Sequence record: NC_054928.1
Reading direction: 5' to 3' (one strand)
Length of the DNA stretch: 64,000 nt
Source: Escherichia phage vB_vPM_PD112
Shown here: one piece after another, positions 1 through 64,000 of the stretch
Layout: every line of letters starts with the position of its first letter
How positions within the stretch are numbered: the first letter of the stretch is position 1
The notes under the pieces: model-generated
Seen by the model: the letters and a program-made list of their open reading frames with translations, nothing else
Databases searched by the model: none
What the model was told of the DNA's origin: nothing
Made by a program: the position numbers and the translations under genes

Positions 1-133
1 TTGCGTTATCAGAAAGAGACAAAACCCATGCTCGACGAATTTTATTTTGGTTTTGTGGATTTGAATCAGAACGCACGTGTTTTGGCTGAATATCTTTTAC
101 ATCAACAGTATAATTCACAGTAATTTTAGTCAT
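1..133 (-). CDS. hypothetical protein, N-terminal part only (gene runs off window start; rpbA position in T4 order)
   Basis: ATG at 131-133 on minus strand, ORF open to window edge ([14 protein letters not shown]...); identity not verified. Confidence 0.35.
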
Positions 134-142
134 AATACACCT

Positions 143-331
143 TTAGTCATAATAATCAGTAACAGTCCAAGCTTCATTTCTATTGGACATTATTTTTGTA
201 TATTCTGATTTAAATGCATTCCTAAGCATAGATTCAGTAACTATATGCTCTTCATTAGAAAAATTATTTCTCAGAATATATCGTTTTATTTCAGGAATAG
301 TTAATAGATGCTGTCCAGTTGAATATTCCAT
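143..331 (-). CDS. small hypothetical protein (62 aa)
   Basis: ORF track; ATG start; same strand and packing as flanking early genes. Confidence 0.5.
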   Translation of the reverse strand: MEYSTGQHLLTIPEIKRYILRNNFSNEEHIVTESMLRNAFKSEYTKIMSNRNEAWTVTDYYD

Positions 332-386
332 GTTTTTCCTCCATAGAGATTATACTCTAATAAATTAAAGCATAATCTCTTATAAA

Positions 387-2069
387 TTAAACCATTACAG
401 TAAATCGACCAACTTTCTTCATTTGAAGATGCTGACCATATTCTTGCGGGTCATGGTCTTTATGCGAAATTATAAAGACATTAGTGTTTTTCATTGAATT
501 TATAATATTAGCTACACCTTTAATACCTTCGGCATCAAATGACCCATCAAACACTTCATCAAGAATTAATGTACTAATACTAACACCAGATACGATAGAA
601 GCAATATCACGCCAAGTAAATAAAAGAGCAATATCAATTCGTGCCTTTTCGCCTTCACTAAATGAAGCATAACTAAAATCTTCACGACCACGGGATTTAA
701 TTGTCTCATTAAATTCTTCATCTAATGTAAACACATAATCCGCTTCCATTATTTTAAGATAATGGTTAATCTGCTTATTAAATAATGGAATGTACTTTTT
801 AATAATAGCACCTTTAATACCAGAATCTTTGAGCATATCAGTCAAAATTCCTCGGTGGTATTTTTCCATTACTAAATTAGTTTTTGTCTTAACAATTTTA
901 TCAAGTTCTTCTTGAAGCAGTGCTATTTCATCAGCATGGTCAATAAACTCAGAAGATGCTTTTTCTATAGCCGCTTTAACCTTTTTGGCTTTATCTACCG
1001 TCGTGATTAGAGATTGCTTTTTATTGCGAATATCATTTGCCAACGTCTGCTGGGTTTTAATATTATCTCGGTATTCATCAACAAGAACTTTTAAATTATC
1101 ACGATGCGTTGAAAGCTGTTCAAATGAATGCGTACATTCAGAAACTTTATCTTTAATTTTAGAAACAACTTTATCACCGGAACTTAATTGTGACAAACAG
1201 GTTGGACATAATCCACCTTCGTGATACATATTAATGACTTTATTATACGAATCAATTTTTGATTTAATTAAAAATGCTTCTTGACCAATTTTATTAAATG
1301 CATCAGTCGGGTCTTCATCTAAAACAATATTAACTAATCTTTCGTTAGCTTCTTCTATTTCCGATTTTAGTGTTCTAGCTTCTTTTGCCAAATCATCATA
1401 CATATTTTGCAGACGAGTAAGGTTTTCACCAGACAATTTTTTCTGGCGTTCAACATTATCGTTATATATTTTAATTTGTTGGATAATACTATCTTTTTTA
1501 ACATCAAGCACTTGGTTTTGTGAATTTAATTCACGTATTAGTGCTTTATTAAGCTTATCCATTTCAGCTAATGTTCCTACTTCGAGCAGGTCTTCGACGA
1601 GTTTTCTTCTTGCAGGAGTGGATAGGCCCATAAAAGGGGTATATCCAGCCGTGCCGAGTACGACGATCTGTTTGAAACTGGCGTATGACATTCCGATAAG
1701 CTGTTCAAATTCTGCTTGGAAATCTTTACTGCTGGCAGATTCATTAAGACGTGTACCGTTAACGGTGATTTCGAAAACATTTGGTTTTTGTCCTCTTTTG
1801 ATATAGTACTTTTTCTCATCATATTCCATCCACAGTTCAACTAAAAGTTCTTTCTTATTTGTGCTGTTTATTAATTGGCCTTTCTTTACATCACGAAATG
1901 GCTTGCCAAAAAGCCCAAATGTGATGGCTTCTAACATAGTAGACTTACCACCGCCATTTCGTCCAGTAATAAGAGTTTTTTGAACCTTATCTAGTTGAAT
2001 GTCAATCCCATTTTGACCAACTGACATTATATTTTTATATTTTACTCTATTAAGTTTAAAATTCTTCAC
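387..2069 (-). CDS. 46: recombination endonuclease subunit gp46 (Rad50/SbcC-like ATPase)
   Basis: 560 aa, same length as T4 gp46; Walker A GRNGGGKST; long coiled-coil middle; GTG start preceded by AAGGA. Confidence 0.9.
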   Translation of the reverse strand: MKNFKLNRVKYKNIMSVGQNGIDIQLDKVQKTLITGRNGGGKSTMLEAITFGLFGKPFRDVKKGQLINSTNKKELLVELWMEYDEKKYYIKRGQKPNVFEITVNGTRLNESASSKDFQAEFEQLIGMSYASFKQIVVLGTAGYTPFMGLSTPARRKLVEDLLEVGTLAEMDKLNKALIRELNSQNQVLDVKKDSIIQQIKIYNDNVERQKKLSGENLTRLQNMYDDLAKEARTLKSEIEEANERLVNIVLDEDPTDAFNKIGQEAFLIKSKIDSYNKVINMYHEGGLCPTCLSQLSSGDKVVSKIKDKVSECTHSFEQLSTHRDNLKVLVDEYRDNIKTQQTLANDIRNKKQSLITTVDKAKKVKAAIEKASSEFIDHADEIALLQEELDKIVKTKTNLVMEKYHRGILTDMLKDSGIKGAIIKKYIPLFNKQINHYLKIMEADYVFTLDEEFNETIKSRGREDFSYASFSEGEKARIDIALLFTWRDIASIVSGVSISTLILDEVFDGSFDAEGIKGVANIINSMKNTNVFIISHKDHDPQEYGQHLQMKKVGRFTVMV

Positions 2070-2329
2070 AAAAGATTCCTTTTAATGTATCTTTTAGACC
2101 ATTCTATCATATCATCATAATCTAAAAAGTATTCATCAAATTCAGCCATGCAAACAACACCTTGTGCTGCTTTTGATGTGATATAAATTATTCCAACATA
2201 TCTAGAATCTTCTTCGGTGTAATCAATATTTGCTATGAATTCATCGTTAATGTCAAATGTCGAAAACTTCACAGTATGCATCCTTAATACAAGATACAGC
2301 CATATCTCGTAATGATTTAGGTGTGTCAT
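2066..2329 (-). CDS. hypothetical protein (46.1 position)
   Basis: ORF track; overlaps next ORF, true start may be internal Met at 2281. Confidence 0.45.
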   Translation of the reverse strand: MTHLNHYEIWLYLVLRMHTVKFSTFDINDEFIANIDYTEEDSRYVGIIYITSKAAQGVVCMAEFDEYFLDYDDMIEWSKRYIKRNLL

Positions 2330-2516
2330 TATCTAAAATGTTGAAGTTAAAAGATACAGCCCAGTCAGTGCATACCGTAACCTTTTTAATACAATTATCT
2401 TCAACCTCTAGCGGTTCAAACCAATATTCAATAATTTCTTTATGCCCAATATCATCTTTTACTTCGCATTCAAAATGCTGACTCATCATAACATTTTTAA
2501 ATTCATCAAAAGTCAT
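2253..2516 (-). CDS. hypothetical protein (46.2 position)
   Basis: ORF track; ATG start overlapping gp47 stop. Confidence 0.5.
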   Translation of the reverse strand: MTFDEFKNVMMSQHFECEVKDDIGHKEIIEYWFEPLEVEDNCIKKVTVCTDWAVSFNFNILDNDTPKSLRDMAVSCIKDAYCEVFDI

Positions 2517-3532
2517 TGTGTTGCCTCTACATATAACTGATTTGCATATTGAATAAGTGCTTCGCGGTCAGAATCAGTGATGTCTGGAATTGCATTAATG
2601 TATTCTTCCATCAACGTCTGAAGAGATTGAACTTCTACTTCTTCGCTATCATCTGACTCGACAGAGTTATCAATCTTTGACACAACTCGTAATGAATGCA
2701 CAACTTTTTCTAGTTCAGATTCGAACTTCGTTAGATTTTTGTCTACTTCAGTTACTATAACACGTACTGATAGATTTGTAAAATCTTTATAGTCAATTTT
2801 TCCTTTAAATGGATAATGAATTCTACGATGCCAGGTAGTATTGTTTGGAATAAATTCCATTCGTTCTGTTTCTGTATCAAACATCCAGAACCCACGAGGG
2901 TCATTCTCGTCACCTGCAGTTAGTGTCCATGGTGTCCCAATATATCTGACGTTAGCAGCCTCAGAGATAGTATGGAAGTGACCAGACCACACTTCTTTAT
3001 AAGTCTTAAGGAAATCAGGTTCAAGACCGTGAGATTTCATTCCTTTATAAAAATAAAATCCATTCAGTTCCCAGTGACCAACACAAAAGGAAGCAGATGA
3101 AGTTTTAATATGTTCAAGAATTTCACCGGTATTTTCTTCACACATCCAAGGAATTAAATCAATCAAACACCCGTCAAAATCTACTGTAGTAGGCTTATCA
3201 TATACTTTAACATTAGGATATTTAGCCAAAAGCTCAGTAGAAGCATTTGGATGCATTACATTTTTATAGTGGAGATCGTGATTTCCTACAATAGTATGTA
3301 ATGTGATTCCAGCGTCATCAAGCATTTGAACTATTTCACGGGCAAACTCCATAGTTTTATGCGTGATCGCTTTTCGTACATCAAAAATATCACCGTATTG
3401 AATCCAGGTAGTAATTCCATTTTTCTTAGAATATTCTATTGCTTGTTTAATTCCATCAATTTGAATACCGCGAATCCATTCATCATCAGCTTTAACGCCT
3501 AAATGCCAATCACCTAAATTTAAAATTTTCAT
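2513..3532 (-). CDS. 47: recombination endonuclease subunit gp47 (Mre11/SbcD-like phosphoesterase)
   Basis: 339 aa as in T4; calcineurin-like motifs GDWHLG, GDIFD, GNHDL. Confidence 0.9.
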   Translation of the reverse strand: MKILNLGDWHLGVKADDEWIRGIQIDGIKQAIEYSKKNGITTWIQYGDIFDVRKAITHKTMEFAREIVQMLDDAGITLHTIVGNHDLHYKNVMHPNASTELLAKYPNVKVYDKPTTVDFDGCLIDLIPWMCEENTGEILEHIKTSSASFCVGHWELNGFYFYKGMKSHGLEPDFLKTYKEVWSGHFHTISEAANVRYIGTPWTLTAGDENDPRGFWMFDTETERMEFIPNNTTWHRRIHYPFKGKIDYKDFTNLSVRVIVTEVDKNLTKFESELEKVVHSLRVVSKIDNSVESDDSEEVEVQSLQTLMEEYINAIPDITDSDREALIQYANQLYVEATQ

Positions 3533-3708
3533 ATATCAAGAACCGTCATTGAAATGCAAAATAAAATTATTGAAATAAACCCATCTGGTGTGCTAAAGAA
3601 CCCAATCCAACACGCTCTGGTGAACAAATAAAACGCGAGAAAAAGTATCACATATCCAAGAAATATCATTATATCAAACTCCGTATAAAGCTAAAGGGCC
3701 GAAGCCCT

Positions 3709-4911
3709 TTATTTTGTAATAATGTCAAACTGCTCTTTAAAGCAGAAGCTTGAATCTTGGTGCTGATACAAAAATTCATAAGCTTTTTCGCGTTCACGGT
3801 CATAAAGAGCTCGGTCAGATGACAGTTCTTTAATACGTTCAAATGTTGATTCCATGTCATTTTCATCAAACCAAACGATACCGCTATCGTGCGAAATTAA
3901 TGGAGTATTATCAACACGGAATTTTAAATTTTCGCCAGTAGATTTCCAAAATACTGGAATTGTTCCACATGCACCAAGCTCGAGATGAGTATATTCTAAA
4001 GAACGCTGTAGATATTTTTTATCTAATTTACTCAGCTGATAACCAAATCCGGATTTACTCATGCGTTCAAGCATTTCGCTATTTACATAACGGTCGAGAA
4101 TTTGCGTCGGCAAATTAGGAGCAATTTTAATTTGGTCTACTTGATGAAGACGATAATACTCGTATGGAATTCCTTTTTCTTTAATAGGAATGAAAGCTGG
4201 AGAACGTTCCAGACCTTCCATAATAGTACTTAGTCCTGCAGGTTTAAGATGTTTTTCGTGAAAATCAAACATCTGATAAAAGCCTTTCCATGTAGTAGTA
4301 CGACCAATCCAACGGTTGATATTCATGTTAATTTCAGAAACATCTTTCCAGTAGGTTGATCGAACCTTCGCAATATCCATAGGAGGCTGAAAGTTATATA
4401 CGGTCGGTGCTTCTTCAATATCATCAAACAGAGAAACAGTTTCCGGATACCATTCTTTCATCAAAACTTTATTAAAGTCACCATTATCAGAATGGCTAAA
4501 AATAACATCAGCTCGACGAACAGTTTCTTCTAATCCCAAATTTCGGCGTAAAGAAAGAGAAGAATGGTCATGCTGATAAACTACAACACGAACCGAAGGT
4601 TTAATGTTATCAATAATTTTTTTATAGTTATTAATAGTGTCTTCTTCTACTGAAGTAGCAGGAACTGAATTGATAATTAGAATATCACAATCATTTACCA
4701 ACTTAAGTGTTTTATCGTATTCTTTTGCCAATAAAACCGGAATTGAAAATGACTTATAATCATGCGCGCAATTACGAGTAAATGATTTATCTTTAGCATA
4801 AACCAAAGTTACTTCATGACCATTTTTAATAAACCAATCACGCTGCTCAAGAGAAAATTTAGTTACACCGCAACCTTCAAGACCTCGAGCCATAAAAATA
4901 CATGCTTTCAT
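3709..4911 (-). CDS. agt: DNA alpha-glucosyltransferase (hmC-DNA glucosylation)
   Basis: 400 aa; near-identical to recalled T4 alpha-gt sequence over its length. Confidence 0.9.
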   Translation of the reverse strand: MKACIFMARGLEGCGVTKFSLEQRDWFIKNGHEVTLVYAKDKSFTRNCAHDYKSFSIPVLLAKEYDKTLKLVNDCDILIINSVPATSVEEDTINNYKKIIDNIKPSVRVVVYQHDHSSLSLRRNLGLEETVRRADVIFSHSDNGDFNKVLMKEWYPETVSLFDDIEEAPTVYNFQPPMDIAKVRSTYWKDVSEINMNINRWIGRTTTWKGFYQMFDFHEKHLKPAGLSTIMEGLERSPAFIPIKEKGIPYEYYRLHQVDQIKIAPNLPTQILDRYVNSEMLERMSKSGFGYQLSKLDKKYLQRSLEYTHLELGACGTIPVFWKSTGENLKFRVDNTPLISHDSGIVWFDENDMESTFERIKELSSDRALYDREREKAYEFLYQHQDSSFCFKEQFDIITK

Positions 4912-5154
4912 TTAATATCCTCATTGTTTTGGTTTATTTTACCAAAAATTTATAAAGCAATATAGGAGCCGAAGCTCCTATCCACATAATACACCATACA
5001 GAGGCTCATTAGAGCTTCTAAATTTTATACGTTTATATGTTATAGTTCCTTCTGCTTTAGCTTTATCATGAGACTCTTTAAAGCGCCTCATCATTTCTAC
5101 TTTAGAGGAACGAATTTTATTATAATCTATTTCAGAAGTCTGGGTGTTCATCTT

Positions 5155-5358
5155 TCACAGTTGCCACCATTTTTTGACTTGATAAGAATCAACCCACACT
5201 TTCATATTAGGGTCTGCTCTTACAATAGGAGGATTAACTTCTTTAATTGAACTATCATGGTATTCTTTTTCAGAAATTTTCACGCAAAGATGACCATTCA
5301 AAGATTCAGTAAATCCTGCATTAATTTTAAGACGCTTGAATTTTACGTGTGTAAGCAT
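5155..5358 (-). CDS. hypothetical protein
   Basis: ORF track (TTG-extended); first ATG is residue 2. Confidence 0.45.
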   Translation of the reverse strand: MLTHVKFKRLKINAGFTESLNGHLCVKISEKEYHDSSIKEVNPPIVRADPNMKVWVDSYQVKKWWQL

Positions 5359-5644
5359 CAATCATATCCTCAATCTGCGATCTAGTAGTCTTCCAAAGAA
5401 TACTGATGAGTTCATCGTTATATGGCTGTTTTAGAATATCCCGACTTTTCTTGATAGCATATTCGTATTGAGCAAAATTATTATTTTCAGCTGCAATCTG
5501 AGCGTGCTTATAAAGACGATTCAGTTCGCGTTTGTTTTTAGACAATAACTTATTTGCTTTTCTTTCTGCTTCAAGACGGTTCTTTTCTTCAATAGAAGAA
5601 ATAAGCTTTTCCACTTCATCATTAATTTCGGGTTTATCAGTCAT
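5327..5644 (-). CDS. hypothetical coiled-coil protein
   Basis: ORF track; ATG start; charged helical sequence. Confidence 0.5.
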   Translation of the reverse strand: MTDKPEINDEVEKLISSIEEKNRLEAERKANKLLSKNKRELNRLYKHAQIAAENNNFAQYEYAIKKSRDILKQPYNDELISILWKTTRSQIEDMIDAYTRKIQAS

Positions 5645-5645
5645 A

Positions 5646-5864
5646 TTATTTCTCTAATATAAAATAAAAATCATCATCTGTTAAATGATACCGATAGTTT
5701 AATTCTACACCATTAGATTTAAAAGCGGTATCATACGGATTTTCTGGATCAATATCAATGTCAAGAGCTAAAACTTCCCTGAGATACATTTTAAGTAAAT
5801 AGGGAATAGCTTCAACTTCAGGTATTTCTTCCAAGAATCCGGAGAGGTTAATCGTTAGCCTCAT
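5646..5864 (-). CDS. hypothetical protein
   Basis: ORF track; ATG start. Confidence 0.5.
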
Positions 5865-6405
5865 ATAAAAAATCCAAACTAGGAGAATCGTCTACAACAC
5901 TTTTCTTTTCAGCCCCCGGTGTTCTATAGGTTGATTCTTCGTAATGCGTCATTTTATCGTAGATGTCTTGAATAAAAGTTTCATCTACTAACGCAACCAT
6001 ATCGTCGTCACGACTGTCATAGACATTGTGAACGAAGTAACTATATTTCTTTGCAACTTCCTTACGTTCTTTTTTAATACGCTGGACGAATGCATTAAAA
6101 CAAGCTTGAGTTATATATGCATGTGGGTTTTTATATTTCGTTTCATCAAAATTATGAAGCCCCTTAATAGAAGCTTCTATACCATCTGCAATCATTTCTT
6201 GTTTCCAAGATTGGGTGTATCCTGAAAAGTTGAAACGTTTAGATAAGCCTTCTGCAATAAGCATAATGGCTAATCCGATAGTATCATTCTGACGAACTAC
6301 TTTATTTGGGTCTTTATTATTTGCTAATTCTGTTTTCCAATCAATAATAGCTTGTAAAAGCTCTTTATTGTTTACGTAATTATATTTAGGCTTAGTTTCT
6401 GACAT
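5848..6405 (-). CDS. 55: late-transcription sigma factor gp55
   Basis: Track ORF is 187 aa from GTG; ATG at residue 3 gives 185 aa as in T4 gp55; GAGGTG SD upstream. Confidence 0.85.
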
Positions 6406-6483
6406 TTTCACCTCTTAGCTCAATTCATAGATCTATTATATCATAATATTTTAAGATCTATCTTAAAGCATAGAGGATATCAG

Positions 6484-6753
6484 TTATCTAAGTAAACAGT
6501 ATGCTTGGAACACTTTCTCCATCATCTTTTTAAATTCATGAATATCTATGTAATGATCATTAATATCAGCACGATATAAAAAGTCTAAAAACTTTTCATG
6601 TGTGCTAACATATTCACTTTCATTTAATTCAGAAACATGGCTTTCCCAATATCCAACACCAGTCTTATTTGGGAAAAATGAAATTTTCATATATTGGTCA
6701 ACATAGAAAATTCCATAATTTTCAATAGTAATAGAAATATTAATAAATTTCAT
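6484..6753 (-). CDS. hypothetical protein
   Basis: ORF track; ATG start. Confidence 0.5.
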   Translation of the reverse strand: MKFINISITIENYGIFYVDQYMKISFFPNKTGVGYWESHVSELNESEYVSTHEKFLDFLYRADINDHYIDIHEFKKMMEKVFQAYCLLR

Positions 6754-6971
6754 GTATTCATCAACTTAGCCGCTTCAAGAGCTGCATCTAGTGAATCAAA
6801 TTGATCGACATATTCAATCAATTCGCCGTAATTAGCGTATAACCACCATTGGCTAAATTCATACTCAAGGATGAATCCATTTCCTTCAATTTGAGTTAAA
6901 CCAATGCCGTTTGTATTTACTTCATATCCGGCAAGACGCAAATCGTTAATAAGAGCTTCGTTCATATTCAT
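6750..6971 (-). CDS. hypothetical protein
   Basis: ORF track; 4-nt overlap coupling with neighbours. Confidence 0.5.
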   Translation of the reverse strand: MNMNEALINDLRLAGYEVNTNGIGLTQIEGNGFILEYEFSQWWLYANYGELIEYVDQFDSLDAALEAAKLMNT

Positions 6972-7294
6972 ACCTTAGCAATTTTCAGGTCAGCAAATTT
7001 TTTCTTGCGTTGATTTTTCATACGACGAATAGTTTTATCAGAAATTTCATGCTTTTGATAAGCTTTAGATTCTACGCCAAAAGCTTTAACATCAAATTCT
7101 GACAAGATATATTGAACCAACAATTCACGAATAGTATTTCGTCCAATTTTCTGATCATTCTGTTTCATCATCTGATGAAGCTCTTTTTCCCATTTATCCA
7201 AAATTTGAGGAGTTACAATATCGCCTTTTTCTAGCAGAGAAACTACTTTATCATATGCATAAGAATTGATGGCGTTTTTAATTTGAATAGTCAT
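6968..7294 (-). CDS. hypothetical protein
   Basis: ORF track; ATG start. Confidence 0.5.
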   Translation of the reverse strand: MTIQIKNAINSYAYDKVVSLLEKGDIVTPQILDKWEKELHQMMKQNDQKIGRNTIRELLVQYILSEFDVKAFGVESKAYQKHEISDKTIRRMKNQRKKKFADLKIAKV

Positions 7295-7330
7295 ACATTA
7301 TCCTCAATTGCGTTAAAATTTTATTATCCA

Positions 7331-7352
7331 AAAAGGGCCGAAGCCCTTAGCT
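7331..7352 (-). terminator. rho-independent terminator
   Basis: GGGCTTCGGCCC hairpin then TTTTT on minus strand. Confidence 0.55.
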
Positions 7353-7547
7353 AAACTGTTTGGCGCCCTTCCAGCCTTCGTACATCATTGCGGCTGATAT
7401 TAATATTGCCCCTGAACAGCTTGAATATTTGTGATTCCAAAACCAGTTCAGAAAAACTTCGTCATCAATACCTTGGGCTATCATATTTTCAAAGAACTGA
7501 CGACGAGCTTCGGCAATTCGTTGCGATAATTTAGATTCAGGATTCAT
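7347..7547 (-). CDS. hypothetical protein
   Basis: ORF track; ATG start; terminator hairpin overlaps its 3' end. Confidence 0.5.
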   Translation of the reverse strand: MNPESKLSQRIAEARRQFFENMIAQGIDDEVFLNWFWNHKYSSCSGAILISAAMMYEGWKGAKQFS

Positions 7548-7760
7548 TTAAATTTTCCAATTGCCGTTTTCATCAATGAATTTAATCCAGTCATTTACTG
7601 ACCACTTGGTCGTATCACCTTTTGGAGCAACATTTAAAGTGTATAATCCTTGTTTAAAAAGCATACGTTTGATATTCATATTTTCCTCAGCTGTAACGAT
7701 AGCACTCGTTTGATTTACGTTTAGCAACTCGTTGAGAAGTATTATAATCAAAATCGTCAT
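7548..7760 (-). CDS. hypothetical protein
   Basis: ORF track (TTG-extended); ATG at residue 2. Confidence 0.45.
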   Translation of the reverse strand: MTILIIILLNELLNVNQTSAIVTAEENMNIKRMLFKQGLYTLNVAPKGDTTKWSVNDWIKFIDENGNWKI

Positions 7761-7980
7761 CAATGTAAACTGATTTTTTCAACTTTCTTACTTCACTACG
7801 TAATTGACGATTTAACTCATCTTTAACTTCTGAATCAATGCCTTTCATTCTACGCCATTTATCTGAGCGAAAAATGTTTTCAACCATATCTTTATGACTT
7901 ACGCCATCAGGAGCTTTGCGCTTTCCAAAATAGTCATAATCACGTACTTTTAAATCTTTACGACGATATGTTTTACCCAT
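7687..7980 (-). CDS. hypothetical basic protein
   Basis: Track ORF starts at GTG; internal ATG (residue 16) preceded by AGGAAA. Confidence 0.5.
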   Translation of the reverse strand: MGKTYRRKDLKVRDYDYFGKRKAPDGVSHKDMVENIFRSDKWRRMKGIDSEVKDELNRQLRSEVRKLKKSVYIDDDFDYNTSQRVAKRKSNECYRYS

Positions 7981-8155
7981 GGAGTTTAATTTCCTTAGCA
8001 ACTGAACTAAATACAGCACGATCACAAATCATCTGTTTATGTAACTTAAGTATAAGATAATAAACTTCAAAACCGTTTACATAAGTAACACGAACAACAT
8101 TACCATTAATAAAATAATATTGTCCCTTTTTAATTTCTTTATCAACCACAACCAT
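7973..8155 (-). CDS. hypothetical protein
   Basis: ORF track; ATG start; early promoter just upstream. Confidence 0.45.
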   Translation of the reverse strand: MVVVDKEIKKGQYYFINGNVVRVTYVNGFEVYYLILKLHKQMICDRAVFSSVAKEIKLHG

Positions 8156-8185
8156 ATCAATTCCTCAAAGGTAATTCATATGTTA

Positions 8186-8215
8186 ATAATACCACAGTTT
8201 GAACTTGTTGTAAAC
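8186..8215 (-). promoter_or_regulatory. T4-type early promoter (GTTTAC -35, TGGTATTAT extended -10)
   Basis: Conserved -35 GTTTACA and UP-like TTTCACAAAGTTG on minus strand; approx coordinates. Confidence 0.5.
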
Positions 8216-8295
8216 AACTTTGTGAAAAATATTTTAGGGAATGATAAGAAAGGAACGATAGCTTAGAATGGTAATATACAGAATGTGAAAAAGAA

Positions 8296-8313
8296 AGGCC
8301 CAGAGGGCCCGTC
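8296..8313 (-). terminator. rho-independent terminator after nrdH
   Basis: GGGCCC-TCT-GGGCC hairpin followed by TTTCTTTTT on minus strand. Confidence 0.55.
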
Positions 8314-8637
8314 TTAATCTTCTATGATATCTCTATCATATCCAAGTGAAATGAGAGTTTCTTTGAAGTGTTTAATGTTCTTTTGTCTAGAATCATTAAT
8401 GAAAATGACTGGATAACGAATGTTAAGAGATGTGAATCCAGCGCGTTTAGCAAGAGATACAATCAGTGGACGATCATACTCAATCTTACCATTATTTGTA
8501 AGAACTTTATAGAAAGTAAAAGGAGCATTGAGCTCCTTTAGAAGTTTTGTAACTGATTGACATCCAGGACAACGACCTACTTCATCTGGAATTCCATAGA
8601 CTTCAATCTTATTCTTTGAGTTCGAGTTTTGTTCCAC
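8314..8637 (-). CDS. nrdH: glutaredoxin-like protein NrdH
   Basis: CPGC redox motif; track ORF over-extended 158 nt into upstream gene; proposed GTG start at residue 44 with AAGGA SD. Confidence 0.6.
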   Translation of the reverse strand: MEQNSNSKNKIEVYGIPDEVGRCPGCQSVTKLLKELNAPFTFYKVLTNNGKIEYDRPLIVSLAKRAGFTSLNIRYPVIFINDSRQKNIKHFKETLISLGYDRDIIED

Positions 8638-8920
8638 GAGAAATAATTCCTTGATAAGCCCAGTATGGCGGGTTAACAGAATCATCGCCAGAATTTTCTT
8701 CAGGAAAATAAACCTGGATAACAAATCCAGATGCATCAAAGGTAAAATAAACCGTAGGCAGTTCACCTAACAATTCAGCACGAGCATTAATTTCTTCGAG
8801 ATCTCGTTCACGTCCAGCCCAAAAACTAGGATTTAGACTACATTCATAGAAATAATAGTCATTACCGAACATATCAAAACCCTTCCAACTCTCTACCACA
8901 TATCGCTCAAAACTAATCAT
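8609..8920 (-). CDS. hypothetical protein
   Basis: ORF track; ATG start. Confidence 0.5.
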   Translation of the reverse strand: MISFERYVVESWKGFDMFGNDYYFYECSLNPSFWAGRERDLEEINARAELLGELPTVYFTFDASGFVIQVYFPEENSGDDSVNPPYWAYQGIISRGTKLELKE

Positions 8921-8922
8921 AA

Positions 8923-9138
8923 TTAGGCCTTTTTATCAAGAACAGCATTTAGTTTGTTAGTAATTTTATCCAGACGCTCATTGAACTCGCTAGAAGATAG
9001 TCCTTTTTCTGGAGAAATTAAGCTAATCACGAAAAATATAGCAATAAAAGGAATAAGAAAAATAGCACCAACTGCCATAAACAAAAAGAACGTTACAGTT
9101 GTAAGAAAATCAGCTAAACCTTTACGAAATTTATACAT
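8923..9138 (-). CDS. small membrane protein
   Basis: ORF track; one long hydrophobic helix. Confidence 0.5.
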   Translation of the reverse strand: MYKFRKGLADFLTTVTFFLFMAVGAIFLIPFIAIFFVISLISPEKGLSSSEFNERLDKITNKLNAVLDKKA

Positions 9139-9253
9139 ATTTTACCCTTAATTGATTAACCAAGCATTGATAAGCACTAAACTATACTGTGAATAAAATT
9201 CTGGACCAAAATGAAAAATCATATCATTTATAGTATCCATAATGTAATTCAAT

Positions 9254-9724
9254 TTAATCATGTTTCCACACCCCATCGGTATTTGACCAAAGTCGCTGAT
9301 TATCTGATCCTCGCCACAGCTTTTTGGTCGGAAGATTTTTCTCATACTTCCCATCAATAATAACATCAACATATTTAAGCATTTCTAGTTGTTTAATATC
9401 TTCAAACTTATATCCTGTCCACAACCAAATGCTTTTATTGGGATAAAGATTTTTTACTGTTTGAACAATGCAATGAACATCATCTCGGTTATCAGGATAA
9501 AGAGGGTCTCCTCCAGTTATAGTTAATCCTTCTATATAATCATTATTCAAACATTCAATTAATTGTTCTAGTGTTTCACCAGTGAATGGAACGCCATTTC
9601 TAGCATTCCATGTTGATTTATTATAACACCCTTCACATTTATGCAAACACCCCGTAACGAAAAGAACGACCCTGCATCCAGGGCCATTTACAAAGCAGCA
9701 CGGGTATATTCTGTCATAATTCAT
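9254..9724 (-). CDS. nrdG: anaerobic ribonucleotide reductase activating protein NrdG (radical SAM)
   Basis: CxxxCxxC cluster (CLHKCEGC); ATG at residue 8 gives 156 aa as in T4. Confidence 0.85.
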   Translation of the reverse strand: MNYDRIYPCCFVNGPGCRVVLFVTGCLHKCEGCYNKSTWNARNGVPFTGETLEQLIECLNNDYIEGLTITGGDPLYPDNRDDVHCIVQTVKNLYPNKSIWLWTGYKFEDIKQLEMLKYVDVIIDGKYEKNLPTKKLWRGSDNQRLWSNTDGVWKHD

Positions 9725-9963
9725 AATAATATCCAATTTTTCCAAGCTTCATCAGTAGAATTACAGCGTTTTAGTATAAGATGTCTAGAAACTTTTATGG
9801 CATTTGAGCACTTTTTAATTGAATCATATTTTAATAAAGCGGCACGAATCAATGTTCCTGACCCCATATAACCGTCATTTATGTTATCGGTGCTATGCGC
9901 ACCGATATATTCCTTTGAATTAATTATATTTGTTATTTTATAAATTATATAATACCTATGCAT
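9721..9963 (-). CDS. GIY-YIG nuclease domain-only ORF (truncated seg-like homing endonuclease remnant)
   Basis: 80 aa with YIIYKITN...EYIGAHST motif similar to segB N-terminus; no DNA-binding domain; overlaps nrdD 3' end by 8 nt. Confidence 0.55.
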   Translation of the reverse strand: MHRYYIIYKITNIINSKEYIGAHSTDNINDGYMGSGTLIRAALLKYDSIKKCSNAIKVSRHLILKRCNSTDEAWKNWILL

Positions 9964-11773
9964 GTTTTACTCGTTTTACCATTTCTTTCATTTTACCTAA
10001 ATTCCATGGAACAACGCTAGGAGTTCCAAGATATCCGCATGTTCTTCTTATGGTGTTCATCTTTTTAGGATCAGTTTCTCCACAAATAGAACAAACAAAT
10101 CCGTTCTCGGTTGGAGTCATTTCATGGGTACTTCCACACGTAAAACATTTATCTACTGGCATATTAACGCCAAAATAATCTAAATGTTGTGCAGCATAAT
10201 CCCATACAGCCTCAAGGCCTTTTAGGTTATTTTTCATATCAGGAAGTTCAACATAAGAAATGTGACCGCCTGTCGCGATGAAATGATATGGGGCTTCGCG
10301 AGAAATCTTTTCAAATGGAGTAATATTTTCTTCTACTGAAACGTGGAAACTGTTAGTGTACCAGCCTTTATCAGTAACATCTTTTACACTTCCATATTTT
10401 TCGGTATCAAGTTTACAGAAGCGATAGCACAGGTTTTCAGCAGGAGTAGAATACAAGCTAAAAGCAAATCCGGTTCTTTCAGTCCACTGCTTAAGATGAG
10501 TATTCATTTTAGTTAAAATTTCTTGTCCAATATCACGACCGACAAGAATATTCAATTCGTGAATACCAATGTATCCTAGGGACACTGAACTTCTACCATT
10601 TTTAAATAACTCAATTATATCGTCATCAGGTTTAAGACGAACCCCGAATGCACCTTCCTGGTAAAGAATAGGAGCAACAGTAGCTTTAACTCCTTTTAAG
10701 GAACTAATTCTACACATCAATGCTTCAAAACATAAATCCATTCGTTCATTGAACAATTCGGCAAATTTCTGTTCATTGAACTGTGTTCCAATATAAGAAT
10801 CTAATGCAATACGAGGAAGATTCAGTGTTACAACACCAAGATTATTACGTCCATCAAGAATTTCATTACCAGTCGAATCTTTCCATACGCCCAAGAAACT
10901 ACGGCAACCCATTGGAGAAACAGGAATAGATGAACCGGTGATAGCTTTATTGTTCTTAGCCGAAATGATGTCAGGATACATTCTTTTGCTTGCGCACTCT
11001 AAAGCAAGCTGCTTAATATCATAGTTCGGATCGTCTTTATAAAGATTAACACCTTCTTCAACGAACATAACAAGTTTAGGGAAAATAGGAGTTATCCCAT
11101 CACGACCGAGACCTTTAATACGATTTTTCAGAATTGCTTTCTGAATCATTCGTTCAGTCCAGTCAGTTCCCGTACCAAATGTAATTGTTACAAAAGGAGT
11201 TTGTCCGTTTGAACTAAAGAGAGTATTTACTTCATATTCATAAGCTTGGAACGCATCGTATACGTCTTTTTCTGTTTTAGATTGGGCATAATTCAACGCA
11301 TCAGTGATTTGCCATTTTTCCGCGTCCTCAATATGTTTCGCATAGGTGCGTTTAACATAAGGAGAAAGTACTTTATCTACATTCGCAAAAGTCGTTCCGC
11401 CATATTGATGAGAAGCAACCTGTGCAGTAATTTGTGCCATAATTGCAGTAGCAACGCCAATTGATTTAGGAGTTTCAATCTGTGCATTACCGAGCTTAAA
11501 TCCGTTCTCAAGCATTCCTTTTAAATCTACTAAACAGCAATTAGTAAAAGGCAATGATATACTGTAATCTAAATCATGAAAATGAATTAACCCGGCATTA
11601 TGAGCATTTACAATATGGCTTGGAAGAATACTGCAAGCGATATGTTTAGAAACAATACCGGCCATTAAATCTCTTTTTGTTGGAAAGACACGAGAATCTT
11701 TGTTGGCGTTTTCGGTATTTAATTCTTTATCTTTATTTGAAATAAAATTTAAAACATCTTTCTCTAAAGACAT
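9956..11773 (-). CDS. nrdD: anaerobic ribonucleoside-triphosphate reductase NrdD (glycyl radical enzyme)
   Basis: 605 aa continuous ORF; C-terminal glycyl radical motif RRTCGY and Zn-ribbon cysteines. Confidence 0.9.
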   Translation of the reverse strand: MSLEKDVLNFISNKDKELNTENANKDSRVFPTKRDLMAGIVSKHIACSILPSHIVNAHNAGLIHFHDLDYSISLPFTNCCLVDLKGMLENGFKLGNAQIETPKSIGVATAIMAQITAQVASHQYGGTTFANVDKVLSPYVKRTYAKHIEDAEKWQITDALNYAQSKTEKDVYDAFQAYEYEVNTLFSSNGQTPFVTITFGTGTDWTERMIQKAILKNRIKGLGRDGITPIFPKLVMFVEEGVNLYKDDPNYDIKQLALECASKRMYPDIISAKNNKAITGSSIPVSPMGCRSFLGVWKDSTGNEILDGRNNLGVVTLNLPRIALDSYIGTQFNEQKFAELFNERMDLCFEALMCRISSLKGVKATVAPILYQEGAFGVRLKPDDDIIELFKNGRSSVSLGYIGIHELNILVGRDIGQEILTKMNTHLKQWTERTGFAFSLYSTPAENLCYRFCKLDTEKYGSVKDVTDKGWYTNSFHVSVEENITPFEKISREAPYHFIATGGHISYVELPDMKNNLKGLEAVWDYAAQHLDYFGVNMPVDKCFTCGSTHEMTPTENGFVCSICGETDPKKMNTIRRTCGYLGTPSVVPWNLGKMKEMVKRVKHA

Positions 11774-12585
11774 AATTCTAATTTATCCTTTTGAAATTCT
11801 TCGTCTAAATATGGGTTCCAACCCATTTTAAACCTTTTGATGAAATTATCAATTCTAAATTTCGGTAAGTTTAAATCCGCAAAAATAGATGATTTACTTT
11901 TAAAATCTGGACCTAAATAATCATATAAAATTTCTGCGTATTTTAACCATAATATATAAGTACCAGATTTAATTGCTCTCGGAGTTTTCCAAGGTTTTAC
12001 ACCATACATCGGATTTCCACTTCCTTTATGCCTGATAGAAGATGAAATTCCAATTTTAATTTTAGCTTCCTCTGTATGCGAAAATCCATGATGTGGATTT
12101 TCTTTCCAGTATTTTTTAGAAGCTTCTGATATTTTCTTTCTGGCTAAATTAGTATGATGCTTTCCATAAAATCCATGATTTTTACCTTTATTACGATTTC
12201 TTTTAATCATGGTTATTGATTGCTTTTTTCTAGTTTCTTTAGAAGGAGAAACACCGTATGTTGTAAATTGACCATTAGCATATGCTAAATTAAAATACTC
12301 TTTATTCCATATATCTTTTTCTATATTCTTTTGAAATTCAGCTTCAATGCTAGTTATTTGCTCATCTCCGACTAATTGAAAATATAATATTTCAACTTTC
12401 GGCGTTTCTTTCAACAGGGCTTTTTGAAATTCGGAAGATGACGAAGACGAATAATAAAATTTACCATTTTTATCAATAATATTCGTTCCGTCAAAAGTGC
12501 AATTGGTTTTACTTCCAATATAATAATACGGCGGGGTTTTAGCATTAATTCTACTAATAAATGATAGTTTATATACTACATTCAT
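11764..12585 (-). CDS. putative GIY-YIG family homing endonuclease with NUMOD3-like repeats
   Basis: N-terminal VVYKL...YYYIGSKTN (degenerate GIY-YIG); repeated GxxHxxExKxKIS-like motifs. Confidence 0.55.
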   Translation of the reverse strand: MNVVYKLSFISRINAKTPPYYYIGSKTNCTFDGTNIIDKNGKFYYSSSSSSEFQKALLKETPKVEILYFQLVGDEQITSIEAEFQKNIEKDIWNKEYFNLAYANGQFTTYGVSPSKETRKKQSITMIKRNRNKGKNHGFYGKHHTNLARKKISEASKKYWKENPHHGFSHTEEAKIKIGISSSIRHKGSGNPMYGVKPWKTPRAIKSGTYILWLKYAEILYDYLGPDFKSKSSIFADLNLPKFRIDNFIKRFKMGWNPYLDEEFQKDKLELCL

Positions 12586-13055
12586 TTTAAACTCTTTCTA
12601 AGCTGCTTCTTAAATGAAGCTATTAATTGTGTTTTGGTGTCAGATTCATTATATTCAAATCCTCTTTGAAGCATCTCAGCCATCATTTCCTCTTTTCCTA
12701 AACGAGAAAATTCCTTTGATTTATCTCCAACGAAGTTAGGGTGAATATTATTTTGGGTGTAATCGGATTTTAAATAAGTAAGTAAATTTTCTAACCATTC
12801 AAGATAATCAACGCCTTGTCCCTTTAAGCCAGAACGATTAAATTTGTGTTTCATTTGACCTTCTGCAGCATTACACAGATTACAAAGCAATCCACGTACC
12901 TTTCCAGCTTTCGGTCCATTTAATTCATGGTCATGGTCAAGGTGATTAGCTTGAACATCAGGATTTAGTTCTCGTTGGCAAATTAAGCATTTACCGTTTT
13001 GTGCATTATAAAATTTTTGTTTTTCTTCTTTGTATAATTTGCCAGTCAATAACAT
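12582..13055 (-). CDS. 49: endonuclease VII (Holliday junction resolvase) gp49
   Basis: 157 aa as in T4; Zn-binding cysteines and HLDHDHELNG catalytic region. Confidence 0.9.
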   Translation of the reverse strand: MLLTGKLYKEEKQKFYNAQNGKCLICQRELNPDVQANHLDHDHELNGPKAGKVRGLLCNLCNAAEGQMKHKFNRSGLKGQGVDYLEWLENLLTYLKSDYTQNNIHPNFVGDKSKEFSRLGKEEMMAEMLQRGFEYNESDTKTQLIASFKKQLRKSLK

Positions 13056-13097
13056 AATAAAACCCTTACCTTGAATAGATAAGGGTATTTATTATTT

Positions 13098-13274
13098 TCA
13101 AGTATTGTAAAACATTCGATGCAATCGCTTATATTGTCGAATCATCTTTTTAGTAGGACGAGAATAAGTTCCTACACAAGTGGTCATATTAGGGTCAGTA
13201 GGACTTCCTTTAATAAAAAGTTTCCAGACTTTACCACCATTTAACTTTTCAGTATAAATCAATTCAGTTTTCAT
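13098..13274 (-). CDS. small hypothetical ORF (about 58 aa, below track cutoff)
   Basis: Hand translation; ATG overlaps upstream stop; fills gap before gene 49. Confidence 0.3.
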   Translation of the reverse strand: MKTELIYTEKLNGGKVWKLFIKGSPTDPNMTTCVGTYSRPTKKMIRQYKRLHRMFYNT

Positions 13275-13720
13275 TAAAATGCTCGGTCAGAAAAAGAAAT
13301 TTGAGTTTCAAGCCATTCAATATATTCTGCCGCAGCTTGCATCAAATTTCCTTCATAACCATCGTTATTTTCTTGTGCAGCTAATTTAGCTAATGCATAT
13401 GAAATACGTTCACCCTGAAAAGCGGCTTTAGGTTTATGAATAGCTTGATCAACTCGTTCTACGACTTCTTCAATTTCGCCATTTTCTACTGATTCAGTGT
13501 TCCACAAGCACCAATAGGCAGTTGGCTTATCGTAGATGTTAATAATCTTTCCATCAGAAAGTTCAATTTCAATAATTCCAATATCAGGTTCTATATCATC
13601 TTCACATTCTTTTACAAGTTCACGAACTTTAAAGACAGTACCTGCACTAAGTTCCGGCCAGTAATTACACAGCTCTTTATCAGCACGATTAATTCTAAAC
13701 CACTTATCTACTGCAATCAT
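13274..13720 (-). CDS. hypothetical acidic protein (pin locus position)
   Basis: Track ORF from TTG; ATG at residue 7 with GGAG SD. Confidence 0.5.
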   Translation of the reverse strand: MIAVDKWFRINRADKELCNYWPELSAGTVFKVRELVKECEDDIEPDIGIIEIELSDGKIINIYDKPTAYWCLWNTESVENGEIEEVVERVDQAIHKPKAAFQGERISYALAKLAAQENNDGYEGNLMQAAAEYIEWLETQISFSDRAF

Positions 13721-13842
13721 GTCCCATCTCCATATCAATTATGTCATTTATTGTAGGTTCATTATATACTGTTTCTTCATCAGTGTAAACCGGTTCTTCC
13801 GGCTCTGGCTCTACAGTTTCCCATCTAACCGCCCACCAAGGT

Positions 13843-14013
13843 TTAACCCCGAAGCTTATTAAGTTCTTCATAATCAATCCAGGATTCTAGTCCTGATGGC
13901 AAATCATATTCAATTTCCCAAAGAAGTTCTTCAATTTTCTGAAGACGATCTAATTCTTCAGCTGGAATAGTAACCATTGACGGAGCTCTTGCTACATTAA
14001 TATCGTAAATCAT
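13843..14013 (-). CDS. hypothetical small protein
   Basis: Track ORF from GTG; first ATG at residue 14. Confidence 0.4.
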   Translation of the reverse strand: MIYDINVARAPSMVTIPAEELDRLQKIEELLWEIEYDLPSGLESWIDYEELNKLRG

Positions 14014-14015
14014 AT

Positions 14016-14231
14016 TTACCCCAGTTTGACCATACAATCGCCGTATTTCCACTTAGAAATAGACTTTTCACCGTTAGAATAATAAACTTCGAGTTTAGCA
14101 CGGTTATTTTTAATTTGAATAATCTTTGCTGTCATCAAAGTTCCATACCCATAATAAACTGCAACTTCATCACCTACATATACCGCGCTTCCGCGGTAGT
14201 CATGGATATAATCAGTTCCTTCGAGCATCAT
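14016..14231 (-). CDS. hypothetical protein
   Basis: ORF track; ATG start overlapping nrdC stop. Confidence 0.5.
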   Translation of the reverse strand: MMLEGTDYIHDYRGSAVYVGDEVAVYYGYGTLMTAKIIQIKNNRAKLEVYYSNGEKSISKWKYGDCMVKLG

Positions 14232-14491
14232 TTAAAGTATTCCCGCAATTGGTCAAATCCACCAATATGACTTCCATCAGGAGCAAATACTTGTGGCATT
14301 GTCAAACCAATTTGAGTATCACGACCTAGTTTCGTCAGAAGCTCAGCGATTTTCTCATCATCAAAAACACCTTTTTCCGGCATAATATTGATAAATTCAA
14401 ACGGCTGTTTCTTCACAGTCAAAAGACGTTTTGCATTATCGCAATACACACATTTGTGTATGTTGCTATCATAACCATATACTTTAAACAT
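14228..14491 (-). CDS. nrdC: thioredoxin/glutaredoxin NrdC
   Basis: 87 aa; CVYC active site; matches recalled T4 glutaredoxin sequence. Confidence 0.9.
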   Translation of the reverse strand: MFKVYGYDSNIHKCVYCDNAKRLLTVKKQPFEFINIMPEKGVFDDEKIAELLTKLGRDTQIGLTMPQVFAPDGSHIGGFDQLREYFK

Positions 14492-14559
14492 ATTATTCCT
14501 TAATTCCTAATACTTGTTTAAAAGTCTCGTCGTAATCAAGACTTTGGCCCGTTTGTTCT

Positions 14560-14733
14560 TTATGTTTGTATAATATCACTTACTTCTGATAGCATATTTT
14601 TATATGAACGAGTTAAAGCTGATTTAAGCACGCTGTATCTATCAGGAAATTTACCATGTTCATTATAATAAGCTATTGCTAATTCACGGACTGCCTTTTC
14701 AGCAGTCTCCATATATTCTTTACGCTTGGTCAT
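14560..14733 (-). CDS. hypothetical small protein
   Basis: Track ORF from TTG; first ATG at residue 17. Confidence 0.4.
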
Positions 14734-15037
14734 TTTCTTCTCGGTTAAATCGGTGTTTGCAATGACGACATTTATATTCAAGCTCTGGTTTACGCCAGTT
14801 AATCAATTGGACCTGTTCAGTACCACATTTTGGGCAGTTCGGAACATTCTTAGAAGCCCTTTCGCGGCGTTCAACCATAACCATAATGGCATCCCAAGCA
14901 GGAGGTTTAAAGTCTAGATCGTCACAGCCATGAATCTTTCCACGCATTTCCAGATCGTCTTCTTCACCAGCCATAATGATTTTAATTAGACTGGAATTAC
15001 TTGAAGCTGCAATATCTTCTAATAGACGCTTTTTCAT
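14720..15037 (-). CDS. zinc-ribbon protein
   Basis: C-terminal CPKC...CRHC motif; ATG start. Confidence 0.5.
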
Positions 15038-15960
15038 TTCAATACCTCAATAGCATTACGTAAACCATTTGCTTTTGCATTAAGAGCTTTTAACAATTTG
15101 GTATGTTCGGCAATCTGGACTTCAACTTCAATCAAACGAGCATTGAGATATTCGCGTTCTTCGCTCAAGTTATCAATCTTTTCTACTTTAGGTTCTTTTA
15201 CAACTGGCTTATATGTATTAGGGTTCTTCAGTTTAATTAGAATGCGTGAACTGTATAACATTGAACCATTATCTTCGGTTTCATCATACATTTCCACTAC
15301 GTCCATCATCTCCACCATCGTGCAGAGTTTATAAGACAGCGAACGAATAGTTTTGTTATGCTTATTAATTTCTCTAGCTGTCATGGTGCCGAGATTACGT
15401 GAGTAATAATAAGGAACCTGGATATTAATTAATACTGATGAACCACCTGGCTTGTGTGTTACTTCATCAGCAATAACCCAGTCCTTAACATGAACTGTAT
15501 TTGTACGGTCATCGCCCGCGGTAAATAGTTTACGAGCATGCTTAAAAAGCATATTCACTTGGTCATTGAATTGACAAGCGAATTTATCAGCAAATTTAGT
15601 TTCAGGAATGGTAGATAACCAATCAGCTAAATGGGTCTTTTTAACATCGTTAACAATAGTAAATTCAACCAAATCGGTTATAGATGTCGCAGTTTTAATG
15701 AATCTCGGCTTCATAAAGTTTTTAATGTTATCGCGAGCTACAGTAGAAGATAACAGACGAGAACGTTTAAACCATTGAAGCAAATTGCCTAACGAATGAG
15801 AATAAGCGTTTTGAGTATCTTTACAGATATGATTTTCCTGGCCAACATATTGAAGGAAATCACGAAGAATATTATTGATTACTGCTCTGTGCCCAATCTG
15901 ATAATTACGGTGTTTAGTAATAAGACTGTCAAAATAATCAATATAATGTTTACGAGTCAT
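15034..15960 (-). CDS. hypothetical protein with C-terminal coiled-coil tail
   Basis: Track start (TTG) and second Met lie inside an early promoter; ATG at residue 18 has GAGGAG SD. Confidence 0.55.
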   Translation of the reverse strand: MTRKHYIDYFDSLITKHRNYQIGHRAVINNILRDFLQYVGQENHICKDTQNAYSHSLGNLLQWFKRSRLLSSTVARDNIKNFMKPRFIKTATSITDLVEFTIVNDVKKTHLADWLSTIPETKFADKFACQFNDQVNMLFKHARKLFTAGDDRTNTVHVKDWVIADEVTHKPGGSSVLINIQVPYYYSRNLGTMTAREINKHNKTIRSLSYKLCTMVEMMDVVEMYDETEDNGSMLYSSRILIKLKNPNTYKPVVKEPKVEKIDNLSEEREYLNARLIEVEVQIAEHTKLLKALNAKANGLRNAIEVLK

Positions 15961-15988
15961 ATTAATCTCCTCAGTAGAAAGTAAGAAC

Positions 15989-16018
15989 ATTATACCACAT
16001 CCTTGCGGCAAAGTAAAC
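15989..16018 (-). promoter_or_regulatory. T4-type early promoter (GTTTAC ... TGGTATAAT)
   Basis: 17-nt spacer; overlaps first codons of track ORF 15034-16011. Confidence 0.55.
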
Positions 16019-17031
16019 TAGTTCAGTGCATTTAGTGCATTGTTCAGTTTAGAACGTTGCTTCGTGAGATTTTTGACTTTTTCTTGAGCTTTTTCTAACA
16101 TCTTTTCAGCTTCTAACACTTCATTAGTTGCTTTAACGAGTTCATCATCTACTGCCTTAAGAGACTTCTCAATCGCGTCAGCGTGCCATTTTTCTACAGG
16201 TTTAAAATTTGAATTTTCAGTAGGAAGAAAATTCACTTTATTGAATTTCCATGCATTTTTATTACCTGAACTATACATCCAAAATTTAGGATCGTTTGAT
16301 AAGTAATTGGATAAATTTAAATTTAAGTTATCTTGCACTTCCTGCTTTTTCTCTTGCGTGACTTCGTCCTTTCTCAAAAAATCGTATTTAAATGAAACGA
16401 TCATATCAAGTTCATATGTTGTGTCTAAGAAATGCTGTGAAATCTTAGACTGAACAGCGGCAACAACATCCATATACTTAAATGCTTCTGTCAACTGCGA
16501 TTTAAGGCATTCACAAATTGAAAGAGAATTTTTTGTATTAGGTTTAAAGCTAATTCGTGCAGTTCTATTATTTTCTTTTAATGGTCTTACTTCCATCTGA
16601 AGAGTATAACCATCAAATTTCAGATTCTTTAAGTTAATATCAGAACCTTTCAATCGACTCGCAGTTGATAAAATTTGTTTTAATTGTTTACGGAATAGAG
16701 CAATAAATCTCCATTCAAGACGATAATGATTTGGATTAAAAAATCCTGTTGATAAATCGACCTTACTTTGACCAACGCCTTGAACAAATAGAGGATTTTT
16801 ATAATCAATAGTTTTACAGAAATCGGTGAGCTGCTCACGAGCCGTCATTTGCGTAATATACCCTGCTTCGCTAAAATTACGCACCCATTCACTGCTATTC
16901 GTATACTTAAAGTGATGAATAACACGATTAACTTTATCAGGGTCTAAATTATTTTCACACAAAAATGTCATAACATCACGAGTATAACTGGCATTACGAA
17001 CCATATCTTCAATTTGAGAACGAGTTTTCAT
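16018..17031 (-). CDS. hypothetical protein with C-terminal coiled-coil tail
   Basis: 337 aa; ATG start; last ~45 aa heptad-like helix. Confidence 0.55.
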   Translation of the reverse strand: MKTRSQIEDMVRNASYTRDVMTFLCENNLDPDKVNRVIHHFKYTNSSEWVRNFSEAGYITQMTAREQLTDFCKTIDYKNPLFVQGVGQSKVDLSTGFFNPNHYRLEWRFIALFRKQLKQILSTASRLKGSDINLKNLKFDGYTLQMEVRPLKENNRTARISFKPNTKNSLSICECLKSQLTEAFKYMDVVAAVQSKISQHFLDTTYELDMIVSFKYDFLRKDEVTQEKKQEVQDNLNLNLSNYLSNDPKFWMYSSGNKNAWKFNKVNFLPTENSNFKPVEKWHADAIEKSLKAVDDELVKATNEVLEAEKMLEKAQEKVKNLTKQRSKLNNALNALN

Positions 17032-17039
17032 GGTGTTCC

Positions 17040-17930
17040 TTAAGATTTAAGTAAATCAACAATTTTAATTAACTTTTCACGCTCAGATTTAGCTTTACTA
17101 CTCAATCCAGATAGTCTGAAAATTTCATCGTCATATTGTTGAATAGAAATATTCAGCTCTTCAATTTGCTTATTAAAATAATCAATTTGTTCAGAATGTT
17201 TTTCGTTACTACGAACTGGTACAGGTTTTGTAGGCAATTTAGTTGAACTGGATTCATCCGGGCGATAAATTAAAATACAACTTGAACCAATCGGACATTT
17301 AGCACCAGACACATATTCTAATGTTCCGGCTTCTTTTAAAACTTCAAAAGCTAAACAGAGATGATGACCCATATTGGCATAATCTGTAGAGTGAGCTCTG
17401 ATGTAATAATCATCTCCACGAGTACTAAATTTAAAGCATTTAAGGTCTTCTGTATTATTGGTCTTAAAAATCATTTGTTTATCTAGACCTTTAGCTAATC
17501 GAGCGCCTAATGCTAATAATCGTCGTTGATTTTCCCACAAATCCGCAATCATTTGGTCAAATGATAATTTCGGCATTAGTCGACCATAAAGGTCATATCC
17601 TTTATTATAATTACGAAGGATTTCACTCGCATTAATACGAGACAACGCTCCAATTTTATTAAGGGCTTTCATAATGCGATTAGATAAACTCATTCCAGAC
17701 CCGTTTGGTCGCTGTAAATGTTTTTCTAATCCAAATCCAATATCAACTTTAAACTTATCTAAAATTTCGGCATGAACATCTTTATCAATAACATTCAAAT
17801 CCAAAGTTGGGTTAAATCTATGAAAAAATTTATCTGGCTCTCCACGACGAAATACAGTCCATTCATTCATCATTTTTTTATTAACTAAAGATTTAATTAC
17901 TGTATTGACATTATTAATTACTACTGACAT
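17040..17930 (-). CDS. hypothetical protein with C-terminal coiled-coil tail
   Basis: Track ORF from GTG; ATG at residue 13 with GAGGAAAA SD. Confidence 0.55.
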   Translation of the reverse strand: MSVVINNVNTVIKSLVNKKMMNEWTVFRRGEPDKFFHRFNPTLDLNVIDKDVHAEILDKFKVDIGFGLEKHLQRPNGSGMSLSNRIMKALNKIGALSRINASEILRNYNKGYDLYGRLMPKLSFDQMIADLWENQRRLLALGARLAKGLDKQMIFKTNNTEDLKCFKFSTRGDDYYIRAHSTDYANMGHHLCLAFEVLKEAGTLEYVSGAKCPIGSSCILIYRPDESSSTKLPTKPVPVRSNEKHSEQIDYFNKQIEELNISIQQYDDEIFRLSGLSSKAKSEREKLIKIVDLLKS

Positions 17931-17937
17931 ATTTTCC

Positions 17938-18345
17938 TCACTCAATTTCAATTTTACTAAATACACAGAATATGATTGAACAGACTACATAAGCACCACA
18001 CACAGATTGAACTAATACCATCCCAAAGAACCAAACAATATTATCAAACAGTGTCTGTTTTACGTCGAAAGGACGTAAACTTACAGTAATATTATCACCT
18101 TTTTCTATTGAAGAATACATCTCTGGGGAAATATATTCACTAAATCTATAACCGTCTTTGAGTTCATATACAGCAATAAACGATAAACTAGACCCCTTTC
18201 CTTGTGTTCCTGTAATGGTATTAACTACAGTAACATCATAATCTTTATAATGCATATAATCATTAATTGCGTAATAACCGTATGCAACTACTACACATAA
18301 ACAACATATCAATAAATTCAATCTTTTAATTATCAACTGTTTCAT
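17938..18345 (-). CDS. membrane protein (N- and C-terminal hydrophobic helices)
   Basis: ORF track; ATG start; hydrophobic segments at both ends. Confidence 0.5.
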   Translation of the reverse strand: MKQLIIKRLNLLICCLCVVVAYGYYAINDYMHYKDYDVTVVNTITGTQGKGSSLSFIAVYELKDGYRFSEYISPEMYSSIEKGDNITVSLRPFDVKQTLFDNIVWFFGMVLVQSVCGAYVVCSIIFCVFSKIEIE

Positions 18346-18400
18346 AATAATCTCAATTAAAAGGGCTTAGAACCATTATACCATCCTTGGTATAAAGCGG

Positions 18401-18928
18401 TTATGCGAGTACCGTCTTTAACCGTTCTTCAAACTTCCGAAGAGTATTTTGGCGTTCAGCTCTTTGCTTTTTGTAAGTTTCAATACGCTCTGAAATGAGA
18501 GTGTATCGTTCATTTACTGATTCTTTCATAAAATCAGGAATTTCACGAGAAGCTTTAATCTCATCAAATTTATCAATAACAGCTTGCTCTTCAGCAATTA
18601 AGTTATCATACATTAAAATATCTTTCTTGATGAACTCAATATCTTCTTGAGTTACACGAGATAATTTAGATGCTTTATCCTTTTTGTACTGTTCGTTAGT
18701 ATCACGAGACCAGTGTAATGTACGATTTTTATTCGTATTCTTATAAATTTCTACAATACCAATCTCATCGATAATAACGATCCAATTCCAATGGGATTTG
18801 TAAATTTGTCCTCCATCAACCGTGATTTCACCTCCAATTGAGATGTCATTAAAGAACTTGCTTTGTGCTTCAGATTTAAATTTACCATCGTTATAATTTA
18901 CCAAGTTGAAAATATCTTTAGCGTTCAT
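18401..18928 (-). CDS. hypothetical protein
   Basis: ORF track; ATG start; early promoter immediately upstream. Confidence 0.5.
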   Translation of the reverse strand: MNAKDIFNLVNYNDGKFKSEAQSKFFNDISIGGEITVDGGQIYKSHWNWIVIIDEIGIVEIYKNTNKNRTLHWSRDTNEQYKKDKASKLSRVTQEDIEFIKKDILMYDNLIAEEQAVIDKFDEIKASREIPDFMKESVNERYTLISERIETYKKQRAERQNTLRKFEERLKTVLA

Positions 18929-18956
18929 TTTCTGTTCCTCCGTAGTTGATAGTTGT

Positions 18957-18986
18957 ATAGTACCACAGAGGAACAGTCTTGTAAAC
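18957..18986 (-). promoter_or_regulatory. T4-type early promoter (GTTTACA N17 TGGTACTAT)
   Basis: Member of repeated conserved element TGGTACTATACAACTATCAACTAC. Confidence 0.5.
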
Positions 18987-18988
18987 CA

Positions 18989-19303
18989 CTAAAAGAAACT
19001 TCTTTCACAATTTTTTCCACTAAACCATGCGCTCACTGCTTTCTTAGTCTCAGGAGCAGTGTTATCCATAAACCATTCAAAGGCAGCCTTTTTATGATTC
19101 TGGAGGGCTTCTCGGGCTTTAATCTGCTCACGGTCTATTAACACTAACATATGAGCCTTTCTTGTCACCATGGGCTTCTTATGATTTTTTGAATACTCCC
19201 AGTCATTTGTCCATCGCATTGTCGTTGCGAACTGAAATACAGCTTCTTTAATCTTAGTTTCGTAAATTTCACGAGCCTTTGAGTATAACATCACTACCTC
19301 CAT
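18989..19303 (-). CDS. hypothetical protein
   Basis: ORF track; ATG start. Confidence 0.5.
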   Translation of the reverse strand: MEVVMLYSKAREIYETKIKEAVFQFATTMRWTNDWEYSKNHKKPMVTRKAHMLVLIDREQIKAREALQNHKKAAFEWFMDNTAPETKKAVSAWFSGKNCERSFF

Positions 19304-19393
19304 TCACCAGTTTAATTCTAGTCATCTTTTTAATGGCAGTCCATATAATCTATTTCTGAACTGCCTTTTTGTCTTAGAAGGCCTCTTATGAAT

Positions 19394-20362
19394 TTATTTC
19401 AGAAGAGTAACCTCAGCAATTTCTTGCCAACCGTTTTTGTCGGTCATAATAAAGTCAGCAAGATAAAGTGCAGTACGCAGTGAAACATTGCGTAAACGGT
19501 TAACATTGACTTTCATCCATGATAATGCTTTATAAGTTTCTTCATCAGAAAGACCGCGCTTTTGCATCATGTCGGTTGAAAGAATAACATCTTCAACCCT
19601 GACCATAATTTCTTCATTAGTGTGAACACCCAAATCCAAATAAACTGAGCGGGATACTAATGCTTGTAAATGTGGAGCAAGTTTAGTACCACGGTCTAAT
19701 TCGCGGTCAATGTCAACGTTTGTGATAAAAACAATCGTTCCTTTAAATTCAAACTCACGCTCAATGCCTTTTTCTTCTAAGTAAGAAGATGCAGTGCTCC
19801 AGCAGACTTTACGGGTCTCTCCAGTGTCCAGAGCGGCTTTTAGAAGATTAAGAATGTCCATATCAGAGAAAACATCCACATCATCAATCAAAAGGACAGA
19901 ATTCTCTTCACGATTATTCCAAAGTTGTTCATAAAGACCGATACCGGAGATTTTACCGTTAATGCTTTTATATTCAATGTATCCATTATCATTTGCTTTA
20001 TTCAAAGCTTTATCTAAAGAATACGTTTTACCAATACCTGCTGCACCAGAGATAATTAATGAACGAATGTTTCCGTTAATAATACCATTCGTCATCATTC
20101 CCATAACATTAAATCTTTTATTAATGCGGGTTTTCATATCTTCATACGATTCTTTAACTTCTTCAACTTTTACACCATCATATGAAATGTCTGATTTGTA
20201 AACCCAAACACCGCGACGTTTACCGTCAATTTCAACAAAAACTTTACCATCTCCTTGTGCATCTACCGGAGCATTATCTGGGAACCATTCACCTAAGAGC
20301 TCAAAAGTTCCAGAGATTTCTTTACCGAAGTAGATACCCTTATTGATAGTTACAGTTTTCAT
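19394..20362 (-). CDS. P-loop ATPase (AAA-like)
   Basis: Walker A GAAGIGKT, Walker B LLIDDVD; ATG at residue 5 with GGAGAA SD; own early promoter. Confidence 0.6.
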   Translation of the reverse strand: MKTVTINKGIYFGKEISGTFELLGEWFPDNAPVDAQGDGKVFVEIDGKRRGVWVYKSDISYDGVKVEEVKESYEDMKTRINKRFNVMGMMTNGIINGNIRSLIISGAAGIGKTYSLDKALNKANDNGYIEYKSINGKISGIGLYEQLWNNREENSVLLIDDVDVFSDMDILNLLKAALDTGETRKVCWSTASSYLEEKGIEREFEFKGTIVFITNVDIDRELDRGTKLAPHLQALVSRSVYLDLGVHTNEEIMVRVEDVILSTDMMQKRGLSDEETYKALSWMKVNVNRLRNVSLRTALYLADFIMTDKNGWQEIAEVTLLK

Positions 20363-20398
20363 TTTATTCTCCAATTTTACATTTGTTTTGATAGGGTA

Positions 20399-20428
20399 AT
20401 AGTATCACACTACTACCCTGCTGTAAAC
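20399..20428 (-). promoter_or_regulatory. T4-type early promoter
   Basis: GTTTACA N17 TGATACTAT on minus strand, upstream of ATPase gene. Confidence 0.5.
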
Positions 20429-20431
20429 AAT

Positions 20432-20695
20432 TTATTTTAATGTTCGCCAAATTTTTACTGCTTCGCGACGAGATACTTCTACAGCTCCAAGTTCTACAGC
20501 TTTTTGGCGTCGCCGAGCGTGTAAGTCATAATGTTTAATGCGTTTATCTTGAAACCAAGAACGTTTCATTCCTATTGCTTCTGCCATTTCGTGAAGCTCT
20601 TCAATATCTCCATCAGTGAACATATGACAATTTTTAGTTGGATGACCGCGAAGTTTCCATCCATGATTCATTAAAACATCTACGTAAACTGTCAT
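20432..20695 (-). CDS. DUF4031-like small protein
   Basis: MTVYVDVL...HMF...ELHEMAEAIG...SWFQ pattern recalled from DUF4031 family. Confidence 0.5.
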   Translation of the reverse strand: MTVYVDVLMNHGWKLRGHPTKNCHMFTDGDIEELHEMAEAIGMKRSWFQDKRIKHYDLHARRRQKAVELGAVEVSRREAVKIWRTLK

Positions 20696-20841
20696 TGATT
20701 CTTCTCCAAATAAGTTTCGATAATTTTCTGAGCGAGATAAACTGCATTATCTTCAGTTGCATCTTCTAAGAAACTTTCAAAACACTCTGAAATTTCTTCT
20801 GTGTCAATCAACTTTTTTACTTCAATTGGTGTAATTTTCAT
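20692..20841 (-). CDS. small hypothetical ORF (49 aa, below track cutoff)
   Basis: Hand translation MKITPIEVKK...; stop overlaps downstream ATG (ATGA); sits just downstream of an early promoter. Confidence 0.4.
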   Translation of the reverse strand: MKITPIEVKKLIDTEEISECFESFLEDATEDNAVYLAQKIIETYLEKNQ

Positions 20842-20878
20842 TTTGTTTTTCCGTTTAAGTGTTTGTTTTGATAGTTGT

Positions 20879-20908
20879 ATAGTACCATAAAGCTTTATGC
20901 TTGTAAAC
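20879..20908 (-). promoter_or_regulatory. T4-type early promoter
   Basis: GTTTACA N17 TGGTACTAT; follows terminator hairpin. Confidence 0.5.
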
Positions 20909-20937
20909 CGTTTTGTGAAAAATTTTTGAAATAAAAA

Positions 20938-20958
20938 AGGGAGCCCGAAGGCTCCCTA
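20938..20958 (-). terminator. rho-independent terminator after nucleotidyltransferase gene
   Basis: GGGAGCC-TTCG-GGCTCCC hairpin followed by T-run on minus strand. Confidence 0.65.
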
Positions 20959-21972
20959 TCATTTATAATAACTTCGGTGGTTTTCAAGATAGACCTTCTC
21001 AAGGAAGTCATCCCAGAAACTCATGTCTACTGTTTTAGGCATACCGTTCTTAGAAGCTTCAGTAGATGCTGCTTCTACTTGATCGACCACATCTTCCAAA
21101 AACTCTTGAACCGTTTTAAATGGATGTTTACCCAACTTCACGTCAAGAATAAATGGAGCGTCTTGAAGTGGATAAACCAAGTCACCAGTTTTGTAAATTT
21201 CCAATAGTTGAAGTCCACCACGACAAGCATGGCTCAGAGCTTTCCAGTCAATACCTTCGTTGGCTTTGGCCTTACGGGCACGTTCACCATATTCAGCATC
21301 TAATTTGTTCAGTGACTGCTTAAGCTCAATAAGAGAAAGCGTTGTCTGATATTTACGACCCAACACAGTGTAGAACATTTGCGGGCCTGTTTTCTCATAA
21401 TTATGGAACACCCATTCACAGAACTCGTTTTCTGGAAGACGATGCTTAATATCTTCAACTTTAGTGCGACGAAGTCTATCAGGGATTCCTTCTTGATAGT
21501 CGACCCACTGGTCAGGGATTTGATTAACTACTTTCAATACATCACGTAATGCGGCCAAACGAGAACCCTTGACACCGTATTTAGAAGCTTGCTTACGGAC
21601 ATATCCTAAATAGGATTTCATGTTAGTCGTATAAAAACGAGAACGGTTGTCTTGAATAAACTTCCACACATCAGGCAAATCAGATTTAACCACTAGCTCA
21701 GGTGGAGTGTGAAGCATATCTAATGCTACAGTTTCACCATCTGCTGCTAATTTAAAGAAATACTTAAGACTGTATAGTTCATGGTCAATATCATCTTTAG
21801 TGTTTTTAGATGATGTGTTGTTAGTGTTTTTACTCATGTGCTCTTTAACGTTTCCAATAAGAATATCACGAGCAGGAGGAACAAAGATTTCTTTAAAATC
21901 TACATCAGATTCTGGAGTAGAAGTTCCATAAAGATGACTACCAAAATAACTTTTCATTACTGTTTTCATCAT
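20959..21972 (-). CDS. Pol-beta superfamily nucleotidyltransferase-fold protein
   Basis: N-terminal GSHLYGTSTPESDVDF (GS...DxD NTase signature); 337 aa with helical C-terminal half; terminator hairpin directly downstream. Confidence 0.55.
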   Translation of the reverse strand: MMKTVMKSYFGSHLYGTSTPESDVDFKEIFVPPARDILIGNVKEHMSKNTNNTSSKNTKDDIDHELYSLKYFFKLAADGETVALDMLHTPPELVVKSDLPDVWKFIQDNRSRFYTTNMKSYLGYVRKQASKYGVKGSRLAALRDVLKVVNQIPDQWVDYQEGIPDRLRRTKVEDIKHRLPENEFCEWVFHNYEKTGPQMFYTVLGRKYQTTLSLIELKQSLNKLDAEYGERARKAKANEGIDWKALSHACRGGLQLLEIYKTGDLVYPLQDAPFILDVKLGKHPFKTVQEFLEDVVDQVEAASTEASKNGMPKTVDMSFWDDFLEKVYLENHRSYYK

Positions 21973-21978
21973 TCAGCC

Positions 21979-22431
21979 TTATATTCCAATAACAGGACAC
22001 ACTTTAGCTTTACGAGCTTTTAAAAATTCAACGATAATCGATTTCTTGGGTTGAATAGGAGGTAAACCTTTATACGCCCTATCAATGTTTTCTACGTGTA
22101 AAGCATAATCCTTTTTCCATTTATAATCTTTATATTTTTCACGCAAATGTGCAGGAATAACAAATGAACCGATAATAAGTAAAACAACAAAAAGCGCAAG
22201 TATAAATGCCGATGGAAGAAGAATCCATAAACTACCGAAAATAAGCCAACGTTGTAGGCTTTCTGCACAAATAATTGTTAGCCCTACGAGTATAGCACAT
22301 CCAAAAATAGAAACGAAAAATGTAGGAATGGCAATAGACCAAAAATATGCGCATAGTGTCTTAGGTCGTTGCCATTCATCGTTAAACAATTTGAATAATT
22401 TATAGTGCCAAGAGTTTTCATTAATAATCAT
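21979..22431 (-). CDS. integral membrane protein (2-3 TM helices)
   Basis: Long hydrophobic stretches; ATG start. Confidence 0.55.
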   Translation of the reverse strand: MIINENSWHYKLFKLFNDEWQRPKTLCAYFWSIAIPTFFVSIFGCAILVGLTIICAESLQRWLIFGSLWILLPSAFILALFVVLLIIGSFVIPAHLREKYKDYKWKKDYALHVENIDRAYKGLPPIQPKKSIIVEFLKARKAKVCPVIGI

Positions 22432-22433
22432 AA

Positions 22434-22955
22434 TTATCCTTTCATTGAAGGTGTAACAGTTGTTAAATACTTAATCATAGCCTCAGCTTCTGATTTTGAT
22501 AATGAAATTTCTCCATTGTTTTGACGAATAGAAATAAAATCCGGATGACGGTCACCACCAGCTTTTAAAACACACATATAAGTATCAGTTTCATCTTCAA
22601 TATTTGAAATGATTGAAGCAGTTCCACATGAATGCGGTTTTTGATAAATCAATACAGCTTTTCTTCCGCCATTTGACTGTTCATAAACTTTTAATACATC
22701 AAACAAATCACTTCTTTTATCAATAGCTAAAATGTTATTTTCATCTTCAATGTTAAATCCTTCGGATACTTCATAAAGTGTCACCCATAAATCGCCAATA
22801 TCAATAACAGCGTTCACTTTTCCATGACTTTCAAGAGCATGACAAATTTTCTTGATTTCGTCATAACTCATTTTAATAATATCATCTCCTTGACTAAGAA
22901 AGATGTCATTTTTAAATTCAACACGAATTAAACCGCTTCCACTTGAAATAAACAT
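22434..22955 (-). CDS. hypothetical protein, paralog A of tandem pair
   Basis: C-terminal ...EGFNIEDENN...SKSEAEAMIKYLTTVTPSM resembles next gene. Confidence 0.5.
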   Translation of the reverse strand: MFISSGSGLIRVEFKNDIFLSQGDDIIKMSYDEIKKICHALESHGKVNAVIDIGDLWVTLYEVSEGFNIEDENNILAIDKRSDLFDVLKVYEQSNGGRKAVLIYQKPHSCGTASIISNIEDETDTYMCVLKAGGDRHPDFISIRQNNGEISLSKSEAEAMIKYLTTVTPSMKG

Positions 22956-22961
22956 ATTTCC

Positions 22962-23504
22962 TCACTTTGAAATCATAGTTGGAATAACAGAATCAAGATA
23001 AGTCTTTAGCGCAATAGCTTCGTCTTTGGTAAATGTGACAATATGTGCTCGAGAATCATCAATTTGACGAATAGTTAAGACATCTCCTTCTTCATAGCAT
23101 TTTGATACATTTAAAACAGTTTCATCATTCTGATCGCACTGATCGCAAGCGTTAGTAATAATAGCATTGCAATTTTTAAGCCATTTTAAACTATGTTTTC
23201 TTTCATTAGAATAATAAAAATATTTAATGTAAGTTATAAAATTATCCCAATTATTAATTGATAAGCATATTGACTCGCTTTCAATGTTAAATCCTGGGCA
23301 TAAAGAATAGAAATGAATTTTATGCTCATCATTAATGCTTACAATTTTATCAGTATAAGGATATTCAATTTGGGTTAAATGAATGATTTCACTAGGCGTA
23401 AAATATAGCATATCGTCTTCTTGCGTCAAACGATACATGTTATTTACTTTTTCTATAGCCAATTCACCAAAAAGCGGACTAACTTCTAGTACTAATCGTT
23501 TCAT
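22962..23504 (-). CDS. hypothetical protein, paralog B of tandem pair
   Basis: Track ORF from GTG; ATG at residue 8; shares ...PGFNIESES...TKDEAIALKTYLDSVIPTM with paralog A. Confidence 0.5.
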   Translation of the reverse strand: MKRLVLEVSPLFGELAIEKVNNMYRLTQEDDMLYFTPSEIIHLTQIEYPYTDKIVSINDEHKIHFYSLCPGFNIESESICLSINNWDNFITYIKYFYYSNERKHSLKWLKNCNAIITNACDQCDQNDETVLNVSKCYEEGDVLTIRQIDDSRAHIVTFTKDEAIALKTYLDSVIPTMISK

Positions 23505-23505
23505 A

Positions 23506-23772
23506 TTAATCCTTTTTATTGGCACGAATTTGTTCTAAAATTTTAGAATATTCCTTTGTATCAGATTTACGTACAATTGATACACTATAAGGCATACTAT
23601 CGGTGTCTTTTATAAAGCGTTCCAAATGACACTCTAACAAAATTTCTGGATTATAAATCGTGTACATCAAATTACCTGTTGCTCCACGATATTGGCAGAT
23701 TTCTACTGATTGAACACCATTCCATAATTTTGTTAAAACTAAATCACCTACTTCTAATTTAGGAAAGCCCAT
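23506..23772 (-). CDS. hypothetical protein
   Basis: Track ORF from TTG; ATG at residue 5. Confidence 0.45.
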   Translation of the reverse strand: MGFPKLEVGDLVLTKLWNGVQSVEICQYRGATGNLMYTIYNPEILLECHLERFIKDTDSMPYSVSIVRKSDTKEYSKILEQIRANKKD

Positions 23773-23773
23773 G

Positions 23774-23959
23774 TTATTCACCAATTAAAGTTTCAATATA
23801 AGAATCAAGATTTACTTTAGCTTCTTCCATAAGAGTTTTGTATTTAATCTTGTTAGCATGTCCGGAGAAAGCTGATTCATCAATAATTGTTGATGTATGA
23901 ACAGCTTTACTATACGTCTCAATTAATTCTCTTAATTTAAAAGCCTGCTCACTTGTCAT
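23774..23959 (-). CDS. hypothetical protein
   Basis: ORF track; ATG start. Confidence 0.45.
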   Translation of the reverse strand: MTSEQAFKLRELIETYSKAVHTSTIIDESAFSGHANKIKYKTLMEEAKVNLDSYIETLIGE

Positions 23960-24091
23960 TACATACTCCTTTGAATAATATCAATAATGTTATTCACCAG
24001 ATTATAAGTAAACATTGGGTAATTATATTGAATCATCACATACACAACAAACAAAACTTTCATTCTCTTCTCCTTGGCAGTTGACAAGATT

Positions 24092-24121
24092 ACTATACCA
24101 TAACCTTGCCAACTTGTAAAC
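24092..24121 (-). promoter_or_regulatory. T4-type early promoter
   Basis: GTTTACA ... TGGTATAGT on minus strand. Confidence 0.45.
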
Positions 24122-24123
24122 CA

Positions 24124-24297
24124 TTAAATGACGTTTTCAATAAAATTCTGAAGCTTTGTATGAGCATCAACCATGATTTTCATTTCTTCTTTGGCGAAAG
24201 CTGTACCTCTTTCCCGAGCAGAACACTCATAGTCAGAAACTGCATTAGCATATTCTTCAATTAGTTTCATTAAAAACATCTGCTTTTCAGTTTTCAT
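24124..24297 (-). CDS. small hypothetical ORF (about 57 aa, below track cutoff)
   Basis: Hand translation MKTEKQMFLMKLIEEY...; fills gap 23960-24286. Confidence 0.3.
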   Translation of the reverse strand: MKTEKQMFLMKLIEEYANAVSDYECSARERGTAFAKEEMKIMVDAHTKLQNFIENVI

Positions 24298-24481
24298 TAT
24301 TCCACCTAATCATTTCAAGATATTGAACTAACTTAGCTTTGGATTTATCCAAATCCTTTTTAGCTGCTTCTATACCGTCGTATGAATATCCTTCACAATG
24401 CTCAACTGCCAATTGATATGAATCTATTTCAATATCACGTGCTAATTTAATGATTTTTTCAAACTGTTCGCGTGTTAGCAT
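24287..24481 (-). CDS. hypothetical protein
   Basis: ORF track; ATG start. Confidence 0.45.
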   Translation of the reverse strand: MLTREQFEKIIKLARDIEIDSYQLAVEHCEGYSYDGIEAAKKDLDKSKAKLVQYLEMIRWNNEN

Positions 24482-24483
24482 AA

Positions 24484-24702
24484 TTAAACTCTCGTATTAT
24501 GATCGATAATTTCATCAAGAAACATATCTAACGCTTCTACAGCATTATCAACTTTAGCTTCAAGTTCTTCAATACCTGATAAGGCAAAGTTAATGCGTTC
24601 CTCATCTGCTTTACGAATTGAAGCCACTAATTCCTTGATTTTATCCGCTTGTTCGATACTAATCATTATTCCACCACATATGAAAGAGAGAATATTGCAC
24701 AC
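24484..24702 (-). CDS. hypothetical protein
   Basis: ORF track; GTG start. Confidence 0.4.
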
Positions 24703-24854
24703 GCCATGTGAGTTGCAACTTCATCACACATATTATAACGTTTCTTAAGAAGTTCTACAAGTTCTTCACTAGTAACTTCATCCATGTCGACGAAAAAATC
24801 ACCATTAATGATGACGTAGATATTTCCTTCTTGATTGAGTGCTTCAATTTTCAT
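24666..24854 (-). CDS. hypothetical protein
   Basis: Track start (TTG) overlaps an early promoter; ATG at residue 16 with GAGGAG SD. Confidence 0.45.
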
Positions 24855-24882
24855 GATGTTCTCCTCTTTATCCGATGGTTGT

Positions 24883-24912
24883 ATAGTATCACAGCTCAAA
24901 TGGAAAGTAAAC
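24883..24912 (-). promoter_or_regulatory. T4-type early promoter
   Basis: GTTTAC ... TGATACTAT; follows terminator. Confidence 0.45.
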
Positions 24913-24919
24913 CGGTAAA

Positions 24920-24948
24920 ATGAAAAAAGTCTCCCGAAGGAGACTAAT
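24920..24948 (-). terminator. rho-independent terminator
   Basis: GTCTCC-TTCG-GGAGAC hairpin then TTTTTT on minus strand, just downstream of ORF 24950-25336. Confidence 0.6.
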
Positions 24949-24949
24949 G

Positions 24950-25336
24950 TTATTCGAGGGAAAGAAGATACTTACTCTGGTAAAACATTCCAGTAATATC
25001 ATCTATCGTGCTTTGAATGGCTGGAGGCATTTCTTTATAAATGCTGTTAGATTGGTCTAGTATACGATCAATCATTTTAATTGTGTCGGTAGGAAGTTTA
25101 CTGGCATCCGGAATTGACGGCGTGTATTTTCTACCAGAATACCCCAAATATTGCTCACCAAATTTATCAATCAAATCTGGCAACTCGGAGAAAATAAAAT
25201 CGTATGCTTTGTGTCTAGCATAATTTTTAGTTTCAAAATGCGCAGAATGAAAATAAGCTTGTGCAGCCATTAATAAACCTAAGTATTCATCTGCCTTTGA
25301 AGGTTTTCCACTTTGTGAAAAGTCGCTGAATTTCAT
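24950..25336 (-). CDS. hypothetical protein (rI.-1 position)
   Basis: ORF track; ATG start; terminator hairpin directly downstream. Confidence 0.5.
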
Positions 25337-25626
25337 TCAGTCTCCAATTTAATGTTCATAATTCTAGCGTATGATTGTGCCATCTCCGCGCCTCGCTCTA
25401 TACATTCAAAATCGGAAGAGCACGGGTCATTTTTATAAGTCGTTCGCATAAAACTATAGAACTGTTCAGATGATTCTACGCTTTTGTTTTCAAAAAGCAT
25501 ATAAACGTGTCTAATACCAGATTCCATAAATTTATCAAAATGAGGATCGACATTCGCTTCAATCGGTGGAGATAAAGCAAACGCTAATCCTAGCATGGCA
25601 AATAGTGCCGTTGCTTTTAAGGCCAT
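25333..25626 (-). CDS. rI: lysis inhibition regulator RI (membrane-anchored periplasmic antiholin)
   Basis: 97 aa; N-terminal signal-anchor; matches recalled T4 RI. Confidence 0.85.
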   Translation of the reverse strand: MALKATALFAMLGLAFALSPPIEANVDPHFDKFMESGIRHVYMLFENKSVESSEQFYSFMRTTYKNDPCSSDFECIERGAEMAQSYARIMNIKLETE

Positions 25627-25638
25627 AAAGGCCTCCTA

Positions 25639-25851
25639 TCATTTTTGTCCTGTATTTACTTTATGCCGATGCACGGCCTTAACTTTATCAAGGTATTTTT
25701 CAAAATTTCGCAATCTAGTATAGTCTGCCGGAGATTGGTTGAGTGATACTTCTCGACGCAAAGCTGAAATGATATTTCCAACTTCCCTACGAATTTCATC
25801 TAATTGAAGAACAGTAAGATTGCGAAGTTGCTTTTCAGTTAATTGTAGCAT
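25639..25851 (-). CDS. hypothetical protein (rI.1 position)
   Basis: ORF track; ATG start. Confidence 0.5.
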
Positions 25852-25893
25852 ATATACCCCTTTAGTTAGATAAACCTATTTATAACTTTTGCA

Positions 25894-26475
25894 CTAACCG
25901 AGCTTTTTAGTTAATTCATTCCAATGTTTTCTACACAAAGAAACATAAATTTCATCACCAATACAGATTTGATTACCTTCTTTAACGGGTGTTCCATCTT
26001 CCATTAATCGAGCTGTCATAATAGCTTTTTTACCACAATGACAAACTGCCTTTAGTTCAATAAGTTTATCTGCAATCGCCAAAAGTTCTTTAGAACCTTC
26101 AAATAATTTTCCGGCGAAATCAGTCCTTAGACCATAGGCCATAACAGGAACATTATATGTATCAACAATTCGGCTCAATTGATGCACCTGTTCAGTTTTT
26201 AAAAACTGGGCTTCATCTACAAATACGCAATGAATATCTTTTTGTGCTTCAGCCCATTTATAGAACTCGAAAATATCCATATCATCTGTAATAATATTTG
26301 CTTCCTGCTTAATTCCAATGCGAGAAACGACTTCACAGACAGAATCGCGAGTATCAATAGCAGGCTTAAGAACTAATACACTCATTCCGCGCTCTTTATA
26401 ATTATGCGCAGCAGTCAAAAGAGAAGCAGATTTTCCAGCATTCATTGCTGCATAAGTAAAAATTAAACTCGCCAT
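25894..26475 (-). CDS. tk: thymidine kinase
   Basis: 193 aa; P-loop AMNAGKS; C-terminal Zn cysteines; length as T4 tk. Confidence 0.9.
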   Translation of the reverse strand: MASLIFTYAAMNAGKSASLLTAAHNYKERGMSVLVLKPAIDTRDSVCEVVSRIGIKQEANIITDDMDIFEFYKWAEAQKDIHCVFVDEAQFLKTEQVHQLSRIVDTYNVPVMAYGLRTDFAGKLFEGSKELLAIADKLIELKAVCHCGKKAIMTARLMEDGTPVKEGNQICIGDEIYVSLCRKHWNELTKKLG

Positions 26476-26484
26476 ATCACCTTC

Positions 26485-26670
26485 TTAAAGCGTATTCACA
26501 TAAGCTATTAATTCGTTTTCTTTCTTATCAAACCGATCAGCAAATTCTTCCTGCTGTTCGGGAGATAGCGGGCCGTATTCATCATAAAAGGTGTTTGCTT
26601 CTGTATGCTCATCTAGAAGTTCATGGATAAGCTCAAACAATTTATCTTTTTGTTCTTTACTCAGACTCAT
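26485..26670 (-). CDS. hypothetical acidic protein
   Basis: ORF track; ATG start. Confidence 0.45.
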   Translation of the reverse strand: MSLSKEQKDKLFELIHELLDEHTEANTFYDEYGPLSPEQQEEFADRFDKKENELIAYVNTL

Positions 26671-26840
26671 ATATTAATTTCCAGGAGTTTTAAAATAATT
26701 CGCTTTTGCTTAAATATTTCCATAGTTAAATGACCAGTATCTTTTTGACCGATTCCAATGGCAAAACCTTTATTGACAGCGAGTTCAATTAAATTATCAA
26801 GCTCACGTAACACTTCATACTGTAACTCAGAACTATTCAT
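26667..26840 (-). CDS. small hypothetical ORF (57 aa, below track cutoff)
   Basis: Hand translation MNSSELQYEVLREL...; stop overlaps next ATG (ATGA). Confidence 0.35.
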   Translation of the reverse strand: MNSSELQYEVLRELDNLIELAVNKGFAIGIGQKDTGHLTMEIFKQKRIILKLLEINI

Positions 26841-27049
26841 TTCGGTTTACCTTCTTTAACGAAATCTGGATAAGGATAAAATCCCGAATAAAATCCTTCA
26901 CCTTTATGATTGATGCATCCTTTATTAGAACAATAGCACCAATAATCGAAATCACAAGCCATTTCATCGTTGCATAAAGCAAAAACAACTGGCCATTTAC
27001 ACTTTTCACAATGGGCATTTTTAAGAATACTAGTTTGGCTCATAACCAT
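26837..27049 (-). CDS. cysteine-rich small protein (putative Zn-binding)
   Basis: Ten Cys in 70 aa; preferred over overlapping 26833-27018 frame. Confidence 0.45.
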   Translation of the reverse strand: MVMSQTSILKNAHCEKCKWPVVFALCNDEMACDFDYWCYCSNKGCINHKGEGFYSGFYPYPDFVKEGKPK

Positions 27050-27267
27050 GTAACCTTTAAGCAGTATTCTTCTACATGCTGTTTACGACCTTTCTTATCA
27101 ATAAAGGTATATTCAACGAATGTTCCAATGTAGTCTTTATCTACGTCATGTGGACTATTAATTGGGCATTTAGTACGGCAAATGCGTTCCCATTGACGAA
27201 TAATTACTGCCTTATTCTTTGGGTCATATGGATGTGGATAATGTATATTCATAATAATGGTTCCCAA
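27040..27267 (-). CDS. hypothetical protein
   Basis: ORF track. Confidence 0.45.
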   Translation of the reverse strand: MGTIIMNIHYPHPYDPKNKAVIIRQWERICRTKCPINSPHDVDKDYIGTFVEYTFIDKKGRKQHVEEYCLKVTWL

Positions 27268-27716
27268 TCAACAATCACAATTTCTAATTTAGAGGAATAT
27301 GTATCTAAAATCCCCTCAATAATATCCCAGTTCCCTTTACCTATGCCTGCACCAATCCTAGGCATATAGATTGTAGGTTTAATCAGTTTATTTTCACCAA
27401 ACTCATTTAATTCTAACATACAATTCATTAAAGCGGAATACTCAAAATTTGGCCCTGGTTGAAATTGAGTATAAAGGTTGAAGCAATACGCTTTATGAGT
27501 CCTAAAGTATTTTTCATAGACTGAGTAAGAACCAAGTTTAGTTACATCACCCCATTCAGTCTGTAATTTATCAGCTTCCAAAATTTTAGGGAAAGCTTTG
27601 GTTAATTGACCCGCTACGCCTGAACCCATAGTATGAAAACAATTGCATCCATGCGCAATATTTTTACCTTCAGCGAAAAGGGCGACAATATCGCCCTTGA
27701 TATATTTTACAATCAT
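27249..27716 (-). CDS. macrodomain protein (ADP-ribose binding/processing fold)
   Basis: N-terminal IKGDIVALFAEGKNIAHGCNCFHTMGSGVAGQL fits macro consensus (KGDIT...NAAN...GGGV). Confidence 0.55.
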   Translation of the reverse strand: MIVKYIKGDIVALFAEGKNIAHGCNCFHTMGSGVAGQLTKAFPKILEADKLQTEWGDVTKLGSYSVYEKYFRTHKAYCFNLYTQFQPGPNFEYSALMNCMLELNEFGENKLIKPTIYMPRIGAGIGKGNWDIIEGILDTYSSKLEIVIVDWEPLL

Positions 27717-28060
27717 CTAGTACTCAATCCTCGATTATAAGAATCTACCAAACGGTCAACCATTGAATGACAAGCGGCTTTATCTTTCTCCTCCGCAACT
27801 GAACATTCTAAGGTATTCCACTTTTTAGCATATCGTTTTAATAATGTATCGTTTTTGTATCTGCTTGATTTATCTCTTTCTCCGTCTTTATATGCATATA
27901 TTAATTTCTGCGCAAATTCAGCTTGGCATGCTTTATTTTTCCCACAATAATCTGCCGCAGTGCGATTTACATACTCTCTAATTTCAGTATATGATGTATT
28001 TGCTAACGCAGAAGCAGAAAATGAAATTAATCCTATACATAAAACCAAAATTTTAGTCAT
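27713..28060 (-). CDS. secreted/periplasmic small protein
   Basis: Cleavable signal peptide MTKILVLCIGLISFSASALA; four Cys. Confidence 0.5.
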   Translation of the reverse strand: MTKILVLCIGLISFSASALANTSYTEIREYVNRTAADYCGKNKACQAEFAQKLIYAYKDGERDKSSRYKNDTLLKRYAKKWNTLECSVAEEKDKAACHSMVDRLVDSYNRGLSTR

Positions 28061-28598
28061 TTACTATTTCCAAAAGTTTATTATTTTTAAGGTAATTAGC
28101 CTTTTCTAGGACTTCAGAAGCATATTTAGAACCTGCTTTAACATTCCATCCCGAATTATAAGAGGATATTGCCTTTCTTATATCGCCCTTATGTATATTT
28201 AACCAATAAGAAAGTTCAATGTACGCCCAGGAAGCTGAATTGGACCGTTTATTCAACATTCTTTTTATTTCAGCATCGGTCATATTATAACCAAGTTCCT
28301 TAACTCTCGCTCGCATAGTAGGCAAATAATTTTGGAACATTCCATAAGCGTGATGCTTTGGTTTAGATTTTAAATTAACTCCGGCAGAGCTTTCTTGCCA
28401 TAAAATAGCAGCCATTATATGACCTAATCCACCCTTGTGGATATTTTTATGTGTTTTATATTTTCCATCCTTAGAAAATTGTTCCCCGAATTGATACGCG
28501 TAACGCATGTTATCGAGTTGGACATTACTGAAAGTATGCTCGGAGCTATGTGCCATCATTGAAATGGCCAATAGACCAGCGAGTAGTGCTTTTCTCAT
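28053..28598 (-). CDS. secreted lytic transglycosylase-like protein
   Basis: Signal peptide; AILWQESSAG and YGMFQ resemble SLT-domain catalytic Glu and GLMQ motifs. Confidence 0.5.
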   Translation of the reverse strand: MRKALLAGLLAISMMAHSSEHTFSNVQLDNMRYAYQFGEQFSKDGKYKTHKNIHKGGLGHIMAAILWQESSAGVNLKSKPKHHAYGMFQNYLPTMRARVKELGYNMTDAEIKRMLNKRSNSASWAYIELSYWLNIHKGDIRKAISSYNSGWNVKAGSKYASEVLEKANYLKNNKLLEIVND

Positions 28599-28605
28599 GC
28601 TTACC

Positions 28606-29067
28606 TCATTGAGTTTTAATTACTGCTTTAGAAGCCTTTCCTGGTAAACGACGACTGTTGATAATTGCCATCCTACATTGAAGTGACGGGTCTTTGAACT
28701 TCGCGTTAGGTTTACAAACTGTAAATCCAAGCCAAAGATTTCCATCTGTGATTTCTAAACGTCCAGGACGATATTCAACCCCATCAATAAAATCCTCGTC
28801 AATGTCAGGACGCGGAGGCATACTCAGGAATTCATTAACTTCTAAAACATGGTCTTTTATTTTGTGGAATAATTCAAAAACATATGTCTCATCAATCTCC
28901 CGTTGAATTGCACGGTCAAGAAGATGCTGAGAATATTTTAGATGAAACGATGAGACCCCTGCTGCTTTTGATGCCTCACGAATCTCATTGTTAATTTGAC
29001 GAAACTCCGACTCAAAGTGACGACGGAGCTTATTTCGACGGATAAAAACTTCTGTATTGATAGTCAT
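28606..29067 (-). CDS. regB: site-specific RNA endonuclease RegB
   Basis: 153 aa as in T4; early promoter with TGGTATAAT upstream. Confidence 0.8.
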   Translation of the reverse strand: MTINTEVFIRRNKLRRHFESEFRQINNEIREASKAAGVSSFHLKYSQHLLDRAIQREIDETYVFELFHKIKDHVLEVNEFLSMPPRPDIDEDFIDGVEYRPGRLEITDGNLWLGFTVCKPNAKFKDPSLQCRMAIINSRRLPGKASKAVIKTQ

Positions 29068-29094
29068 GTTATTCTCCTCTTAACTGATAGAAAA

Positions 29095-29124
29095 ATTATA
29101 CCACAGTCAAGAGGAAAAGTAAAC
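29095..29124 (-). promoter_or_regulatory. T4-type early promoter upstream of regB
   Basis: GTTTAC N17 TGGTATAAT. Confidence 0.55.
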
Positions 29125-29126
29125 AG

Positions 29127-29447
29127 TTATTCTTTAAATCTAATCAATTTATTCATAGACTTTGAAACTTCTGCACGAACCTCATGTAGATTTTTGAGCT
29201 GTTCAAGACGCTGCTCATAGTAAGCAATTTCATCTTCTTCGAGACAGTCCTGTGAATCTTCTTTAAGATAACGTGCATAGTCCTGGAAAGCGTTACGGAC
29301 TACTTCCTGGAAGTCATCAAGACTTTGAATTTTCTTAGGAGCAACAGATACACGACGAGGGGCAGTATAATACTCATAACCAAACCCTGCACTTAATTGA
29401 GCCATTAATATTTTTCCTCTGGTTGGAACACAGCACGACAAGCCCAC
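29127..29447 (-). CDS. hypothetical protein
   Basis: ORF track. Confidence 0.45.
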
Positions 29448-29671
29448 ATACTGGCTTCTTTGAGTTTCGTTTTAGCAATAGTTAACTGATCAAGACTTTC
29501 AGCATAATTCTTCGCGAATTCACAGTCTTCACAATTATCTAACGCTTCCCAAAATTCATCATATAAAGCATCAAAGATAAGTCCTAAACGAACTTCAGCG
29601 TCTTTGATAGCATTCGCTTTACTGATTTTATCGTCAGTATGTGGCTTATAACCTTTAATGTCTTCAATCAT
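29405..29671 (-). CDS. hypothetical small acidic protein (vs.4-like position)
   Basis: ORF track; position only, no sequence-level identification. Confidence 0.45.
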
Positions 29672-29885
29672 ATTTTACTTCCTCACCTGTTCCCAAATCA
29701 TATTCAACTAAACGAATAGGTTCATGAATTCCATATCCTTGAACAGAAATTTCTGTCGTAGGATAAATTCCATCAATATCGCCCATATTCCACGCTTCAT
29801 TAAATTGCTGTTCGCCTGAATTACTAAACCACTCGGCGAAAGCATTTAGCACATCTTCAGAACCTTCAATAATTATCTTTGCCAT
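29664..29885 (-). CDS. hypothetical protein
   Basis: ORF track. Confidence 0.45.
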   Translation of the reverse strand: MAKIIIEGSEDVLNAFAEWFSNSGEQQFNEAWNMGDIDGIYPTTEISVQGYGIHEPIRLVEYDLGTGEEVKYD

Positions 29886-30247
29886 TACAAACTCTCAGTA
29901 AAGGTACGAGCAATAACGTCGCGTTGCTGTTCCGGAGTCAGAGAGTTAAAGCGAACTGCGTATCCGGATACACGGATGGTCAGCTGCGGATATTTTTCCG
30001 GATGCTTAACTGCATCTTCCAGAGTTTCACGACGCAGAACGTTTACGTTCAGGTGTTGACCACCCTCAATTTTAACTGTAGGCTGTGTTTCAATTTCAAT
30101 TTCACGGGCATGCAAACCATAGAAAATTTCTGGGTCTACAAAAGAGTCCTCTTTAAAGGTTTTAGAGACAATAATTCGTGCTTGAATACCATCTTCAAAA
30201 TAAATAGTACCTTTATGTGTGCCTTCAAGAATTTGATATGCTTTCAT
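29885..30247 (-). CDS. grcA: autonomous glycyl radical cofactor (GrcA/YfiD-like; T4 Y06I family)
   Basis: C-terminal 60 aa with RVSGYAV glycyl radical motif match recalled E. coli GrcA; 3' coding segment visibly GC-richer than surroundings. Confidence 0.85.
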
Positions 30248-30254
30248 ATAAACC

Positions 30255-30635
30255 TCAATTAGAAAATAAATTTATCCAAGATTGTTCTTTAATTAAAAAT
30301 GGCTCAGAATCATATGCCATTAAACTCTGTGTGATTAGTCCTTTAAAAGGCCCATCAATAAATTCCATGGTAAAGTATGGAATTTTATTCATTAATCTCG
30401 CATTAGGAGCAGTACATAAAACTCTGCATCCTTTGAATACGCCTTTTTGCAATTTGTATTGCTTAGGATAAAATTCGCTTAAAATGTTATTTTTTGCCAA
30501 AATTTCAAAATGATTCACCAATTTATTTTTAATAGTTTTTGGTGAAAAATAAAGATATTCGAAAAGCTGAGTGTCTGTCATCATTGCATTCCGATTACGA
30601 AAAACTGTGGACGAGTAATACCACCAATGCAGCAT
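30255..30635 (-). CDS. hypothetical protein
   Basis: ORF track. Confidence 0.45.
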
Positions 30636-31171
30636 TTACTATTGCAGCAGTGTTGCACAGTTTCAATATGAATATCGTAAATTTTATCCATATCAGGAGA
30701 TTTAACAGGCTCATCGATTATATACAAAATTCGAGAAAGCGATAAACCTCTGAACTTGCTACCTCTATTACCAACAAAACTACGGACAGAATCAGTAAAT
30801 AAACGGAATCGAATATCATCGCTAGAATAACGAGAAAATTCTTTTTTAATGCGGCCCGCAGAAATTTTAGCGTAAGCTGAAGTATTAGAAAGAACAATAA
30901 CTGTTCCACCATCATACAACCAATTAGCGGCAAAATTAGTTACTGCAGTTGATTTACCAGATTGTCTGCCACCATCTAAACGAAGTGTACAATATTCTTT
31001 AAATAAATGCGACGAATCAGGTACATAAAATCCACTATTACAAATTTCTTCTACTCTAGCATCAGAATGGTGTGTAAAAGCATTCATCAGGGATAGATAA
31101 GGACCAGTTAAAAATGTTCTCATTTTATTCTCTCTAAATTTGGGCCATTCCATGGCGCATGAATTGTCCAT
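30581..31171 (-). CDS. P-loop NTPase-like protein
   Basis: Walker A GGRQSGKST, Walker B-like ILYIIDEP; start may be internal Met (residue 17, near 31123). Confidence 0.5.
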   Translation of the reverse strand: MDNSCAMEWPKFRENKMRTFLTGPYLSLMNAFTHHSDARVEEICNSGFYVPDSSHLFKEYCTLRLDGGRQSGKSTAVTNFAANWLYDGGTVIVLSNTSAYAKISAGRIKKEFSRYSSDDIRFRLFTDSVRSFVGNRGSKFRGLSLSRILYIIDEPVKSPDMDKIYDIHIETVQHCCNSKCCIGGITRPQFFVIGMQ

Positions 31172-31264
31172 TTCTGTATTTACCCATTACCGCACTTGGG
31201 CTCGACCTTATTACAGGTTGGCGGGAATCCCTCACAGAATCATGAGGTCCAGGTTGTTCCCATG

Positions 31265-31738
31265 TTATTTGAACGATTTAACGTACTGAATAGAACCTTT
31301 ACTATTCACGAAAGCGATTTTACCATTTTTATTATACATGGTAGCAGTACGCTGATAACCATAAGTTTGTTTACCAGATTGATAACCAACTAATGCGAAA
31401 TTATCTTCACCCATTTTATTCTGTTTAGCGCGAATACGTTCATGTCCATGCGCCATAAGAACCTTAGCATCACCAGTTGCAATGGATCGACGAGTTTTTT
31501 CATCTTCAACTGTATTAACAAAATCATCAAATGAATCAAATTTAGCATGAGATTTATTATACAGTTTTCCATCTACTGCATAATTATATCCCTGTACATC
31601 CATCTCAACTTCTGTGCCATCATCTAATACAGCAGTAATTTTCTGTCCTTTTTTAAATTTCAAAAGATCAGTAAAAGATTCAGCAATAATTTGAGAATTA
31701 ATAGCTGCTTCAGTAATAAATTCTTGATATGTTTTCAT
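31265..31738 (-). CDS. internal (capsid-packaged) protein with capsid targeting sequence
   Basis: N-terminus MKTYQEFITEA matches T4 internal-protein CTS (MKTYQEFIAEA) with xxE cleavage context; lies next to e as ipIII does in T4. Confidence 0.65.
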   Translation of the reverse strand: MKTYQEFITEAAINSQIIAESFTDLLKFKKGQKITAVLDDGTEVEMDVQGYNYAVDGKLYNKSHAKFDSFDDFVNTVEDEKTRRSIATGDAKVLMAHGHERIRAKQNKMGEDNFALVGYQSGKQTYGYQRTATMYNKNGKIAFVNSKGSIQYVKSFK

Positions 31739-31781
31739 ATGTTTCCTTTAAATGTAAATATTTTAATTAGTAACTGTGAAT

Positions 31782-31811
31782 ATACTATCACAGTTCTAGG
31801 AGAAAGTAAAC
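31782..31811 (-). promoter_or_regulatory. T4-type early promoter upstream of internal protein gene
   Basis: GTTTAC ... TGATAGTAT. Confidence 0.45.
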
Positions 31812-31815
31812 AACT

Positions 31816-32346
<531 letters not shown>

Positions 32347-32802
32347 TTAAAAGAGGTTGTTCATTATTCGGTAAAGTGAAGGACCCATCACATATTGCCA
32401 CTGAGTACGAGGAATAAGAGCAAAAGCGTCCATCTCTGGAATCATAACGCCATCTTTATTTTCAAAATAAGACTCGCAATGGCAATTTCTAAACATCTCA
32501 TGCTCTACTGGAATCGTATAATAAAATAACTGTAAGTCTTTATTACTAGAATATTTAAATACACCTAGGTCTTCTAGAAGGTCTGGATTATAATTGCTAA
32601 AACCAGTCTCTTCTAAACATTCTCTTCGTGCTGCATCTAGTACGCTTAAATCAGAATTTTCTACGCGGCCCTTTGGGATATCCCAGCGATGTGCCATCAT
32701 TCCAGGCTTACGAGAACCAGTAACCCGTCCCATGAATAAATCTTTATCTTCGGTCATAAAGATAATACCAGCTGATAGTGTTTTCATTTTAATTTCCTGC
32801 AT
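32347..32802 (-). CDS. nudE: Nudix hydrolase NudE
   Basis: 151 aa; Nudix box GRVENSDLSVLDAARRECLEETGF. Confidence 0.85.
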   Translation of the reverse strand: MQEIKMKTLSAGIIFMTEDKDLFMGRVTGSRKPGMMAHRWDIPKGRVENSDLSVLDAARRECLEETGFSNYNPDLLEDLGVFKYSSNKDLQLFYYTIPVEHEMFRNCHCESYFENKDGVMIPEMDAFALIPRTQWQYVMGPSLYRIMNNLF

Positions 32803-33272
32803 TCAGTGATAAAGTTATTTAAATTTTGAGTATATTTCTTTTCATCAAAAATCTTTTGTTGTCTGCGTAGCCGCCATGGCATTTCAATGAACGTGTACCA
32901 TATCCCAGATAATATTGCTGCTGTAAAAATATTAACAAGTATGGTTAAAAGAATCCAATCTCCTATTCTGTCCATTGGATTTTTTATAAAAAAGTAAAAT
33001 ACGAATGATGTCACAGGAAGACTAATAATATACCACAGAATCATAATCTTATCTGTGAACCAATCAGCGTTCGTTAATTTAGCGCGACCATTATGAATAC
33101 ACACGAATTTATCATCTGTTGCAGTAGATGGCTTAACTGGTTGATATCCCATTCTAAACTCCCTAATCAGCAAATTTTTCATATCTTCGGAACAGCCATT
33201 CCAGTCAACTCTATCAACTGGAATGCCATCATCCCCATCATCTAAATCATACCAGCGAGTTTTTAAAATCAT
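32784..33272 (-). CDS. membrane protein (2 TM)
   Basis: Hydrophobic helices after soluble N-terminal domain. Confidence 0.5.
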   Translation of the reverse strand: MILKTRWYDLDDGDDGIPVDRVDWNGCSEDMKNLLIREFRMGYQPVKPSTATDDKFVCIHNGRAKLTNADWFTDKIMILWYIISLPVTSFVFYFFIKNPMDRIGDWILLTILVNIFTAAILSGIWYTFIEMPWRLRRQQKIFDEKKYTQNLNNFITECRKLK

Positions 33273-33631
33273 CTGATTTTCCTACAATCACTTACAAACT
33301 CTTTCATTGATTCATTTTCAATATAAGACATGTAGTTATTATATTCTTTTAATTGTATTTTGTAATCCTTTTTTCTTTGCCAATTTATTTTAAAATTATC
33401 ATAATGAAAATATAACATGGTACCAAAGAATGAAAATAATGAAATCGCTATAGTAAAACGAAGTTCACTCCAAACCTCTGTTATAATTGCTGAACCATCG
33501 ATGTTTAAAATAATACAGTCAATCATTAATCCAATAAGACTACCCGCAAGAGCTGTAAATACTGATACAGCAAGAATTAATAGTGCCTCAGGAAACGAAT
33601 ATTTGACTTTATTTAGTTTTGGCTTTTGCAT
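33269..33631 (-). CDS. membrane protein (2 TM)
   Basis: Two hydrophobic helices; ATG start overlapping upstream stop. Confidence 0.5.
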   Translation of the reverse strand: MQKPKLNKVKYSFPEALLILAVSVFTALAGSLIGLMIDCIILNIDGSAIITEVWSELRFTIAISLFSFFGTMLYFHYDNFKINWQRKKDYKIQLKEYNNYMSYIENESMKEFVSDCRKIR

Positions 33632-34005
33632 CGTGATTCCTTAACAAATTTCATAATTTCATCAAATTCATACGCAGCAAGTTTAAGCTGATGTTCTTTT
33701 TTAATCTTTTTGCACTGGGCTTTCCACTCACGTACGCGTTTACGATAATGTCTTCCTTGATACCAGTATCCTACCCAATTTACAGGTACTAATAAAAGCG
33801 GAATTATTAATGGAAGAATTAGTGTTGCTCCAAATATTGCACCAGATTCAATATCAGTCATAACGTCTATAACCATTCCAGCAATCAGCAGAATCACAAA
33901 TGATACAGCTACCACAGGACCTATTAATACATCAGTAGGAATTAGCTGACGCTTTAGTTCATACTTCACAGGTTTACTTGGAAGGTATAGTGATGGCTTT
34001 GACAT
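33613..34005 (-). CDS. membrane protein (2 TM)
   Basis: Track ORF from TTG; ATG at residue 8; two hydrophobic helices. Confidence 0.5.
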   Translation of the reverse strand: MSKPSLYLPSKPVKYELKRQLIPTDVLIGPVVAVSFVILLIAGMVIDVMTDIESGAIFGATLILPLIIPLLLVPVNWVGYWYQGRHYRKRVREWKAQCKKIKKEHQLKLAAYEFDEIMKFVKESRCKSQN

Positions 34006-34582
34006 ATTCTCTACATTCCTTAACAAATTTTTCTAGTAATAAATCGCTTTCAAAATTAGGATTTTCCACGAATTTATCAAAAAGATCATCAACAATAGTC
34101 AAGATATTCTTTTTACTAAGAATACGCTTATTTTCATATTTTGTTTCAGAATCAACTATAAGAGTAAAGAAATATTTCTTTCCCTGAAATTTTACCGTAG
34201 TATCAATATAGAACAAATTTGACTTTTGTAAATTACGTTTAAACCATGCGTCACTTAAACTATAAACGCCAAGATAATCATAATCGTCGTTTAAATAACA
34301 AACTGTCCATTCAGGAGAAATGAAATCAGTAAATTCAACATCAAAATCACACGTCAATGAATGAATTGATTCAATACTTTTAATGAGTATTCCAGGGCGT
34401 ATTAAAGACTTTTTACCTCTATAAAATCTTCCAGAAAGACTTTCATCAGTTTCATACGAAGAGCCCCAATAGTAATTACGTCCTTCTGCCATACGTTTAA
34501 GAGCATTTAGTAATTGGTCTGGAACATCAACTTGTCTTTGGAACTCTTCAAACATTGAATTGAAATCATTTTGCATTCTCAT
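33974..34582 (-). CDS. hypothetical protein
   Basis: ORF track; ATG start. Confidence 0.5.
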   Translation of the reverse strand: MRMQNDFNSMFEEFQRQVDVPDQLLNALKRMAEGRNYYWGSSYETDESLSGRFYRGKKSLIRPGILIKSIESIHSLTCDFDVEFTDFISPEWTVCYLNDDYDYLGVYSLSDAWFKRNLQKSNLFYIDTTVKFQGKKYFFTLIVDSETKYENKRILSKKNILTIVDDLFDKFVENPNFESDLLLEKFVKECREYVKAITIPSK

Positions 34583-34623
34583 TCCTATTTACTCCAAGTA
34601 ATAGGGGCCGAAGCCCCTTATCA

Positions 34624-35217
34624 TTATTTCAGAGAATTAATATATTCCTGGACATCGGCAGAGGTGGTTTCAACCCCAGAAATATTACCATTAAAGGTTT
34701 CAACTCGAGCAAGAGTATCTTCAATATCAACCTTGGTCAGTGCTGCAATTTCAACTACATCATCAGCAGTACTAATTCCAAGGGCATTTGCCGCACGAGT
34801 TTCACGGATATATTCCAATTTAACTGCAAGTTCTTGGCGAGCATCATCTAACTCAACTACTTTCTTGGCGATTTCAATTCGCATTTCAGCATAACCATCA
34901 GCTTTAGTAGTCAACTGCTCAGCTGTTCGACGATATAGTAAACCGAGCTTAGCATGCATTGTTACATCTTGACCTTCGGAAAGAAGTTTGCGAATTTCAC
35001 GCTCTTTTGATTCGGCTTGTCGATTCTTTTCGATAACAAGTTCACGAATACGTTTTTCTTCATTAATAGATTTAACAGAAGCAGTTTTTAGGTCTTTAAT
35101 TTTATCAAGAAGTTTTGCTGCTGCAGCAGTATACTGTTCTTCGACAGATAGATTTTTAGCCATAGCAGAACCAAGTTTAGTGCGAATAAACTCAACAATT
35201 TTCTTCAGTGTGTTCAT
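34624..35217 (-). CDS. coiled-coil protein (PspA/IM30-like pattern, unverified)
   Basis: Long charged helical sequence; family assignment is only an impression. Confidence 0.45.
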
Positions 35218-35260
35218 AGTATTTCCTTAGGTTAATTGAGATTTAAAATCTGCGGAAGAA

Positions 35261-35791
35261 TTATATCCCATTATTTGAGAGATGTAAACTATTTTTAATT
35301 TTACAAATTCGTTCAGCTTCATCGATAGCAGCATTAATAATGCTTTTAGCTATAGGAGTACTAATACTAGTAGCTTTTACACTTAACACGATTTCTTTAT
35401 CTTTACCAGGCCAACCCCACGATTTTTCACCGTGAGTGCCTTTAATTACAGCAGACACCTCAAGTGAGCATCCATTATCACATGTTTTTACATTAACAAC
35501 CCAAGGGTCACTTTTCTCAATCGGTTTCTCAATCGGTTTATCCCAGTAAATATTAAGAATACGTGGAACATCAAATTTGGCAGGACAAATCTTAACCGTA
35601 AGACCTTCGCTTTCTAGCCAATTAATAAGAGGGCGTTCATACAGGCGACGATGTGGGCTTGGGATTCGACAAGCCTTATGTCCGTTGCTTGCGGCTTCAC
35701 TAAGCTGTTCTAATACCTGCTTTTGCATTATTGATAAAATACCATCAAAAGATTTTTCGGAAGTTTCATTCAGTTCAGTATAAAGAGACAT
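35261..35791 (-). CDS. hypothetical protein
   Basis: ORF track. Confidence 0.5.
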   Translation of the reverse strand: MSLYTELNETSEKSFDGILSIMQKQVLEQLSEAASNGHKACRIPSPHRRLYERPLINWLESEGLTVKICPAKFDVPRILNIYWDKPIEKPIEKSDPWVVNVKTCDNGCSLEVSAVIKGTHGEKSWGWPGKDKEIVLSVKATSISTPIAKSIINAAIDEAERICKIKNSLHLSNNGI

Positions 35792-35846
35792 AACAGTTTC
35801 CTCAAGTTATAGGCTCATAATATCTCAATCATGAGCCTGTGTAAAC

Positions 35847-36110
35847 TTATTTCATATTATTGAAATATTCTTCTGCGATTTCGTCGTTATCGTGGTAAAC
35901 TTTAGAAGACAGTTTAACATAACCTTCTGCTGTGAACATGTTAATCACAACCTTTACAGTATACCACTGACCATCTTCATTACCCATTACTGCGTAAGTT
36001 TCAAACATCGGATGGTCAGGACCGATAACTTTAATATCATTCACTGTACGACCGAAATCTTCTGAAACGCATTTCATAAAGAAGTTGAACAGCTCACCGT
36101 AATTATCCAT
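35847..36110 (-). CDS. hypothetical protein
   Basis: Track start (TTG) lies inside an early promoter; only ATG is residue 22 with GGAGA SD. Confidence 0.5.
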   Translation of the reverse strand: MDNYGELFNFFMKCVSEDFGRTVNDIKVIGPDHPMFETYAVMGNEDGQWYTVKVVINMFTAEGYVKLSSKVYHDNDEIAEEYFNNMK

Positions 36111-36153
36111 TTCATTCTCCAAGTTGTTTTCTGTATCAGTAGTTGATAGTTGT

Positions 36154-36183
36154 ATAGTACCATGGAAGAACAAGGATGTAAAC
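36154..36183 (-). promoter_or_regulatory. T4-type early promoter
   Basis: GTTTACA N17 TGGTACTAT; overlaps track ORF start. Confidence 0.5.
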
Positions 36184-36316
36184 AGTTTTGTGAAAAAATT
36201 TTTAAAAAGTTTTAGGGAATTCTAGGGCGGGGAGGGGCAATTAAAAGATAGGATAATATATTATAAAGGGTATAAACTAAATGATGCCTAGAGAGGTCCA
36301 GAAAGGCCTAGATACC

Positions 36317-36343
36317 AAAAGCCCCAACCTTTCGGCTGGGGCT
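36317..36343 (-). terminator. rho-independent terminator after internal protein gene
   Basis: Near-duplicate of the 36873-36900 hairpin then UUUU. Confidence 0.65.
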
Positions 36344-36350
36344 AAGAATG

Positions 36351-36824
36351 TTATTTGATTTGTTTAGCAGACCAAATGCGGTCTTTGATAATTTTTTGGA
36401 TGTCTTCAACATATTCAAGAGAGTGAACATGTGGGTTATCTTTGAAACTATAAGCACGAGCTAACTTTTGGCCTTCAGTTTTGATTACTAAAAGCTCTTT
36501 AAGGATAGCTTCATATCTGGAGATAATTCCTTTAACGATATTTTTCTCTTGTGTGACTTTAGGATCTGCTTTAGGAGCAGGTTTACCCGAAGCCTTTGCA
36601 AAAGCAGCGCCAGTAGCAACTAAACTTTTCCAGGCCATACTAACTGCATTTCCCGTAAATCCTTCTGCTTTCATGTCGCGAGCAAACTGGAATCGTGATT
36701 CGTCAGAAGCATCTTTATAGGAATATTTACCCGCTGCAATGGCTGCTTTTGCGACAGCTTGAATTTCGGTGCTAGATGCTTCATTTAACACCGCTTCATT
36801 TAAAAATTGAGCATATGATTTCAT
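36351..36824 (-). CDS. internal (capsid-packaged) protein with capsid targeting sequence
   Basis: N-terminus MKSYAQFLNEA is CTS-like; own late promoter TATAAATA upstream; terminator hairpins on both sides. Confidence 0.6.
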   Translation of the reverse strand: MKSYAQFLNEAVLNEASSTEIQAVAKAAIAAGKYSYKDASDESRFQFARDMKAEGFTGNAVSMAWKSLVATGAAFAKASGKPAPKADPKVTQEKNIVKGIISRYEAILKELLVIKTEGQKLARAYSFKDNPHVHSLEYVEDIQKIIKDRIWSAKQIK

Positions 36825-36861
36825 CTTATTTCCTGTTCTAATTCGTGGATTTAATATATTA

Positions 36862-36869
36862 TATTTATA
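36862..36869 (-). promoter_or_regulatory. late promoter TATAAATA (gp55-dependent)
   Basis: Exact TATAAATA on minus strand about 40 nt upstream of internal protein gene start (36824). Confidence 0.6.
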
Positions 36870-36872
36870 CTA

Positions 36873-36900
36873 AAAAGCCCCAACCTTTCGGTCGGGGCTA
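36873..36900 (-). terminator. rho-independent terminator ending tRNA/stable-RNA transcript
   Basis: Minus-strand GCCCCGACC-GAAA-GGUUGGGGC (9-bp stem, GNRA loop) then UUUUU. Confidence 0.7.
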
Positions 36901-37215
36901 AGCCTTGCGGCAACCTTGTAGGGGTTCCACCTGCTAAGGCAAGTGTTTGTACGAAACGCCGGGATTCGAACCCGGTTATTAAGTAGTTGACGCTACTCAA
37001 TATTTTTAAAAGGCCATATCTCGACCATATCCGAACGTTCCGTCAAAAACGCTACTCGGCTTACGGCAAAGATATTTCCTCGAATCGATAATTTGGTGCG
37101 CCGTTTCTGCTGTGATGTAAGAGGGCATCAACAAATCATAAAGATTTATTAACACAATTCCTTACCCAGGGAACATCAGTCCGACGACTTACCGGTAGCG
37201 ACCCGGTTTCTTGTT
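36901..37215 (-). ncRNA. putative stable small RNA region (T4 species 1/2 RNA-like), includes a tRNA-like T-arm
   Basis: No ORF; lies between tRNA-Arg and a strong terminator; CCGGGTTCGAATCCCGG T-arm-like element plus 7-bp acceptor-like pairing near 36945-37045; boundaries not resolved. Confidence 0.35.
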
Positions 37216-37292
37216 TGGTCGAGGCAGAAGGATTCTAACCTTCAACCAACGGATTAGAAATCCGTTGCTCTATACAATTGAGCTATGCCCCG
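37216..37292 (-). tRNA. tRNA-Arg (anticodon UCU)
   Basis: Hand-folded cloverleaf; 7-bp acceptor stem with one G-U; anticodon loop TTTCTAA; encoded CCA. Confidence 0.7.
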
Positions 37293-37295
37293 TAA

Positions 37296-37961
37296 TTAAA
37301 ATTTCATTTTTCGACCTTTAAACCATCCTTCTGGAATTGGGTCAGTTTTCTTAATACGTTTAGAAACTTTTTCATCTAATGAATGAATCCACATCATGCC
37401 AAATTGGGAATTCTTTTCACCTTGTTGGTGTTTATTTCTGGCGTGAGATTCTTTCATTTTATTAATAGTTTCAGGAGTATGATGCTTATTTAAAAATCTG
37501 CTATTATTTAAAAATTTTTCCCTGTATTCAGGAGTTGACCACAAGCGTTTAAATACATTTGAACCATTTTTACGATATTTTTCTTGAAGTAAAATATCAT
37601 TTTTAAAACGTGACTTAAACGATTTAGCTCCTTTTAAACTAGCGTCTTTCTTCTGATTTAGCATCTCAGGAATATTTATATGATCCCATCCACCTTCACC
37701 GCCAAGTTTTAAATTATACACATCAGGTCTATTTAAAAACTCTTCTGTGACAATATTTTTCTCGGCTTCAAGCATAGATTCTTTATCGTCAAAATATTCT
37801 AATATTTCTTTAGAAAAATTTTCTATACCATACCTGTCTTGGGCTCTTTTTAATAATTTACCAGAACCCATATATCCATCATCTAAATTTTCGGTAGAAT
37901 GCACACCAATATAAATTTTATTATTAATTTTATTTGTTATTTTATAAGCGTAATGGAACAT
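37296..37961 (-). CDS. segB: GIY-YIG homing endonuclease SegB
   Basis: 221 aa; YAYKITNKINNKIYIGVHST GIY-YIG motif; inside tRNA cluster as in T4. Confidence 0.85.
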   Translation of the reverse strand: MFHYAYKITNKINNKIYIGVHSTENLDDGYMGSGKLLKRAQDRYGIENFSKEILEYFDDKESMLEAEKNIVTEEFLNRPDVYNLKLGGEGGWDHINIPEMLNQKKDASLKGAKSFKSRFKNDILLQEKYRKNGSNVFKRLWSTPEYREKFLNNSRFLNKHHTPETINKMKESHARNKHQQGEKNSQFGMMWIHSLDEKVSKRIKKTDPIPEGWFKGRKMKF

Positions 37962-38002
37962 AAATATCTCCTATTTCTAAGAGTATTTATGTTCCCAAAA
38001 TA

Positions 38003-38076
38003 TGACCCAGACCAGATTCGAACTGATAACCTTTCCCTTATGAGGGGACTGCTGCTAACCATTGAGCTACAGGGCC
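38003..38076 (-). tRNA. tRNA-Ile (anticodon CAU; may score as Met)
   Basis: Hand-folded; T-arm ATCAG/TTCGAAT/CTGGT; anticodon loop CTCATAA; one acceptor mismatch. Confidence 0.65.
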
Positions 38077-38082
38077 TTGATA

Positions 38083-38155
38083 TGCTGATTGACGGAATCG
38101 AACCGCCGACCTTCTCATTACAAGTGAGTTGCTCTACCTACTGAGCTAAATCAGC
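38083..38155 (-). tRNA. tRNA-Thr (anticodon UGU)
   Basis: Acceptor GCTGATT/AATCAGC; anticodon loop CTTGTAA; T-loop TTCGATT. Confidence 0.8.
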
Positions 38156-38162
38156 GAAATTA

Positions 38163-38249
38163 CGGAGGCGATAGGATTTGAACCTATGAGTCGCCGGAGC
38201 GACTGCCGGTTTTCAAGACCGGTGCATTAAACCACTCTGCCACGCCTCC
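38163..38249 (-). tRNA. tRNA-Ser (anticodon UGA), long variable arm
   Basis: Acceptor GGAGGCG/CGCCTCC; anticodon loop CTTGAAA; long extra arm; T-loop TTCAAAT. Confidence 0.8.
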
Positions 38250-38251
38250 AG

Positions 38252-38325
38252 TCTCCGTGGCAGGATTTGAACCTACGACATTCTGCTCCCAAAGCAGACG
38301 CTCTACCAAACTGAGCTACACGGAG
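38252..38325 (-). tRNA. tRNA-Pro (anticodon UGG)
   Basis: Acceptor CTCCGTG/CACGGAG; anticodon loop TTTGGGA. Confidence 0.8.
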
Positions 38326-38337
38326 TAAATTAAATTT

Positions 38338-38409
<72 letters not shown>

Positions 38410-38415
38410 AAACTT

Positions 38416-38502
38416 TGGTACGAGAAGTGGGACTCGAACCCACAAGGAAATCATTCCGCAGCATTTTAAGTGCTGTGCCTTTACCAATTTGACCATTCTC
38501 GC
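38416..38502 (-). tRNA. tRNA-Leu (anticodon UAA), long variable arm
   Basis: Acceptor GCGAGAA/TTCTCGT; anticodon loop CTTAAAA; encoded CCA. Confidence 0.8.
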
Positions 38503-38508
38503 TCTATA

Positions 38509-39141
38509 TTATTTATTACGTGAAAAAGATTGTTCTATCAATTCTGGACACTTTCGTTCTATCCATTTTCTAGCTTTTTGTGGGCTTATACCTATTATTT
38601 TAGCAGCTTTACTAACCCATCCAAATTTAGAATAATCGATTTTAACTAATTCTTCGTAAATTTCATCAGTTAAAATCTTTTCATTAATATTTACCAGTAA
38701 ATGATATAATTTATTATCATTAGCAATTTTAATGAATCTTTTATAGTTTCCGCCTTTACTTAAACCTAATGAAGTAATTGCAGATGATATAGTAGCCGAA
38801 TTTAATAGTGCGTTTAAAATTTCTTCATCACTAACATTATAACGCTTTTTATTATTTTTAATATTTTTACCAGCAAAAGTATCAGTTTGCGAATGGCAAT
38901 TTGGACATAATAATCTTAAATTTGATTTAAGATGATTTTTGTTATTTCCATCAATATGGTCTAATTGCAGAACAATATGCTTATTTTGCCATTTTGAAAT
39001 TTTACAAATTGCGCACTCATATGGAAAAATATTTTCTTTTATTATTTTATCTTTCAGCTTTCCTGTACTAAAATTTGGATGTTTTCCTTCAAAAATTTCA
39101 GCTAATTTAGTATCCATAATATGATTCCCAATTATTAACAA
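38509..39141 (-). CDS. HNH homing endonuclease (mob-like)
   Basis: HNH motif LDHIDGNNKNHLKSNLRLLCPNCH; 210 aa; stop 6 nt from tRNA-Leu 5' end. Confidence 0.75.
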   Translation of the reverse strand: MLIIGNHIMDTKLAEIFEGKHPNFSTGKLKDKIIKENIFPYECAICKISKWQNKHIVLQLDHIDGNNKNHLKSNLRLLCPNCHSQTDTFAGKNIKNNKKRYNVSDEEILNALLNSATISSAITSLGLSKGGNYKRFIKIANDNKLYHLLVNINEKILTDEIYEELVKIDYSKFGWVSKAAKIIGISPQKARKWIERKCPELIEQSFSRNK

Positions 39142-39227
39142 AGGCTCTCAAGCAAGAACCCTTGATGATAGAGGGTATTAATCAGTGCGATATGAGTTAA
39201 TAATAACAAATAATTCTTAAAGCATAT

Positions 39228-39515
39228 TTACCATTTATAATAATACATATTTACGATGCATTCAAGACCCAAAGGATTCTTGAAAATATCATATTCAAGA
39301 GGACCTTTTTCCGTTTCAATAAAGAAATCAAAATTTACTGTATTAAATTTACGGTCTTCCTTCACTAATTTAACTTGAGAAGATGAACGATCAATGTAAA
39401 CCTTTTCAACTTCAAAACATGTTAAAATGCCATAATCATCAATCAAGACTTTAGCTGCTTCTTGATCATATTTATATCCATTTTCAATGGATGATACTTT
39501 CGCATAAAGAATCAT
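39228..39515 (-). CDS. hypothetical protein
   Basis: ORF track. Confidence 0.45.
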   Translation of the reverse strand: MILYAKVSSIENGYKYDQEAAKVLIDDYGILTCFEVEKVYIDRSSSQVKLVKEDRKFNTVNFDFFIETEKGPLEYDIFKNPLGLECIVNMYYYKW

Positions 39516-39517
39516 TA

Positions 39518-39901
39518 TCAGCCTTCATCAACAATAGTGTGAGTATGGGCATTTACGATTTGCCACCAGTCAAAACTATCGCCAAATCGTTTTGATTTAT
39601 TGTCTTCAATAATTTGGCGTAATTCATCTTCTGTTTCAGCATACGCAATCAAATCATCATATCCACCACGAGGATAATAATTATCACCTGCAAAAAGTAA
39701 AAAGTTTGGTTTAATGTTATTGAACTCTTCAAGAGTAATAACTTTTCCTGACGGTTGAACAATCTCTACATATTTATATCCCAATTTTTGAGCAGCATCT
39801 ACTGCTTCAAGCAGGGTATCATGAGCCCATCCAATTTGGCAATCTGGCTTTTCAGATGGATTAGCCTGATAATCCGCGTACACTTTATACATTCTATTCA
39901 C
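39518..39901 (-). CDS. hypothetical protein
   Basis: ORF track. Confidence 0.45.
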   Translation of the reverse strand: MNRMYKVYADYQANPSEKPDCQIGWAHDTLLEAVDAAQKLGYKYVEIVQPSGKVITLEEFNNIKPNFLLFAGDNYYPRGGYDDLIAYAETEDELRQIIEDNKSKRFGDSFDWWQIVNAHTHTIVDEG

Positions 39902-40079
39902 CTTTAGAAATTTTATCCATAACGATAGCGATTAAACCAATTAAAAATGCTACTACAAGTGAAAAAACATTTTCTGCTGTAGTCAATAATCCGCATATAA
40001 ATCCAACAAACATTGAAAAACTAAAAGCGGAAACAGAAATTGCAATAGCAACATTTCGAATTAATTCACAACGTTTCAT
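39894..40079 (-). CDS. small membrane protein
   Basis: Hydrophobic 61-aa ORF; early promoter upstream. Confidence 0.45.
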   Translation of the reverse strand: MKRCELIRNVAIAISVSAFSFSMFVGFICGLLTTAENVFSLVVAFLIGLIAIVMDKISKGE

Positions 40080-40107
40080 TTTATTCTCCTCAGTAGTTGA
40101 TAGGGTA

Positions 40108-40137
40108 ATAGTATCACAACTAAAACCCTATGTAAAC
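40108..40137 (-). promoter_or_regulatory. T4-type early promoter
   Basis: GTTTACA ... TGATACTAT with upstream TTTCACAAAGTTG. Confidence 0.5.
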
Positions 40138-40149
40138 AACTTTGTGAAA

Positions 40150-40407
40150 TTATTTTAAATCTTCTAATCGTTTCTTCATCTTAGAACCGTTCTTAGCGAT
40201 TTCGCCTGCATCAGAGCATAATGCTAAAAGCGCTTTAACTTTAGTTTGGTCTCCTTTAAAAGATGAAGGATCGACTGCAGCAGCAAGTTCTTTAATACGA
40301 GAGAAAAGACGCTCAGCTTCAGCTAAAGCCATTCCAAGCTTTACTTCCATACCATGAGAAGATTCAGTAATAGTAGTTTTTGTAGCAAACTCTTTGAAAG
40401 TTTTCAT
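40150..40407 (-). CDS. internal-protein-like small protein with CTS-like N-terminus (ipI locus)
   Basis: N-terminus MKTFKEFATKTTITE resembles capsid targeting sequence; immediately upstream of 57B. Confidence 0.55.
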   Translation of the reverse strand: MKTFKEFATKTTITESSHGMEVKLGMALAEAERLFSRIKELAAAVDPSSFKGDQTKVKALLALCSDAGEIAKNGSKMKKRLEDLK

Positions 40408-40437
40408 TTTATTTTCCTAATTAATTTTGATGAGATA

Positions 40438-40467
40438 ATAGTATCACTACCTCATCAACGTGTAAAC
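40438..40467 (-). promoter_or_regulatory. T4-type early promoter upstream of ipI-locus gene
   Basis: Near-duplicate of the 40108-40137 element. Confidence 0.5.
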
Positions 40468-40479
40468 AACTTTGTGAAA

Positions 40480-41176
<697 letters not shown>

Positions 41177-41177
<1 letters not shown>

Positions 41178-41890
41178 TATAGTACCTTTAGTGTATTTTT
41201 AATTTTAGAAAAAAGTTCTTCAAGAGAACCATCGTTTGTAATTACTAAATCGCCATCACGAATTGGCAATCCAGCTTCTGTAATATGAGTATCATTGGAT
41301 TTTTGACCAGGACGAACTACATGAATTACTGTAGCACCCATCGCCCTAGCCGCATCCATTTCATGATCTTGACGAGTATCAGGAACGATATAATAATCAT
41401 AACCTGAGTTAAATTTATCAAGATAATCTAAAGCAAATAATTTTACCCAATACATGCGGTCGAAGTTATTAACAATCAAATCCGTACCTAGGGCTTGCAT
41501 CAGACGACGGACTGACCATTGATCTTCAATATTATTTATAACGTCAGCAATCTTGTTAAATGCTACGAAATTAACTGCGTCATCAAAAACAAACACACCT
41601 TTAATTGGGCTTTTACTATTAAGATAGCAAAATGCTTGTTCCATAATCGTAATTACTTCTAATTTAGTCAGATTTAAATTAGTCTCACGATCATAGTCAA
41701 TTCCTTCAAACTCTTTACGAGTTAAACAAGGATAGTCAGTGTTTGCTGCAAATACACCCCATGCATAAGCCAATGCATCCTTAATAGGACCAGCAAGTTG
41801 ATATTTAACTGCAGAATAATTATTCATAATAAAATCTGCAGTAGTATCTTTTCCACTACGCTTTACACCACTTAAAAAGATTAGTTTCAT
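41177..41890 (-). CDS. 1: deoxynucleoside monophosphate kinase gp1
   Basis: P-loop GVKRSGKDT; near-identical to recalled T4 gp1. Confidence 0.9.
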
Positions 41891-41939
41891 ATGTTTCTCC
41901 TCAAATTTAGTTAAGATTATAACACATGAAACTGAAGCA

Positions 41940-42470
41940 TTAAACTTCTGCTATAATTTTGCCATCTTTTTCTACTTGAAAATACGTATAAGGAATCGTT
42001 GCTGTACATACTAAAGCCGGGTCTGAATCTTCAGTGTAGCTAAATTCTACTTCAGACAGGTCAGAAACCCAAGGCTTATAAAAATTTATTGACATCACGA
42101 TTTCAGTTTTACTATTATCTAAAATGTAAAGCGTAATGTATTCAGGACCTGTTTTTTGGGCAGTATTTTCGCCTGTAAGATAGTTACTAGTTCCTAGCAT
42201 CCATTCATACATTCCTATCCACGACTTAAGTTCTTCATCAACTATAAATCTCACAATGAGTGGGTCGTACTCAAATGTAACACCTGGACGTTGTGCTCGG
42301 CCTAGTCCAAACGGCCCAGTCACGGTATCAGTAACAGGTATTCTAATTCCTGGAATAGGAACTGATTGAGCATTTAAAGTAAAAGCAGATGTAGTATTAC
42401 TATGTGGTATTGATACTACAAAGTTAGTTGTATTTGCTTGGTTAAAAATTTGTTGTAGTGCTTGTGACAT
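41940..42470 (-). CDS. 3: tail completion/sheath stabilizer protein gp3
   Basis: Track ORF 203 aa from TTG; ATG at residue 28 gives 176 aa as in T4; GAGGA SD. Confidence 0.75.
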   Translation of the reverse strand: MSQALQQIFNQANTTNFVVSIPHSNTTSAFTLNAQSVPIPGIRIPVTDTVTGPFGLGRAQRPGVTFEYDPLIVRFIVDEELKSWIGMYEWMLGTSNYLTGENTAQKTGPEYITLYILDNSKTEIVMSINFYKPWVSDLSEVEFSYTEDSDPALVCTATIPYTYFQVEKDGKIIAEV

Positions 42471-42576
42471 ATATTCCTCATAATGCTTTATAAATGTTGG
42501 TGGTATAATGGGTCTAAGTCCCTTCCATTCAATTCCAATTAGAACAAACAATAGAAAAGAATGGAAGATAATAGAA

Positions 42577-43401
42577 TTAGATATTTGACCAGACTTTGTT
42601 TGCAGAGAAACGTTTTCCTTTTGAAACGAACTGCTGAAGTGGCATCAACACAACGTTCGCCCAGTCTTTCGGGGCGATTTCAACAAGGCTACCCATAATA
42701 TTACCAGGTATATATGCCTTAATCATTTGGTCTGCACCCCTAAATCCTTTCACTTGACTCCAATCAATTTTTAATTTTGTTTTATTAGTAATAGTAGGTG
42801 TATTTGAATATTGCTTTAAAAGCTCTTCTAGGAATTGCTGACGAGCTTTAGGTGGAATATAGTGCAAGTTTAATCCATACATTAAATTGTGTTTACCTAA
42901 ACCGAGGTAAATTATCAAAGGAAATTTATCCCAGTAAGGAAGAGTTTCCTTGTGTTTAGCATCATAAGCAAAAGCATATATTCGTCCCGGCTGCGGGCGA
43001 ACAACTTTATGTCCTTTTACCTGCTTAATAGTTTCAGCAAACCACTTTCTGGTTTTATTATTAATTGCTGCGCCTTCATTACGAATTTTATCACGCAATG
43101 TTTGTCTGAATGAATTTATCATAAGCAGTTGTCTTTCTTGCTTATTGAGTTTATTCATTGGTTTTGATTCAAGCTTTTGAATCTTTTCGGCTGTTTTAAT
43201 TCCTGAAGCATATTTTGACATTGCCGAAGTAAACGTAGAGTATTTGATTCCTCTTTCTTCAGCAAATTGCTTTCCTGTCATTCCTTTTGCTTTGGCCTTT
43301 TTGTATTCAAGACCTATCTGAATCCATTTCTTTTCGTTTAATGATTGCTTAACCTTTGGAACTTGGGGAGTGCTTTCATTAATTATTTGAAAAATAGCCA
43401 T
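42577..43401 (-). CDS. 2: DNA end protector protein gp2
   Basis: 274 aa as in T4; ATG start. Confidence 0.85.
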
Positions 43402-43853
43402 TATGCCCCCTTAAAGCCAAGAGCTCGTAATCCATCTTCTGTTAAAATTCTAAATTTTATTCCACGCTTTTCAGCTAAAGCTTGCGCTGCTTTCCATTTG
43501 TCAGTATTAACAGAATATGTATAAATTTCATTCATAAATCTTTTCTTCGCTGCAGTTGTTAGATGTGCCGGTTTAACTGGTGGTTGTGTTTCTTTTTTAG
43601 GTTTTATTTCAATAAAAAATTCTTGTCCAGAAGAATCTTTCATCCAAATATCCATGAAGTATCTACGTTTTTTCCCTTCTGCATTACAAAAATAAGGAAT
43701 TACTGCTGTTTCACTACCCCATGCAATAATTTCTGGATTTTTATCTAACCATTCAAAAAAGAATTTTTCCCAATTTGATCTATACGTAATTTTTTTAGGG
43801 TCACCTCTATATTTTGATATATTTTTAGGAACCCATTTTCCAGAATATGCCAT
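43401..43853 (-). CDS. 4: head completion protein gp4
   Basis: 150 aa as in T4; late promoter upstream. Confidence 0.85.
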
Positions 43854-43864
43854 TGGATTCTCCT

Positions 43865-43872
43865 TATAAATA
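43865..43872 (+). promoter_or_regulatory. late promoter TATAAATA for gene 53
   Basis: Exact TATAAATA about 30 nt upstream of gp53 ATG. Confidence 0.65.
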
Positions 43873-43879
43873 GATAATA

Positions 43880-43887
43880 TATTTATA
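43880..43887 (-). promoter_or_regulatory. late promoter TATAAATA for gene 4
   Basis: Exact TATAAATA on minus strand about 28 nt upstream of gp4 ATG; interleaved with plus-strand promoter. Confidence 0.6.
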
Positions 43888-43900
43888 AACAGGAGGGCCC

Positions 43901-44491
43901 ATGCTCTTTACATTTTTTGATCCGATTGAATATGCGGCCAAAACGGTGAATAAAAACGCGCCGACTATTCCTATGACAGATATTTTTAGAAACTATAAAG
44001 ACTATTTTAAACGCGCTCTTGCGGGATATCGCTTACGTACTTATTATATCAAAGGTTCACCACGCCCGGAAGAATTAGCAAATACTATATATGGAAATCC
44101 GCAGTTGTATTGGGTTTTATTGATGTGTAATGATAATTATGATCCGTATTATGGATGGATTACTTCGCAAGAAGCTGCTTATCAAGCATCTATACAAAAA
44201 TACAAAAACGTAGGTGGAGACCAAATAGTATATCATGTGAATGAGAATGGTGAAAAATTTTATAATTTAATATCATACGATGATAATCCATATGTTTGGT
44301 ATGACAAAGGCGATAAAGCTAGAAAATATCCTCAATATGAAGGAGCACTTGCTGCGGTCGATACGTATGAAGCTGCTGTTCTTGAAAATGAAAAACTTCG
44401 TCAAATAAAAATAATAGCAAAATCAGACATCAATTCATTTATGAACGACCTTATACGTATAATGGAGAAATCTTATGGAAATGATAAGTAA
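43901..44491 (+). CDS. 53: baseplate wedge subunit gp53
   Basis: 196 aa as in T4; GGAGGG SD; late promoter upstream. Confidence 0.85.
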   Translation: MLFTFFDPIEYAAKTVNKNAPTIPMTDIFRNYKDYFKRALAGYRLRTYYIKGSPRPEELANTIYGNPQLYWVLLMCNDNYDPYYGWITSQEAAYQASIQKYKNVGGDQIVYHVNENGEKFYNLISYDDNPYVWYDKGDKARKYPQYEGALAAVDTYEAAVLENEKLRQIKIIAKSDINSFMNDLIRIMEKSYGNDK

Positions 44492-46247
44492 TAACCTTAA
44501 TTGGTTTGTTGGTGTTGTTGAAGATAGAATGGACCCATTAAAATTAGGTCGTGTTCGTGTTCGTGTGGTTGGTCTGCATCCACCTCAAAGAGCGCAAGGC
44601 GATGTAATGGGTATTCCAACCGATAAATTACCATGGATGTCAGTTATTCAACCTATAACTTCTGCAGCAATGTCTGGAATTGGAGGTTCTGTTACAGGAC
44701 CAGTAGAAGGAACTAGAGTTTATGGTCATTTTTTAGACAAATGGAAAACTAACGGAATTGTCCTTGGCACGTATGGTGGGATAGTTCGCGAAAAACCTAA
44801 TAGACTTGAAGGATTTTCTGACCCAACTGGGCAGTATCCTAGACGTCTAGGAAATGATACTAACGTATTAAACCAAGGCGGAGAAGTAGGATATGATTCG
44901 TCTTCTAATATTATCCAAGATAGCAATCTAGACACTGCGATAAATCCTGATGATAGACCATTATCAGAAATTCCAACTGATGATAATCCAAATATGTCAA
45001 TGGCTGAAATGCTTCGCCGTGATGAAGGATTAAGACTAAAAGTTTATTGGGATACAGAAGGATATCCGACAATTGGTATTGGTCATCTTATCATGAAGCA
45101 GCCAGTTCGTGATATGGCCCAAATTAATAAAGTTTTATCAAAACAAGTTGGTCGTGAAATTACCGGAAATCCAGGTTCTATTACAATGGAAGAAGCGGTA
45201 ACTTTATTTGAACGTGATTTAGCTGATATGCAACGTGACATTAAATCACATTCTAAAGTTGGCCCAGTTTGGAAAGCAGTTAATCGTTCTCGTCAAATGG
45301 CATTAGAAAATATGGCATTTCAGATGGGTGTTGGCGGTGTAGCTAAATTTAACACAATGTTAACTGCTATGTTAGCCGGAGATTGGGAAAAAGCATATAA
45401 AGCCGGTCGTGATTCATTGTGGTATCAACAAACAAAAGGCCGTGCATCCCGTGTTACCATGATTATTCTTACAGGCAATTTGGAATCATACGGTATTGAA
45501 GTGAAAACGCCAGCTAGGTCTTTGTCTGCAATGGCTGCTACTGTAGCAAAGTCTTCTGACCCGGCTGACCCTCCTATTCCGAATGATTCGAGAATTTTAT
45601 TCAAAGAACCTGTTTCTTCATATAAAGGTGAGTATCCGTATGTTCACACAATGGAAACTGAAAGCGGTCATATTCAGGAATTTGACGATACCCCGGGACA
45701 AGAACGATACAGATTAGTTCATCCGACTGGAACATATGAGGAAGTATCACCGTCAGGAAGAAGAACAAGAAAAACTGTTGATAATTTGTATGATATAACA
45801 AATGCTGATGGTAATTTTTTGGTAGCCGGTGATAAAAAGACTAACGTCGGTGGATCAGAAATTTATTACAACATGGATAATCGTCTCCACCAAATAGATG
45901 GAAGCAATACAATATTTGTGCGTGGCGACGAAACGAAAACTGTTGAAGGTAATGGAACTATCCTAGTTAAAGGTAATGTTAAAGTAGTTATTCAAGGAAC
46001 AGCAGATATAACTGTTGAACAGGAAGCATACATAACTGTTGAAAAAGACACGACTGTTAATGTTAACCAAAACGCAGACATAAGTGTTAAAAATAAAGCA
46101 ACTGTTAATGCTGAAAATATGGATGTCAACGTTGAGCAAGATTTAAATTTTTCAGCGACAAATATTAATTTAAGTGCATCTAATACTGTTCATATGGATG
46201 GCGGGGTTCTTTCTAAAGTATCAGGTGGAAACGTACAGGTTGGTTAA
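44475..46247 (+). CDS. 5: baseplate hub subunit and tail lysozyme gp5 (cell-puncturing device), variant C-terminal beta-helix
   Basis: N-terminal 470 aa match recalled T4 gp5 incl. lysozyme domain; C-terminal about 110 aa diverge but keep 8-residue periodicity; 590 vs 575 aa. Confidence 0.9.
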   Translation: MEMISNNLNWFVGVVEDRMDPLKLGRVRVRVVGLHPPQRAQGDVMGIPTDKLPWMSVIQPITSAAMSGIGGSVTGPVEGTRVYGHFLDKWKTNGIVLGTYGGIVREKPNRLEGFSDPTGQYPRRLGNDTNVLNQGGEVGYDSSSNIIQDSNLDTAINPDDRPLSEIPTDDNPNMSMAEMLRRDEGLRLKVYWDTEGYPTIGIGHLIMKQPVRDMAQINKVLSKQVGREITGNPGSITMEEAVTLFERDLADMQRDIKSHSKVGPVWKAVNRSRQMALENMAFQMGVGGVAKFNTMLTAMLAGDWEKAYKAGRDSLWYQQTKGRASRVTMIILTGNLESYGIEVKTPARSLSAMAATVAKSSDPADPPIPNDSRILFKEPVSSYKGEYPYVHTMETESGHIQEFDDTPGQERYRLVHPTGTYEEVSPSGRRTRKTVDNLYDITNADGNFLVAGDKKTNVGGSEIYYNMDNRLHQIDGSNTIFVRGDETKTVEGNGTILVKGNVKVVIQGTADITVEQEAYITVEKDTTVNVNQNADISVKNKATVNAENMDVNVEQDLNFSATNINLSASNTVHMDGGVLSKVSGGNVQVG

Positions 46248-46248
46248 T

Positions 46249-48285
46249 ATGAATTATAACGAAATTGTTGATGAATTAGTTGATACCATACAATCAGCTT
46301 GTTCAATTATTCCCGAAGGTTATTATAGACGAGTTAAATGGGAATTATACAATCCCAATAAAGAAATGATTCAACCCGATAATGGGGTTGAATGGGACAC
46401 TGAAATTATTAAATTAGATACCCATCTTTACACCGAAAATCCATTTGGTCATTCTTCTGATACATTTACTGAATCATCTGATGGAGAAACCCAAACTGGT
46501 GTTTTTTGTCATAAAATCGGCGTGTATTTTCCAACTCAAACTGCGTTAGAAGATTACGTTGAACAAATTGGTGCAACTTTACTTCCAGGTAATACTTGGT
46601 ATGGTGCTGATTTATCGAAACGTGAATTTTTTAAAACTGAAATTGAATATGATATGTATCGCATTGAAAATCGCGGAGGTACATGGCATCATACGGGTCC
46701 TAGAATAGATGCTAGGACAATGATCGGTGTTAACAATGACTATACAATGTATGTTAACTTTAACGGTTTAGGAGATTATAGAAGAGCATATTTAAAATAT
46801 TATGAAGATAAACCATGCACATATGTCGGTTTAACACTAAATTTAAATATAGATACATCAATTCCCGGTATTCCTTATTCACCTCCATCAATTATTGGAG
46901 AGCTTCCACTTAATGCAATTTCATGCGTTAATTTTACTGCCCAATTTCCATACAATGGCTTAACATCTGCAATTATTGAGGCTTGGAACACCTCAAGAGA
47001 TTCATTTAAACTATATTGGGATATGTTGCCTGGTATGCCGGCAATTAGCGGAAGTGATTTTGAAAAATATTTTAATTCGGCATATACACATTTATCTGTA
47101 GCAATGGAAGAGCTTGGAAATTCGGCAATTGCCATGTGTCAATATGTTCAGCAACAAGCCTTTATGGTTTTTAAAAATTCTGTTTCACAAGTTCTAAATA
47201 TTGTCGGTGGCGGATGGGATTTATTAAAAAGTTTTTTACCTAAAATAACAATAATGGGCATATCTATTGATATTGAAGATTTATGTACATCAACAGATGG
47301 TGTTCAAAAATTGAAGGAAACCTTTGAAAATTTTAATCTGGAAGATACTATTAGTTCAATTTATTCTGCAATGGGTTCTGCATATGACTATTCTATAGAA
47401 CGCGTTAAAATGTATTCGCGGGATTTAGTTGATGCAATAACAGATTTATATGATTGGGCCTGGTCAAAATTAATGATGGCCGGTGTCGCTTTATCAAAAT
47501 TATGTGTTGATTTAGCACAAATCTGGAGCATGCCACCAATTATTCCAAATCCAGTGTGGTCTGTTATCACTTTAGTGAAGGAAATGATGAAACAAATTCC
47601 TCCATTAGATATGATTATGTCAGGTAATTTTCCTGGATTTACTGCTTCTGATGTATATCAGATGGTTATGTCTATCGTATCTGAAAAAATTAAACAAGTT
47701 TATACTAAAATAGAATCATTAAAAACCCAAGCATTGGATGTATGGAATGAAATTAAACTAAAAACACAGGAATATAAAAAGCAAACGATTGAATTTAAAC
47801 AATATTTATCAGGAATGGCTGAAAAGGTTGAAGATGAAATAACTATAGCAAAAAAGAAAGCGTTACAAGAAGCTGAATCCGCTTTAAATGTTTTAAAGGA
47901 TAAATATAACAGTATTAAAGACTTGATAAAAAATAAACAGATTTCTGTGTCTGATGTATTAGATTTAGCTTTGACTGAATTTCGAAAAATTCCATTAATT
48001 TCACAAATGGAATCATTATTATCTTTAGCTGGAGCATCTATCGATGATATAATGAAAGTATATGAAAATAGCGTTACTAAAGCAAAATCATTATATCACG
48101 AATTCACCGATGGCGCTCGGTCAATGAAAGATCTATGCAAATCATTATACAATCAAATTTCGACTTTATGTTTGAGTAAGGTTGTGCAATGGATTAATAA
48201 AATGCTTGGAATATTTGGATTAAGTATTACATTTCCAACAGTATCAATATGCATTCCATGCTTAAAAACTCCTATGAGGAATTAA
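46249..48285 (+). CDS. unassigned large protein (678 aa) between gp5 and gp6; acidic N-terminal region, hydrophobic central segments, C-terminal coiled coil
   Basis: Single long ORF; ATG (residue 26 of track ORF) overlaps gp5 stop as TAATATG; stop 1 nt before gp6 ATG; no recognisable motif. Confidence 0.6.
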   Translation: MNYNEIVDELVDTIQSACSIIPEGYYRRVKWELYNPNKEMIQPDNGVEWDTEIIKLDTHLYTENPFGHSSDTFTESSDGETQTGVFCHKIGVYFPTQTALEDYVEQIGATLLPGNTWYGADLSKREFFKTEIEYDMYRIENRGGTWHHTGPRIDARTMIGVNNDYTMYVNFNGLGDYRRAYLKYYEDKPCTYVGLTLNLNIDTSIPGIPYSPPSIIGELPLNAISCVNFTAQFPYNGLTSAIIEAWNTSRDSFKLYWDMLPGMPAISGSDFEKYFNSAYTHLSVAMEELGNSAIAMCQYVQQQAFMVFKNSVSQVLNIVGGGWDLLKSFLPKITIMGISIDIEDLCTSTDGVQKLKETFENFNLEDTISSIYSAMGSAYDYSIERVKMYSRDLVDAITDLYDWAWSKLMMAGVALSKLCVDLAQIWSMPPIIPNPVWSVITLVKEMMKQIPPLDMIMSGNFPGFTASDVYQMVMSIVSEKIKQVYTKIESLKTQALDVWNEIKLKTQEYKKQTIEFKQYLSGMAEKVEDEITIAKKKALQEAESALNVLKDKYNSIKDLIKNKQISVSDVLDLALTEFRKIPLISQMESLLSLAGASIDDIMKVYENSVTKAKSLYHEFTDGARSMKDLCKSLYNQISTLCLSKVVQWINKMLGIFGLSITFPTVSICIPCLKTPMRN

Positions 48286-48286
48286 A

Positions 48287-50266
48287 ATGACAACTCCTGT
48301 AAATTATCAATTAACAAGAACAGCAAATGCTATTCCCGAGATATTCGTCGGGGGTACATTTGCTGAAATAAAACAAAACCTCATTGAATGGCTTAATGGC
48401 CAAAATGAATTTTTGGATTATGATTTTGAAGGCTCAAGATTAAACGTTCTGTGTGACCTTTTAGCTTATAATACATTATACATTCAGCAGTTTGGTAATG
48501 CTGCCGTATATGAAAGCTTTATGCGTACTGCTAATTTGCGTAGTTCAGTAGTTCAAGCTGCACAAGATAATGGATATTTACCTACTTCAAAATCAGCTGC
48601 TCAAACTGAAATTATGCTAACTTGCACAGACGCATTGAATAGAAATTACATTACTATTCCTCGCGGTACTCGCTTTTTAGCATATGCAAAAGATACTTCC
48701 GTTAATCCTTATAACTTTGTATCTACCGAAGATGTTATTGCTATTCGCGATAAAAATAACCAATATTTTCCGCGTTTAAAATTAGCCCAGGGACGTATAG
48801 TAAGAACTGAAATCATTTATGATAAATTAACACCTATTATCATTTATGACAAAAATATAGATAGAAACCAAGTTAAGCTGTATGTTGATGGAGCAGAATG
48901 GATTAACTGGACAAGAAAGTCAATGGTTCATGCTGGTTCTACATCAACAATTTACTACATGCGTGAAACTATTGATGGAAATACTGAATTTTATTTTGGT
49001 GAAGGTGAGATTTCCGTTAATGCGGCAGAAGGAGCATTGACCGCTAATTATATTGGAGGTCTTAAGCCTACCCAGAACTCTACGATTGTTATTGAGTACA
49101 TCAGTACTAACGGCGCGGATGCGAATGGCGCAGTCGGATTTTCATACGCAGATACATTAACAAATATAACTGTCATCAATATTAATGAAAATCCAAACGA
49201 TGACCCAGATTTTGTTGGGGCAGATGGCGGCGGTGATCCAGAAGATATTGAGCGTATTCGCGAATTGGGTACTATTAAACGTGAAACCCAGCAACGATGC
49301 GTAACTGCGACTGACTATGATACATTCGTTTCAGAGAGATTTGGTTCTATTATTCAAGCAGTTCAGACTTTCACTGATTCTACTAAACCTGGTTATGCAT
49401 TTATTGCTGCTAAACCTAAATCAGGTCTGTATTTAACTACTGTACAGCGTGAAGATATTAAAAATTATCTCAAAGACTATAATTTAGCTCCTATTACACC
49501 ATCAATTATTTCTCCTAATTACCTTTTTATTAAGACTAATTTAAAAGTCACATATGCTTTAAATAAGCTGCAAGAATCCGAACAGTGGCTCGAAGGTCAA
49601 ATAATTGATAAAATTGATCGTTATTATACCGAAGATGTAGAAATTTTTAATTCATCTTTCGCTAAATCTAAGATGTTGACATATGTAGATGATGCAGATC
49701 ATTCTATCATTGGCTCATCCGCGACAATTCAAATGGTACGTGAAGTACAAAACTTCTATAAAACGCCTGAAGCGGGTATTAAATACAATAATCAAATAAA
49801 AGATCGTTCTATGGAATCTAATACGTTTTCATTTAATTCCGGACGAAAGGTTGTAAATCCTGATACTGGCTTAGAAGAAGATGTATTATATGACGTTCGT
49901 ATAGTATCAACAGACCGAGATTCTAAAGGAATTGGTAAAGTTATTATTGGTCCATTTGCTTCTGGCGATGTTACAGAAAATGAAAACATTCAGCCGTATA
50001 CAGGCAACGATTTTAACAAATTAGCAAATTCTGATGGACGCGACAAATACTATGTTATCGGTGAAATAAATTATCCAGCTGATGTTATTTACTGGAATAT
50101 CGCTAAAATTAATTTAACATCTGAAAAATTTGAAGTTCAGACTATTGAATTATATTCTGACCCAACCGATGATGTTATCTTTACTCGCGATGGTTCACTG
50201 ATTGTATTTGAAAATGACTTACGTCCACAATACTTAACTATCGATTTGGAGCCTATATCACAATGA
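48287..50266 (+). CDS. 6: baseplate wedge subunit gp6
   Basis: 659 aa (T4 660); position and coupling. Confidence 0.85.
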   Translation: MTTPVNYQLTRTANAIPEIFVGGTFAEIKQNLIEWLNGQNEFLDYDFEGSRLNVLCDLLAYNTLYIQQFGNAAVYESFMRTANLRSSVVQAAQDNGYLPTSKSAAQTEIMLTCTDALNRNYITIPRGTRFLAYAKDTSVNPYNFVSTEDVIAIRDKNNQYFPRLKLAQGRIVRTEIIYDKLTPIIIYDKNIDRNQVKLYVDGAEWINWTRKSMVHAGSTSTIYYMRETIDGNTEFYFGEGEISVNAAEGALTANYIGGLKPTQNSTIVIEYISTNGADANGAVGFSYADTLTNITVININENPNDDPDFVGADGGGDPEDIERIRELGTIKRETQQRCVTATDYDTFVSERFGSIIQAVQTFTDSTKPGYAFIAAKPKSGLYLTTVQREDIKNYLKDYNLAPITPSIISPNYLFIKTNLKVTYALNKLQESEQWLEGQIIDKIDRYYTEDVEIFNSSFAKSKMLTYVDDADHSIIGSSATIQMVREVQNFYKTPEAGIKYNNQIKDRSMESNTFSFNSGRKVVNPDTGLEEDVLYDVRIVSTDRDSKGIGKVIIGPFASGDVTENENIQPYTGNDFNKLANSDGRDKYYVIGEINYPADVIYWNIAKINLTSEKFEVQTIELYSDPTDDVIFTRDGSLIVFENDLRPQYLTIDLEPISQ

Positions 50267-53200
50267 CAGTAAAAGCACCTTCAGTCACTAGTCTCAGAAT
50301 TTCCAAGTTATCCGCAAATCAGGTGCAAGTACGCTGGGATGACGTTGGTGCTAATTTCTACTATTTTGTAGAAATCGCTGAGACAAAAACAAACTCGGGG
50401 GAAAATCTCCCGAGTAATCAATACAGATGGATTAACTTAGGATATACTGCAAATAACAGCTTCTTTTTTGATAATGCTAATCCATTGACATCGTACATTA
50501 TTAGAGTAGCTACAGCTGCGCAGGATTTTGAGCAGTCTGATTGGATTTATACCGAAGAGTTTGAAACTTTTGCTACAAACGCTTATACATTTCAAAACAT
50601 GATTGAAATGCAATTAGCTAATAAATTCATTCAGGAAAAATTTACTCTTAATAATTCTGATTATGTCAATTTTAATAATGACACTATAATGGCTGCATTG
50701 ATGAATGAATCATTTCAATTCAGCCCGTCATATGTTGACGTTTCATCAATAAGTAATTTTATTATTGGTGAAAATGAGTATCATGAAATACAAGGTTCTA
50801 TTCAACAAGTATGTAAGGATATTAACCGAGTTTATTTGATGGAATCAGAAGGGATTCTATATCTTTTTGAGCGTTATCAACCTGTAGTTAAAGTATCTAA
50901 CGATAAAGGACAAACCTGGAAAGCTGTAAAGCTCTTCAATGACCGCGTAGGATATCCTTTATCTAAGACTGTATATTACCAATCTGCAAACACAACATAC
51001 GTTCTAGGATACGACAAGATTTTCTATGGCCGCAAATCTACTGATGTTAGATGGTCAGCTGATGATGTCAGATTTAGTTCGCAGGATATAACATTTGCTA
51101 AACTTGGCGACCAATTACATCTAGGATTTGATGTAGAAATTTTTGCCACTTACGCGACTTTGCCAGCTAATGTATACCGCATTGCAGAAGCTATTACTTG
51201 CACCGATGATTACATTTACGTTGTCGCCAGAGACAAAGTTAGATACATAAAAACGAGTAATGCACCTATAGATTCTGATCCATTATCTCCGACATATTCG
51301 GAAAGACTTTTTGAACCTGATACAATGACTATAACTGGAAATCCTAAAGCAGTATGTTATAAAATGGATTCTATCGGTGATAAAGTTTTCGCTCTTATTA
51401 TCGGAGAAGTTGAAACATTAAATGCTAATCCTAGAACATCAAAAATAATTGATTCTGCCGATAAAGGAATATATGTTTTAAATCATGCCACGAAAACATG
51501 GAAAAGAGTTTTTGGCAACACTGAAGAAGAAAGAAGACGTATTCAACCTGGATATGCGAATATGTCAACTGATGGTAAATTAGTTTCTCTGTCTTCGAGT
51601 AATTTTAAATTTTTAAGTGATAACATTGTTAATGACCCTGAAACTGCAGCGAAATATCAGTTAATCGGTGCTGTTAAATATGAATTTCCTCGTGAATGGC
51701 TAGCTGATAAGCATTATCATATGATGGCATTTATAGCAGATGAAAAATCTGATTGGGAAACTTTTACACCTCAGCCGATGAAATACTACGCTGAACCATT
51801 CTTTAACTGGTCTAAAAAATCTAACACACGCTGTTGGATAAACAACTCTGACAGAGCTGTAGTAGTTTATGCTGATTTAAAATACACCAAAGTTATAGAA
51901 AATATTCCGGAAACATCACCGGATAGATTAGTTCATGAATACTGGGATGATGGTGATTGTACGATAGTAATGCCAAATGTTAAATTCACGGGATTTAAAA
52001 AATACGCGTCTGGGATGCTTTTTTATAAGTCTTCTGGTGAAATAATTTCTTACTATGATTTTAACTATCGAGTGAGAGACACTGTCGAAATTATTTGGAA
52101 GCCAACTGAAGTGTTTTTAAAAGCATTTTTACAAAACCAAGAGCATGAGACTCCTTGGTCACCAGAAGAAGAGCGTGGACTAGCTGACCCCGATTTAAGA
52201 CCATTAATTGGCACAATGATGCCTGATTCTTATTTGCTACAGGATTCGAATTTTGAAGCATTTTGCGAAGCATATATTCAGTATCTTTCTGATGGATATG
52301 GAACTCAGTATAACAATTTACGAAATTTAATTCGTAACAAATATCCACGAGAAGAGCATGCATGGGAATATTTGTGGTCAGAGATATATAAAAGAAACAT
52401 TTATTTAAATGCTGACAAACGTGATGCTGTTGCAAGATTTTTCGAATCACGCAGCTATGATTTTTATTCTACTAAAGGAATTGAAGCATCATACAAATTT
52501 CTTTTTAAAGTTCTTTATAATGAAGAAGTTGAAATTGAAATTGAATCTGGGGCTGGTACTGAATATGATATAATCATTCAATCTGATTCTTTGACTGAAG
52601 ACTTAGTAGGACAAACGATTTATACAGCTACAGGAAGATGTAATGTTACTTATATAGAAAGAAGTTATTCTAACGGTAAATTGCAATGGACCGTAACTAT
52701 TCATAATCTTTTGGGAAGATTAATTGCCGGTCAAGAAGTTAAAGCAGAAAGACTCCCTAGTTTCGAAGGCGAAATTATTCGCGGGGTTAAAGGAAAGGAT
52801 TTGCTTCAAAATAATATAGACTATATTAATAGAAGTCGATCATATTATGTAATGAAAATTAAATCCAATTTACCTTCTTCCCGCTGGAAATCTGACGTTA
52901 TTCGTTTTGTTCATCCAGTAGGATTTGGATTTATAGCAATTACTCTTTTAACAATGTTTATTAATGTCGGTTTAACTCTTAAACATACAGAGACTATAAT
53001 TAATAAATACAAAAACTATAAATGGGATTCTGGATTGCCTACTGAATATGCTGATAGAGTAGCTAAATTAACTCCAACCGGTGAAATTGAGCATGATTCA
53101 GTAACAGGCGAAGCAATTTATGAACCTGGCCCAATGGCTGGTGTAGAATATCCTCTTCCTGATGACTATAATGCTGAAAATAATAATTCAATATTTCAAG

Positions 53201-53361
53201 GTCAATTGCCATCTGAACGACGTAAATTAATGAGTCCTCTATTTGATGCATCTGGAACAACATTTGCACAATTTAGGGATTTAGTTAATAAACGTCTAAA
53301 AGATAATATAGGAAATCCAAGAGACCCTGAAAATCCAACACAGGTTAAAATAGATGAATGA
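50263..53361 (+). CDS. 7: baseplate wedge initiator gp7
   Basis: 1032 aa as in T4. Confidence 0.85.
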   Translation: MTVKAPSVTSLRISKLSANQVQVRWDDVGANFYYFVEIAETKTNSGENLPSNQYRWINLGYTANNSFFFDNANPLTSYIIRVATAAQDFEQSDWIYTEEFETFATNAYTFQNMIEMQLANKFIQEKFTLNNSDYVNFNNDTIMAALMNESFQFSPSYVDVSSISNFIIGENEYHEIQGSIQQVCKDINRVYLMESEGILYLFERYQPVVKVSNDKGQTWKAVKLFNDRVGYPLSKTVYYQSANTTYVLGYDKIFYGRKSTDVRWSADDVRFSSQDITFAKLGDQLHLGFDVEIFATYATLPANVYRIAEAITCTDDYIYVVARDKVRYIKTSNAPIDSDPLSPTYSERLFEPDTMTITGNPKAVCYKMDSIGDKVFALIIGEVETLNANPRTSKIIDSADKGIYVLNHATKTWKRVFGNTEEERRRIQPGYANMSTDGKLVSLSSSNFKFLSDNIVNDPETAAKYQLIGAVKYEFPREWLADKHYHMMAFIADEKSDWETFTPQPMKYYAEPFFNWSKKSNTRCWINNSDRAVVVYADLKYTKVIENIPETSPDRLVHEYWDDGDCTIVMPNVKFTGFKKYASGMLFYKSSGEIISYYDFNYRVRDTVEIIWKPTEVFLKAFLQNQEHETPWSPEEERGLADPDLRPLIGTMMPDSYLLQDSNFEAFCEAYIQYLSDGYGTQYNNLRNLIRNKYPREEHAWEYLWSEIYKRNIYLNADKRDAVARFFESRSYDFYSTKGIEASYKFLFKVLYNEEVEIEIESGAGTEYDIIIQSDSLTEDLVGQTIYTATGRCNVTYIERSYSNGKLQWTVTIHNLLGRLIAGQEVKAERLPSFEGEIIRGVKGKDLLQNNIDYINRSRSYYVMKIKSNLPSSRWKSDVIRFVHPVGFGFIAITLLTMFINVGLTLKHTETIINKYKNYKWDSGLPTEYADRVAKLTPTGEIEHDSVTGEAIYEPGPMAGVEYPLPDDYNAENNNSIFQGQLPSERRKLMSPLFDASGTTFAQFRDLVNKRLKDNIGNPRDPENPTQVKIDE

Positions 53362-54358
53362 TTCAAGTGTTATCTATCGTGCGATAGTTACTTCAAAATT
53401 TAGAACAGAAAAAATGTTGAATTTTTATAATTCAATTGGAAGTGGTCCGGATAAAAACACTATCTTTATCACATTTGGAAGATCAGAACCGTGGTCATCA
53501 AATGAAAATGAGGTGGGCTTTGCTCCACCTTATCCCACCGATTCTGTATTAGGTGTAACTGACATGTGGACTCATATGATGGGAACCGTGAAGGTTCTTC
53601 CATCTATGCTTGATGCAGTTATTCCTCGTCGAGATTGGGGAGATACTAGATATCCGGATCCATACACATTTAGAATTAACGATATTGTAGTGTGTAACTC
53701 AGCTCCTTACAACGCTACCGAATCAGGCGCAGGCTGGTTAGTATATCGTTGTTTAGATGTTCCTGATACCGGAATGTGCTCAATTGAGTCTTTAACTAAT
53801 AAGGATGAATGCCTTAAGTTAGGTGGAAAATGGACTCCTTCTGTTAGGTCAATGACTCCTCCTGAAGGTCGAGGAGACGCGGAAGGAACAATCGAACCTG
53901 GAGACGGGTATGTATGGGAATATCTTTTTGAGATTCCGCCTGATGTATCTATAAACAGATGCACGAATGAATATATCGTGGTTCCTTGGCCTGAGGAATT
54001 AAAAGAAGATCCGACTAGATGGGGGTATGAAGATAACCTCACTTGGCAGCAAGATGATTTTGGATTAATTTACCGGGTTAAGGCAAATACTATTCGTTTT
54101 AAAGCATACTTAGATTCAGTTTATTTTCCTGAAGCTGCATTGCCAGGAAATAAAGGATTTAGACAAATATCGATAATCACGAATCCTCTTGAAGCTAAAG
54201 TTCATCCAAATGACCCAAACGTTAAAGCTGAAAAGGATTACTATGATCCGGAAGATTTAATGAGGCATTCGGGCGAAATGATTTATATGGAAAATAGGCC
54301 ACCTATTATTATGGCAATGGATCAAACAGAAGAAATCAATATTCTGTTTACATTTTAA
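53354..54358 (+). CDS. 8: baseplate wedge subunit gp8
   Basis: 334 aa as in T4; N-terminus MNDSSVIYRAIVTSKF. Confidence 0.9.
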   Translation: MNDSSVIYRAIVTSKFRTEKMLNFYNSIGSGPDKNTIFITFGRSEPWSSNENEVGFAPPYPTDSVLGVTDMWTHMMGTVKVLPSMLDAVIPRRDWGDTRYPDPYTFRINDIVVCNSAPYNATESGAGWLVYRCLDVPDTGMCSIESLTNKDECLKLGGKWTPSVRSMTPPEGRGDAEGTIEPGDGYVWEYLFEIPPDVSINRCTNEYIVVPWPEELKEDPTRWGYEDNLTWQQDDFGLIYRVKANTIRFKAYLDSVYFPEAALPGNKGFRQISIITNPLEAKVHPNDPNVKAEKDYYDPEDLMRHSGEMIYMENRPPIIMAMDQTEEINILFTF

Positions 54359-54363
54359 ATTAA

Positions 54364-54388
54364 GGGAGCCCATGGGCTCCCTTTTTTC
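54364..54388 (+). terminator. rho-independent terminator after gene 8
   Basis: GGGAGCCCATGGGCTCCC perfect hairpin followed by TTTTTT. Confidence 0.7.
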
Positions 54389-54390
54389 TT

Positions 54391-54398
54391 TATAAATA
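54391..54398 (+). promoter_or_regulatory. late promoter TATAAATA for gene 9
   Basis: Exact TATAAATA directly after terminator, about 25 nt upstream of gp9 ATG. Confidence 0.65.
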
Positions 54399-54422
54399 CT
54401 ATAAACTCATAAGGAAACCGCT

Positions 54423-55289
54423 ATGTTCATTCAAGAACCAAAGAAATTGATTGATACCGGCGAAATTGGTAACGCTTCTACTGGTGATATCTTATTCGAC
54501 GGTGGTAATAAAATTAATAGTGATTTTAATGCAATTTATAACGCGTTTGGCGATCAGCGTAAAATGGCAGTAGCAAATGGAACTGGAGCAGATGGCCAAA
54601 TTATCCATGCTACTGGATATTATCAAAAACACTCTATTGCAGAGTACGCAACTCCAGTAAAAGTTGGCACTAGGCATGATATTGATACCTCTACTGTAGG
54701 TGTTAAAGTTATCATTGAAAGAGGCGAACTCGGCGATTGTGTTGAATTCATTAACTCTAATGGATCAATATCAGTTACTAATCCTTTGACAATTCAAGCT
54801 ATTGATTCAATTAAAGGTGTTTCAGGTAATTTGGTAGTAACTAGCCCATATAGTAAAGTTACTTTACGTTGTATTTCATCTGATAATTCTACGTCAGTTT
54901 GGAATTATTCTATTGAAAGTATGTTTGGCCAAAAGGAATCACCGGCCGAAGGTACATGGAATATTTCTACATCTGGGTCAGTTGACATTCCATTATTTCA
55001 TCGTACTGAATATAACATGGCTAAATTGTTAGTTACATGCCAATCAGTAGATGGAAGAAAAATTAAAACGGCAGAAATAAATATTCTTGTAGATACTGTT
55101 AATTCAGCGGTCATTTCTTCTGAATATGCTGTCATGCGAGTTGGGAATGAAACCGAAGAAGACGAAATCGCTAATATTGCATTTAGTATTAAAGAAAATT
55201 ATGTAACGGCGACTATAAGTTCTTCAACTGTCGGTATGAGAGCAGCAGTTAAAGTTATCGCTACGCAGAAAATCGGGGTGGCTCAATAA
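54423..55289 (+). CDS. 9: baseplate wedge protein gp9 (long tail fiber socket)
   Basis: 288 aa as in T4; own late promoter. Confidence 0.9.
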   Translation: MFIQEPKKLIDTGEIGNASTGDILFDGGNKINSDFNAIYNAFGDQRKMAVANGTGADGQIIHATGYYQKHSIAEYATPVKVGTRHDIDTSTVGVKVIIERGELGDCVEFINSNGSISVTNPLTIQAIDSIKGVSGNLVVTSPYSKVTLRCISSDNSTSVWNYSIESMFGQKESPAEGTWNISTSGSVDIPLFHRTEYNMAKLLVTCQSVDGRKIKTAEINILVDTVNSAVISSEYAVMRVGNETEEDEIANIAFSIKENYVTATISSSTVGMRAAVKVIATQKIGVAQ

Positions 55290-57094
55290 TGAAACAAAAT
55301 ATTAATATCGGTAATGTTGTTGATGATGGTACCGGTGACTACCTGCGTAAAGGTGGTATAAAAATAAATGAAAACTTTGATGAACTTTATTATGAACTTG
55401 GTGATGGAGATGTTCCATATTCAGCCGGTGCCTGGAAAACTTATGATGCTTCATCTGGACAAACACTAACGGCAGAATGGGGAAAATCATATGCCATTAA
55501 TACTTCGTCTGGAAGAGTAACTCTACAACTTCCTAAAGGAACTGTTAATGATTACAACAAGGTAATTAGAGCTAGAGACGTATTCGCTACATGGAACATC
55601 AATCCAGTTACTTTAGTAGCTGCTTCCGGAGATACAATTAAAGGGTCGTCATCGTCAGTTGAAATTAATATTCAATTTAGTGATTTAGAGCTCGTTTATT
55701 GCGCTCCAGGACGTTGGGAATATGTCAAAAACAAACAAATTGACAAAATTGTTAGTTCAGATATTAGTAATGTAGCTCGCAAAGAATTTTTAGTTGAAGT
55801 TCAAGGACAAACTGACTTTTTAGATGTTTTCAATGGAACTAGTTATAATGTCAATAACATCAGAGTAAAACATCGTGGTAACGAATTGTATTACGGTGAT
55901 GTATTTAGCGAAAATAGTGACTTTGGCTCTCCGGGCGAAAATGAAGGCGAATTAGTTCCTCTTGATGGATTTAATATTCGATTAAGACAGCCTTGTAATA
56001 TTGGTGACACCGTTCAAATTGAAACATTTATGGATGGTGTATCACAATGGAGAAGTTCATATACAAGACGCCAAATAAAAGTACTAGATTCAAAACTAAC
56101 ATCAAAGACTTCTTTAGAAGGAAGCATTTATGTTACTGATTTATCGGCGATGAAATCAATTCCATTTTCTGCATTTGGATTAATTCCTGGTGAACCCATT
56201 AATCCTAATTCTCTTGAGGTTCGTTTTAATGGAATTTTACAGCAGCAGGCTGGAACCGCTGGATATCCTCTGTTTTTGTGTGAAGGCGCTAGTTCAGATA
56301 CGCGAGAAGGTTGTATATCTCTTGGTGGTGAATGGAAAGAATCAAACACAGATTATTCTATAGAATATGAAGATGGAAAACCTACCAGTCTTTTATTTGA
56401 TAGAAAATTTGAATCAGGTGATATAATCGTTATAACGTGGTTCAATAATGATTTAGGAACTCTTTTAGAAAAAGATGACATTATTGAATTAACGGATGAC
56501 CGTTATGTTAGCAAAGGATCATCTACCGAAGTTACTGGTGATGTAGCCTTAACAGATTTTGATAAAATCGGTTGGCCAAATGTTGAAAAAGTTGATTCTT
56601 ATACTAGAATGTATAATTCAATATCATCTATTTTCGACAGCATTTATCCTGTTGGTTCAATTTATGAAAATGCTATAAATCCAAATAATCCGGTGACTTA
56701 TATGGGATTTGGTTCATGGAAATTATTTGGTAAAGGACAAGTTTTAGTAGGATGGAATGATGATGTTACGGATCCAAACTTTGCTTTAAACAATAATGAT
56801 TTAGATTCTAGCGGAAATCCTTCACATACTGCCGGTGGAACAGTTGGAACAACATCGGTGACACTTGAGAACGCAAATCTTCCTGCGACTAAAACTGATG
56901 AAAAAGTTTTAATTGAAGATGAAAACGGATCAGTTATTATTGGAGGTTGTCAATATGACCCAGACGAAACTGGTCCTATATATACAAAATATCGTGAAGA
57001 CTACGCAACAACAAACTCTTCACATACTCCTCCTACTAATATTAGTAATATTCAACCGTCTATTACTGTATACCGTTGGATAAGGATTGCATAA
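55289..57094 (+). CDS. 10: baseplate wedge subunit/tail pin gp10
   Basis: 601 aa (T4 602). Confidence 0.85.
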
Positions 57095-57753
57095 TGAGTT
57101 TACTTAATAATAAAGCGGGAGTTATTTCCCGCTTAGCAGATTTTCTTGGTTTTAGAACTAAGAAAAATGATATTTCGGTTATGAATAATCAGCCAGTAGG
57201 CGCTGTAACAATTTCACAAATAGCAAAGGGTTTTTATGACCCAAATGTAGAATCTGCTATCAATGATGTTAGAAATATGGCAGAGCAACAAGTTGGAGCT
57301 GTATTAGTTAATATAAGCGGCGTATCTCCTACTGGCGTGCAGCAAACAGACTATTGGTCATTTGAAGGAACTGTTACTGATACTTCAGCTAAACCCGGAG
57401 ACCCAGTTATTGTTAACATGTTTGGCATTCCTGTTAAAGCTACCAACGGAATGACTTCAATCGAATTTACCAGTGCCGTTAGAACAGCTCTACAGGAAAT
57501 GGTTGCAAAATTTATTGCAATTGATTCATTTGAAGACCATCCTACCATAGGAAATAAAATACAAGTTAAGTATTTAGATAACCAAGAACATATCTTAGAA
57601 CAATACTCTGATAAAGGAATTACTTTCAAACAGGAAATAATTTCTCCTTCTAAACCTGGATACGGAACTTGGCAATTATTAGGTGCGCAAACTGTCACGC
57701 TAGATAGTCACACACAACCTACGGTATTTTATTATTTTGAGAGAATAGCATGA
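57094..57753 (+). CDS. 11: baseplate wedge subunit/tail pin gp11
   Basis: ATG at residue 7 of track ORF gives 219 aa as in T4; AAGGA SD. Confidence 0.85.
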
Positions 57754-59306
57754 GTAACAATACATATCAGCACGTATCAAATGAATCAAAATATGTTAAA
57801 TTCGATCCTACTGGATCGAATTTTCCTGACACTGTCACGACAGTGCAGTCTGCATTATCAAAAATAAGTAATATCGGTGTAAATGGTATTCCTGATGCAA
57901 CTATGGAAGTTAAAGGAATAGCAATGATTGCGTCAGAGCAAGAGGTTTTAGATGGAACTAATAATTCTAAAATCGTTACACCAGCTACATTAGCAACAAG
58001 ATTATTGTATCCAAATGCTACTGAAACTAAGTATGGTTTAACGCGCTATTCAACAAATGAAGAAACATTAGAAGGCTCAGATAATAATTCATCAATAACG
58101 CCGCAAAAACTGAAATACCATACTGACGATGTGTTCCAAAATAGATATTCGTCTGAGTCATCAAACGGGGTTATTAAAATATCATCTACACCTGCAGCTT
58201 TAGCTGGAGTTGATGATACTACAGCAATGACTCCATTAAAAACGCAAAAACTTGCAATAAAATTAATTTCACAAATAGCTCCTTCCGAAGATACTGCATC
58301 AGAATCTGTGAGAGGTGTAGTTCAATTATCTACTGTTGCGCAAACTCGTCAAGGAACTCTCCGCGAAGGATATGCAATTTCTCCGTATACCTTTATGAAT
58401 TCTGTTGCAACACAAGAATATAAGGGTGTTATACGTTTAGGAACACAATCAGAAATTAACAGTAATTTGGGAGATGTTGCAGTAACAGGTGAAACACTAA
58501 ATGGTCGAGGAGCTACTGGTTCTATGCGTGGAGTAGTTAAATTAACGACGCAAGCCGGTATTGCCCCTGAAGGTGATAGCTCTGGTGCATTAGCATGGAA
58601 CGCAGATGTAATTAATACTCGTGGTGGACAAACTATTAATGGTTCTTTAAATTTAGACCATCTTACAGCAAACGGAATTTGGTCGCGTGGCGGAATGTGG
58701 AAAAATGGCGATCAACCTGTTGCCACTGAAAGATATGCGTCCGAAAGGGTTCCAGTTGGAACTATTATGATGTTTGCGGGTGATTCAGCACCTCCGGGTT
58801 GGGTTATGTGCCACGGCGGAACCGTGTCAGGAGATCAATATCCTGATTATAGAAACACAGTTGGAACAAGATTTGGTGGTGATTGGAATAACCCTGGCAT
58901 TCCTGATATGCGAGGTCTTTTCGTCAGAGGAGCTGGCACAGGAGGTCATATTTTAAATCAACGAGGACAAGATGGTTACGGGAAGGATAGACTTGGTGTA
59001 GGATGTGACGGAATGCATGTTGGTGGTGTTCAGGCACAACAAATGTCATACCATAAACATGTTGGTGCCTGGGGGGAAAATGGAAATAACAGAGGTTATG
59101 CACCGTTTGGCGCATCTAATGGCAGTGGATATTTAGGCAATGGTAGAAGCGCCGACTGGGACAACCATTTGTTCTTTACTAACGACGGATTTGAAATGGG
59201 TGGTGCTCGTGACTCGTTTGGCACGTTAAACCGTGAAGGATTAATTGGTTATGAAACTAGACCATGGAATATATCATTAAACTATATTATTAAAATTCAT
59301 TACTAA
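57750..59306 (+). CDS. 12: short tail fiber protein gp12
   Basis: 518 aa (T4 527); repetitive N-terminal shaft, His-rich C-terminal head. Confidence 0.9.
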
Positions 59307-59315
59307 GGATTACAA

Positions 59316-60773
59316 ATGATTGAATTAAAAGAGTTACCTTTTGTTGATAGCGTTCCTGGCGAAGGCCAGGAACGTATTTCATGGATTAAAAACGGTGAAG
59401 AAATACTAGGAGCTAGTACTAAGTATGGAAGCGATGGGTCAATGAATAGACCAACTGTTTCCGTGTTTAAAAATGTCGAGGTTCTCGATGAAAATGTAGG
59501 AATTCTTAAAACTGCCATTGAAACATCTCAGGAAGATATTAAAACCATTCAAGGCATTTTAGATGTATCAGGAGATATAGAAGCGCTATCACAGATCAGT
59601 GTTAATAAAAATGATATATCAAATTTAAAGACACTCACGAATGAACATACTGATATATTAAATGGCACAAATACTACGGTTGATAATATTCTTTCTGATA
59701 TTGGTCCATTTAATTCGCAAGCAAATTCAGTTTATAGAACGATTAGAAATGATTTATTATGGATTAAAAGGGAATTAGGACAATATGCTGGGCAAGACAT
59801 TAATGGTCTTCCTGTTGTAGGAAATAGCAGCACGGGTATGAAGCACCGCATCATTAATAATACAGATGCTATAACTTCCCAAGGAATACGTCTAAGTGAT
59901 TTGGAAGAAAAATTTATTGAATCTGATGTAGGTTCACTGACAATTGAAGTCGGAAATCTTAGACAAGAACTTGGACAAAGACCATCTTCATTCAGTGAAA
60001 GCATATATTCACGTGTGCATAATTTAGATCAATCTCAGATTAATCTTAGTTCCGAAATTAAATCTATCAAAACTTCTATTGGATATCCAGGAAATACTTC
60101 AATAATCACAGATGTTAACACTAATACACGAGAAGTTTCAGCTTTAAATGATGAACTAAATAAAAGCGGAGGTATTAAACAACGATTGACTGTCATTGAA
60201 ACGTCAATTGGCTCAGATGATATTCCTTCTAGTATTAAAGGTAGAATTAAAGATAATACCACATCAATTGAGTTTTTAAATGGAATTGTTGGTGAAAACA
60301 CTTCATCTGGACTACGAGCAAATGTTTCATGGCTAAACCAAATCGTTGGAACTGATTCTAGTGGAGGTCAGCCTTCTCCTCCTGGGTCTCTTTTAAATAG
60401 GGTTTCAACTATTGAAACCTCTGTTAATAGATTGAACAATGATGTTCAAAACTTACAAGTTGAAATTGGTAATAACAATTCCGGAATTAAAGGCCAAGTT
60501 GTTGCACTAAATAAACTAGTAAGCGGCACAAATCCAAATGGTTCAACGGTAGAAGAGCGCGGATTAACTAATTCAATAAAAGCTAATGAAACTAACATTT
60601 CTTCTATTAATCAAGAAATGCGTAGTATTAAAAGTAATGTATCTTCATTACAGGGGGATGTTCAGACTTTACAGGAAGCAGGTTATATCCCTGAAGCTCC
60701 AAAAGATGGCCAAGCTTACGTTCGTAAAGACGGCGAATGGGTACTACTTTCTACCTTTTTATCACCAGCATAA
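59316..60773 (+). CDS. wac: fibritin (whisker) Wac
   Basis: 485 aa coiled coil; C-terminal foldon [27 protein letters not shown]. Confidence 0.9.
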
Positions 60774-60805
60774 CATGGGGCCGCAAGGCCCCAAAGGATT
60801 TTTAA

Positions 60806-62507
<1,702 letters not shown>

Positions 62508-62548
62508 TAAATATTATAAACTAATTAAAGCCCAGATTAGGAGAAATC

Positions 62549-64000
<1,452 letters not shown>

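Follow-up and report, generated by a model that had tools for sequence, protein, structure and literature searches.

An early operon of a Tequatrovirus that ends in a T4 NrdC.11 ortholog, a long RlaP-family nucleotidyltransferase with a probable role in RNA 3'-end repair

What is the function of a Pol-beta-type nucleotidyltransferase (NTase) that closes a phage early operon next to a membrane protein? A preliminary description of this locus had offered three functions for the enzyme, namely a signalling cyclase, a nucleotide-modifying anti-defence enzyme and an RNA 3'-end repair enzyme. It had also regarded the combination of an NTase and a membrane protein as an architecture of defence and counter-defence modules. 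The stretch of DNA analysed here (the window, 64,000 nt) belongs to a Tequatrovirus and shares 99.9% identity with phage IME537; the operon occupies the tk-to-nrdC accessory region.

Layout of the early unit

Seven minus-strand genes, in the order mobD.2, DUF7438, tudor, MobD.1, MobD.1 paralog, two-helix membrane protein and NrdC.11, make up the unit from promoter to terminator (Table 1). The six open reading frames of the preliminary description were all recovered at their positions, with gaps or overlaps of no more than 20 nt, but a 34-aa MobD.2 homolog, downstream of the promoter and ahead of the 61-aa ORF, had been overlooked, which brings the total to seven. This small gene has an AAGGAG ribosome-binding site 7 nt before its ATG, its product has a hydrophobic N-terminus, and its stop codon shares 1 nt with the start codon of the following gene.

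Table 1. Features of the early unit and its upstream flank (window coordinates)
Feature	Position	Strand	Basis
Second early promoter, same type	24883-24912	-	Extended-motif match
T4-type early promoter	24092-24121	-	GTTTACA, 17-nt spacer, TG-extended TATAGT
mobD.2 homolog, 34 aa	23959-24063	-	31/34 residues identical to T4 MobD.2
DUF7438 protein, 61 aa	23774-23959	-	PF24219, E 1.4e-15
Phage tudor-domain protein, 92 aa from TTG	23506-23784	-	PF24144, E 2.7e-40
MobD.1 ortholog, 187 aa	22962-23525	-	85% identity to T4 MobD.1
MobD.1 paralog, 173 aa	22434-22955	-	y05I N- and C-terminal domains
Inner-membrane protein, 150 aa	21979-22431	-	Hydropathy and charge
Nucleotidyltransferase, 337 aa	20959-21972	-	T4 NrdC.11 ortholog, RlaP family PF10127
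Intrinsic terminator	20938-20957	-	8-bp GC-rich stem, UUCG loop, U6 tail

The promoter upstream of mobD.2 was the best sigma-70 match of the region (10/12, with the extended TG), and its predicted transcription start lies near 24085. It fits the extended T4 early-promoter motif GTTTAC-N14-16-TGnTAYWRT, which occurs 11 times in the window, always on the minus strand, against 0.03 copies expected by chance; its T4 counterpart, likewise upstream of mobD.2, is nearly identical. At the other end of the unit, the terminator hairpin (dG -17.7 kcal/mol, z -4.4) begins 1 nt past the stop codon of the NTase gene, and the T4 copy is identical or nearly so. The promoter and the terminator that had been proposed to bracket the unit are both real, but the proposed single promoter is joined by a second one upstream. 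The nearest terminator upstream of this second promoter was found at 24945-24928 and no terminator-like site was found between the two promoters, so transcripts from the upstream promoter probably enter the operon as well. Regular-expression searches of 20.9-24.1 kb yielded neither MotA-box middle promoters nor TATAAATA late promoters. The duplicated promoter leader was the sole repeat in the repeat search, and an Rfam scan of 19.0-26.5 kb returned a single sub-threshold chance match, which lay over the terminator.

None of the genes of the unit had been recognised as a characterised T4 gene. This does not hold for the 187-aa protein, which is MobD.1, or for the NTase, which is NrdC.11. The MobD.1 ortholog carries the y05I N- and C-terminal domains (PF24449, E 1.7e-40; PF24448, E 1.9e-23); an AAGGA ribosome-binding site precedes ATG 23504, and this ATG is probably the true start, for a protein of 180 aa. 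The suggested tandem pair of 187 aa and 173 aa was confirmed as truly paralogous (28% identity, E 2e-11), and both proteins match Pfam T4_y05I_N and T4_y05I_C. In the tudor-domain protein the PF24144 match begins at residue 5, and the true start is probably ATG 23772, which would shorten the protein to 88 aa. The 61-aa DUF7438 protein is itself a paralog of a 57-aa MobD.2a-like protein (PF24219, E 5e-15), the gene of which (24124-24297) lies just upstream of the promoter.

T4 differs from this arrangement at several places. No T4 homolog was found for the DUF7438 or the tudor-domain protein, both genes being absent from T4, or for the 173-aa paralog. In T4, mobD, a free-standing HNH homing endonuclease gene, stands directly upstream of nrdC.11 where the window has the 173-aa and 150-aa genes, and the cassette of a 49-aa gene and a DUF4031 gene found downstream in the window is missing. 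The region is best explained as the normal Tequatrovirus version of the mobD.2a–nrdC.10 accessory interval.

Identity, catalytic residues and fold of the nucleotidyltransferase

The product of the last gene shares 94.7% identity with T4 NrdC.11 (NP_049709) over its full length of 337 aa. It also shares its position with T4, between nrdC.10 and mobD.1, with the same early promoter upstream and the same terminator immediately past the stop codon. The designation of NrdC.11 as a nucleotidyltransferase dates back to 2006 (PMC1524935), and a 2025 preprint places it in sequence similarity network (SSN) cluster 5 of the RlaP family and labels it an 'RlaP of unknown function' (PMC12776372). The gene is an almost identical version of one already named in T4.

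The RlaP family was defined in 2016. Its Pfam model, PF10127, scored 43.7 bits against the NTase (cut-off, 23; E 3.4e-11), with residues 7-136 matching model positions 23-143 of 249, which is the N-terminal half only. PHROG 388 ('nucleotidyltransferase') matched with an E of 8e-137, and a six-frame HMM search of the window for RlaP returned this gene as its one match. The N-terminal signature GSHLYGTSTPESDVDF on which the preliminary description had relied is present, and the assignment of a Pol-beta-type NTase to the end of the early unit is upheld by PF10127 and by intact catalytic residues. Across 50 diverse relatives (33-54% identity), G11, S12, D23, D25 and D63 are invariant, so the acidic residues, the loss of which on proper alignment had been named as a possible objection, are retained. 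D85 is conserved in 46 of the 50, and R231, K244, H248 and R251 are further conserved residues. The other objection raised, that the enzyme might be the ortholog of a named nrdC.x gene whose known function is unrelated, turned out half true: the orthology exists, but the function of the family is one of the three that had been listed.

The G-S...D-x-D motif and the third Asp of the NTase align with the GS...DxD...D of canonical RlaPs. Profile comparison (hhalign) with canonical short RlaPs gave a probability of 90% and an E of 1.6e-6 over 116 N-terminal columns only. At E<=1e-3 the NTase family comprises 3,492 clusters at 50% identity, and its phage members include those of Aeromonas, Acinetobacter, Vibrio and Sinorhizobium phages. 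PDB sequence searches with the NTase, with a 50-sequence profile and with a canonical-RlaP profile found nothing meaningful. NCBIfam yielded no informative hit with the genes of the unit, and none of them matched a defence model of PADLOC 2.0 (2023, a release that may predate Hailong).

The AlphaFold2 model of the NTase is confident (pLDDT 93.9). It places a helical domain, with helices at 119-150 and 214-336, after the NTase domain and contains an additional beta insert at 155-209. This order of domains is probably that of the RlaPs; in the PfRlaP crystal structure, the NTase domain is followed by a C-terminal helical domain, the last helix of which packs back on the NTase domain. The phage enzyme differs from the canonical RlaPs in being ~60 residues longer, and its N-terminal third alone aligns with them by sequence. 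The beta insert, ~60 residues at 153-212, is poorly conserved, and since neither the insert nor the C-terminal half has a counterpart in canonical RlaPs, the substrate could differ from theirs.

Genomic context and biochemistry of the RlaP family

Orthology, family membership, intact catalytic residues and fold are joined by a bacterial RNA-repair neighbourhood. Among 80 loci of bacteria and archaea that encode full-length homologs of the NTase, a canonical RlaP followed the long homolog in tandem in 23; RtcB was a neighbour in 11, Ro60 in 5, and Pnkp and Hen1 in 4 each, and an RNA-repair gene lay within 6 kb in only 15/80 bacterial loci. As with RlaPs, the bacterial relatives stand in RtcB, Ro60 and Pnkp/Hen1 islands, and no recurrent membrane-protein neighbour was seen. 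The tandem pairing with a canonical RlaP, frequent in bacteria and seen for example in Nitrosospira, suggests a distinct sub-role for the long type, and the presence of long and short RlaPs in the same RNA-repair islands suggests a division of work.

The phage gene is not next to a ligase; no RNA ligase or kinase gene was found near it in the window. In T4 the ligase and kinase genes rnlA, rnlB and pseT are far from nrdC.11, and their products would be able to use a 3'-OH product. In jumbo phages, RlaPs track RNA ligases (PMC7824862). PfRlaP and PaRlaP are the only biochemically characterised members of the family (PMC12776372). These Pseudomonas enzymes add 1-2 NMP to RNA 3'-OH ends in a Mn2+-dependent manner; they take dATP efficiently, do not extend DNA and stop after 1-2 additions, and RlaP gave no labelling of E. 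coli proteins or DNA (PMC12776372).

Among the three functions offered at the outset, RNA 3'-end repair is favoured by RlaP biochemistry and by context, because the bacterial homologs adjoin RtcB, Ro60, Pnkp/Hen1 and a second RlaP; the signalling cyclase is rejected. By analogy with its relatives, the phage enzyme is probably a long RlaP that adds 1-2 nt to a damaged RNA 3'-OH, so that cleaved tRNA can be resealed. In such a scheme, the early promoter would drive the seven tightly packed genes up to the intrinsic terminator, and the NTase would extend damaged RNA 3'-OH ends by one or two nucleotides without a template. The extension would replace nucleotides that RloC or similar host nucleases had removed from a cleaved tRNA anticodon loop, and the phage Pnkp and RNA ligase 1 would then reseal a functional tRNA. 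An RNA substrate, an addition of 1-2 nt and a counter-defence role in the phage are inferences. T4 tolerates laboratory deletion of nrdC.11 through mobD.3 (PMC9825161); this tolerance fits an accessory role for nrdC.11 and provides no phenotype for it.

Alternative activities and the adjacent membrane protein

Another substrate deserves the most weight among the alternatives. The NTase might nucleotidylate a small molecule, like the aminoglycoside and lincosamide NTases, a protein, in the manner of MNT antitoxins that AMPylate HEPN toxins, or intact 3' ends of phage or host tRNAs (CCA maintenance). An MNT and NTases for kanamycin, lincosamide and spectinomycin are among its structural neighbours, only the NrdC.11 type has its kind of C-terminal half and beta insert, and the phage, like T4, carries a tRNA cluster. 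Such an activity is nevertheless unlikely. Pfam puts the enzyme in RlaP only, with no match to the aminoglycoside NTase, AbiEii or CCA-adding families, and the conserved R231, K244, H248 and R251 of its helical domain are not those of kanamycin NTase or MNT-type enzymes. The gene has neither a HEPN nor a toxin partner beside it and stands in no antibiotic context; RlaP labelled neither proteins nor DNA of E. coli, and it is RtcB, Ro60, Pnkp and Hen1 that recur beside the bacterial homologs. An aminoglycoside NTase (no Pfam match to the family), an AbiE/MNT-HEPN toxin-antitoxin NTase (no AbiEii match, no HEPN or toxin partner adjacent) and a CD-NTase/CBASS-like cyclase (judged on a cGAS/DncV-like fold, a CD-NTase family match and an adjacent effector with a nucleotide sensor) were rejected.

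It is very unlikely that the long RlaP, with its own beta insert and divergent C-terminal half, is more than a filler of RNA ends and makes a short (deoxy)nucleotide polymer or signal that silences a host DNA-gated effector or works with the membrane protein. The 150-aa neighbour is a membrane protein, as had been described, but not the "multi-TM" one: hydropathy predicts two transmembrane helices, about 28-56 and 67-92, and a low-confidence AlphaFold2 model (pLDDT 62, pTM 0.28) places helices at 26-64 and 71-120. It has a conserved N-terminal motif, SWHY..RPKTLCxYFW, and a 58-aa basic C-terminal tail with KARKxKVCP; W8, H9, P23, C27, K141, K143, C145 and P146 are invariant. Pfam, PADLOC and NCBIfam gave no family match. 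The protein is confined to some Tevenvirinae, and no homolog was found anywhere in the T4 genome.

Could the NTase make a nucleotide signal that this neighbour senses or executes, as a signalling or counter-defence module? A gap of 6 nt separates the two genes in the window, in Gaprivervirus VR25 they overlap by 4 nt, they share one neighbourhood in Moonvirus, Jiaodavirus and Winklervirus, and the cytoplasmic motifs of the membrane protein are strongly conserved. As T4-like genomes are broadly syntenic, a common location would be expected in any case, and elsewhere among the genera the two are separated by one to three unrelated genes. T4 keeps the NTase without the membrane protein, and phage records with the NTase number 1,516 versus 843 for the membrane protein, which leaves ~670 NTase-bearing records without it. 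Neither protein matches PADLOC or a Pfam signalling family, and the bacterial homologs pair with RNA-repair genes and have no recurrent membrane neighbour. A module of this kind is most improbable. An obligate NTase–membrane protein pair is rejected, and the reading of the two genes as a defence or counter-defence architecture is not supported. Like the rest of the upstream genes, the membrane-protein gene is best explained as a co-transcribed neighbour of the enzyme, not as its partner.

The closest solved structural relative of the NTase is Hailong HalB (PDB 9dbh), a defence NTase which makes oligo-dA. The phage enzyme might act likewise, with single-stranded oligo-dA, protein-primed or free, for example keeping a host HalA ion channel, which has a DNA-binding crown domain, repressed during infection as a decoy signal against the defence. 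The efficient use of dATP by characterised RlaPs (PMC12776372) would agree with this, as would Y328, which is conserved in 39/50 relatives. In the model, Y328 sits in the well-ordered C-terminal helix and not in a flexible tail, and the terminal tyrosines of the NTase are not conserved among relatives; HalB, a tetramer of 217 aa against 337 aa here, has a priming C-terminal tyrosine. No sequence similarity between the two was detectable, even with profiles at E<=10. RlaPs do not extend DNA and halt after 1-2 additions, and the genomic context of the homologs is RNA repair, with RNA ligases and not HalA-like channels as neighbours. The two-helix neighbour is small; according to a review, HalA forms a tetrameric transmembrane channel and carries a cytoplasmic crown domain (PMC13434031). 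A Hailong-like activity is scarcely to be expected.

RNA 3'-end repair by a long RlaP stands as the probable function. The locus itself adds little that is new, as the gene is a named T4 gene and the family has already been defined and biochemically characterised. Its remaining value lies in the putative role of NrdC.11 in T4, and the pairing of long and short RlaPs may interest researchers of RNA repair. If NrdC.11 restores the nucleotides excised by RloC-type anticodon nucleases, it would be the missing third part of the tRNA-repair counter-defence of T4, beside Pnkp and Rnl1.

Setting of the early unit and its transcription

Escherichia phage vB_EcoM_IME537 matched the 7.2 kb around the unit at 99.9% identity, several hundred Tequatrovirus genomes matched them at 95-99%, and 411 of the 735 matching records covered at least 80% of this stretch in one piece. 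The unit was placed by comparison with the annotated T4 record and by tblastn of every ORF against T4. Judged by this sequence comparison, the region belongs to the accessory interval that T4 has between tk and nrdC; it is transcribed from the minus strand, in the order tk, rI.1, rI, rI.-1, mobD.5, mobD.4, mobD.3, mobD.2a, unit, nrdC.10. T4 has a free-standing HNH homing endonuclease gene, mobD, between mobD.1 and nrdC.11 (annotated T4 record; PMC2988022), and tblastn against the whole T4 genome found no homologs of the 61-, 92-, 173- and 150-aa proteins. The arrangement in the window is the usual form among Tequatroviruses, and T4 is a variant.

Features of the early unit and its surroundings
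Feature	Position	Strand	Remarks
NrdC.10 ortholog	19394-20374		98.8% identical to T4; P-loop NTPase
480-bp cassette	20399-20908	-	extra relative to T4
Cassette-edge promoter and leader copies	20908-20879; 20428-20399	-	direct repeat D5, spacing 480
DUF4031 protein, 87 aa	20432-20695	-	within cassette
ORF, 49 aa	20692-20841	-	within cassette
Terminator	20957-20938	-	8-bp GC-rich hairpin, UUCG loop, U-run; dG -17.7 kcal/mol, z -4.4
Nucleotidyltransferase, 337 aa	20959-21972	-	NrdC.11 ortholog
Membrane protein, 150 aa	21979-22431	-	
MobD.1 ortholog, 187 aa	22962-23525	-	likely start ATG 23504
MobD.2 homolog, 34 aa	23959-24063	-	AAGGAG ribosome-binding site; 31/34 residues as in T4 MobD.2
Early promoter	24120-24092	-	GTTTACA, 17 nt, TG-extended TATAGT
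DUF7438 protein, 57 aa	24124-24297		corresponds to T4 mobD.2a (T4 58049-58165)
Second early promoter, same type	24912-24883	-	extended-motif match
Extended-motif sites	8215, 16018, 18986, 20428, 20908, 24121, 24912, 29124, 36183, 40137, 40467	-	11 exact matches

The promoter and terminator noted in the preliminary description were both confirmed: the former is the region's top consensus match, the latter begins 1 base past the stop codon of the nucleotidyltransferase (NTase) gene, and both are kept almost base for base in T4. The window held 11 exact matches to the extended motif GTTTAC-N14-16-TGnTAYWRT, where shuffles predict 0.03, and every one of them lies on the strand of the early genes. 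This excess marks a true promoter class and not chance, and the sites are a rapid guide to where the phage has its strong early promoters. The unit is, however, not bracketed by a single promoter as had been thought; no terminator lies between the second early promoter and the unit, which is thus nested within a longer early transcript.

The 480-bp cassette lies between the nrdC.11 terminator and nrdC.10. A copy of the early promoter and leader flanks it on either side, and it looks like a gene insertion via recombination between the promoter repeats. The NrdC.10 ortholog had only weak, sub-threshold matches to the STAND and AAA families. Since nrdC.10 adjoins nrdC.11 in T4 but is absent from Gaprivervirus VR25, it is not an obligate partner of the NTase.

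Upstream genes and the membrane protein

All six packed ORFs of the preliminary description were found where it had placed them, but a seventh gene, encoding the MobD.2 homolog between the promoter and the 61-aa ORF, had been overlooked. Some of the genes, at first not recognised as characterised T4 genes, do have T4 counterparts: the NTase, the 187-aa protein (85% identity) and the 34-aa protein correspond to NrdC.11, MobD.1 and MobD.2, respectively. The 61-aa protein matched Pfam DUF7438, as did the MobD.2a-like protein of 57 aa that is encoded upstream of the promoter, and the 92-aa protein, whose gene likely starts at ATG 23772, matched Phage_tudor. T4 mobD.2a itself appears frameshifted or truncated (38 aa, with the remainder readable in another frame). 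The 187- and 173-aa proteins, rightly described as a tandem paralog pair (28% identity, E 2e-11), each matched T4_y05I_N and T4_y05I_C. MobD.1 is intact in the window, unlike in the otherwise 99.9% identical IME537 (L002), where the homolog at 4809-5368 is split by a frameshift into two tblastn segments and annotated as 137 aa. Two labels look like name-based artefacts: 'helicase loader' for the 61-aa protein (PHROG 4859) and 'molybdopterin-guanine dinucleotide biosynthesis protein MobD' for mobD.4 (RefSeq).

The 150-aa protein, taken at first for a multi-TM protein, has only two hydrophobic helices, and by the positive-inside rule both of its ends are probably cytoplasmic. Its N-terminus bears the conserved motif SWHY..RPKTLCxYFW, its basic tail closes with KARKxKVCP, and two cysteines are invariant. 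Residues at both predicted cytoplasmic ends (W8, H9, P23, C27, K141, K143, C145 and P146) are invariant across relatives from Klebsiella, Citrobacter and Erwinia phages, at 28-35% identity. A conserved membrane protein without a family, it occurred in 843 phage records, every one of them from a Tevenvirinae phage of enterobacteria, and had no match in Pfam.

Identity and fold of the nucleotidyltransferase

The assignment of the 337-aa protein as an NTase held, and the feature is already known. The protein is 94.7% identical to T4 NrdC.11, which RefSeq annotates as a nucleotidyltransferase and which was matched in 2006 to the COG3541 nucleotidyltransferase domain (PMC1524935). It scored 43.7 bits against Pfam RlaP (PF10127; gathering score 23) in an alignment limited to its N-terminal 130 residues, PHROGs agreed, and its matches among viral models were phage 'nucleotidyltransferases' from many lineages. 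The family comprised 3,492 clusters at 50% identity (E<=1e-3), and the NTase was encoded in 1,516 phage records, which range from T4-like phages infecting many hosts to jumbo phages. Many NrdC.11 homologs in GenBank and UniRef are labelled 'thioredoxin', and one 'HNH homing endonuclease', apparently errors spread from the locus name nrdC.

Across 50 relatives of 33-54% identity, G11, S12, G16, S22, D23, D25, N57, D63, Y132, R231, K244, H248, R251 and P268 were invariant. Because the Pol-beta catalytic signature, G-S...D-x-D...D, is thus intact, the worry that its acidic residues (D23, D25 and D63) might be lost on alignment falls away. The AlphaFold2 model built with this alignment was confident (pLDDT 93.9, pTM 0.82): residues 1-115 form an NTase domain, 119-150 helices, 155-209 an insert of six beta strands and 214-336 a helical domain. 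The insert, present in all 50 relatives and poorly conserved (22% identity), is the source of roughly 60 residues beyond canonical RlaPs.

Proposed role in RNA repair and the alternatives

Burroughs and Aravind reportedly named PF10127 'RlaP' because it is linked to RNA ligases. Iyer and colleagues report that jumbo-phage RlaP tracks RNA ligases, and predicted that it puts back, ahead of ligation, the nucleotides that cleaved RNA has lost (PMC7824862). Carruthers, Fatma and Huang (bioRxiv, December 2025) studied two Pseudomonas RlaPs, which extend RNA 3'-OH ends by one or two NMP (or dAMP), prefer nicked-tRNA mimics, require Mn2+, are inactive on DNA and proteins, and partly rescue aminoacylation of a tRNA missing one anticodon-loop nucleotide (PMC12776372). 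[quoted passage not shown]

The genomic context of cellular homologs was scanned in one genome per prokaryotic species, which gave 80 loci with full-length homologs (30-53% identity); ORFs within 6 kb were clustered, and recurrent clusters were annotated with Pfam. RtcB was found at 11 loci, Ro60/TROVE at 5, Pnkp at 4 and Hen1 at 4, with at least one of these at 15 of the 80, and a Nitrosospira locus (L039) had the order Ro60, RtcB, long RlaP, short RlaP, Hen1, Pnkp. At 23 loci the long, NrdC.11-type form was followed in tandem by a short, canonical RlaP of 255-290 aa, which matched PF10127 over its full length (E 4e-75). Profile-profile comparison matched the two forms over the NTase domain only (probability 90%, E 1.6e-6), and this match, together with the shared neighbourhood, indicates that the long form is a distinct branch of the RlaP family in the same biological setting. 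In the long-short pairs (L012, L023, L026, L039, L064 and 18 others; long form about 320 aa), stop and start codons often overlap, and some pairs fall inside RtcB/Ro60/Pnkp-Hen1 islands, which suggests that long and short RlaPs act as a pair. The window holds the long form only.

The preliminary description had offered signalling, anti-defense and RNA 3'-end repair as functions, and had likened the NTase with its membrane protein to nucleotide-signalling defense and counter-defense modules. The two genes do lie close, zero to three genes apart, in Moonvirus, Jiaodavirus, Gaprivervirus and Winklervirus, as expected from general synteny. A functional module nevertheless finds no support: T4 has the NTase and wholly lacks the membrane protein, about 670 phage records hold the NTase without it, PADLOC and the Pfam signalling families matched neither protein, and no recurrent membrane protein occurred within 6 kb of the cellular homologs at the 80 loci. 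A HalB-like or membrane-coupled signalling role, modelled on Hailong (an NTase with a membrane effector; PMC13434031), is highly improbable, since the likeness to HalB goes no further than the generic minimal NTase fold, no sequence link was found even at E 10, the C-terminal tyrosines are not conserved, and the 150-aa neighbour would be far smaller than HalA as a review describes it, a tetrameric channel bearing a crown domain (PMC13434031).

RNA repair is favoured by the identity, family, catalytic residues and fold class of the NTase, the RNA-repair context of its homologs and the biochemistry of distant members. Of the mechanism, the matches to promoter and terminator are observed, and the rest we infer. 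Early after infection, host RNA polymerase would start at the 24912 and 24121 promoters and run to the 20938 terminator, and the unit's final cistron would yield NrdC.11. An RloC-type host anticodon nuclease would cut tRNA and trim a nucleotide, Pnkp would heal the ends, NrdC.11 would restore one or two nucleotides at the 3'-OH end, and Rnl1, a 5'-phosphate ligase needing a 3'-OH, would seal the break, so that a fraction of the repaired tRNAs may function again. The NTase is probably an RNA-repair RlaP working in this way, with the substrate, the length of the product and the physiological target proposed here for the phage; the chief doubt is that the substrate could be altered by the insert and by the divergence of the C-terminal half. 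Loss of nrdC.11 through mobD.3 is tolerated by T4 in the laboratory, where these genes are therefore dispensable (PMC9825161), and this fits an accessory counter-defence role.

Follow-up and report, generated by a model that had tools for sequence, protein, structure and literature searches.

DarTG systems block phages through ADP-ribosylation of phage DNA. A locus of Escherichia phage vB_vPM_PD112 raises the question of whether a small macrodomain protein counters such a toxin and by what chemistry it might do so. The locus lies in a stretch of 64,000 nucleotides (sequence record NC_054928.1), termed here the window. The original prediction from this DNA proposed a macrodomain protein of 155 amino acids, with ADP-ribosylating toxins as its possible target and NAD-derived defence signals as another.

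The gene and its locus

The open reading frame had been placed correctly at 27249–27716, and its sequence was also correct; the strand, previously left unstated, is the minus strand. In the list of open reading frames it is ATG-initiated and encodes 155 amino acids. The protein is 100.0% identical by tblastn, over 155 amino acids, to phage T4 Tk.4 ("ORF 60.5" of record X04567), and RB69 Tk.4 is 83.7% identical to it by the same method. A 1.3-kb stretch that includes tk.4 is 100% identical to the Tequatrovirus phages IME339 and IME537 and is matched in 658 phage records; from this identity, the phage may be closely related to T4 and not T4 as such. The annotated neighbours in the identical records are thymidine kinase, several small open reading frames, vs, an SLT-domain protein and the RegB endoribonuclease. 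These annotations are confirmed by Pfam matches to TK, RegB and SLT that flank tk.4. The gene order displays T4 synteny, i.e., tk, small open reading frames, tk.4, vs, vs.1 (SLT) and regB, and because vs is upstream of tk.4 the locus is the tk-vs-regB early region of T4. The features that concern expression are the following.

27249–27716, minus strand: tk.4 (adfM) coding sequence, 155 amino acids, one macrodomain without an extra domain
27713–28060, minus strand: vs (valyl-tRNA synthetase modifier), upstream neighbour of tk.4, from the annotations of identical records
27713–27716, minus strand: ATGA overlap of the tk.4 start codon (27716–27714) and the vs stop codon (27715–27713), from the sequence and the reading frame coordinates
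27728–27732, minus strand: putative Shine-Dalgarno-like element (GAGGA) within the end of vs, 11 nt before the tk.4 ATG, read from the mRNA-sense sequence

The ATGA overlap and the tight packing of genes suggest that tk.4 is translationally coupled to vs in one early transcript or operon. A scan of positions 25500–31500 gave 26 sigma-70 promoter-like sites where 22.5 were expected and five terminator-like sites where 3.7 were expected. As neither class of site is enriched, the timing of tk.4 expression is still something that we infer. Transcriptomic data on tk.4 were not found in the literature, and the folding of the translation-initiation region is not unusual (z = −1.43).

Several smaller features surround the gene. 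The 3′ end of tk.4 overlaps the next open reading frame (27040–27267, DUF7202) by 19 nt. Just 3′ of the tk.4 start codon, an inverted repeat with perfect 8-bp arms and a loop of 5 nt, AAGGGCGA-CAATA-TCGCCCTT, occupies 27678–27698 (nt 19–39 of the open reading frame) and was flagged as terminator-like on the plus strand. The vs gene (27713–28060, minus strand) has no Pfam match. It is the T4 gene most strongly depleted in minimal medium, and the DarTG2 assays described below were likewise performed in M9 glucose, at 30 °C (bioRxiv 10.1101/2025.11.20.689424); given these conditions, the depletion of vs may be relevant.

Fold and class

The peptide originally quoted as a macrodomain signature corresponds to residues 6–38 of Tk.4, and the domain call is borne out by four independent lines of evidence. 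The Pfam Macro profile PF01661 matches with 27.7 bits (cut-off 22; E = 2.9e-6) over 112 of its 118 positions. Comparison with PDB sequences by phmmer yields BT1257 (1.3e-9), yeast Poa1p (2.8e-6), SCO6735 (3.3e-4), Thermus aquaticus DarG (5.2e-4) and human TARG1 (6e-4). An AlphaFold2 model made from a 45-sequence alignment has a mean pLDDT of 95.8 and a pTM of 0.90, and it displays the three-layer alpha/beta/alpha macro fold. The closest structural neighbours belong to the ALC1/TARG1-like class, taken here as TARG1, DarG, SCO6735, BT1257, Poa1p and ALC1, and the MacroD, viral and PARG types are set apart. Tk.4 is therefore assigned to this class; its identity to every characterised relative is low, at 20–29%. 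A plus-strand match to a mixed reference profile near 60.6 kb (12.6 bits) was taken as noise.

Active-site residues

Members of the Tk.4 family were aligned by MAFFT L-INS-i with the DarG macrodomains of Mycobacterium tuberculosis and T. aquaticus, TARG1, BT1257 and SCO6735 (all from the PDB) and with PhiKZ gp104, whose sequence was taken from the methods of the 2026 Cell Reports paper. Residue counts refer to 258 family members, 257 of them full-length, which include the top 150 representatives from a library of 1.84 billion proteins. The SCO6735 numbering (H24, N27, K34, Q85 and K89) was checked on the PDB chain and agrees with that published (PMC9411070). The mapped features are given below.

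27639–27653, minus strand: H22-G23-C24-N25-C26, active-site strand/loop motif, from the residue map
27612–27629, minus strand: M30-G31-S32-G33-V34-A35, first glycine-rich (phosphate-binding) loop, aligned with MGKGIA of DarG and MGAGIA of TARG1
27465–27479, minus strand: N80-L81-Y82-T83-Q84, position of the catalytic lysine, from the alignments and the codons read from the sequence
27327–27362, minus strand: P119-R-I-G-A-G-I-G-K-G-N-W130, second glycine-rich (diphosphate/distal-ribose) loop, from the alignments
27639–27641, 27570–27572 and 27471–27473, minus strand: the family-specific residues C26, D49 and Y82, respectively

Both glycine-rich loops for ADP-ribose are present and are invariant or nearly so in the family. 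In the first loop, neither G33 nor A35 varies in the 45-sequence alignment, and G33 is kept in 257 of the 258 members; in the second, P119 is kept in 255, G122 in 256 and G124 in 256. G126 lies at the position of TARG1 D125, where DarG likewise has a glycine. In the active-site motif, the aligned counterparts of H22 are SCO6735 H24 and TARG1 H32, and those of N25 are SCO6735 N27, DarG N22 and PhiKZ AdfM N23. H22 is found in 247 of the 258 members, and G23, N25 and C26 are each found in 257.

The position of the catalytic lysine is occupied by a glutamine. The segment N80-L-Y-T83-Q84 aligns with N76-F-P-T79-K80 of DarG and L-I-T83-K84 of TARG1, which places Q84 at the position of DarG K80, TARG1 K84, PhiKZ AdfM K78 and SCO6735 Gln85. 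Glutamine is present here in all 257 full-length family members and is invariant in the 45-sequence alignment. The expectation that binding and catalytic residues would be found on alignment thus holds for the glycine loops and the conserved asparagine and fails for the lysine of DarG and TARG1. The missing lysine is not a refutation of activity, because in SCO6735 Gln85 is essential and the enzyme cleaves thymidine-ADP-ribose DNA.

SCO6735 of Streptomyces coelicolor outpaces DarG and TARG1 in stripping DarT-made thymidine-ADP-ribose off DNA, and it rescues Escherichia coli from DarT toxicity; the Q85A and Q85E mutants are inactive, and a water-mediated, lysine-independent mechanism has been proposed (PMC9411070). 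SCO6735 and BT1257 of Bacteroides thetaiotaomicron, which are lysine-less and ALC1-like, share 21–29% identity with Tk.4. The residues that mark their subclass are all present in Tk.4 (Q84 for Q85, H22 for H24 and N25 for N27). The other mark of the subclass, a "mobile loop" five residues longer than that of DarG and TARG1 (PMC9411070), is not; Tk.4 lacks the HGMKTG/HGIYKD insertion and has a loop of the DarG/TARG1 length. In addition, the DNA-contacting K34 and K89 of SCO6735 are replaced by S32 and G88, and Tk.4 is phage-borne whereas SCO6735 and BT1257 are chromosomal. The analogy is incomplete, since the longer loop and K34/K89 are missing, and membership in the subclass is partial.

Three residues set the phage family apart. 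In addition to C26, these are D49, found in 257 of the 258 members, and Y82, found in all 257 full-length ones. DarG, TARG1, SCO6735 and BT1257 differ, with mostly a tyrosine at the D49 position and an isoleucine or proline at the Y82 position. On these comparisons, Tk.4 is best described as a glutamine-type macrodomain like SCO6735, with a DarG-like loop architecture and invariant residues of its own.

The alignments also bear on a housekeeping role, in which Tk.4 would be an ADP-ribose-1′′-phosphate phosphatase similar to Poa1p or an O-acetyl-ADP-ribose deacetylase. Poa1p His23 and Ser30 were taken as the catalytically important residues mutated in PDB entries 6LFS and 6LFT. His23 aligns with H22 of Tk.4; the Ser30 position corresponds to T29, which varies in the family (threonine in 30 of 45 sequences). 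At the position of the invariant Q84, Poa1p has a serine in the phmmer alignment, which argues against a Poa1p-like role. The phosphatase and deacetylase labels carried by family members are homology transfers without experimental support. The T4 tRNA-repair route (Pnkp and Rnl1) is also not known to form Appr>p, and this too counts against a phosphatase. In the HIDEN-SEQ preprint, the sole phenotype given for tk.4 mutants is DarTG2 sensitivity (bioRxiv 10.1101/2025.11.20.689424). A housekeeping function is therefore considered very unlikely.

Relation to DarG and to other anti-DarT factors

Several properties separate Tk.4 from DarG. It scores 30.3 bits with the NCBIfam DarG model NF048014, for which the cut-off is 250, and it matches positions 2–145 of 329 in the PADLOC DarG profile, as the protein stops after the macrodomain. 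The DarG macrodomains of M. tuberculosis (5M3I) and T. aquaticus (5M31/5M3E) carry K80 in N-F-P-T-K, whereas Tk.4 has Q84; DarG has a C-terminal DarT-binding domain and Tk.4 has none. A darG gene is expected beside darT, but the neighbours of tk.4 are vs and small T4 open reading frames, and a DarT gene was not found beside the Tk.4 homologues of the related contigs L005–L008. From the low score and the missing lysine, C-terminal domain and adjacent darT, Tk.4 is not classed as a DarG. Human TARG1 (OARD1) differs in a similar way: it has a K84/D125 dyad, and Tk.4 has Q84 and G126 at these positions.

A second phage protein has been given the name AdfM. PhiKZ gp104 strips an oligonucleotide of the ADP-ribose added by DarT2, the N23A mutant is less active, and the protein is imported into the phage nucleus (PMC13309987, Cell Rep 2026). 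Like Tk.4, it is a stand-alone phage macrodomain directed against DarTG2. However, gp104 scores 97 bits with M. tuberculosis DarG and keeps the lysine (K78 in FPTK), and its match to T4 Tk.4 amounts to 20 bits over 26 residues only. Sequence comparison thus indicates that the T4 and PhiKZ AdfM proteins are functional analogues in one structural class and not orthologues, and for this reason the biochemistry of gp104 is not simply transferable to T4 Tk.4.

T4 has another anti-DarT factor. AdfN, a NADAR protein encoded by gene 30.3, erases guanine-ADP-ribose formed by DarT1 and gives no protection against DarTG2 (PMC11825919). AdfN and Tk.4, the latter a putative hydrolase, share the strategy of an orphan antitoxin-like hydrolase against DarT lesions in the same phage; their folds are unrelated, and the AdfN gene lies outside the window. 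ICP1 AdfB was set aside as a macrodomain precedent, as it works through direct contact with DarT and has been likened to the toxin-occluding C-terminal domain of DarG, with no mention of a macrodomain in the paper concerned (PMC11481870).

Requirement for tk.4 on DarTG2 hosts

T4 without AdfN is still resistant to DarTG2 (PMC11825919), and a second factor was therefore implied. The HIDEN-SEQ preprint of 20 November 2025, which is without peer review, shows that T4 requires tk.4 on DarTG2 hosts. In a T4 transposon library grown on a DarTG2-expressing host, tk.4 alone was significantly depleted, and a clean tk.4 deletion rendered T4 sensitive to DarTG2, with T5 as the sensitive control (bioRxiv 10.1101/2025.11.20.689424). 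As the T4 protein is identical to that of the window and its gene likewise lies between tk and vs, the predicted role against an ADP-ribosylating toxin has genetic support, and the DarT-type toxin test proposed for it had already been done in T4. The alternative of a role against NAD-derived defence signals found no support in the present analysis. The preprint points out a structural resemblance to M. tuberculosis DarG and gives the gene the new name adfM, for anti-DarT factor Macrodomain; of enzymatic removal of ADP-ribose from DNA by T4 AdfM, it says only that this "seems likely" (bioRxiv 10.1101/2025.11.20.689424). No discussion of the lysine-to-glutamine difference was found in the available text of that preprint. 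The requirement for tk.4 on DarTG2 hosts was thus made public in late 2025, and GenBank annotations already contain the domain call.

The T5 genome is consistent with this role. All six-frame open reading frames of the whole T5 genome were compared with a Tk.4-family HMM and a mixed ALC1-like HMM, and no Tk.4-like or ALC1-like macrodomain was found; the best score was 9.1 bits compared with 210.9 for the window gene. Both T-even studies used T5 as their DarTG2-sensitive control, and the missing homologue agrees with the function assigned to Tk.4. T5.105 ("Sir2") was considered as a hidden macrodomain and rejected, as it matches neither profile.

It might also be asked if Tk.4 undoes or adjusts the modification of host proteins or RNA by the phage's own ADP-ribosyltransferases Alt, ModA and ModB. 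Arginine is the residue that Alt and the Mod enzymes modify. The substrates of ALC1/TARG1-like macrodomains are acidic-residue esters and thymine or uracil N-glycosides, not arginine-linked ADP-ribose, and there are no alt or mod genes near tk.4 within the window. T4 does have three ADP-ribosyltransferases (PMC9503650), so that a cognate eraser is conceivable, but in the transposon screen T4 could do without tk.4 on plain E. coli K-12 (bioRxiv 10.1101/2025.11.20.689424). This role is regarded as highly improbable.

Proposed mechanism

The explanation that we consider likely is that tk.4/adfM encodes an early ALC1/TARG1-like macrodomain that hydrolyses DarT2-made thymidine-ADP-ribose on DNA by an SCO6735-like, lysine-independent chemistry. 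The protein would be made early, from the minus-strand tk-vs-regB block. DarT2, the toxin of the host DarTG2 system, places ADP-ribose on thymidines of single-stranded phage DNA and thereby stalls replication. Tk.4 would hold the ADP-ribose by its two glycine loops and hydrolyse the thymine-N3-ribose bond, to give free ADP-ribose and normal DNA. Catalysis is predicted to depend on Q84, together with H22 and N25, with no participation of a lysine. With the catalytic lysine missing, a DarG-type chemistry is improbable; by analogy, the lysine-independent SCO6735 type is more likely.

A stand-alone NUDIX protein (52.4 bits) is encoded at 32347–32802 (minus strand), adjoining the lysozyme gene e and ~4.6 kb from tk.4. 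It is presumably T4 nudE.1, which is active on ADP-ribose, and it could dispose of the ADP-ribose released by Tk.4.

The main rival to hydrolysis is that Tk.4 protects largely without catalysis, either by binding to DarT2 or by shielding the modified site, and blocks the toxin in a stoichiometric "interaction-inhibition". Inactive forms of SCO6735 (Q85A), DarG (K80A) and TARG1 (K84A) inhibit DarT in vitro, SCO6735 most strongly (PMC9411070). The knockout phenotype of tk.4 is thus no proof by itself of hydrolysis, because the SCO6735 and DarG macrodomains bind DarT and inhibit it even when they are catalytically dead. The direct interaction by which ICP1 AdfB counters DarT (PMC11481870) and the missing DarG lysine also favour a non-catalytic protein. 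On the other hand, the C-terminal domain by which DarG binds DarT is absent from the 155-amino-acid protein, which covers positions 2–145 of the 329 in the PADLOC profile. H22, N25, Q84 and the glycine loops are also near-absolutely conserved in 257 diverse members, a pattern that is enzyme-like and unlike that of a binder of one fast-evolving toxin. Protection chiefly by binding is therefore judged unlikely, and hydrolysis of thymidine-ADP-ribose is retained as the preferred reading.

Breadth of the family and domain fusions

Macrodomains are common in phages and are found in 41% of myoviruses (PMC9503650). Homologues of Tk.4 were detected in 2749 of 50,697 phage records. They occur in T4-like, KVP40-like, FelixO1-like and other groups that infect many host genera, and the family comprises 1135 clusters at E ≤ 1e-30.

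Such breadth is hard to pin on one defence system, and Tk.4 could be an eraser of broader spectrum that also removes other base- or phosphate-linked ADP-ribose, e.g., from uracil-modified RNA or lesions of DarT-like exotoxins, with DarTG2 as the one target found so far. SCO6735, DarG and TARG1 do hydrolyse uracil-ADP-ribose on single-stranded RNA (PMC13036486). In published assays, however, SCO6735 is inactive on guanine-ADP-ribose, on ADP-ribose at the 2′-OH of RNA and on 5′-phosphate-linked ADP-ribose, and reviews describe the adenine-ADP-ribose that CmdT forms on mRNA as irreversible. A broad specificity is accordingly judged improbable.

Fusions of the Tk.4-type macrodomain with other domains were also found. 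NADAR is the fold of the guanine-ADP-ribose DNA hydrolases AdfN and DarG1, and NUDIX enzymes typically degrade free ADP-ribose. The metagenomic protein P0218 (472 amino acids; 6001–7419 of contig L007 and also 6001–7419 of L008) consists of a macrodomain, a NADAR domain (97.7 bits) and DUF4326 (74.4 bits). Its macrodomain is of the Tk.4 type, with the HGCNC, NAYTQ and PLIGCG motifs kept. P0203 is a fusion of a Tk.4-type macrodomain with NUDIX. Judged from domain content, both the NADAR and the NUDIX fusions would fit an enzyme that frees ADP-ribose from nucleic acid, and they favour catalysis over plain DarT2 binding.

In P0218, one polypeptide unites the folds of the two anti-DarT activities known to be enzymatic, the thymine- and guanine-ADP-ribose erasers. 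A stand-alone DUF4326 gene is present at 41–343 of contig L005, 1.6 kb upstream of a Tk.4 homologue and beside RNA ligase 1; its occurrence on a T4-like phage contig echoes the Macro-NADAR-DUF4326 fusion.

A bacterial origin or a DarT partner was sought through P0072 and P0118, homologues assigned to metagenome-assembled genomes (MAGs), and was rejected, as these are on T4-like phage contigs with no DarT gene nearby. The contigs labelled "Bacilli bacterium" and "Culicoidibacterales bacterium" (GCA_051648945.1 and GCA_051660865.1; L005 and L006) encode Rnl1, Pnkp, dCMP deaminase and a T4 spanin, and they probably derive from phages and were binned into bacterial MAGs.

A tentative hypothesis, to which we give somewhat less than even weight, is that the Tk.4 family is not a captured DarG but a distinct, essentially phage-borne third ALC1/TARG1-like lineage. 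It would combine SCO6735-type glutamine chemistry with a loop of DarG length and its own C26, D49 and Y82, and the T4 and PhiKZ AdfM proteins would have been recruited independently. The breadth of the family might then mean that its members remove ADP-ribose from a wider range of nucleic-acid lesions than those of DarT2 alone.

Annotation and significance

Genes identical or nearly identical to tk.4 are variously labelled as hypothetical protein, phosphatase, Poa1p-like, macro domain protein, ADP-ribose binding module or OAADPr deacetylase. PHROG 335 and RefSeq give "phosphatase" and JGI gives "O-acetyl-ADP-ribose deacetylase"; none of the labels reflects the DarTG2 phenotype. "Phosphatase", as used by PHROG 335 and RefSeq, is probably a misnomer. 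The name AdfM is now shared by two non-orthologous proteins, and this could mislead annotation transfer.

The present analysis adds the invariant Q84, the non-orthology of PhiKZ and T4 AdfM, the T5 genome without a homologue and the fusions with NADAR plus DUF4326 and with NUDIX. The remaining value of Tk.4 is mechanistic and modest, and it concerns the lysine-to-glutamine difference and lysine-independent de-ADP-ribosylation of DNA. As T4 Tk.4 is barred from the lysine mechanism of DarG and TARG1, it offers a second natural test case for the proposed, poorly understood glutamine chemistry of SCO6735. Phage genes that erase the DarT mark help explain host range and matter for the design of phage therapy.

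Follow-up and report, generated by a model that had tools for sequence, protein, structure and literature searches.

The vs.6 Locus and Its Product

The window, i.e., the whole 64-kb stretch of DNA analysed, comes from a T4-type phage of the genus Tequatrovirus. The gene under study is an ATG-started ORF of 120 codons plus stop on the minus strand (29885..30247, (−)), and the order of the genes around it is that of phage T4: e (lysozyme), vs.8, vs.7, vs.5, vs.4, regB and vs; in syntenic annotated relatives the ORF is named vs.6, the gene for protein Y06I. The vs.6 region matches that of Escherichia phage vB_EcoM_IME537 at 100% and that of T4 at 97.2% identity. A Shine–Dalgarno sequence, GAGG (30253..30256, (−)), can be read from the sequence 6 nt before the ATG, where it overlaps the vs.7 stop codon, and the stop codon of vs.6 overlaps the start codon of vs.5 as TAATG. 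Further along, the interval between e and vs.8 (within 30581–32310) contains a single 157-aa ORF (31265–31738), the start of which, MKTYQEFITEA, we take to resemble the capsid-targeting leader of T4 internal proteins. In Shigella phage Sso113, denV is located between e and vs.8; a tblastn search with denV of that phage did not detect an endonuclease V homologue in the 64-kb window.

The predicted protein is identical to T4 Y06I at 119 of 120 residues, the sole change being T54P, and in the public records of many Tequatroviruses exactly this protein is labelled 'autonomous glycyl radical cofactor GrcA'. The Pfam Gly_radical domain (PF01228) was found with a score of 67.2 bits (cutoff 22.2), and a phmmer search gave E. 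coli GrcA/YfiD (PDB code 6OWR) as the top PDB match, with E=4.6e-42 over residues 22–120; the PDB search also aligned vs.6 residues 58–120 with residues 697–759 of pyruvate formate-lyase (PFL) (E=4.8e-26). The top-scoring family is the NCBIfam equivalog TIGR04365 (spare_glycyl), on which residues 20–120 of the protein align with profile positions 25–126; the score of 154.6 bits misses the curated cutoff of 170 because the N-terminal half has diverged. The gene encodes a small stand-alone protein (~14 kDa) with its own Shine–Dalgarno sequence and ATG, which lacks the barrel of the glycyl radical enzymes and carries the RVSGYAV-bearing C-terminal glycyl radical domain, homologous to PFL residues ~693–759; matches to glycyl radical enzyme domains are confined to its C-terminal 42–60 residues. 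The sequence and the GrcA and PFL alignments predict that the radical is carried by Gly95, the glycine of RVSGYAV (codon GGA, 29963..29965, (−)), which corresponds to Gly102 of GrcA and Gly734 of PflB; the use of GGA, not GGT, is an O157-type synonymous variant. The gene and its biochemical role have been known since 2001, as is the family to which it belongs, so that the window does not introduce a new type of system.

A Host-Like Tract Within vs.6

The final 60 residues of the vs.6 protein, RVSGYAV included, are 100% identical to those of E. coli GrcA, and the likeness extends to the DNA. Gene nt 179–363 (29885–30069) show 94.6–96.8% identity to grcA in 5426 of 5426 complete E. coli genomes, and in the same genomes nothing upstream of gene nt 179 matched grcA. 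In the pairwise alignment of vs.6 and grcA, maximum chi-square analysis placed a breakpoint after gene nt 178, between window positions 30070 and 30069 (chi-square 107; 0 of 2000 permutations as extreme), the identity being 44.9% to the left of it (gene nt 1–178) and 94.6% to the right.

Three parts of the gene can be distinguished. The phage-type 5′ part (30070..30247, (−); gene nt 1–178) encodes residues 1–59 and supplies the first base of codon 60. The host-derived, Escherichia grcA-like tract (29895..30069, (−); gene nt 179–353) encodes the structured glycyl-radical domain, residues ~60–118; it starts in codon 60 (I60, the counterpart of GrcA V67), immediately ahead of EGGQH, and ends about 10 nt ahead of the stop codon. 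The phage-type 3′ end (29885..29894, (−)) comprises the last three sense codons, GAG AGT TTG against GAA AGC CTG in the host, and the stop. Three of the ten differences between the window sequence and K-12 grcA are found in these last 10 nt, and the GAG AGT TTG end is present in every Tequatrovirus and Mosigvirus allele examined, with similar codons in other genera; in the comparison with grcA, host similarity does not extend past the vs.6 stop. Phage-type sequence of one and the same gene thus lies on both sides of the tract, the signature expected of gene conversion acting on a homologue that was already in place, not of illegitimate recombination by which host DNA was captured.

The window tract is 96–98% identical to E. 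coli grcA, and its 174-nt core (29895–30068, gene nt 180–353) differs from the O157-type allele at three positions and from the K-12 allele at seven, all of them synonymous. No closer E. coli donor for the window allele was found than the O157-type allele with its three tract differences; the substitutions GAG, TAC and CAA of the window tract are absent from all 5426 E. coli genomes and are either later mutations or the mark of an unsampled donor. The genes pflB and tdcE were also considered as donors and were rejected, their nucleotide identity to the tract being just 77–80%. In a megablast search against the same genomes, the host-like tract was the sole stretch of the 64-kb window that matched E. 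coli genomes generally, and the remaining 63.8 kb gave only one other match, of 52 nt (20890–20941, 96.2% identity), to an unannotated site of strain BE104 alone.

The composition of the gene changes along with its identity. The tract reaches a GC content of 0.494, compared with 0.330 for the 5′ part and 0.347 for the window as a whole, and GC at third codon positions is 0.43 in the tract against 0.18 in the 5′ half. The tract has a GC z-score of 3.2; equally GC-rich 174-nt segments make up 0.35% of those in the window and occur at four places, among them the tRNA cluster and a stretch beside tRNA-Arg. This last stretch (36877–37067, GC 0.49), which adjoins tRNA-Arg (37216–37292), gave neither a tRNA call nor an Rfam match at the gathering threshold; in T4, two small stable RNAs are encoded near the tRNA cluster.

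The C-terminal protein sequence is so conserved that the DNA identity has to be read against what protein constraint would leave. The measure used here is the synonymous difference, pS, and controls between hosts employ the same 183 nt. Klebsiella phage Kp_GWPR59 (Pseudotevenvirus) has the same C-terminal 60 residues as E. coli GrcA, at a nucleotide identity of 83.6% and a pS of 0.67; on this control, protein constraint accounts for an identity of about 83%, not 95–100%. Between hosts, the pS of E. coli grcA is 0.31 to Citrobacter and 0.58 to Salmonella. For the window tract, pS is 0.07 when compared with the O157-type allele and 0.16 when compared with that of K-12, and the tracts of T4 and RB69 have a pS to K-12 of 0.02 and 0.00. 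The phage tracts (0.00–0.16 to E. coli) are therefore closer to E. coli than the grcA of any other genus compared, which places them within the species-level diversity of E. coli. The 174-nt tract of T4 is the commonest E. coli grcA allele itself, being 100% identical to grcA of about 18 of 40 E. coli genomes sampled evenly down the ranking (~45%). The two halves of host grcA diverge to a similar extent between genera and the gene has a conserved ung–grcA–eamB locus, and both features argue for transfer from host to phage. The sequence-only reading of this DNA had identified the gene as a GrcA-like glycyl radical cofactor, matched its C-terminal ~60 residues with those of E. coli GrcA and noted the higher GC content of the DNA that encodes them. 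These observations hold, and neither of the outcomes that the reading named as refuting it was obtained: the GC content is not uniform, and the nucleotide identity to grcA is far above the level set by the protein. The T4 gene has the same mosaic structure.

Recurrence of Host Sequences in the Tract

About 20 phage alleles, from ~870 full-length matches, were inspected by eye. Between T4 (Tequatrovirus) and RB69 or ATK47 (Mosigvirus), 18–22 of 179 nt differ in the 5′ part (pS 0.31–0.34) and 2–3 of 174 in the tract. The 5′ half of RB69 differs by 10% from that of T4 and its tract is equally host-like, so that for this pair pS is 0.31 in the 5′ half and 0.02 in the tract (Fisher p=4e-4, synonymous sites); one codon is the K-12-type CGC in RB69 and CGT in T4. 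For T4 and phiE142, the respective differences are 18 nt and 0, with pS of 0.31 and 0.00 (Fisher p=4e-5). The window gene and T4 are related in another way: 3 nt differ in the 5′ part and 6 nt, all synonymous, in the tract, and three of these six differences are all three of the sites that distinguish the O157-type allele from T4, with the same bases (hypergeometric P=6.5e-4, 58 third positions).

In the Jiaodavirus Klebsiella phages KP17 and WolfER13 and the metagenome phage L182, the 5′ half is ~72% identical to that of T4, and third-position GC is 0.25 in the 5′ half and 0.57 in the tract. The GTDB representative genomes contained no close donor for the Klebsiella-phage tract, the best having 13–18 differences; a degenerate-pattern scan of metagenome contigs revealed host-type 127-aa grcA genes, the protein of which is exactly GRCA_KLEP7 (Klebsiella pneumoniae). 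Of 174 tract positions, 6–9 separate KP17 and WolfER13 from these genes, and L182 has four synonymous differences and a perfect run of 158 nt. KP17 has three variants in common with a second host allele of the K. pneumoniae group (L180/L186), and the 3′ end points of the tract are not alike in the three phages. The pS between KP17 and WolfER13 is 0.03 in the 5′ half and 0.25 in the tract (p=0.004), the reverse of the T4/RB69 pattern. Overall, the tract has a pS of 0.00–0.18 to the grcA of the phage's own host species and 0.37–0.55 to that of the other host, which is on a par with the distance of 0.39 between E. coli and Klebsiella; the Jiaodavirus tracts are of the Klebsiella type, with a pS of 0.09–0.18 to their own host.

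As judged from these sequence comparisons, the tree of the tract follows the hosts and that of the 5′ half follows the phages. The overwriting of the tract appears to be recurrent, with several exchange events that involve different donors and end points. At least two host-to-phage events, and probably four or more, would be required, their number being uncertain because phage–phage recombination could spread alleles once acquired. Such spread is also the core of the alternative that we consider the least improbable, though still improbable, namely, a single recent transfer from host to phage, followed only by mutation and recombination between phages. T4-like phages recombine freely during co-infection, and most alleles of E. 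coli phages are only 0–7 nt apart, as this alternative would predict. However, the window gene and T4 have near-identical 5′ halves and tracts that differ at host-polymorphic sites, with the bases of the O157-type allele; KP17 and L182, also near-identical in their 5′ halves, have tracts that differ in accordance with the K. pneumoniae-group alleles L180/L186; the tract type matches the host in both groups of phages; and the 3′ end points vary within Jiaodavirus.

Conversion is not universal, since in the genera Slopekvirus and Pseudotevenvirus synonymous divergence is saturated with respect to every sampled host. In both genera (Pseudotevenvirus L100–L104 and L005; Slopekvirus L004, L006, L105 and L106), the GrcA C-terminal domain is preserved at the protein level with few or no changes from either the E. 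coli type or the Klebsiella type, the types being distinguished as LEDAVK against LLDAVE; these could be old conversions that have since drifted, or they could derive from unsampled donors. Two other records deserve mention. In a Jiaodavirus-like genome from IMG/VR (L114, 601–959), vs.6 is frameshifted, leaving a 49-aa ORF within a whole-gene match at 90%, and is either a pseudogene or the result of a sequencing error; a full-length host-type grcA is also present on a record of 275 kb (L031, NZ_CP170105.1) that bears the label of a Klebsiella sp. plasmid and may be a chromid or a mis-assigned piece of a chromosome.

The N-Terminal Half and the Ancestry of the Gene

The sequence-only reading had taken the N-terminal 60 residues to be unrelated to GrcA and the gene to be a fusion of a host segment with a phage-specific N-terminus. 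The N-terminal halves, up to EGGQ, were compared alone, since the conserved C-terminal half would pull the alignment. An hhalign comparison of a profile of 43 distinct phage proteins with a profile of 67 distinct host GrcA proteins clearly indicated homology (probability 98.3%, E=1.4e-14, 59 columns, 27% identity), and when only the 120-aa T4-type proteins were used, the E-value was 6.7e-7. The alignments obtained with BLASTP, phmmer (PDB code 6OWR) and the NCBIfam GrcA model likewise reach back to residues 20–22, and the phage versions L107–L112 possess plainly GrcA-like N-terminal halves.

Members of the GrcA-like family are found in many genera of Straboviridae, in T5-like phages and in jumbo phages. 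In other T4-like genera, the 120-aa architecture recurs, but the 3′ half has diverged and does not resemble the host; in most family members, too, the DNA of the 3′ half is not host-like. The homology of the N-terminal halves, the breadth of the family and the mostly non-host-like 3′ halves indicate that the ancestral state was a complete phage homologue of grcA, on which the host-identical tract is a later overlay. Small GrcA-like genes were also noted in Tequintavirus and in jumbo phages of ~350 kb (L008, 1320–1688; L130, L133, L152 and L164; L113, L115 and L116). The C-termini of the T5-like proteins (…TFTQAM) resemble PflB/TdcE more than GrcA, and the DNA of these genes is not host-like (pS 0.62–0.70 to the closest sampled host).

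A single capture, in which a host grcA fragment became fused to an unrelated phage-specific N-terminal coding sequence, would explain the sharp breakpoint at which identity rises from 45% to 95%, as well as the low BLASTP identity to GrcA in the N-terminal part (~33% across 39 residues). It is nevertheless very unlikely: the phage and host N-terminal halves are homologous, also when the comparison is limited to the T4-type proteins, forms with clearly GrcA-like N-terminal halves are intermediate between the two, related genera have the gene with a diverged 3′ half, and the phage-type last three codons leave the host tract flanked on both sides, as conversion predicts. Of the fusion proposed earlier, the host origin of the 3′ half stands and the unrelated N-terminus does not; the homology of the N-terminal halves and the shared architecture in other genera indicate that the mosaic arose by replacement.

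Relationship to nrdD and nrdG

The window also contains the genes of the anaerobic (class III) ribonucleotide reductase system, nrdG (9254–9745) and nrdD (9956–11773), the latter a single uninterrupted ORF of 605 aa without sign of an intron. Its 5′ end is overlapped by 10 nt by an ORF of 273 aa (11764–12585) that carries a homing-endonuclease-like NUMOD3 motif. A functional link between vs.6 and these genes, suggested by the sequence-only reading, was not borne out. In its direct form, vs.6 would be a spare glycyl-radical part for the phage NrdD, activated by NrdG. The two proteins have the Pfam Gly_radical domain in common, nrdD and nrdG lie in the same window, and an earlier comparative genome paper, going by the common domain alone, suggested that the gene takes part in nucleotide metabolism (PMC1524935). 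The direct link is none the less highly improbable, a little more so than the fusion: BLASTP found no significant similarity between vs.6 and the NrdD of the window (E=5.7), the genes are separated by ~18 kb that hold many others, the C-terminal domain is of the PFL/GrcA type, matching PFL residues 697–759 and identical to that of the host, and the published biochemistry, as related in PMC8683613, puts Y06I with PFL and its activase, PFL-AE. The class III reductases characterised so far, of the subtype that includes T4 NrdD, use formate as their reductant; a plausible link between vs.6 and nrdD/nrdG would therefore be at most indirect, through formate made by PFL.

The weakest alternative dispenses with recombination and attributes the host-like 3′ half to strong selection on protein sequence or codon usage, or to convergence; the C-terminal 60 residues are indeed extremely conserved in phages and bacteria, and grcA is highly expressed and codon-biased, but the pS of 0.67 in Kp_GWPR59 at an identical protein sequence, the pS of 0.58 between the codon-biased grcA genes of E. 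coli and Salmonella, and the complete identity of 174 nt of T4 to an E. coli allele reduce its probability almost to nothing.

Proposed Function and Conversion Mechanism

The biochemical role of the protein is set by earlier work on T4. T4 Y06I is named in PMC8683613 as one of two biochemically validated members of the GrcA type; according to the account given there of Wagner 2001 (pmid 11444864), Y06I, like E. coli YfiD, receives a radical from PFL activase, and in complex with it, oxygen-cleaved PFL regains its activity. In YfiD, residues 61–127 take the fold of PFL residues 693–759, and residues 1–60 are disordered yet promote both the binding of cleaved PFL and activation (PMC8683613). The conversion junction in vs.6 (GrcA V67/E68) lies seven residues into the structured domain 61–127, and the converted tract spans the radical loop with Gly95 and the C-terminal helix. 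From this position, the host-identical part would be the part that fits the PFL barrel and is recognised by the host activase, while the disordered half drifts.

The following scheme can be proposed. In the infected cell, oxygen would cleave the host PFL at its glycyl radical, Gly734; the C-terminal domain of vs.6 would replace the C-terminal piece lost from PFL, and the host activase PflA would install a new radical on Gly95 of vs.6, bringing back PFL activity. Under microaerobic or anaerobic conditions, the infected cell, no longer able to make its own proteins, might thereby sustain its output of acetyl-CoA, ATP and formate.

As for the gene, sequence comparison indicates that vs.6 is an old, full-length grcA homologue of phages, the N-terminal half of which diverges fast, and that its radical-domain tract (29895–30069) has been overwritten repeatedly by homologous recombination (gene conversion) with chromosomal grcA. 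Two genera of E. coli phages carry E. coli alleles, different ones in different phages, and a third genus, that of the Klebsiella phages, carries K. pneumoniae alleles with varying 3′ end points. From what is known of T4 biology, fragments of degraded host DNA may supply the donors for the recombination machinery of the phage, much as in marker rescue, and a tract already identical to the host would ease further conversion. Taken together, the evidence makes it very probable that vs.6 is a phage GrcA-type spare part for PFL, a full-length homologue in which one tract has been repeatedly converted by host grcA. That conversion from the chromosome of the current host is still going on and keeps the tract an exact copy of the local GrcA domain is favoured with less assurance, as somewhat the better bet. 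The host identity of the tract may be either selected or a by-product of its being the sole stretch homologous enough to recombine; opportunity for recombination alone may suffice, because Kp_GWPR59 keeps the protein sequence without the DNA identity.

The mosaic structure at the DNA level and the recurrent conversion by host grcA were not found described in the literature searched, which did not include Wagner 2001 and Bowman 2019; either paper may have remarked on the identity of the C-terminus. The dynamics of conversion are a modest, testable addition to a known gene. If ongoing conversion is real, the tract allele records the recent host species, perhaps even the lineage, and could be used to trace the hosts of T-even-type phages; ongoing conversion would also constitute a measurable case of natural recombination between a chromosome and a lytic phage, tractable for the estimation of rates. 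If confirmed, it would point to selection, or at least opportunity, for an exact match of the spare part to the PFL and activase of the host. As an example of a strictly lytic phage that has time and again copied a domain-sized part of a host gene, vs.6 is unusually clean: the identity to the host reaches 100%, and the conversion junction lies near the boundary between the disordered and structured parts of the protein. Caution is also advisable in annotation and contamination screens, as 175 nt of T4-type genomes are genuine E. coli DNA.

Comparison with Known Systems

The closest relative of the window gene is T4 vs.6 (Y06I), with which it shares its identity, the position between vs.7 and vs.5 and the mosaic structure; the window tract differs from that of T4 at six synonymous sites, three of which are O157-type E. 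coli variants. E. coli GrcA/YfiD (6OWR) is likewise a small stand-alone glycyl radical domain, and its C-terminal 60 residues are those of vs.6, but the phage protein is seven residues shorter, its N-terminal half is only ~27–33% identical, and, in contrast to the chromosomal ung–grcA–eamB locus of grcA, its gene lies in an AT-rich cluster of early and middle genes of a lytic phage. The C-terminal glycyl radical domain of PflB and TdcE has the same fold and motif as vs.6, whereas its DNA is 77–80% identical to vs.6, and in PFL the domain belongs to an enzyme of 759 aa.

Among phenomena already on record, intragenic host–phage recombination in cyanophage psbA (PMC1484495) comes closest. In psbA and psbD of cyanophages, as Sullivan et al. 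reportedly described in 2006, such recombination has produced mosaic genes with discontinuities in GC content. Like these genes, vs.6 is a phage copy of a host metabolic gene that trades segments with its host counterpart, and it shows the features of psbA-type mosaicism, i.e., a supported breakpoint, a segment nested within the diversity of the host species and, apparently, several exchange events. Unlike in the cyanophage genes, exchange in vs.6 affects only a single tract of ~175 nt, which encodes one domain and has a fixed limit at its 5′ side; this tract, carried by T-even phages of enterobacteria, matches present-day host alleles at up to 100% identity.

Follow-up and report, generated by a model that had tools for sequence, protein, structure and literature searches.

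A Candidate Structured RNA Module Upstream of the T4-Type vs.8 Gene in Escherichia Phage vB_vPM_PD112

The 64,000 nt of Escherichia phage vB_vPM_PD112 analysed here (NC_054928.1, referred to as the window) contain, upstream of a P-loop gene, a conserved element that appears to be a structured RNA. The locus is best explained, with about even confidence in the reading as a whole, by an orthologue of T4 vs.8, the absence of denV and ipII, and an autonomous structured RNA module of ~106 nt in the spacer (31142–31247, minus strand). The element is apparently undescribed as an RNA and is annotated as part of a protein in T4. Over 1000 sequenced phages, which belong to three or more unrelated families, carry its motif; among them is the best-studied phage genome, where the element has no RNA annotation.

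Identification of vs.8

The genes and start signals at the locus are as follows.

30255–30584, minus strand: vs.7, 109 aa from MMTDTQ, overlapping the stop of vs.8 and 100% identical to T4 Vs.7
30581–31123, minus strand: coding sequence of vs.8 (180 aa and a stop codon), Walker A LDGGRQSGKS, Walker B ILYIIDEP
31121–31134, minus strand: Shine–Dalgarno-like GAGAG and likely true vs.8 start ATG (31123–31121), from the alignment of homologue N-termini
31124–31171, minus strand: in-frame upstream extension giving 196 codons, probably untranslated, its ATG (31171–31169) lying within the conserved RNA word AUGGAC
31265–31738, minus strand: internal virion protein gene of the DUF7412 'Ip4' type (Pfam DUF7412, E = 6e-96; PHROG 3155)

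The original prediction described a 196-codon ORF with GGRQSGKST and ILYIIDEP motifs as a P-loop NTPase located where denV and ipII were expected. The ORF is present (30581–31171, minus strand), and it does not stand in for those genes, since T4 Vs.8 aligned with the whole protein at 82% amino acid identity (tblastn against the window, E = 2e-107) and the gene order is the same. The ORF also matched PHROG 1488, the T4 Vs.8 family, with E = 7e-78, and it lies directly upstream of vs.7 and vs.6 in an early transcription unit with the order vs.6-vs.7-vs.8, as in T4. A standard T4 gene had been named beforehand as the outcome that speaks against the prediction, and this is what the ORF turned out to be: judged from its sequence, it is the orthologue of T4 vs.8 (NP_049732), in itself an ordinary gene. 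T4 vs.8 is known to give an early RNA and an early protein (PMC9697503 supplements).

The predicted length of 196 codons was over-extended, as the conserved N-terminus of the family begins at the ATG at 31123. The motif M[KR]TFLT.PYLSLMNAF was conserved in 22 Vs.8 homologues, whose lengths are mostly 173–181 aa and whose alignment begins at MRTFLT. The real start is most likely ATG 31123, giving 180 aa, and a likely start codon is thereby corrected in T4 and in many RefSeq records.

The assignment as a P-loop NTPase was borne out by the homologues and by structure prediction. GGRQSGK[ST] (Walker A) was invariant and I(I/V)DEP (Walker B) nearly invariant in the 22 homologues, in agreement with the patterns GxxxxGK[ST] and hhhhDE of P-loop NTPases of the ASCE type, and the AlphaFold model (pLDDT 85, pTM 0.85) showed a RecA-like α/β fold. 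The best Foldseek matches were helicase domain 1 and the terminase ATPase domain, with probability 0.99–1.0 at a modest TM-score of about 0.4–0.48, and weak profile matches were obtained with Terminase_6N and PHROG 2. A second RecA-like domain or a nuclease domain, as in SF1/SF2 helicases and large terminases, was absent from the 180-aa, one-domain protein. Vs.8 is thus predicted, from motifs and model, to be a single-domain ASCE P-loop ATPase with a helicase/terminase-like fold. Small single-domain relatives occur in many large phages.

Absence of denV and ipII

The statement that denV and ipII are unrecognisable in the window held. The best tblastn match of T4 DenV in the 64 kb had E = 1.5, and none of the eight ORFs scanned with Pfam between regB and the internal-protein gene matched the DenV/pyrimidine-dimer glycosylase family. 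The gene upstream of vs.8, which had been taken as ipIII, is instead the DUF7412 internal protein, annotated as Ip4 in phage SA20RB, and it occupies the place of T4 denV-ipII-ipIII. By tblastn, T4 IPII matched only its N-terminal region (residues 1–75, 33% identity, E = 2e-4) and T4 IPIII only residues 1–13, in which the capsid-targeting peptide lies (E = 0.02); similarity to IPII or IPIII beyond this N-terminal targeting peptide was not found in the DUF7412 gene. On this evidence, the locus simply lacks denV and ipII, and an Ip4-type internal protein takes the place of ipIII. In T4, denV is immediately upstream of vs.8; in some close relatives it is located between e and the internal-protein gene.

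Architecture of the RNA Element

The spacer (31172–31264, 93 bp) is unusually GC-rich, as had been noticed: its 49.5%, compared with 34.7% over the whole window, ranks at the 98.9th percentile among all 93-nt stretches. The inverted repeat reported in it (CCTCACAGAATCATGAGG) is present at 31230–31247, although a perfect 5-bp hairpin alone arises in 38% of spacer shuffles. Folding of the spacer, proposed as a check, gave an unremarkable energy for the single sequence (relative to shuffles, z = +0.70 for the sense and −0.76 for the antisense strand, not significant). Since the repeat and the GC content barely exceed chance, the reality of the element rests on comparative evidence, in which conservation and covariation agree with the structured RNA originally suggested. 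The parts of the element in the window are as follows.

31142–31247, minus strand: whole conserved RNA unit of the T4-like type, ~106 nt, with 5' hairpin, three-way-junction core, AUGGAC region and 3' hairpin (28 T4-like variants aligned)
31230–31247, minus strand: 5' hairpin Pa, CCUCAU[GAUUCU]GUGAGG, corresponding to the inverted repeat, with a compensatory change in L109
31175–31229, minus strand: core, covariance model R1, the only copy in the window
31219–31221, minus strand: P1 5' strand CCA, pairing with 31184–31186
31205–31218, minus strand: P2 hairpin ACCU[GUAAUA]AGGU, its stem paired in 43/43 sequences
31190–31204, minus strand: J2/3 and short P3 hairpin, CGA-GC[CCAAGU]GC-GG, with two G-C pairs in 41–42/43
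31183–31189, minus strand: J3/1 (UAA) and P1 3' strand (UGG, then G), from the alignment/structure model
31144–31156, minus strand: 3' hairpin GCC[AUGGAAU]GGC, in T4-like copies only, from the RNAalifold consensus

The three-way junction follows the 5' hairpin and has the nearly invariant core ACCUGUAAUAAGGUCGAGC…GCGGUAA. With model R1 and the cmsearch filters off, the core in the window scored 71.6 bits (E = 2e-20), and the runner-up 11.7 bits. The junction is the defining part of the element, with a covarying P1 of 3–4 bp, P2 as ACCU-GURRNA-AGGU and a short G-C P3; the joining sequences UCGA and GCGG-UAA are almost invariant, and a hairpin of variable sequence precedes the junction.

Covariation was determined on 43 distinct core sequences (alignment A5). 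In this alignment 87% of the cells were paired and 7 of the 11 modelled pairs showed compensatory changes, counts which come from model-fitted alignments of related sequences, so that the apparent support is inflated. The covariation score was 0.282, compared with 0.087 ± 0.014 in shuffles (0/500 reached the observed value) and at most 0.137 in slid controls. All four modelled P1 pairs covary (counts given: AU19/UA13/CG6/UG5, CG27/GC8, CG29/GC7). P2 is almost invariant and therefore largely uninformative: its closing pair is A-U in 41/43 and G-C in 2/43 distinct sequences, the G-C form being seen by eye in three copies (L141, L161 and the second copy in L147), and its loop varies as GUAAAA, GUGAAA, GUAGAA and GUAACA. 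Support for P3 is weak; a third pair (GU, AU, CG or GC) forms in 13/43 and is unpaired in 30/43, and the degenerate second copy in L159 has a 5-bp helix at this position.

In the 5' hairpin Pa, a C-G pair is changed to U-A in L109, and U-A alternates with U·G among relatives. Pa in the window has a U·G pair, able to form only on the minus strand, and at this position each of the other lineages carries a hairpin whose sequence differs. The pairs of the 3' hairpin are invariant and thus uninformative, and a long-range helix of the 5' flank with the 3' GGCC showed no covariation. Since compensatory changes occur and the G·U pairs lie on the gene-sense strand only, the element is assigned to the RNA level.

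Searches for a Known Identity

Rfam 15 gave no match over the element in the window at E up to 10, nor over nine other core-carrying sequences at E up to 1 (L005, L006, L007, L022, L039, L046, L105, L122 and L124). No blastn match to the element was found in 5426 E. coli genomes, and among 185,579 bacterial and archaeal genomes a pattern scan yielded 39 matches, all chance or coding and without extended similarity. A match in a Mannheimia Mu-like prophage (L036 family, L078) reached 15 bits with the model and was rejected as chance. No paper in the literature contained the core sequence, and none mentioned vs.8 together with denV or bacteriophage T4.

Several derivations were also tried and rejected. 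Mimicry of 23S rRNA H44/H42 was considered for the shared GUAAUA loop and GGUCGAG…GCGG, and local alignment with the rrn operon scored no better than with shuffles. Eight-nucleotide words shared with tmRNA, such as UGAUUCUG and UCCCGCCA, did not bring the alignment with E. coli ssrA out of the shuffle range, and no tmRNA was found in the window by ARAGORN or over the element by Rfam. The word GTTTAC in RB69-type copies was discarded as a promoter, as no conserved −10 element follows it and the spacing varies. A resemblance of GUGCGGUAA and GCAAGCGG to RNase P RNA has no covariance-model support and is not claimed.

Genomic Distribution and Relation to vs.8

Matches to the 55-nt core were obtained in 1052 of 50,697 phage records, mostly outside annotated features. 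Besides T4-like phages, it was found in Vequintavirus (rV5-like), Marfavirus, the N4-like phage Pylas and several metagenomic lineages, and this conservation indicates strong purifying selection on the element in phage families that are unrelated to one another. The core of the rV5-like phages, Pylas, L039, L046, L105 and L122 sits within a tRNA cluster or adjoins one, with the same orientation; in the window, the element is ~6 kb from the tRNA cluster. Tandem duplicated copies occur in L042, L118 and L147. The tRNA-cluster setting, these duplications and a spacer free of promoters and terminators favour an autonomous unit.

The element and vs.8 are tightly linked in T4-like phages. As a cis-acting leader at the 5' end of the vs.8 message, binding a protein, a metabolite or the ribosome, the element could set translation or stability of that message, and elsewhere the same structure would regulate the downstream feature. 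The core stands upstream of vs.8 in 34/35 T4-like loci, down to 36–43% Vs.8 protein identity, at a narrow distance of 61–71 nt from the core end to the vs.8 ATG, and this linkage fits a leader at least as well as an autonomous RNA. In addition, the conserved 3' hairpin shows an AGGAA loop ~20 nt before the Shine–Dalgarno sequence, and Vs.8 (1009 records) has nearly the same distribution as the core (1052 records). Against a leader, neither an alternative pairing of the element with the vs.8 ribosome-binding site nor a terminator was found; the Marfa phage group keeps the whole unit though an internal-protein gene separates it from vs.8; a 32-nt insertion is tolerated in L016 and L028; in L046, L105 and L122, tRNA genes flank the core and no ORF follows it; and in rV5-like phages the element and the ORF after it are separated by a sigma-70-like promoter. 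A regulatory leader is considered a possible explanation, at around one chance in four in our judgement of the evidence.

Another reading is an RNA-processing device, either a new small self-cleaving ribozyme or an RNase recognition structure, by which polycistronic transcripts would be cut between genes or tRNAs. The compact three-way junction, with near-invariant junctions and variable helices, follows the pattern of small ribozymes, and the element lies in co-transcribed arrays such as tRNA clusters and the early operon. Small ribozymes beside phage tRNAs have precedent in the theta/HDV-like ribozymes. However, no Rfam ribozyme family matched at E up to 10, the junctions could not be reconciled by eye with hammerhead or HDV-like cores, and no conserved cleavage-site context was identified, which leaves this reading rather unlikely.

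A DNA-level element was considered in three forms: a recombination scar of denV/ipII loss, as suggested in the original prediction, a PeSL-type cassette or a homing-endonuclease target. The locus borders a hyperplastic region in which the presence of denV and internal-protein genes varies, and PeSL cassettes, simple stem-loops with an early promoter (TTTACW-N17-TAYWAT) present in many copies per genome, are known at such borders in T4-like phages (PMC4122927). The element, however, is present in T4, which retains denV and ipII, and occurs once per genome region. It has no spacer promoter or terminator and no promoter consensus at conserved spacing, as the 32-nt insertion illustrates, and so differs from PeSLs, with a single copy in 64 kb. 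The compensatory changes and strand-specific G·U pairs indicate RNA, and the scar is contradicted by purifying selection across unrelated families; a DNA-level explanation is very improbable.

The reading given least credence, bordering on the negligible, is that the GC-rich stretch codes for an N-terminal extension of Vs.8, as in the T4 annotation (219 aa; vs.8 at 64253–64912 in the T4 record) and partly in RefSeq for the window phage (196 aa); the window matches T4 residues 1–32 at 94% identity in another frame, but there the T4 frame starts with GTG inside the hairpin and ends at TAG, only 2/33 distinct units keep the vs.8 frame open across the core, spacer length takes all three values modulo 3, 1- and 2-nt indels occur within the core, the same sequence is found without vs.8 nearby, and the conserved family N-terminus starts at MRTFLT.

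Proposed Function

In the preferred reading, an autonomous RNA module, the element would be transcribed with the early genes and would act as RNA, not as DNA or peptide. A discrete small RNA would probably be released from the polycistronic transcript or stabilised, and a conserved partner would recognise the invariant nucleotides of its loop and junctions. This partner may most likely be a host component of tRNA or translation metabolism, because the same core is found inside tRNA clusters of unrelated enterobacterial phages; in T4-like phages, the context suggests that the adjacent Vs.8 ATPase could be an additional partner.

A more specific proposal, offered tentatively as a minority expectation, is a new functional class of phage RNA, either a small ribozyme/processing module or a binder of a conserved tRNA or translation factor of enterobacteria, paired with the Vs.8 ATPase in T4-like phages. 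In this proposal the element would have gone unnoticed in T4 because it was annotated as the Vs.8 N-terminus. The two contexts, before an early ATPase gene and within tRNA arrays, lead to the hypotheses of a stable small RNA, a processing element or a Vs.8 partner. If the element binds a host factor or is catalytic, it would represent a new RNA class for phage–host biology.

Comparison with Known Systems

T4 vs.8 has the same position after vs.6/vs.7 and the same Walker A and B motifs as the window gene. The two loci differ in the upstream neighbour, denV in T4 and the Ip4-type gene in the window, and in annotation, since T4 Vs.8 is given as 219 aa, reading through the RNA element, whereas the window phage and most relatives support 180 aa. 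The predicted fold is common to the RecA-like domain 1 of SF1/SF2 helicases (RecD, RadD, the helicase part of SLFN11) and to the large terminase ATPase, but Vs.8 carries no recognisable helicase motifs beyond Walker A and B.

The element shares with the PeSL cassettes its conservation, its non-coding nature and its place at the margin of a hyperplastic region of T4-like genomes. It differs from them as a single copy in 64 kb, with no promoter, with a covarying three-way junction and with an occurrence common to non-T4-like phages.

T4 RNA C/D, YrlA (Y-RNA-like) and tmRNA-like genes in phage tRNA clusters have a setting similar to that of the element in five or six lineages outside the T4-like phages, where the core lies among or next to tRNA genes in the same orientation. 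With a unit of ~100–150 nt the element is of the size of the small stable RNAs of phage tRNA clusters. Neither covariance models nor sequence comparison related it to YrlA, tmRNA, tRNA or an Rfam family.

Finally, three-way-junction riboswitches and ribozymes differ from the element in their junctions, which are UCGA and GCGGUAA here, and in family membership. A riboswitch would combine a conserved aptamer with an expression platform, such as a terminator or a sequestered ribosome-binding site; a conserved core is present here, and no expression platform, terminator or alternative pairing was found. In size, the element is comparable to the purine riboswitch and the hammerhead, and it has, as they do, conserved junctions together with variable helices.

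Gene order and identity of the P-loop ORF

Region 29800-32400 of the window shows 100% identity to the Tequatrovirus vB_EcoM_IME537, an Escherichia phage; its identity to many T4-like phages is 95-98%. Every gene of the region is carried on the minus strand, and the order of transcription is nudE, e, an internal virion protein gene, a 93-bp spacer, a 196-codon ORF, a 126-codon ORF, a GrcA-like gene and further genes. In the T4 reference the genes run e, ipIII, ipII, denV, vs.8, vs.7, vs.6.

Features around the spacer, in order of transcription
31816-32310, minus strand: e (lysozyme)
31265-31738, minus strand: internal virion protein gene (DUF7412, PHROG 3155; named Ip4 in one relative)
31172-31264: spacer, 93 bp, between the internal virion protein gene and the 196-codon ORF
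30581-31171, minus strand: 196-codon ORF (vs.8 homologue)

The 196-codon ORF had been proposed as a new P-loop gene occupying the position of denV and ipII. Its Walker A (GGRQSGKST) and Walker B-like (ILYIIDEP) motifs are present as described. By tblastn, T4 Vs.8 matched it with 82% identity (E = 2e-107), and T4 Vs.7 and Vs.6 matched the window with 100% and 98% identity, respectively, with the T4 order retained. The ORF is thus the standard T4 gene vs.8, which refutes the novel-gene reading on the criterion that the proposal itself had named. As predicted, neither denV nor ipII is recognizable: T4 DenV found no homologue in the window (tblastn, best E = 1.5), and IPII, like IPIII, matched only the N-terminal region of the adjacent internal-protein gene, which contains the capsid-targeting peptide. 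In addition, denV is variably present among close relatives, lying between the internal-protein gene and e in, for example, MLF4 and fPS-90 and missing from others. Since the ORF is vs.8, the gene order is that of T4 and denV is present in only some relatives, the ORF is no stand-in; denV and ipII are simply absent from a variable region.

Downstream, the vs.3 homologue (29127-29447, minus strand) is labelled "putative pyrimidine dimer DNA glycosylase" in RefSeq. No such match was found in Pfam or PHROGs and T4 DenV did not match there, so the label is probably an annotation error. The vs.4 homologue (29405-29671, minus strand) carries a Pfam Acb2/Tad1 hairpin domain (E = 5e-19), of the anti-CBASS/Thoeris nucleotide-sponge family, two genes from the GrcA-like glycyl-radical cofactor gene (vs.6, 29885-30247).

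Homologues of Vs.8 were found in 1009 records, all from T4-like phages of Enterobacterales. Most are 173-181 aa long with a common N-terminus, M(K/R)TFLT.PYLSLMNAF, which places the start of vs.8 most likely at the ATG at 31123, with GAGAG just 5', and not at the ATG at 31171. A confident AlphaFold model from 22 sequences (pLDDT 85, pTM 0.85) is similar in fold to RecA-like domain 1 of SF1/SF2 helicases (RecD, RadD, the helicase part of SLFN11) and to the ATPase domain of terminases, at TM-scores of about 0.4-0.48, and weak profile matches agree. Many large phages encode similarly small structural relatives, all uncharacterised. T4 vs.8 is early both as RNA and as protein (PMC9697503, supplements). 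The vs.8 ribosome-binding region GAGAGAAUAAAAUG (31121-31134, minus strand) is similar to GGAGAAUAAAA, the optimal sequence for RegB/S1 cleavage (PMC1702504), but reads GAGA in place of the consensus GGAG; the regB gene belongs to the same operon, 2 kb further downstream.

A three-way-junction RNA in the spacer

The GC-rich spacer with an inverted repeat was confirmed: GC content is 49.5% versus 34.7% for the window (98.9th percentile among all 93-nt windows), and the repeat lies at 31230-31247. Since 5-bp hairpins arise in 38% of spacer shuffles and the folding energy of the region is ordinary (z = +0.70, sense strand), this observation, though correct, alone shows nothing special. Neither a promoter nor a terminator was found in the spacer.

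RNAalifold on 28 T4-like variants gave a three-way junction (helices P1, P2 and P3) and a 3' hairpin. A covariance model of the 55-nt core, R1, built from 30 core variants, detected a single copy in the window (31175-31229, minus strand; 71.6 bits, E = 2e-20; runner-up 11.7 bits). Across 43 distinct core sequences, 87% of cells are paired and compensatory changes occur at 7 of 11 pairs. Double changes were observed in 46 cells versus 18.6±2.9 in shuffles, and the covariation score was 0.282 versus 0.087±0.014 (0/500 shuffles reach 0.282; slid controls at most 0.137), values obtained from model-fitted alignments of mutually related sequences in which P2 is nearly invariant.

P1 covaries in all four pairs (e.g., AU19/UA13/CG6/UG5). 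P2 is closed by A-U in 41 of the 43 sequences and by G-C in the other 2; by eye, G-C was seen in three copies (loci L141 and L161, and the second copy of L147). The P2 loop is mostly GUAAUA, with variants GUAAAA, GUGAAA, GUAGAA and GUAACA. In P3, two G-C pairs are conserved and the third is often unpaired. A hairpin always lies 5' of the junction, its sequence wholly different from lineage to lineage; among T4-like phages a C-G pair in it is exchanged for U-A, and the window copy has a U.G pair. G.U pairs occur on the gene-sense strand only, which favours an RNA over a DNA structure. Of the two readings originally offered for the spacer, structured RNA is supported by the covariation, while a DNA recombination scar is unlikely. 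As judged from sequence comparison, the spacer holds a single-copy, strand-specific three-way-junction RNA that is highly conserved, not translated as such and common to unrelated enterobacterial phages.

In two Citrobacter/Enterobacter-type phages (L016, L028), a 32-nt insertion AAGGCAAGGAGCCCAATTCGATTCTAGGAAGG separates the core from the AUGGAC region in the 3' domain of the element, so the unit tolerates insertion at this point.

Coding status of the element

The annotated T4 Vs.8 (219 aa, 64253-64912) runs through the RNA element. Its residues 1-32 align to the window spacer at 94% identity, in another frame closed by TAG. The core has 1- and 2-nt indels in some lineages, and the vs.8 frame is open across it in only 2 of the 33 distinct units of element plus vs.8, one being T4. 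The core-to-ATG distance is 61-71 nt in 31/33 units, with all three residues modulo 3 occurring; the other two are upstream tandem copies, 178 nt from the ATG. The element is also found without vs.8 nearby. On these comparisons its conservation is not protein-coding and a coding extension is unlikely. The indels, the rarely open frame and the vs.8-free copies indicate that the 219-aa T4 and 196-aa RefSeq models are most likely over-extended. In the corresponding stretch of T4 (NC_000866, about 64,790-64,940; 4778-4966 of the compared locus, L004), the 3' strand of the 5' hairpin contains the annotated vs.8 ATG, and the first 39 residues of the annotated protein are probably spurious.

Distribution and genomic context

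The 43-nt spacer centre shares 95% identity with intergenic DNA that carries no annotation in rV5-like phages (Vequintavirus EdH4) and also matches Klebsiella phage Marfa, between two internal-protein genes. The core was found in 1052 of 50,697 GenBank phage records, in most outside any annotated feature; these records include Klebsiella phage Pylas (NC_049444), which is N4-like. Pattern scans covering IMG/VR and metagenomes gave many T4-like and rV5-like copies plus new lineages (L039, L046, L105, L122, L042, L118). The element was absent from the 5426 E. coli genomes searched, and 185,579 prokaryotic genomes gave chance matches only. R1 also detected divergent copies upstream of distant vs.8 homologues (38-49 bits), the Pylas copy (47 bits) and, in L042, L118 and L147, an additional copy in tandem. 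These tandem pairs lie between denV and vs.8 in T4-like phages (L042, 9017-9183); the upstream copy has P1 CUGG/CCAG and a GUGAAA or GUAAAA P2 loop.

In other lineages the core lies on the same strand as nearby tRNA genes.

Position of the core relative to tRNA genes, same strand in all cases
L046 (metagenomic phage contig): between tRNA-Glu and tRNA-Met
L105: between tRNA-Thr and tRNA-Gly
L122: 35 nt downstream of a tRNA and 23 nt upstream of a tRNA-like gene
L039: 164 nt downstream of tRNA-Ile
Pylas: within 1 kb of non-coding DNA that follows six tRNAs
rV5-like phages: about 500-560 nt upstream of tRNA-Arg

The tRNA-like genes directly downstream of the element in L122 (3407-3475) and Pylas (L124, about 1567-1650) have good acceptor and T arms. 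ARAGORN called neither, and the Rfam tRNA model gave 26.7 bits in L122 (below the gathering score) and no match in Pylas. The unannotated Pylas stretch (about 1850-2200) contains the frame GCA AAC GAU GAU GUU GUU CUG AUG GCU GCU UAA, encoding the SsrA-tag-like ANDDVVLMAA*, T-arm-like GGUUCAACUCC and GGUUCGAUUCC sequences, and weak Rfam tmRNA matches (tmRNA_permuted 33.7 bits, E = 2e-4); ARAGORN found no tmRNA. It may be a phage-encoded tmRNA. In four rV5-like loci (L005, L022, L027, L029), (C)CCYUAGAGGGCTTGA(T/A)AGTGC, a small hairpin plus conserved word, lies upstream of the element, and in one subgroup also downstream, a possible phage-specific signal for regulation or processing. L046 (4112-4333 and 7454-9061) carries a group I intron (Rfam, 90.9 bits) and a weak YrlA (Y-RNA-like) match beside a DUF2828/DUF7788 protein, just upstream of the element-flanking tRNA genes. 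The window has seven clustered tRNA genes (37216-38502, minus strand: Arg, Met, Thr, Ser, Pro, Gly, Leu), a 710-nt gap separating Arg and Met; the RNA model found no second element copy there.

Proposed function

We infer that the element would be an autonomous functional RNA module, excised from or stabilised within polycistronic transcripts; its loop and junction nucleotides, which are invariant, would be the contact sites for a conserved partner. Its occurrence with tRNA clusters suggests a partner in tRNA or translation metabolism, and the tight vs.8 linkage in T4-like phages suggests Vs.8 as well. The main rival explanation is a cis-acting leader of vs.8, favoured by that linkage (the element lies upstream of vs.8 in 34/35 T4-like loci collected by a Vs.8 profile search, at protein identities as low as 36%) and by the conserved core-to-ATG spacing; in the Marfa group the intact unit is separated from vs.8 by an inserted internal-protein gene. 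A third possibility is a ribozyme or processing signal.

Comparison with known elements

No Rfam 15 family matched the element, and a literature search found no paper with the core sequence or treating this locus. Likenesses to 23S rRNA H44/H42 and to tmRNA, noticed by eye, were rejected, as they scored no better than shuffles. The element is apparently an undescribed RNA family, present and mis-annotated in T4 too. The secondary remark of the original prediction, on a structured intergenic element, was its interesting part. PeSL cassettes, mobile regulatory motifs known from the hyperplastic regions of T4-like phages (PMC4122927), were also considered and rejected: they are simple stem-loops with an early promoter in many copies, whereas the element, with no promoter in its spacer, is a three-way junction present in one copy in the window.

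Follow-up and report, generated by a model that had tools for sequence, protein, structure and literature searches.

Ip4, a T2-type internal head protein beside the lysozyme gene of Escherichia phage vB_vPM_PD112, as a candidate injected inhibitor of host restriction

Beside the lysozyme gene e of Escherichia phage vB_vPM_PD112 lies a small gene whose product begins with a capsid targeting sequence (CTS) of the T4 internal-protein type and continues with a body that the internal proteins of T4 do not account for. Which protein is this, would it be packaged with the DNA, and what would it do in the cell that receives it? No phage protein enters the host cytoplasm before the internal proteins, and four of these (Ip1, Ip2, Ip3 and Bas37_0260) have by now been shown to counter type IV restriction. 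We examined the gene in a stretch of 64,000 nucleotides of sequence record NC_054928.1 (hereafter the window), starting from an initial annotation that had called it a variant internal protein with an unfamiliar body and a candidate anti-defence factor.

The interval from 31265 to 31738 on the minus strand is exactly one open reading frame, including its TAA stop codon; it starts with the ATG at 31738 and encodes 157 residues, the first of which read MKTYQEFITEAAINSQIIAES (Table 1). The product is identical to Ip4 of phage T2 over all 157 residues (100% amino-acid identity) and 99% identical to Ip4 of phage K3 (UniProt Q38388), the sole significant match in the BFVD structure library. Residues 1-157 align with positions 1-158 of the Pfam profile DUF7412 (PF24183) at 319.4 bits, against a cut-off of 27 (E = 5.7e-96), and the full length of the protein matches PHROG 3155, 'internal virion protein' (E = 6e-102). 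By megablast, ip4 has matches in 393 phage records and is 100% identical in Escherichia phage vB_EcoM_CE1; the homologues in RB32, RB51, Shfl2, PP01 and T2 bear the annotation "Ip4" or "IpIV internal head protein". The Ip4 of T2, K3, RB32, RB51 and PP01 (Q38388; AYD82724.1) is the same protein, with the same length and the same placement downstream of e, and we see no substantive difference between these genes and that of the window, except that denV or ipIII stands between e and ip4 in some phages. Judged by this identity, the reading frame is ip4, which encodes a T2-type internal head protein long catalogued in T2-like phages. Databases and literature already contain the gene under this name, the family, the variability of the locus and the anti-restriction hypothesis, and the window matches the T2 reference. 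The novelty implied by the term 'variant' therefore falls away, as the body is that of the known Ip4 of T2, K3 and RB32, belongs to DUF7412 and represents the commonest allele at its locus.

Table 1. Features of ip4 and its flanks, in window coordinates.
Feature	Position	Strand	Basis
ip4 CDS, Ip4/IpIV internal head protein	31265..31738	-	ORF list, Pfam PF24183, PHROG 3155, T2 Ip4 identity
Capsid targeting sequence (CTS), residues 1-10, MKTYQEFITE, ending in the gp21 motif I-T-E↓A	31709..31738	-	Likeness to T4 IPII/IPIII
Residues 11-20, AAINSQIIAE, possible second gp21 site I-A-E↓S	31679..31708	-	Conserved [ILM]-x-E followed by S/A
Ip4 body, residues 21-157, basic (pI about 9.3)	31268..31678	-	Predicted fold and conserved motifs
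Ribosome-binding site AAGGAAA, ending 3 nt upstream of the ATG	31742..31748	-	Sequence read directly
Early-promoter-like element in the e-ip4 spacer, GTTTAC, 18 nt spacer, TAGTAT	31782..31811	-	Sequence; function inferred
8-bp hairpin in the e-ip4 spacer, AACTGTGA-TAGTATAT-TCACAGTT	31772..31795	-	Flank comparison
Two T4-type late promoter boxes TATAAATA upstream of e	32324..32344 (motifs at 32324 and 32337)	-	Motif positions
Conserved 3' junction GGGAACAACCTGGACCTCATGATT, identical to the T4 denV-vs.8 spacer (24 nt)	31238..31261	-	Direct comparison with T4

The N-terminus was compared with the CTS of the T4 internal proteins. Residues 1-11 of Ip4 (MKTYQEFITEA) are identical at 10 of 11 positions to those of T4 IPII and IPIII (MKTYQEFIAEA), the sole change being A9T. 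Mutagenesis of IPIII assigned capsid targeting mainly to residues 4 and 7 and processing by gp21 to residues 8 and 10 (summarised in PMC9026906), and Ip4 retains Y4, F7, I8 and E10, that is, every determinant so defined. The statement of the initial annotation that this N-terminus reproduces the T4 CTS and its protease cleavage context is thus borne out, at 10 of 11 residues and with all four determinants kept. Translated in six frames, the window contains two matches to a strict CTS pattern, compared with a mean of 0.0 in 200 shuffles. In addition, 84 phage records without the remainder of ip4 have its first 31-32 nucleotides, at 100% DNA identity, in other ip genes; because the pattern never arose in the shuffles and the 5' DNA is identical to that of other ip genes, the match is not a matter of chance. 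M1, K2, F7 and E10 are nearly invariant in the Ip4 family, as is E20 (15 members).

The gp21 motif, (L/I)-x-E followed by a small residue, is present twice in Ip4, as ITE↓A at residues 8-11 and as IAE↓S at residues 18-21 (arrows mark the cleavage point), and a distant family member, P0016, carries a duplicated LNE↓S site. In a confident structure model of Ip4, residues 11-19 have pLDDT values below 50. Since the second gp21-type site is conserved and the residues before it are disordered in the model, residues 11-20 may form an extended propeptide, with mature Ip4 starting at S21. We found no documentation of Ip4 in virions, or of its cleavage, in the searchable literature. A 10-residue CTS suffices to package foreign proteins (PMC9026906), and the features of the Ip4 N-terminus make it very probable that Ip4 is a packaged internal protein.

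Behind the CTS, the resemblance to the T4 proteins ends, as the initial annotation had stated. BLASTP of Ip4 against T4 IPI, IPII and IPIII aligned the first ~13 residues only, plus a weak, CTS-driven extension into IPII, and hhalign of a CTS-less Ip4 profile against mature IPI, IPII and IPIII returned probabilities of 0.1-1.2%. High identity to T4 IPIII, for which the alignment had been proposed as a test, was not found: mature Ip4 shows no homology to the IPIII family (PHROG 5341), with BLASTP covering residues 1-13 only, an hhalign probability of 0.2% and a different PHROG. We also considered a remote homology between Ip4 and IPII, indicated by a DUF7412 match of T4 IPII at E = 0.022 and a 31% BLASTP match, and rejected it because both vanish once the CTS is removed. 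PF11634 (IPI_T4), which T4 IPI itself matches at 7e-54, gave no match to Ip4.

The likeness to the T4 proteins is therefore one of setting and general character. T4 IPIII and IPII have in common with Ip4 a near-identical CTS (MKTYQEFIAE versus MKTYQEFITE), the leader, the ribosome-binding site, the hairpin, the e-adjacent locus, and a small, basic product, whereas their mature parts are unrelated to it (hhalign 0.1-0.2%, different PHROGs). T4 IPI* (PF11634) is an injected inhibitor of the GmrSD of E. coli CT596; as predicted for Ip4, it has a CTS-type propeptide, a gp21 cut after I-T-E, a small basic mature form and a compact alpha/beta fold, but the hhalign probability between the two is 1.2%. 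The pI of mature Ip4 is 9.1-9.3, and those of the T4 internal proteins are 9.0-9.65.

To define the family, we used a word-indexed search, which returned 14 clusters, all of them DUF7412, at 61-99% identity to Ip4, and an HMM scan of 1.84 billion representatives, which contributed just three extra, distant phage members (33-37% identity) in addition to fragments and one spurious repeat protein. These distant relatives are encoded on T4-like contigs, beside denV-like, dNMP kinase, Acb1, Vs and rI genes, and keep CTS-like N-termini (MNFxxFLNE↓S). As far as these searches reach, the Ip4 family is small and confined to T4-like phages. A sequence search of solved structures with Ip4 gave nothing below E = 0.5, and NCBIfam and PADLOC gave sub-threshold noise only. 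The body of Ip4 is predicted to consist of a helix, a beta-hairpin, three helices and a four-stranded beta-sheet, in that order, and the residues that are invariant across the wider family fall in four motifs: NKSxA, NKxG, A(L/M)IxYQxG and GY(Q/S)RT. An enzymatic function was considered on account of H64, H99, E111 and D112, which are conserved among close members; it is disfavoured because these histidine and acidic residues are not invariant in the wider family.

P0014, a DUF7412 member of 184 residues from Klebsiella phage vB_Kpn_AM_K5, diverges into an unrelated C-terminal tail at about residue 132; this record seems to contain a frameshift or an insertion. Codons 28-30 of ip4 (within KFKKGQ) contain a run of six adenines, A6, at 31649-31654 on the minus strand, and P0020, a 39-residue product of one public assembly, is a variant allele with a +1 frameshift exactly at this run. 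A preprint on phage contingency loci places T2 ipIV among repeat-bearing genes, with zero variant reads measured. Our search of the literature for Ip4, IpIV and DUF7412 returned a single, incidental mention, of ipIV as a control locus in T2.

To see how ip4 is placed, we compared the locus with that of T4 and other relatives. On the minus strand, the order of genes is nudE (32347-32802), e (31816-32310), ip4, vs.8, vs.7 and vs.6, so ip4 is directly downstream of e; the e locus is one of two variable ip loci, the other being beside 57B. The leader of ip4 is that of T4 ipIII and ipII: the e-ip4 spacer matches the T4 e-ipIII spacer, 8-bp hairpin included, and the 30 nt preceding the ATG match the T4 ipII leader. 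Downstream, the junction that is identical to a T4 spacer (Table 1) appears to mark the edge of the swapped ip4 cassette. As both flanks are common to T4, ip4 occupies the position of the ipIII-ipII-denV block. Five gene orders are seen at the e/vs.8 locus: e-ipIII-ipII-denV-vs.8 in T4; e-ip4-vs.8 in the window, T2, RB32 and fPS-2; e-denV-ip4-vs.8 in RB51, PhiZZ30 and sb2; ipIII-ip4-vs.8 in ECO07P2; and e-denV-vs.8 in Bas37. These arrangements suggest that ip4 is an interchangeable cassette in the e/ipIII/ipII/denV/vs.8 locus, and such cassettes would be swapped between phages through the common promoter, ribosome-binding site and CTS sequence on one side and the conserved spacer on the other.

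Of the 499 Tequatrovirus-like phage records that contain a gene e of this kind, 309 carry full-length ip4 (94.7-100% nucleotide identity), which makes it the commonest allele at the e locus, held by the majority; it is missing in about 38% of relatives, T4 and Bas37 among these. T4 ipIII is found in 239 records, many of which are Klebsiella phages, and the co-occurrence of ipIII and ip4 in phage ECO07P2 argues that the two are non-redundant. The gene for endonuclease V (denV, UV repair) is absent at the e-vs.8 locus of the window (31172-31815, compared with T4), as it is in T2 and RB32; in other relatives, it lies upstream of ip4 or alone at the locus.

The neighbouring genes show features of their own. 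Compared with T4, vs.8 (30581-31235, minus strand) is disrupted: its first 33 codons, from the GTG start at 31235 (MRDSRQPVIRSS...), are in another frame than the remainder (30581-31171), which has a P-loop and weak similarity to a terminase N-terminal domain. The annotation of T2 lists vs.8 as N- and C-terminal fragments, that of RB32 as a shortened product of 189 residues. A G+C-rich stretch downstream of ip4 was examined as a candidate RNA and rejected; it has no Rfam or tRNA match and codes for the N-terminal part of vs.8, here out of frame. The product of vs.6 (29885-30247, minus strand; 120 residues) has a C-terminal glycyl-radical domain (Pfam Gly_radical, E = 2e-18) and resembles the small autonomous glycyl-radical cofactor GrcA/YfiD.

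Among the expression signals of ip4, the AAAATATTTACATTTAAAGGAAACAT-ATG stretch is the same as that upstream of T4 ipII. At the position homologous to the early-promoter-like element of the e-ip4 spacer, the depositors of Yersinia phage fPS-2 annotated a 'predicted early promoter'; in our sigma-70 scan, the element was below threshold. The same 8-bp hairpin precedes T4 ipIII, and a variant of it precedes T4 ipII. Taken as a structured element, the hairpin was rejected (-13.6 kcal/mol, z = -1.47), its stability not being significant compared with shuffles, and it is not a terminator either, as the terminator scan predicted no terminator-like site between e and ip4. Late transcription that starts at the two promoter boxes ahead of e may plausibly read through into ip4, since no terminator was predicted to separate the two genes.

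To determine how the gene evolves once in place, we compared eight Tequatrovirus copies of ip4. Among these phages, dS is 0.09-0.34 and dN is 0-0.007, with 9-26 synonymous nucleotide differences and three amino-acid substitutions in total, and the constraint is as strict as that on the neighbouring lysozyme gene e, vs.6 and vs.7. The whole Ip4 protein is under strong purifying selection, which counts for a real, specific function. For an inhibitor, one might expect the signature of an arms race fought by point mutation, and so little amino-acid change does not fit this, though the neighbours are equally constrained. Variation at this locus appears to arise through cassette exchange and not through residue change, so that an arms race, if there is one, would be run by cassettes.

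What that function could be is suggested by other CTS-bearing proteins. Each of Ip1, Ip2 and Ip3 inhibits one GmrSD enzyme of its own, with no cross-protection, and T4 IPIII and IPII are inhibitors of GmrSD-ECOR17 and GmrSD-ECOR21/BrxU (PMC12373910). Infection of ECOR17 requires IPIII, which is active in that host even when it lacks the CTS (PMC9391042). Bas37_0260, a CTS protein of phage Bas37, inhibits McrBC (preprint 10.1101/2025.11.20.689424), and it is unrelated in sequence to Ip1, Ip2 and Ip3, as these are to each other, except for the CTS. By description, Bas37_0260 is like Ip4 in that the N-terminal signal alone is common to it and IPI-III, and it extends the class beyond GmrSD; it differs from Ip4 in its length (77 residues) and in its place at the ipI locus, the e locus of Bas37 being without ip4. 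For the latter reason, the HIDEN-SEQ data on Bas37 are uninformative for Ip4.

By analogy with Ip1, Ip2, Ip3 and Bas37_0260, we favour the reading of Ip4 as an injected nuclease inhibitor. The CTS would lead to co-assembly of Ip4 into the prohead scaffolding core, where the prohead protease gp21 would cut it after E10 and possibly again after E20. The product, a basic protein of about 15.5-16.5 kDa, would lie with the DNA in the head and be ejected with it into the cell. In the cytoplasm, Ip4 would act stoichiometrically, by direct binding, and inactivate one host nuclease that attacks glucosyl-hydroxymethylcytosine DNA; from the analogy, the most probable target would be a type IV restriction enzyme of a subtype outside those already screened. 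We give the whole chain, from CTS-dependent packaging through inhibition of a type IV restriction subtype beyond those screened, a probability of roughly 0.5.

When ip4-10 were assayed against a panel of active GmrSD variants, no reproducible inhibition was obtained (Supplementary Fig. 9, PMC12373910; their ip4 is equated with ours by name). In addition, T2, though it carries Ip4, is restricted by GmrSD-ECOR21 and GmrSD-ECOR17 (PMC12373910), the enzymes that Ip2 and Ip3 inhibit. As T2 Ip4 is identical to that of the window, this counts against the narrow hypothesis of a GmrSD target. The suggestion of the initial annotation that the protein is a candidate anti-defence factor has thus fared unevenly: as an analogy, it is strengthened by Ip2 and Ip3, which act on GmrSD, and by Bas37_0260, which acts on McrBC, while the GmrSD panel gave ip4 no reproducible effect.

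We consider it possible, though rather doubtful, that Ip4 is packaged and injected but has a target other than a type IV restriction enzyme, either another first-response defence or a host function; examples would be an exonuclease, a DNA-sensing immune system of another kind, a nucleoid factor or a transcription factor. One form of this idea, which we hold equally tentatively, is that Ip4, once injected, antagonises a first-line defence other than GmrSD and McrBC by means of a fold without a solved relative. If this is true, the target should be a widespread, conserved host factor of Enterobacteria, because Ip4 is the commonest internal protein at the locus and is nearly invariant.

Ip4 might also be mainly structural, a DNA-associated basic head protein that helps in charge neutralisation or in packaging and ejection and has no specific host target. 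Its composition would suit such a role (17 lysines, net charge +4 to +5), as would its strong conservation, and in the T4 head, internal-protein lysines are in contact with the phosphates of the DNA (PMC3012670). We regard this as improbable, however: T4 ipI, ipII and ipIII were all scored non-essential, the e locus of Bas37 has no ip genes, about 38% of relatives do without ip4, and a counter-ion role would not require the near-total conservation of 137 residues, polar loop residues included.

That the CTS is a recombination relic at a common 5' cassette and Ip4 an ordinary cytoplasmic early protein which is not packaged accords with the early-type promoter and with a leader and first 32 nt that are DNA modules common to ip genes, but it is very improbable, given that the CTS is kept at the protein level in DNA-diverged members (61-82% amino-acid identity), that CTS-like N-termini persist at 33-37% identity, that ten residues of CTS suffice for the packaging of foreign proteins and that late promoters ahead of e may serve ip4 by read-through.

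The injected inhibitor of restriction thus remains our preferred reading. Ip4 is carried by most T2-like phages, many proposed for therapy among them, and finding its target would give one more pairing of an injected protein with a defence and help to explain host range.

Two other reading frames of the window have CTS-like starts. The first (36351-36824, minus strand, 157 residues) starts with MKSYAQFLNE↓A, which includes a gp21-type L-N-E↓A site, and a perfect T4 late promoter, TATAAATA, lies at 36862-36869, about 30 nt upstream of a good ribosome-binding site; the promoter is preceded by a terminator-like hairpin. The product belongs to PHROG 2280 ('unknown function') and to no Pfam family, and it is a 'hypothetical protein' in about 399 phage records; its MK(S/T)YA(Q/E)F start is kept in RB27, sutha and Mosigvirus phiC120. 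A comparison by hhalign with the CTS-less Ip4 profile revealed no profile similarity to Ip4. This frame probably encodes an unnamed internal, packaged protein, and it may be the more interesting lead in the window.

The second (40150-40407, minus strand, 85 residues) begins with the CTS MKTFKEFATKTTITE↓S and is T2 Ip5, at 97.7% nucleotide identity with a one-residue indel. It belongs to PHROG 3499 and lies at the ipI locus beside 57B, which here contains no other ip gene. In Bas37, bas37_0261 (annotated 'ipI', of the same length as Ip5) adjoins the gene for the McrBC inhibitor, bas37_0260, and its transposon mutant had reduced fitness in one clinical E. coli isolate.

Between these two frames, a tRNA cluster at 37216-38502 on the minus strand has seven genes (Arg, Met-CAU, Thr, Ser, Pro, Gly and Leu). 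The T4 record has eight tRNAs, including Gln and Ile where the window has the tRNA with the CAU anticodon, and the set of T2 differs again.
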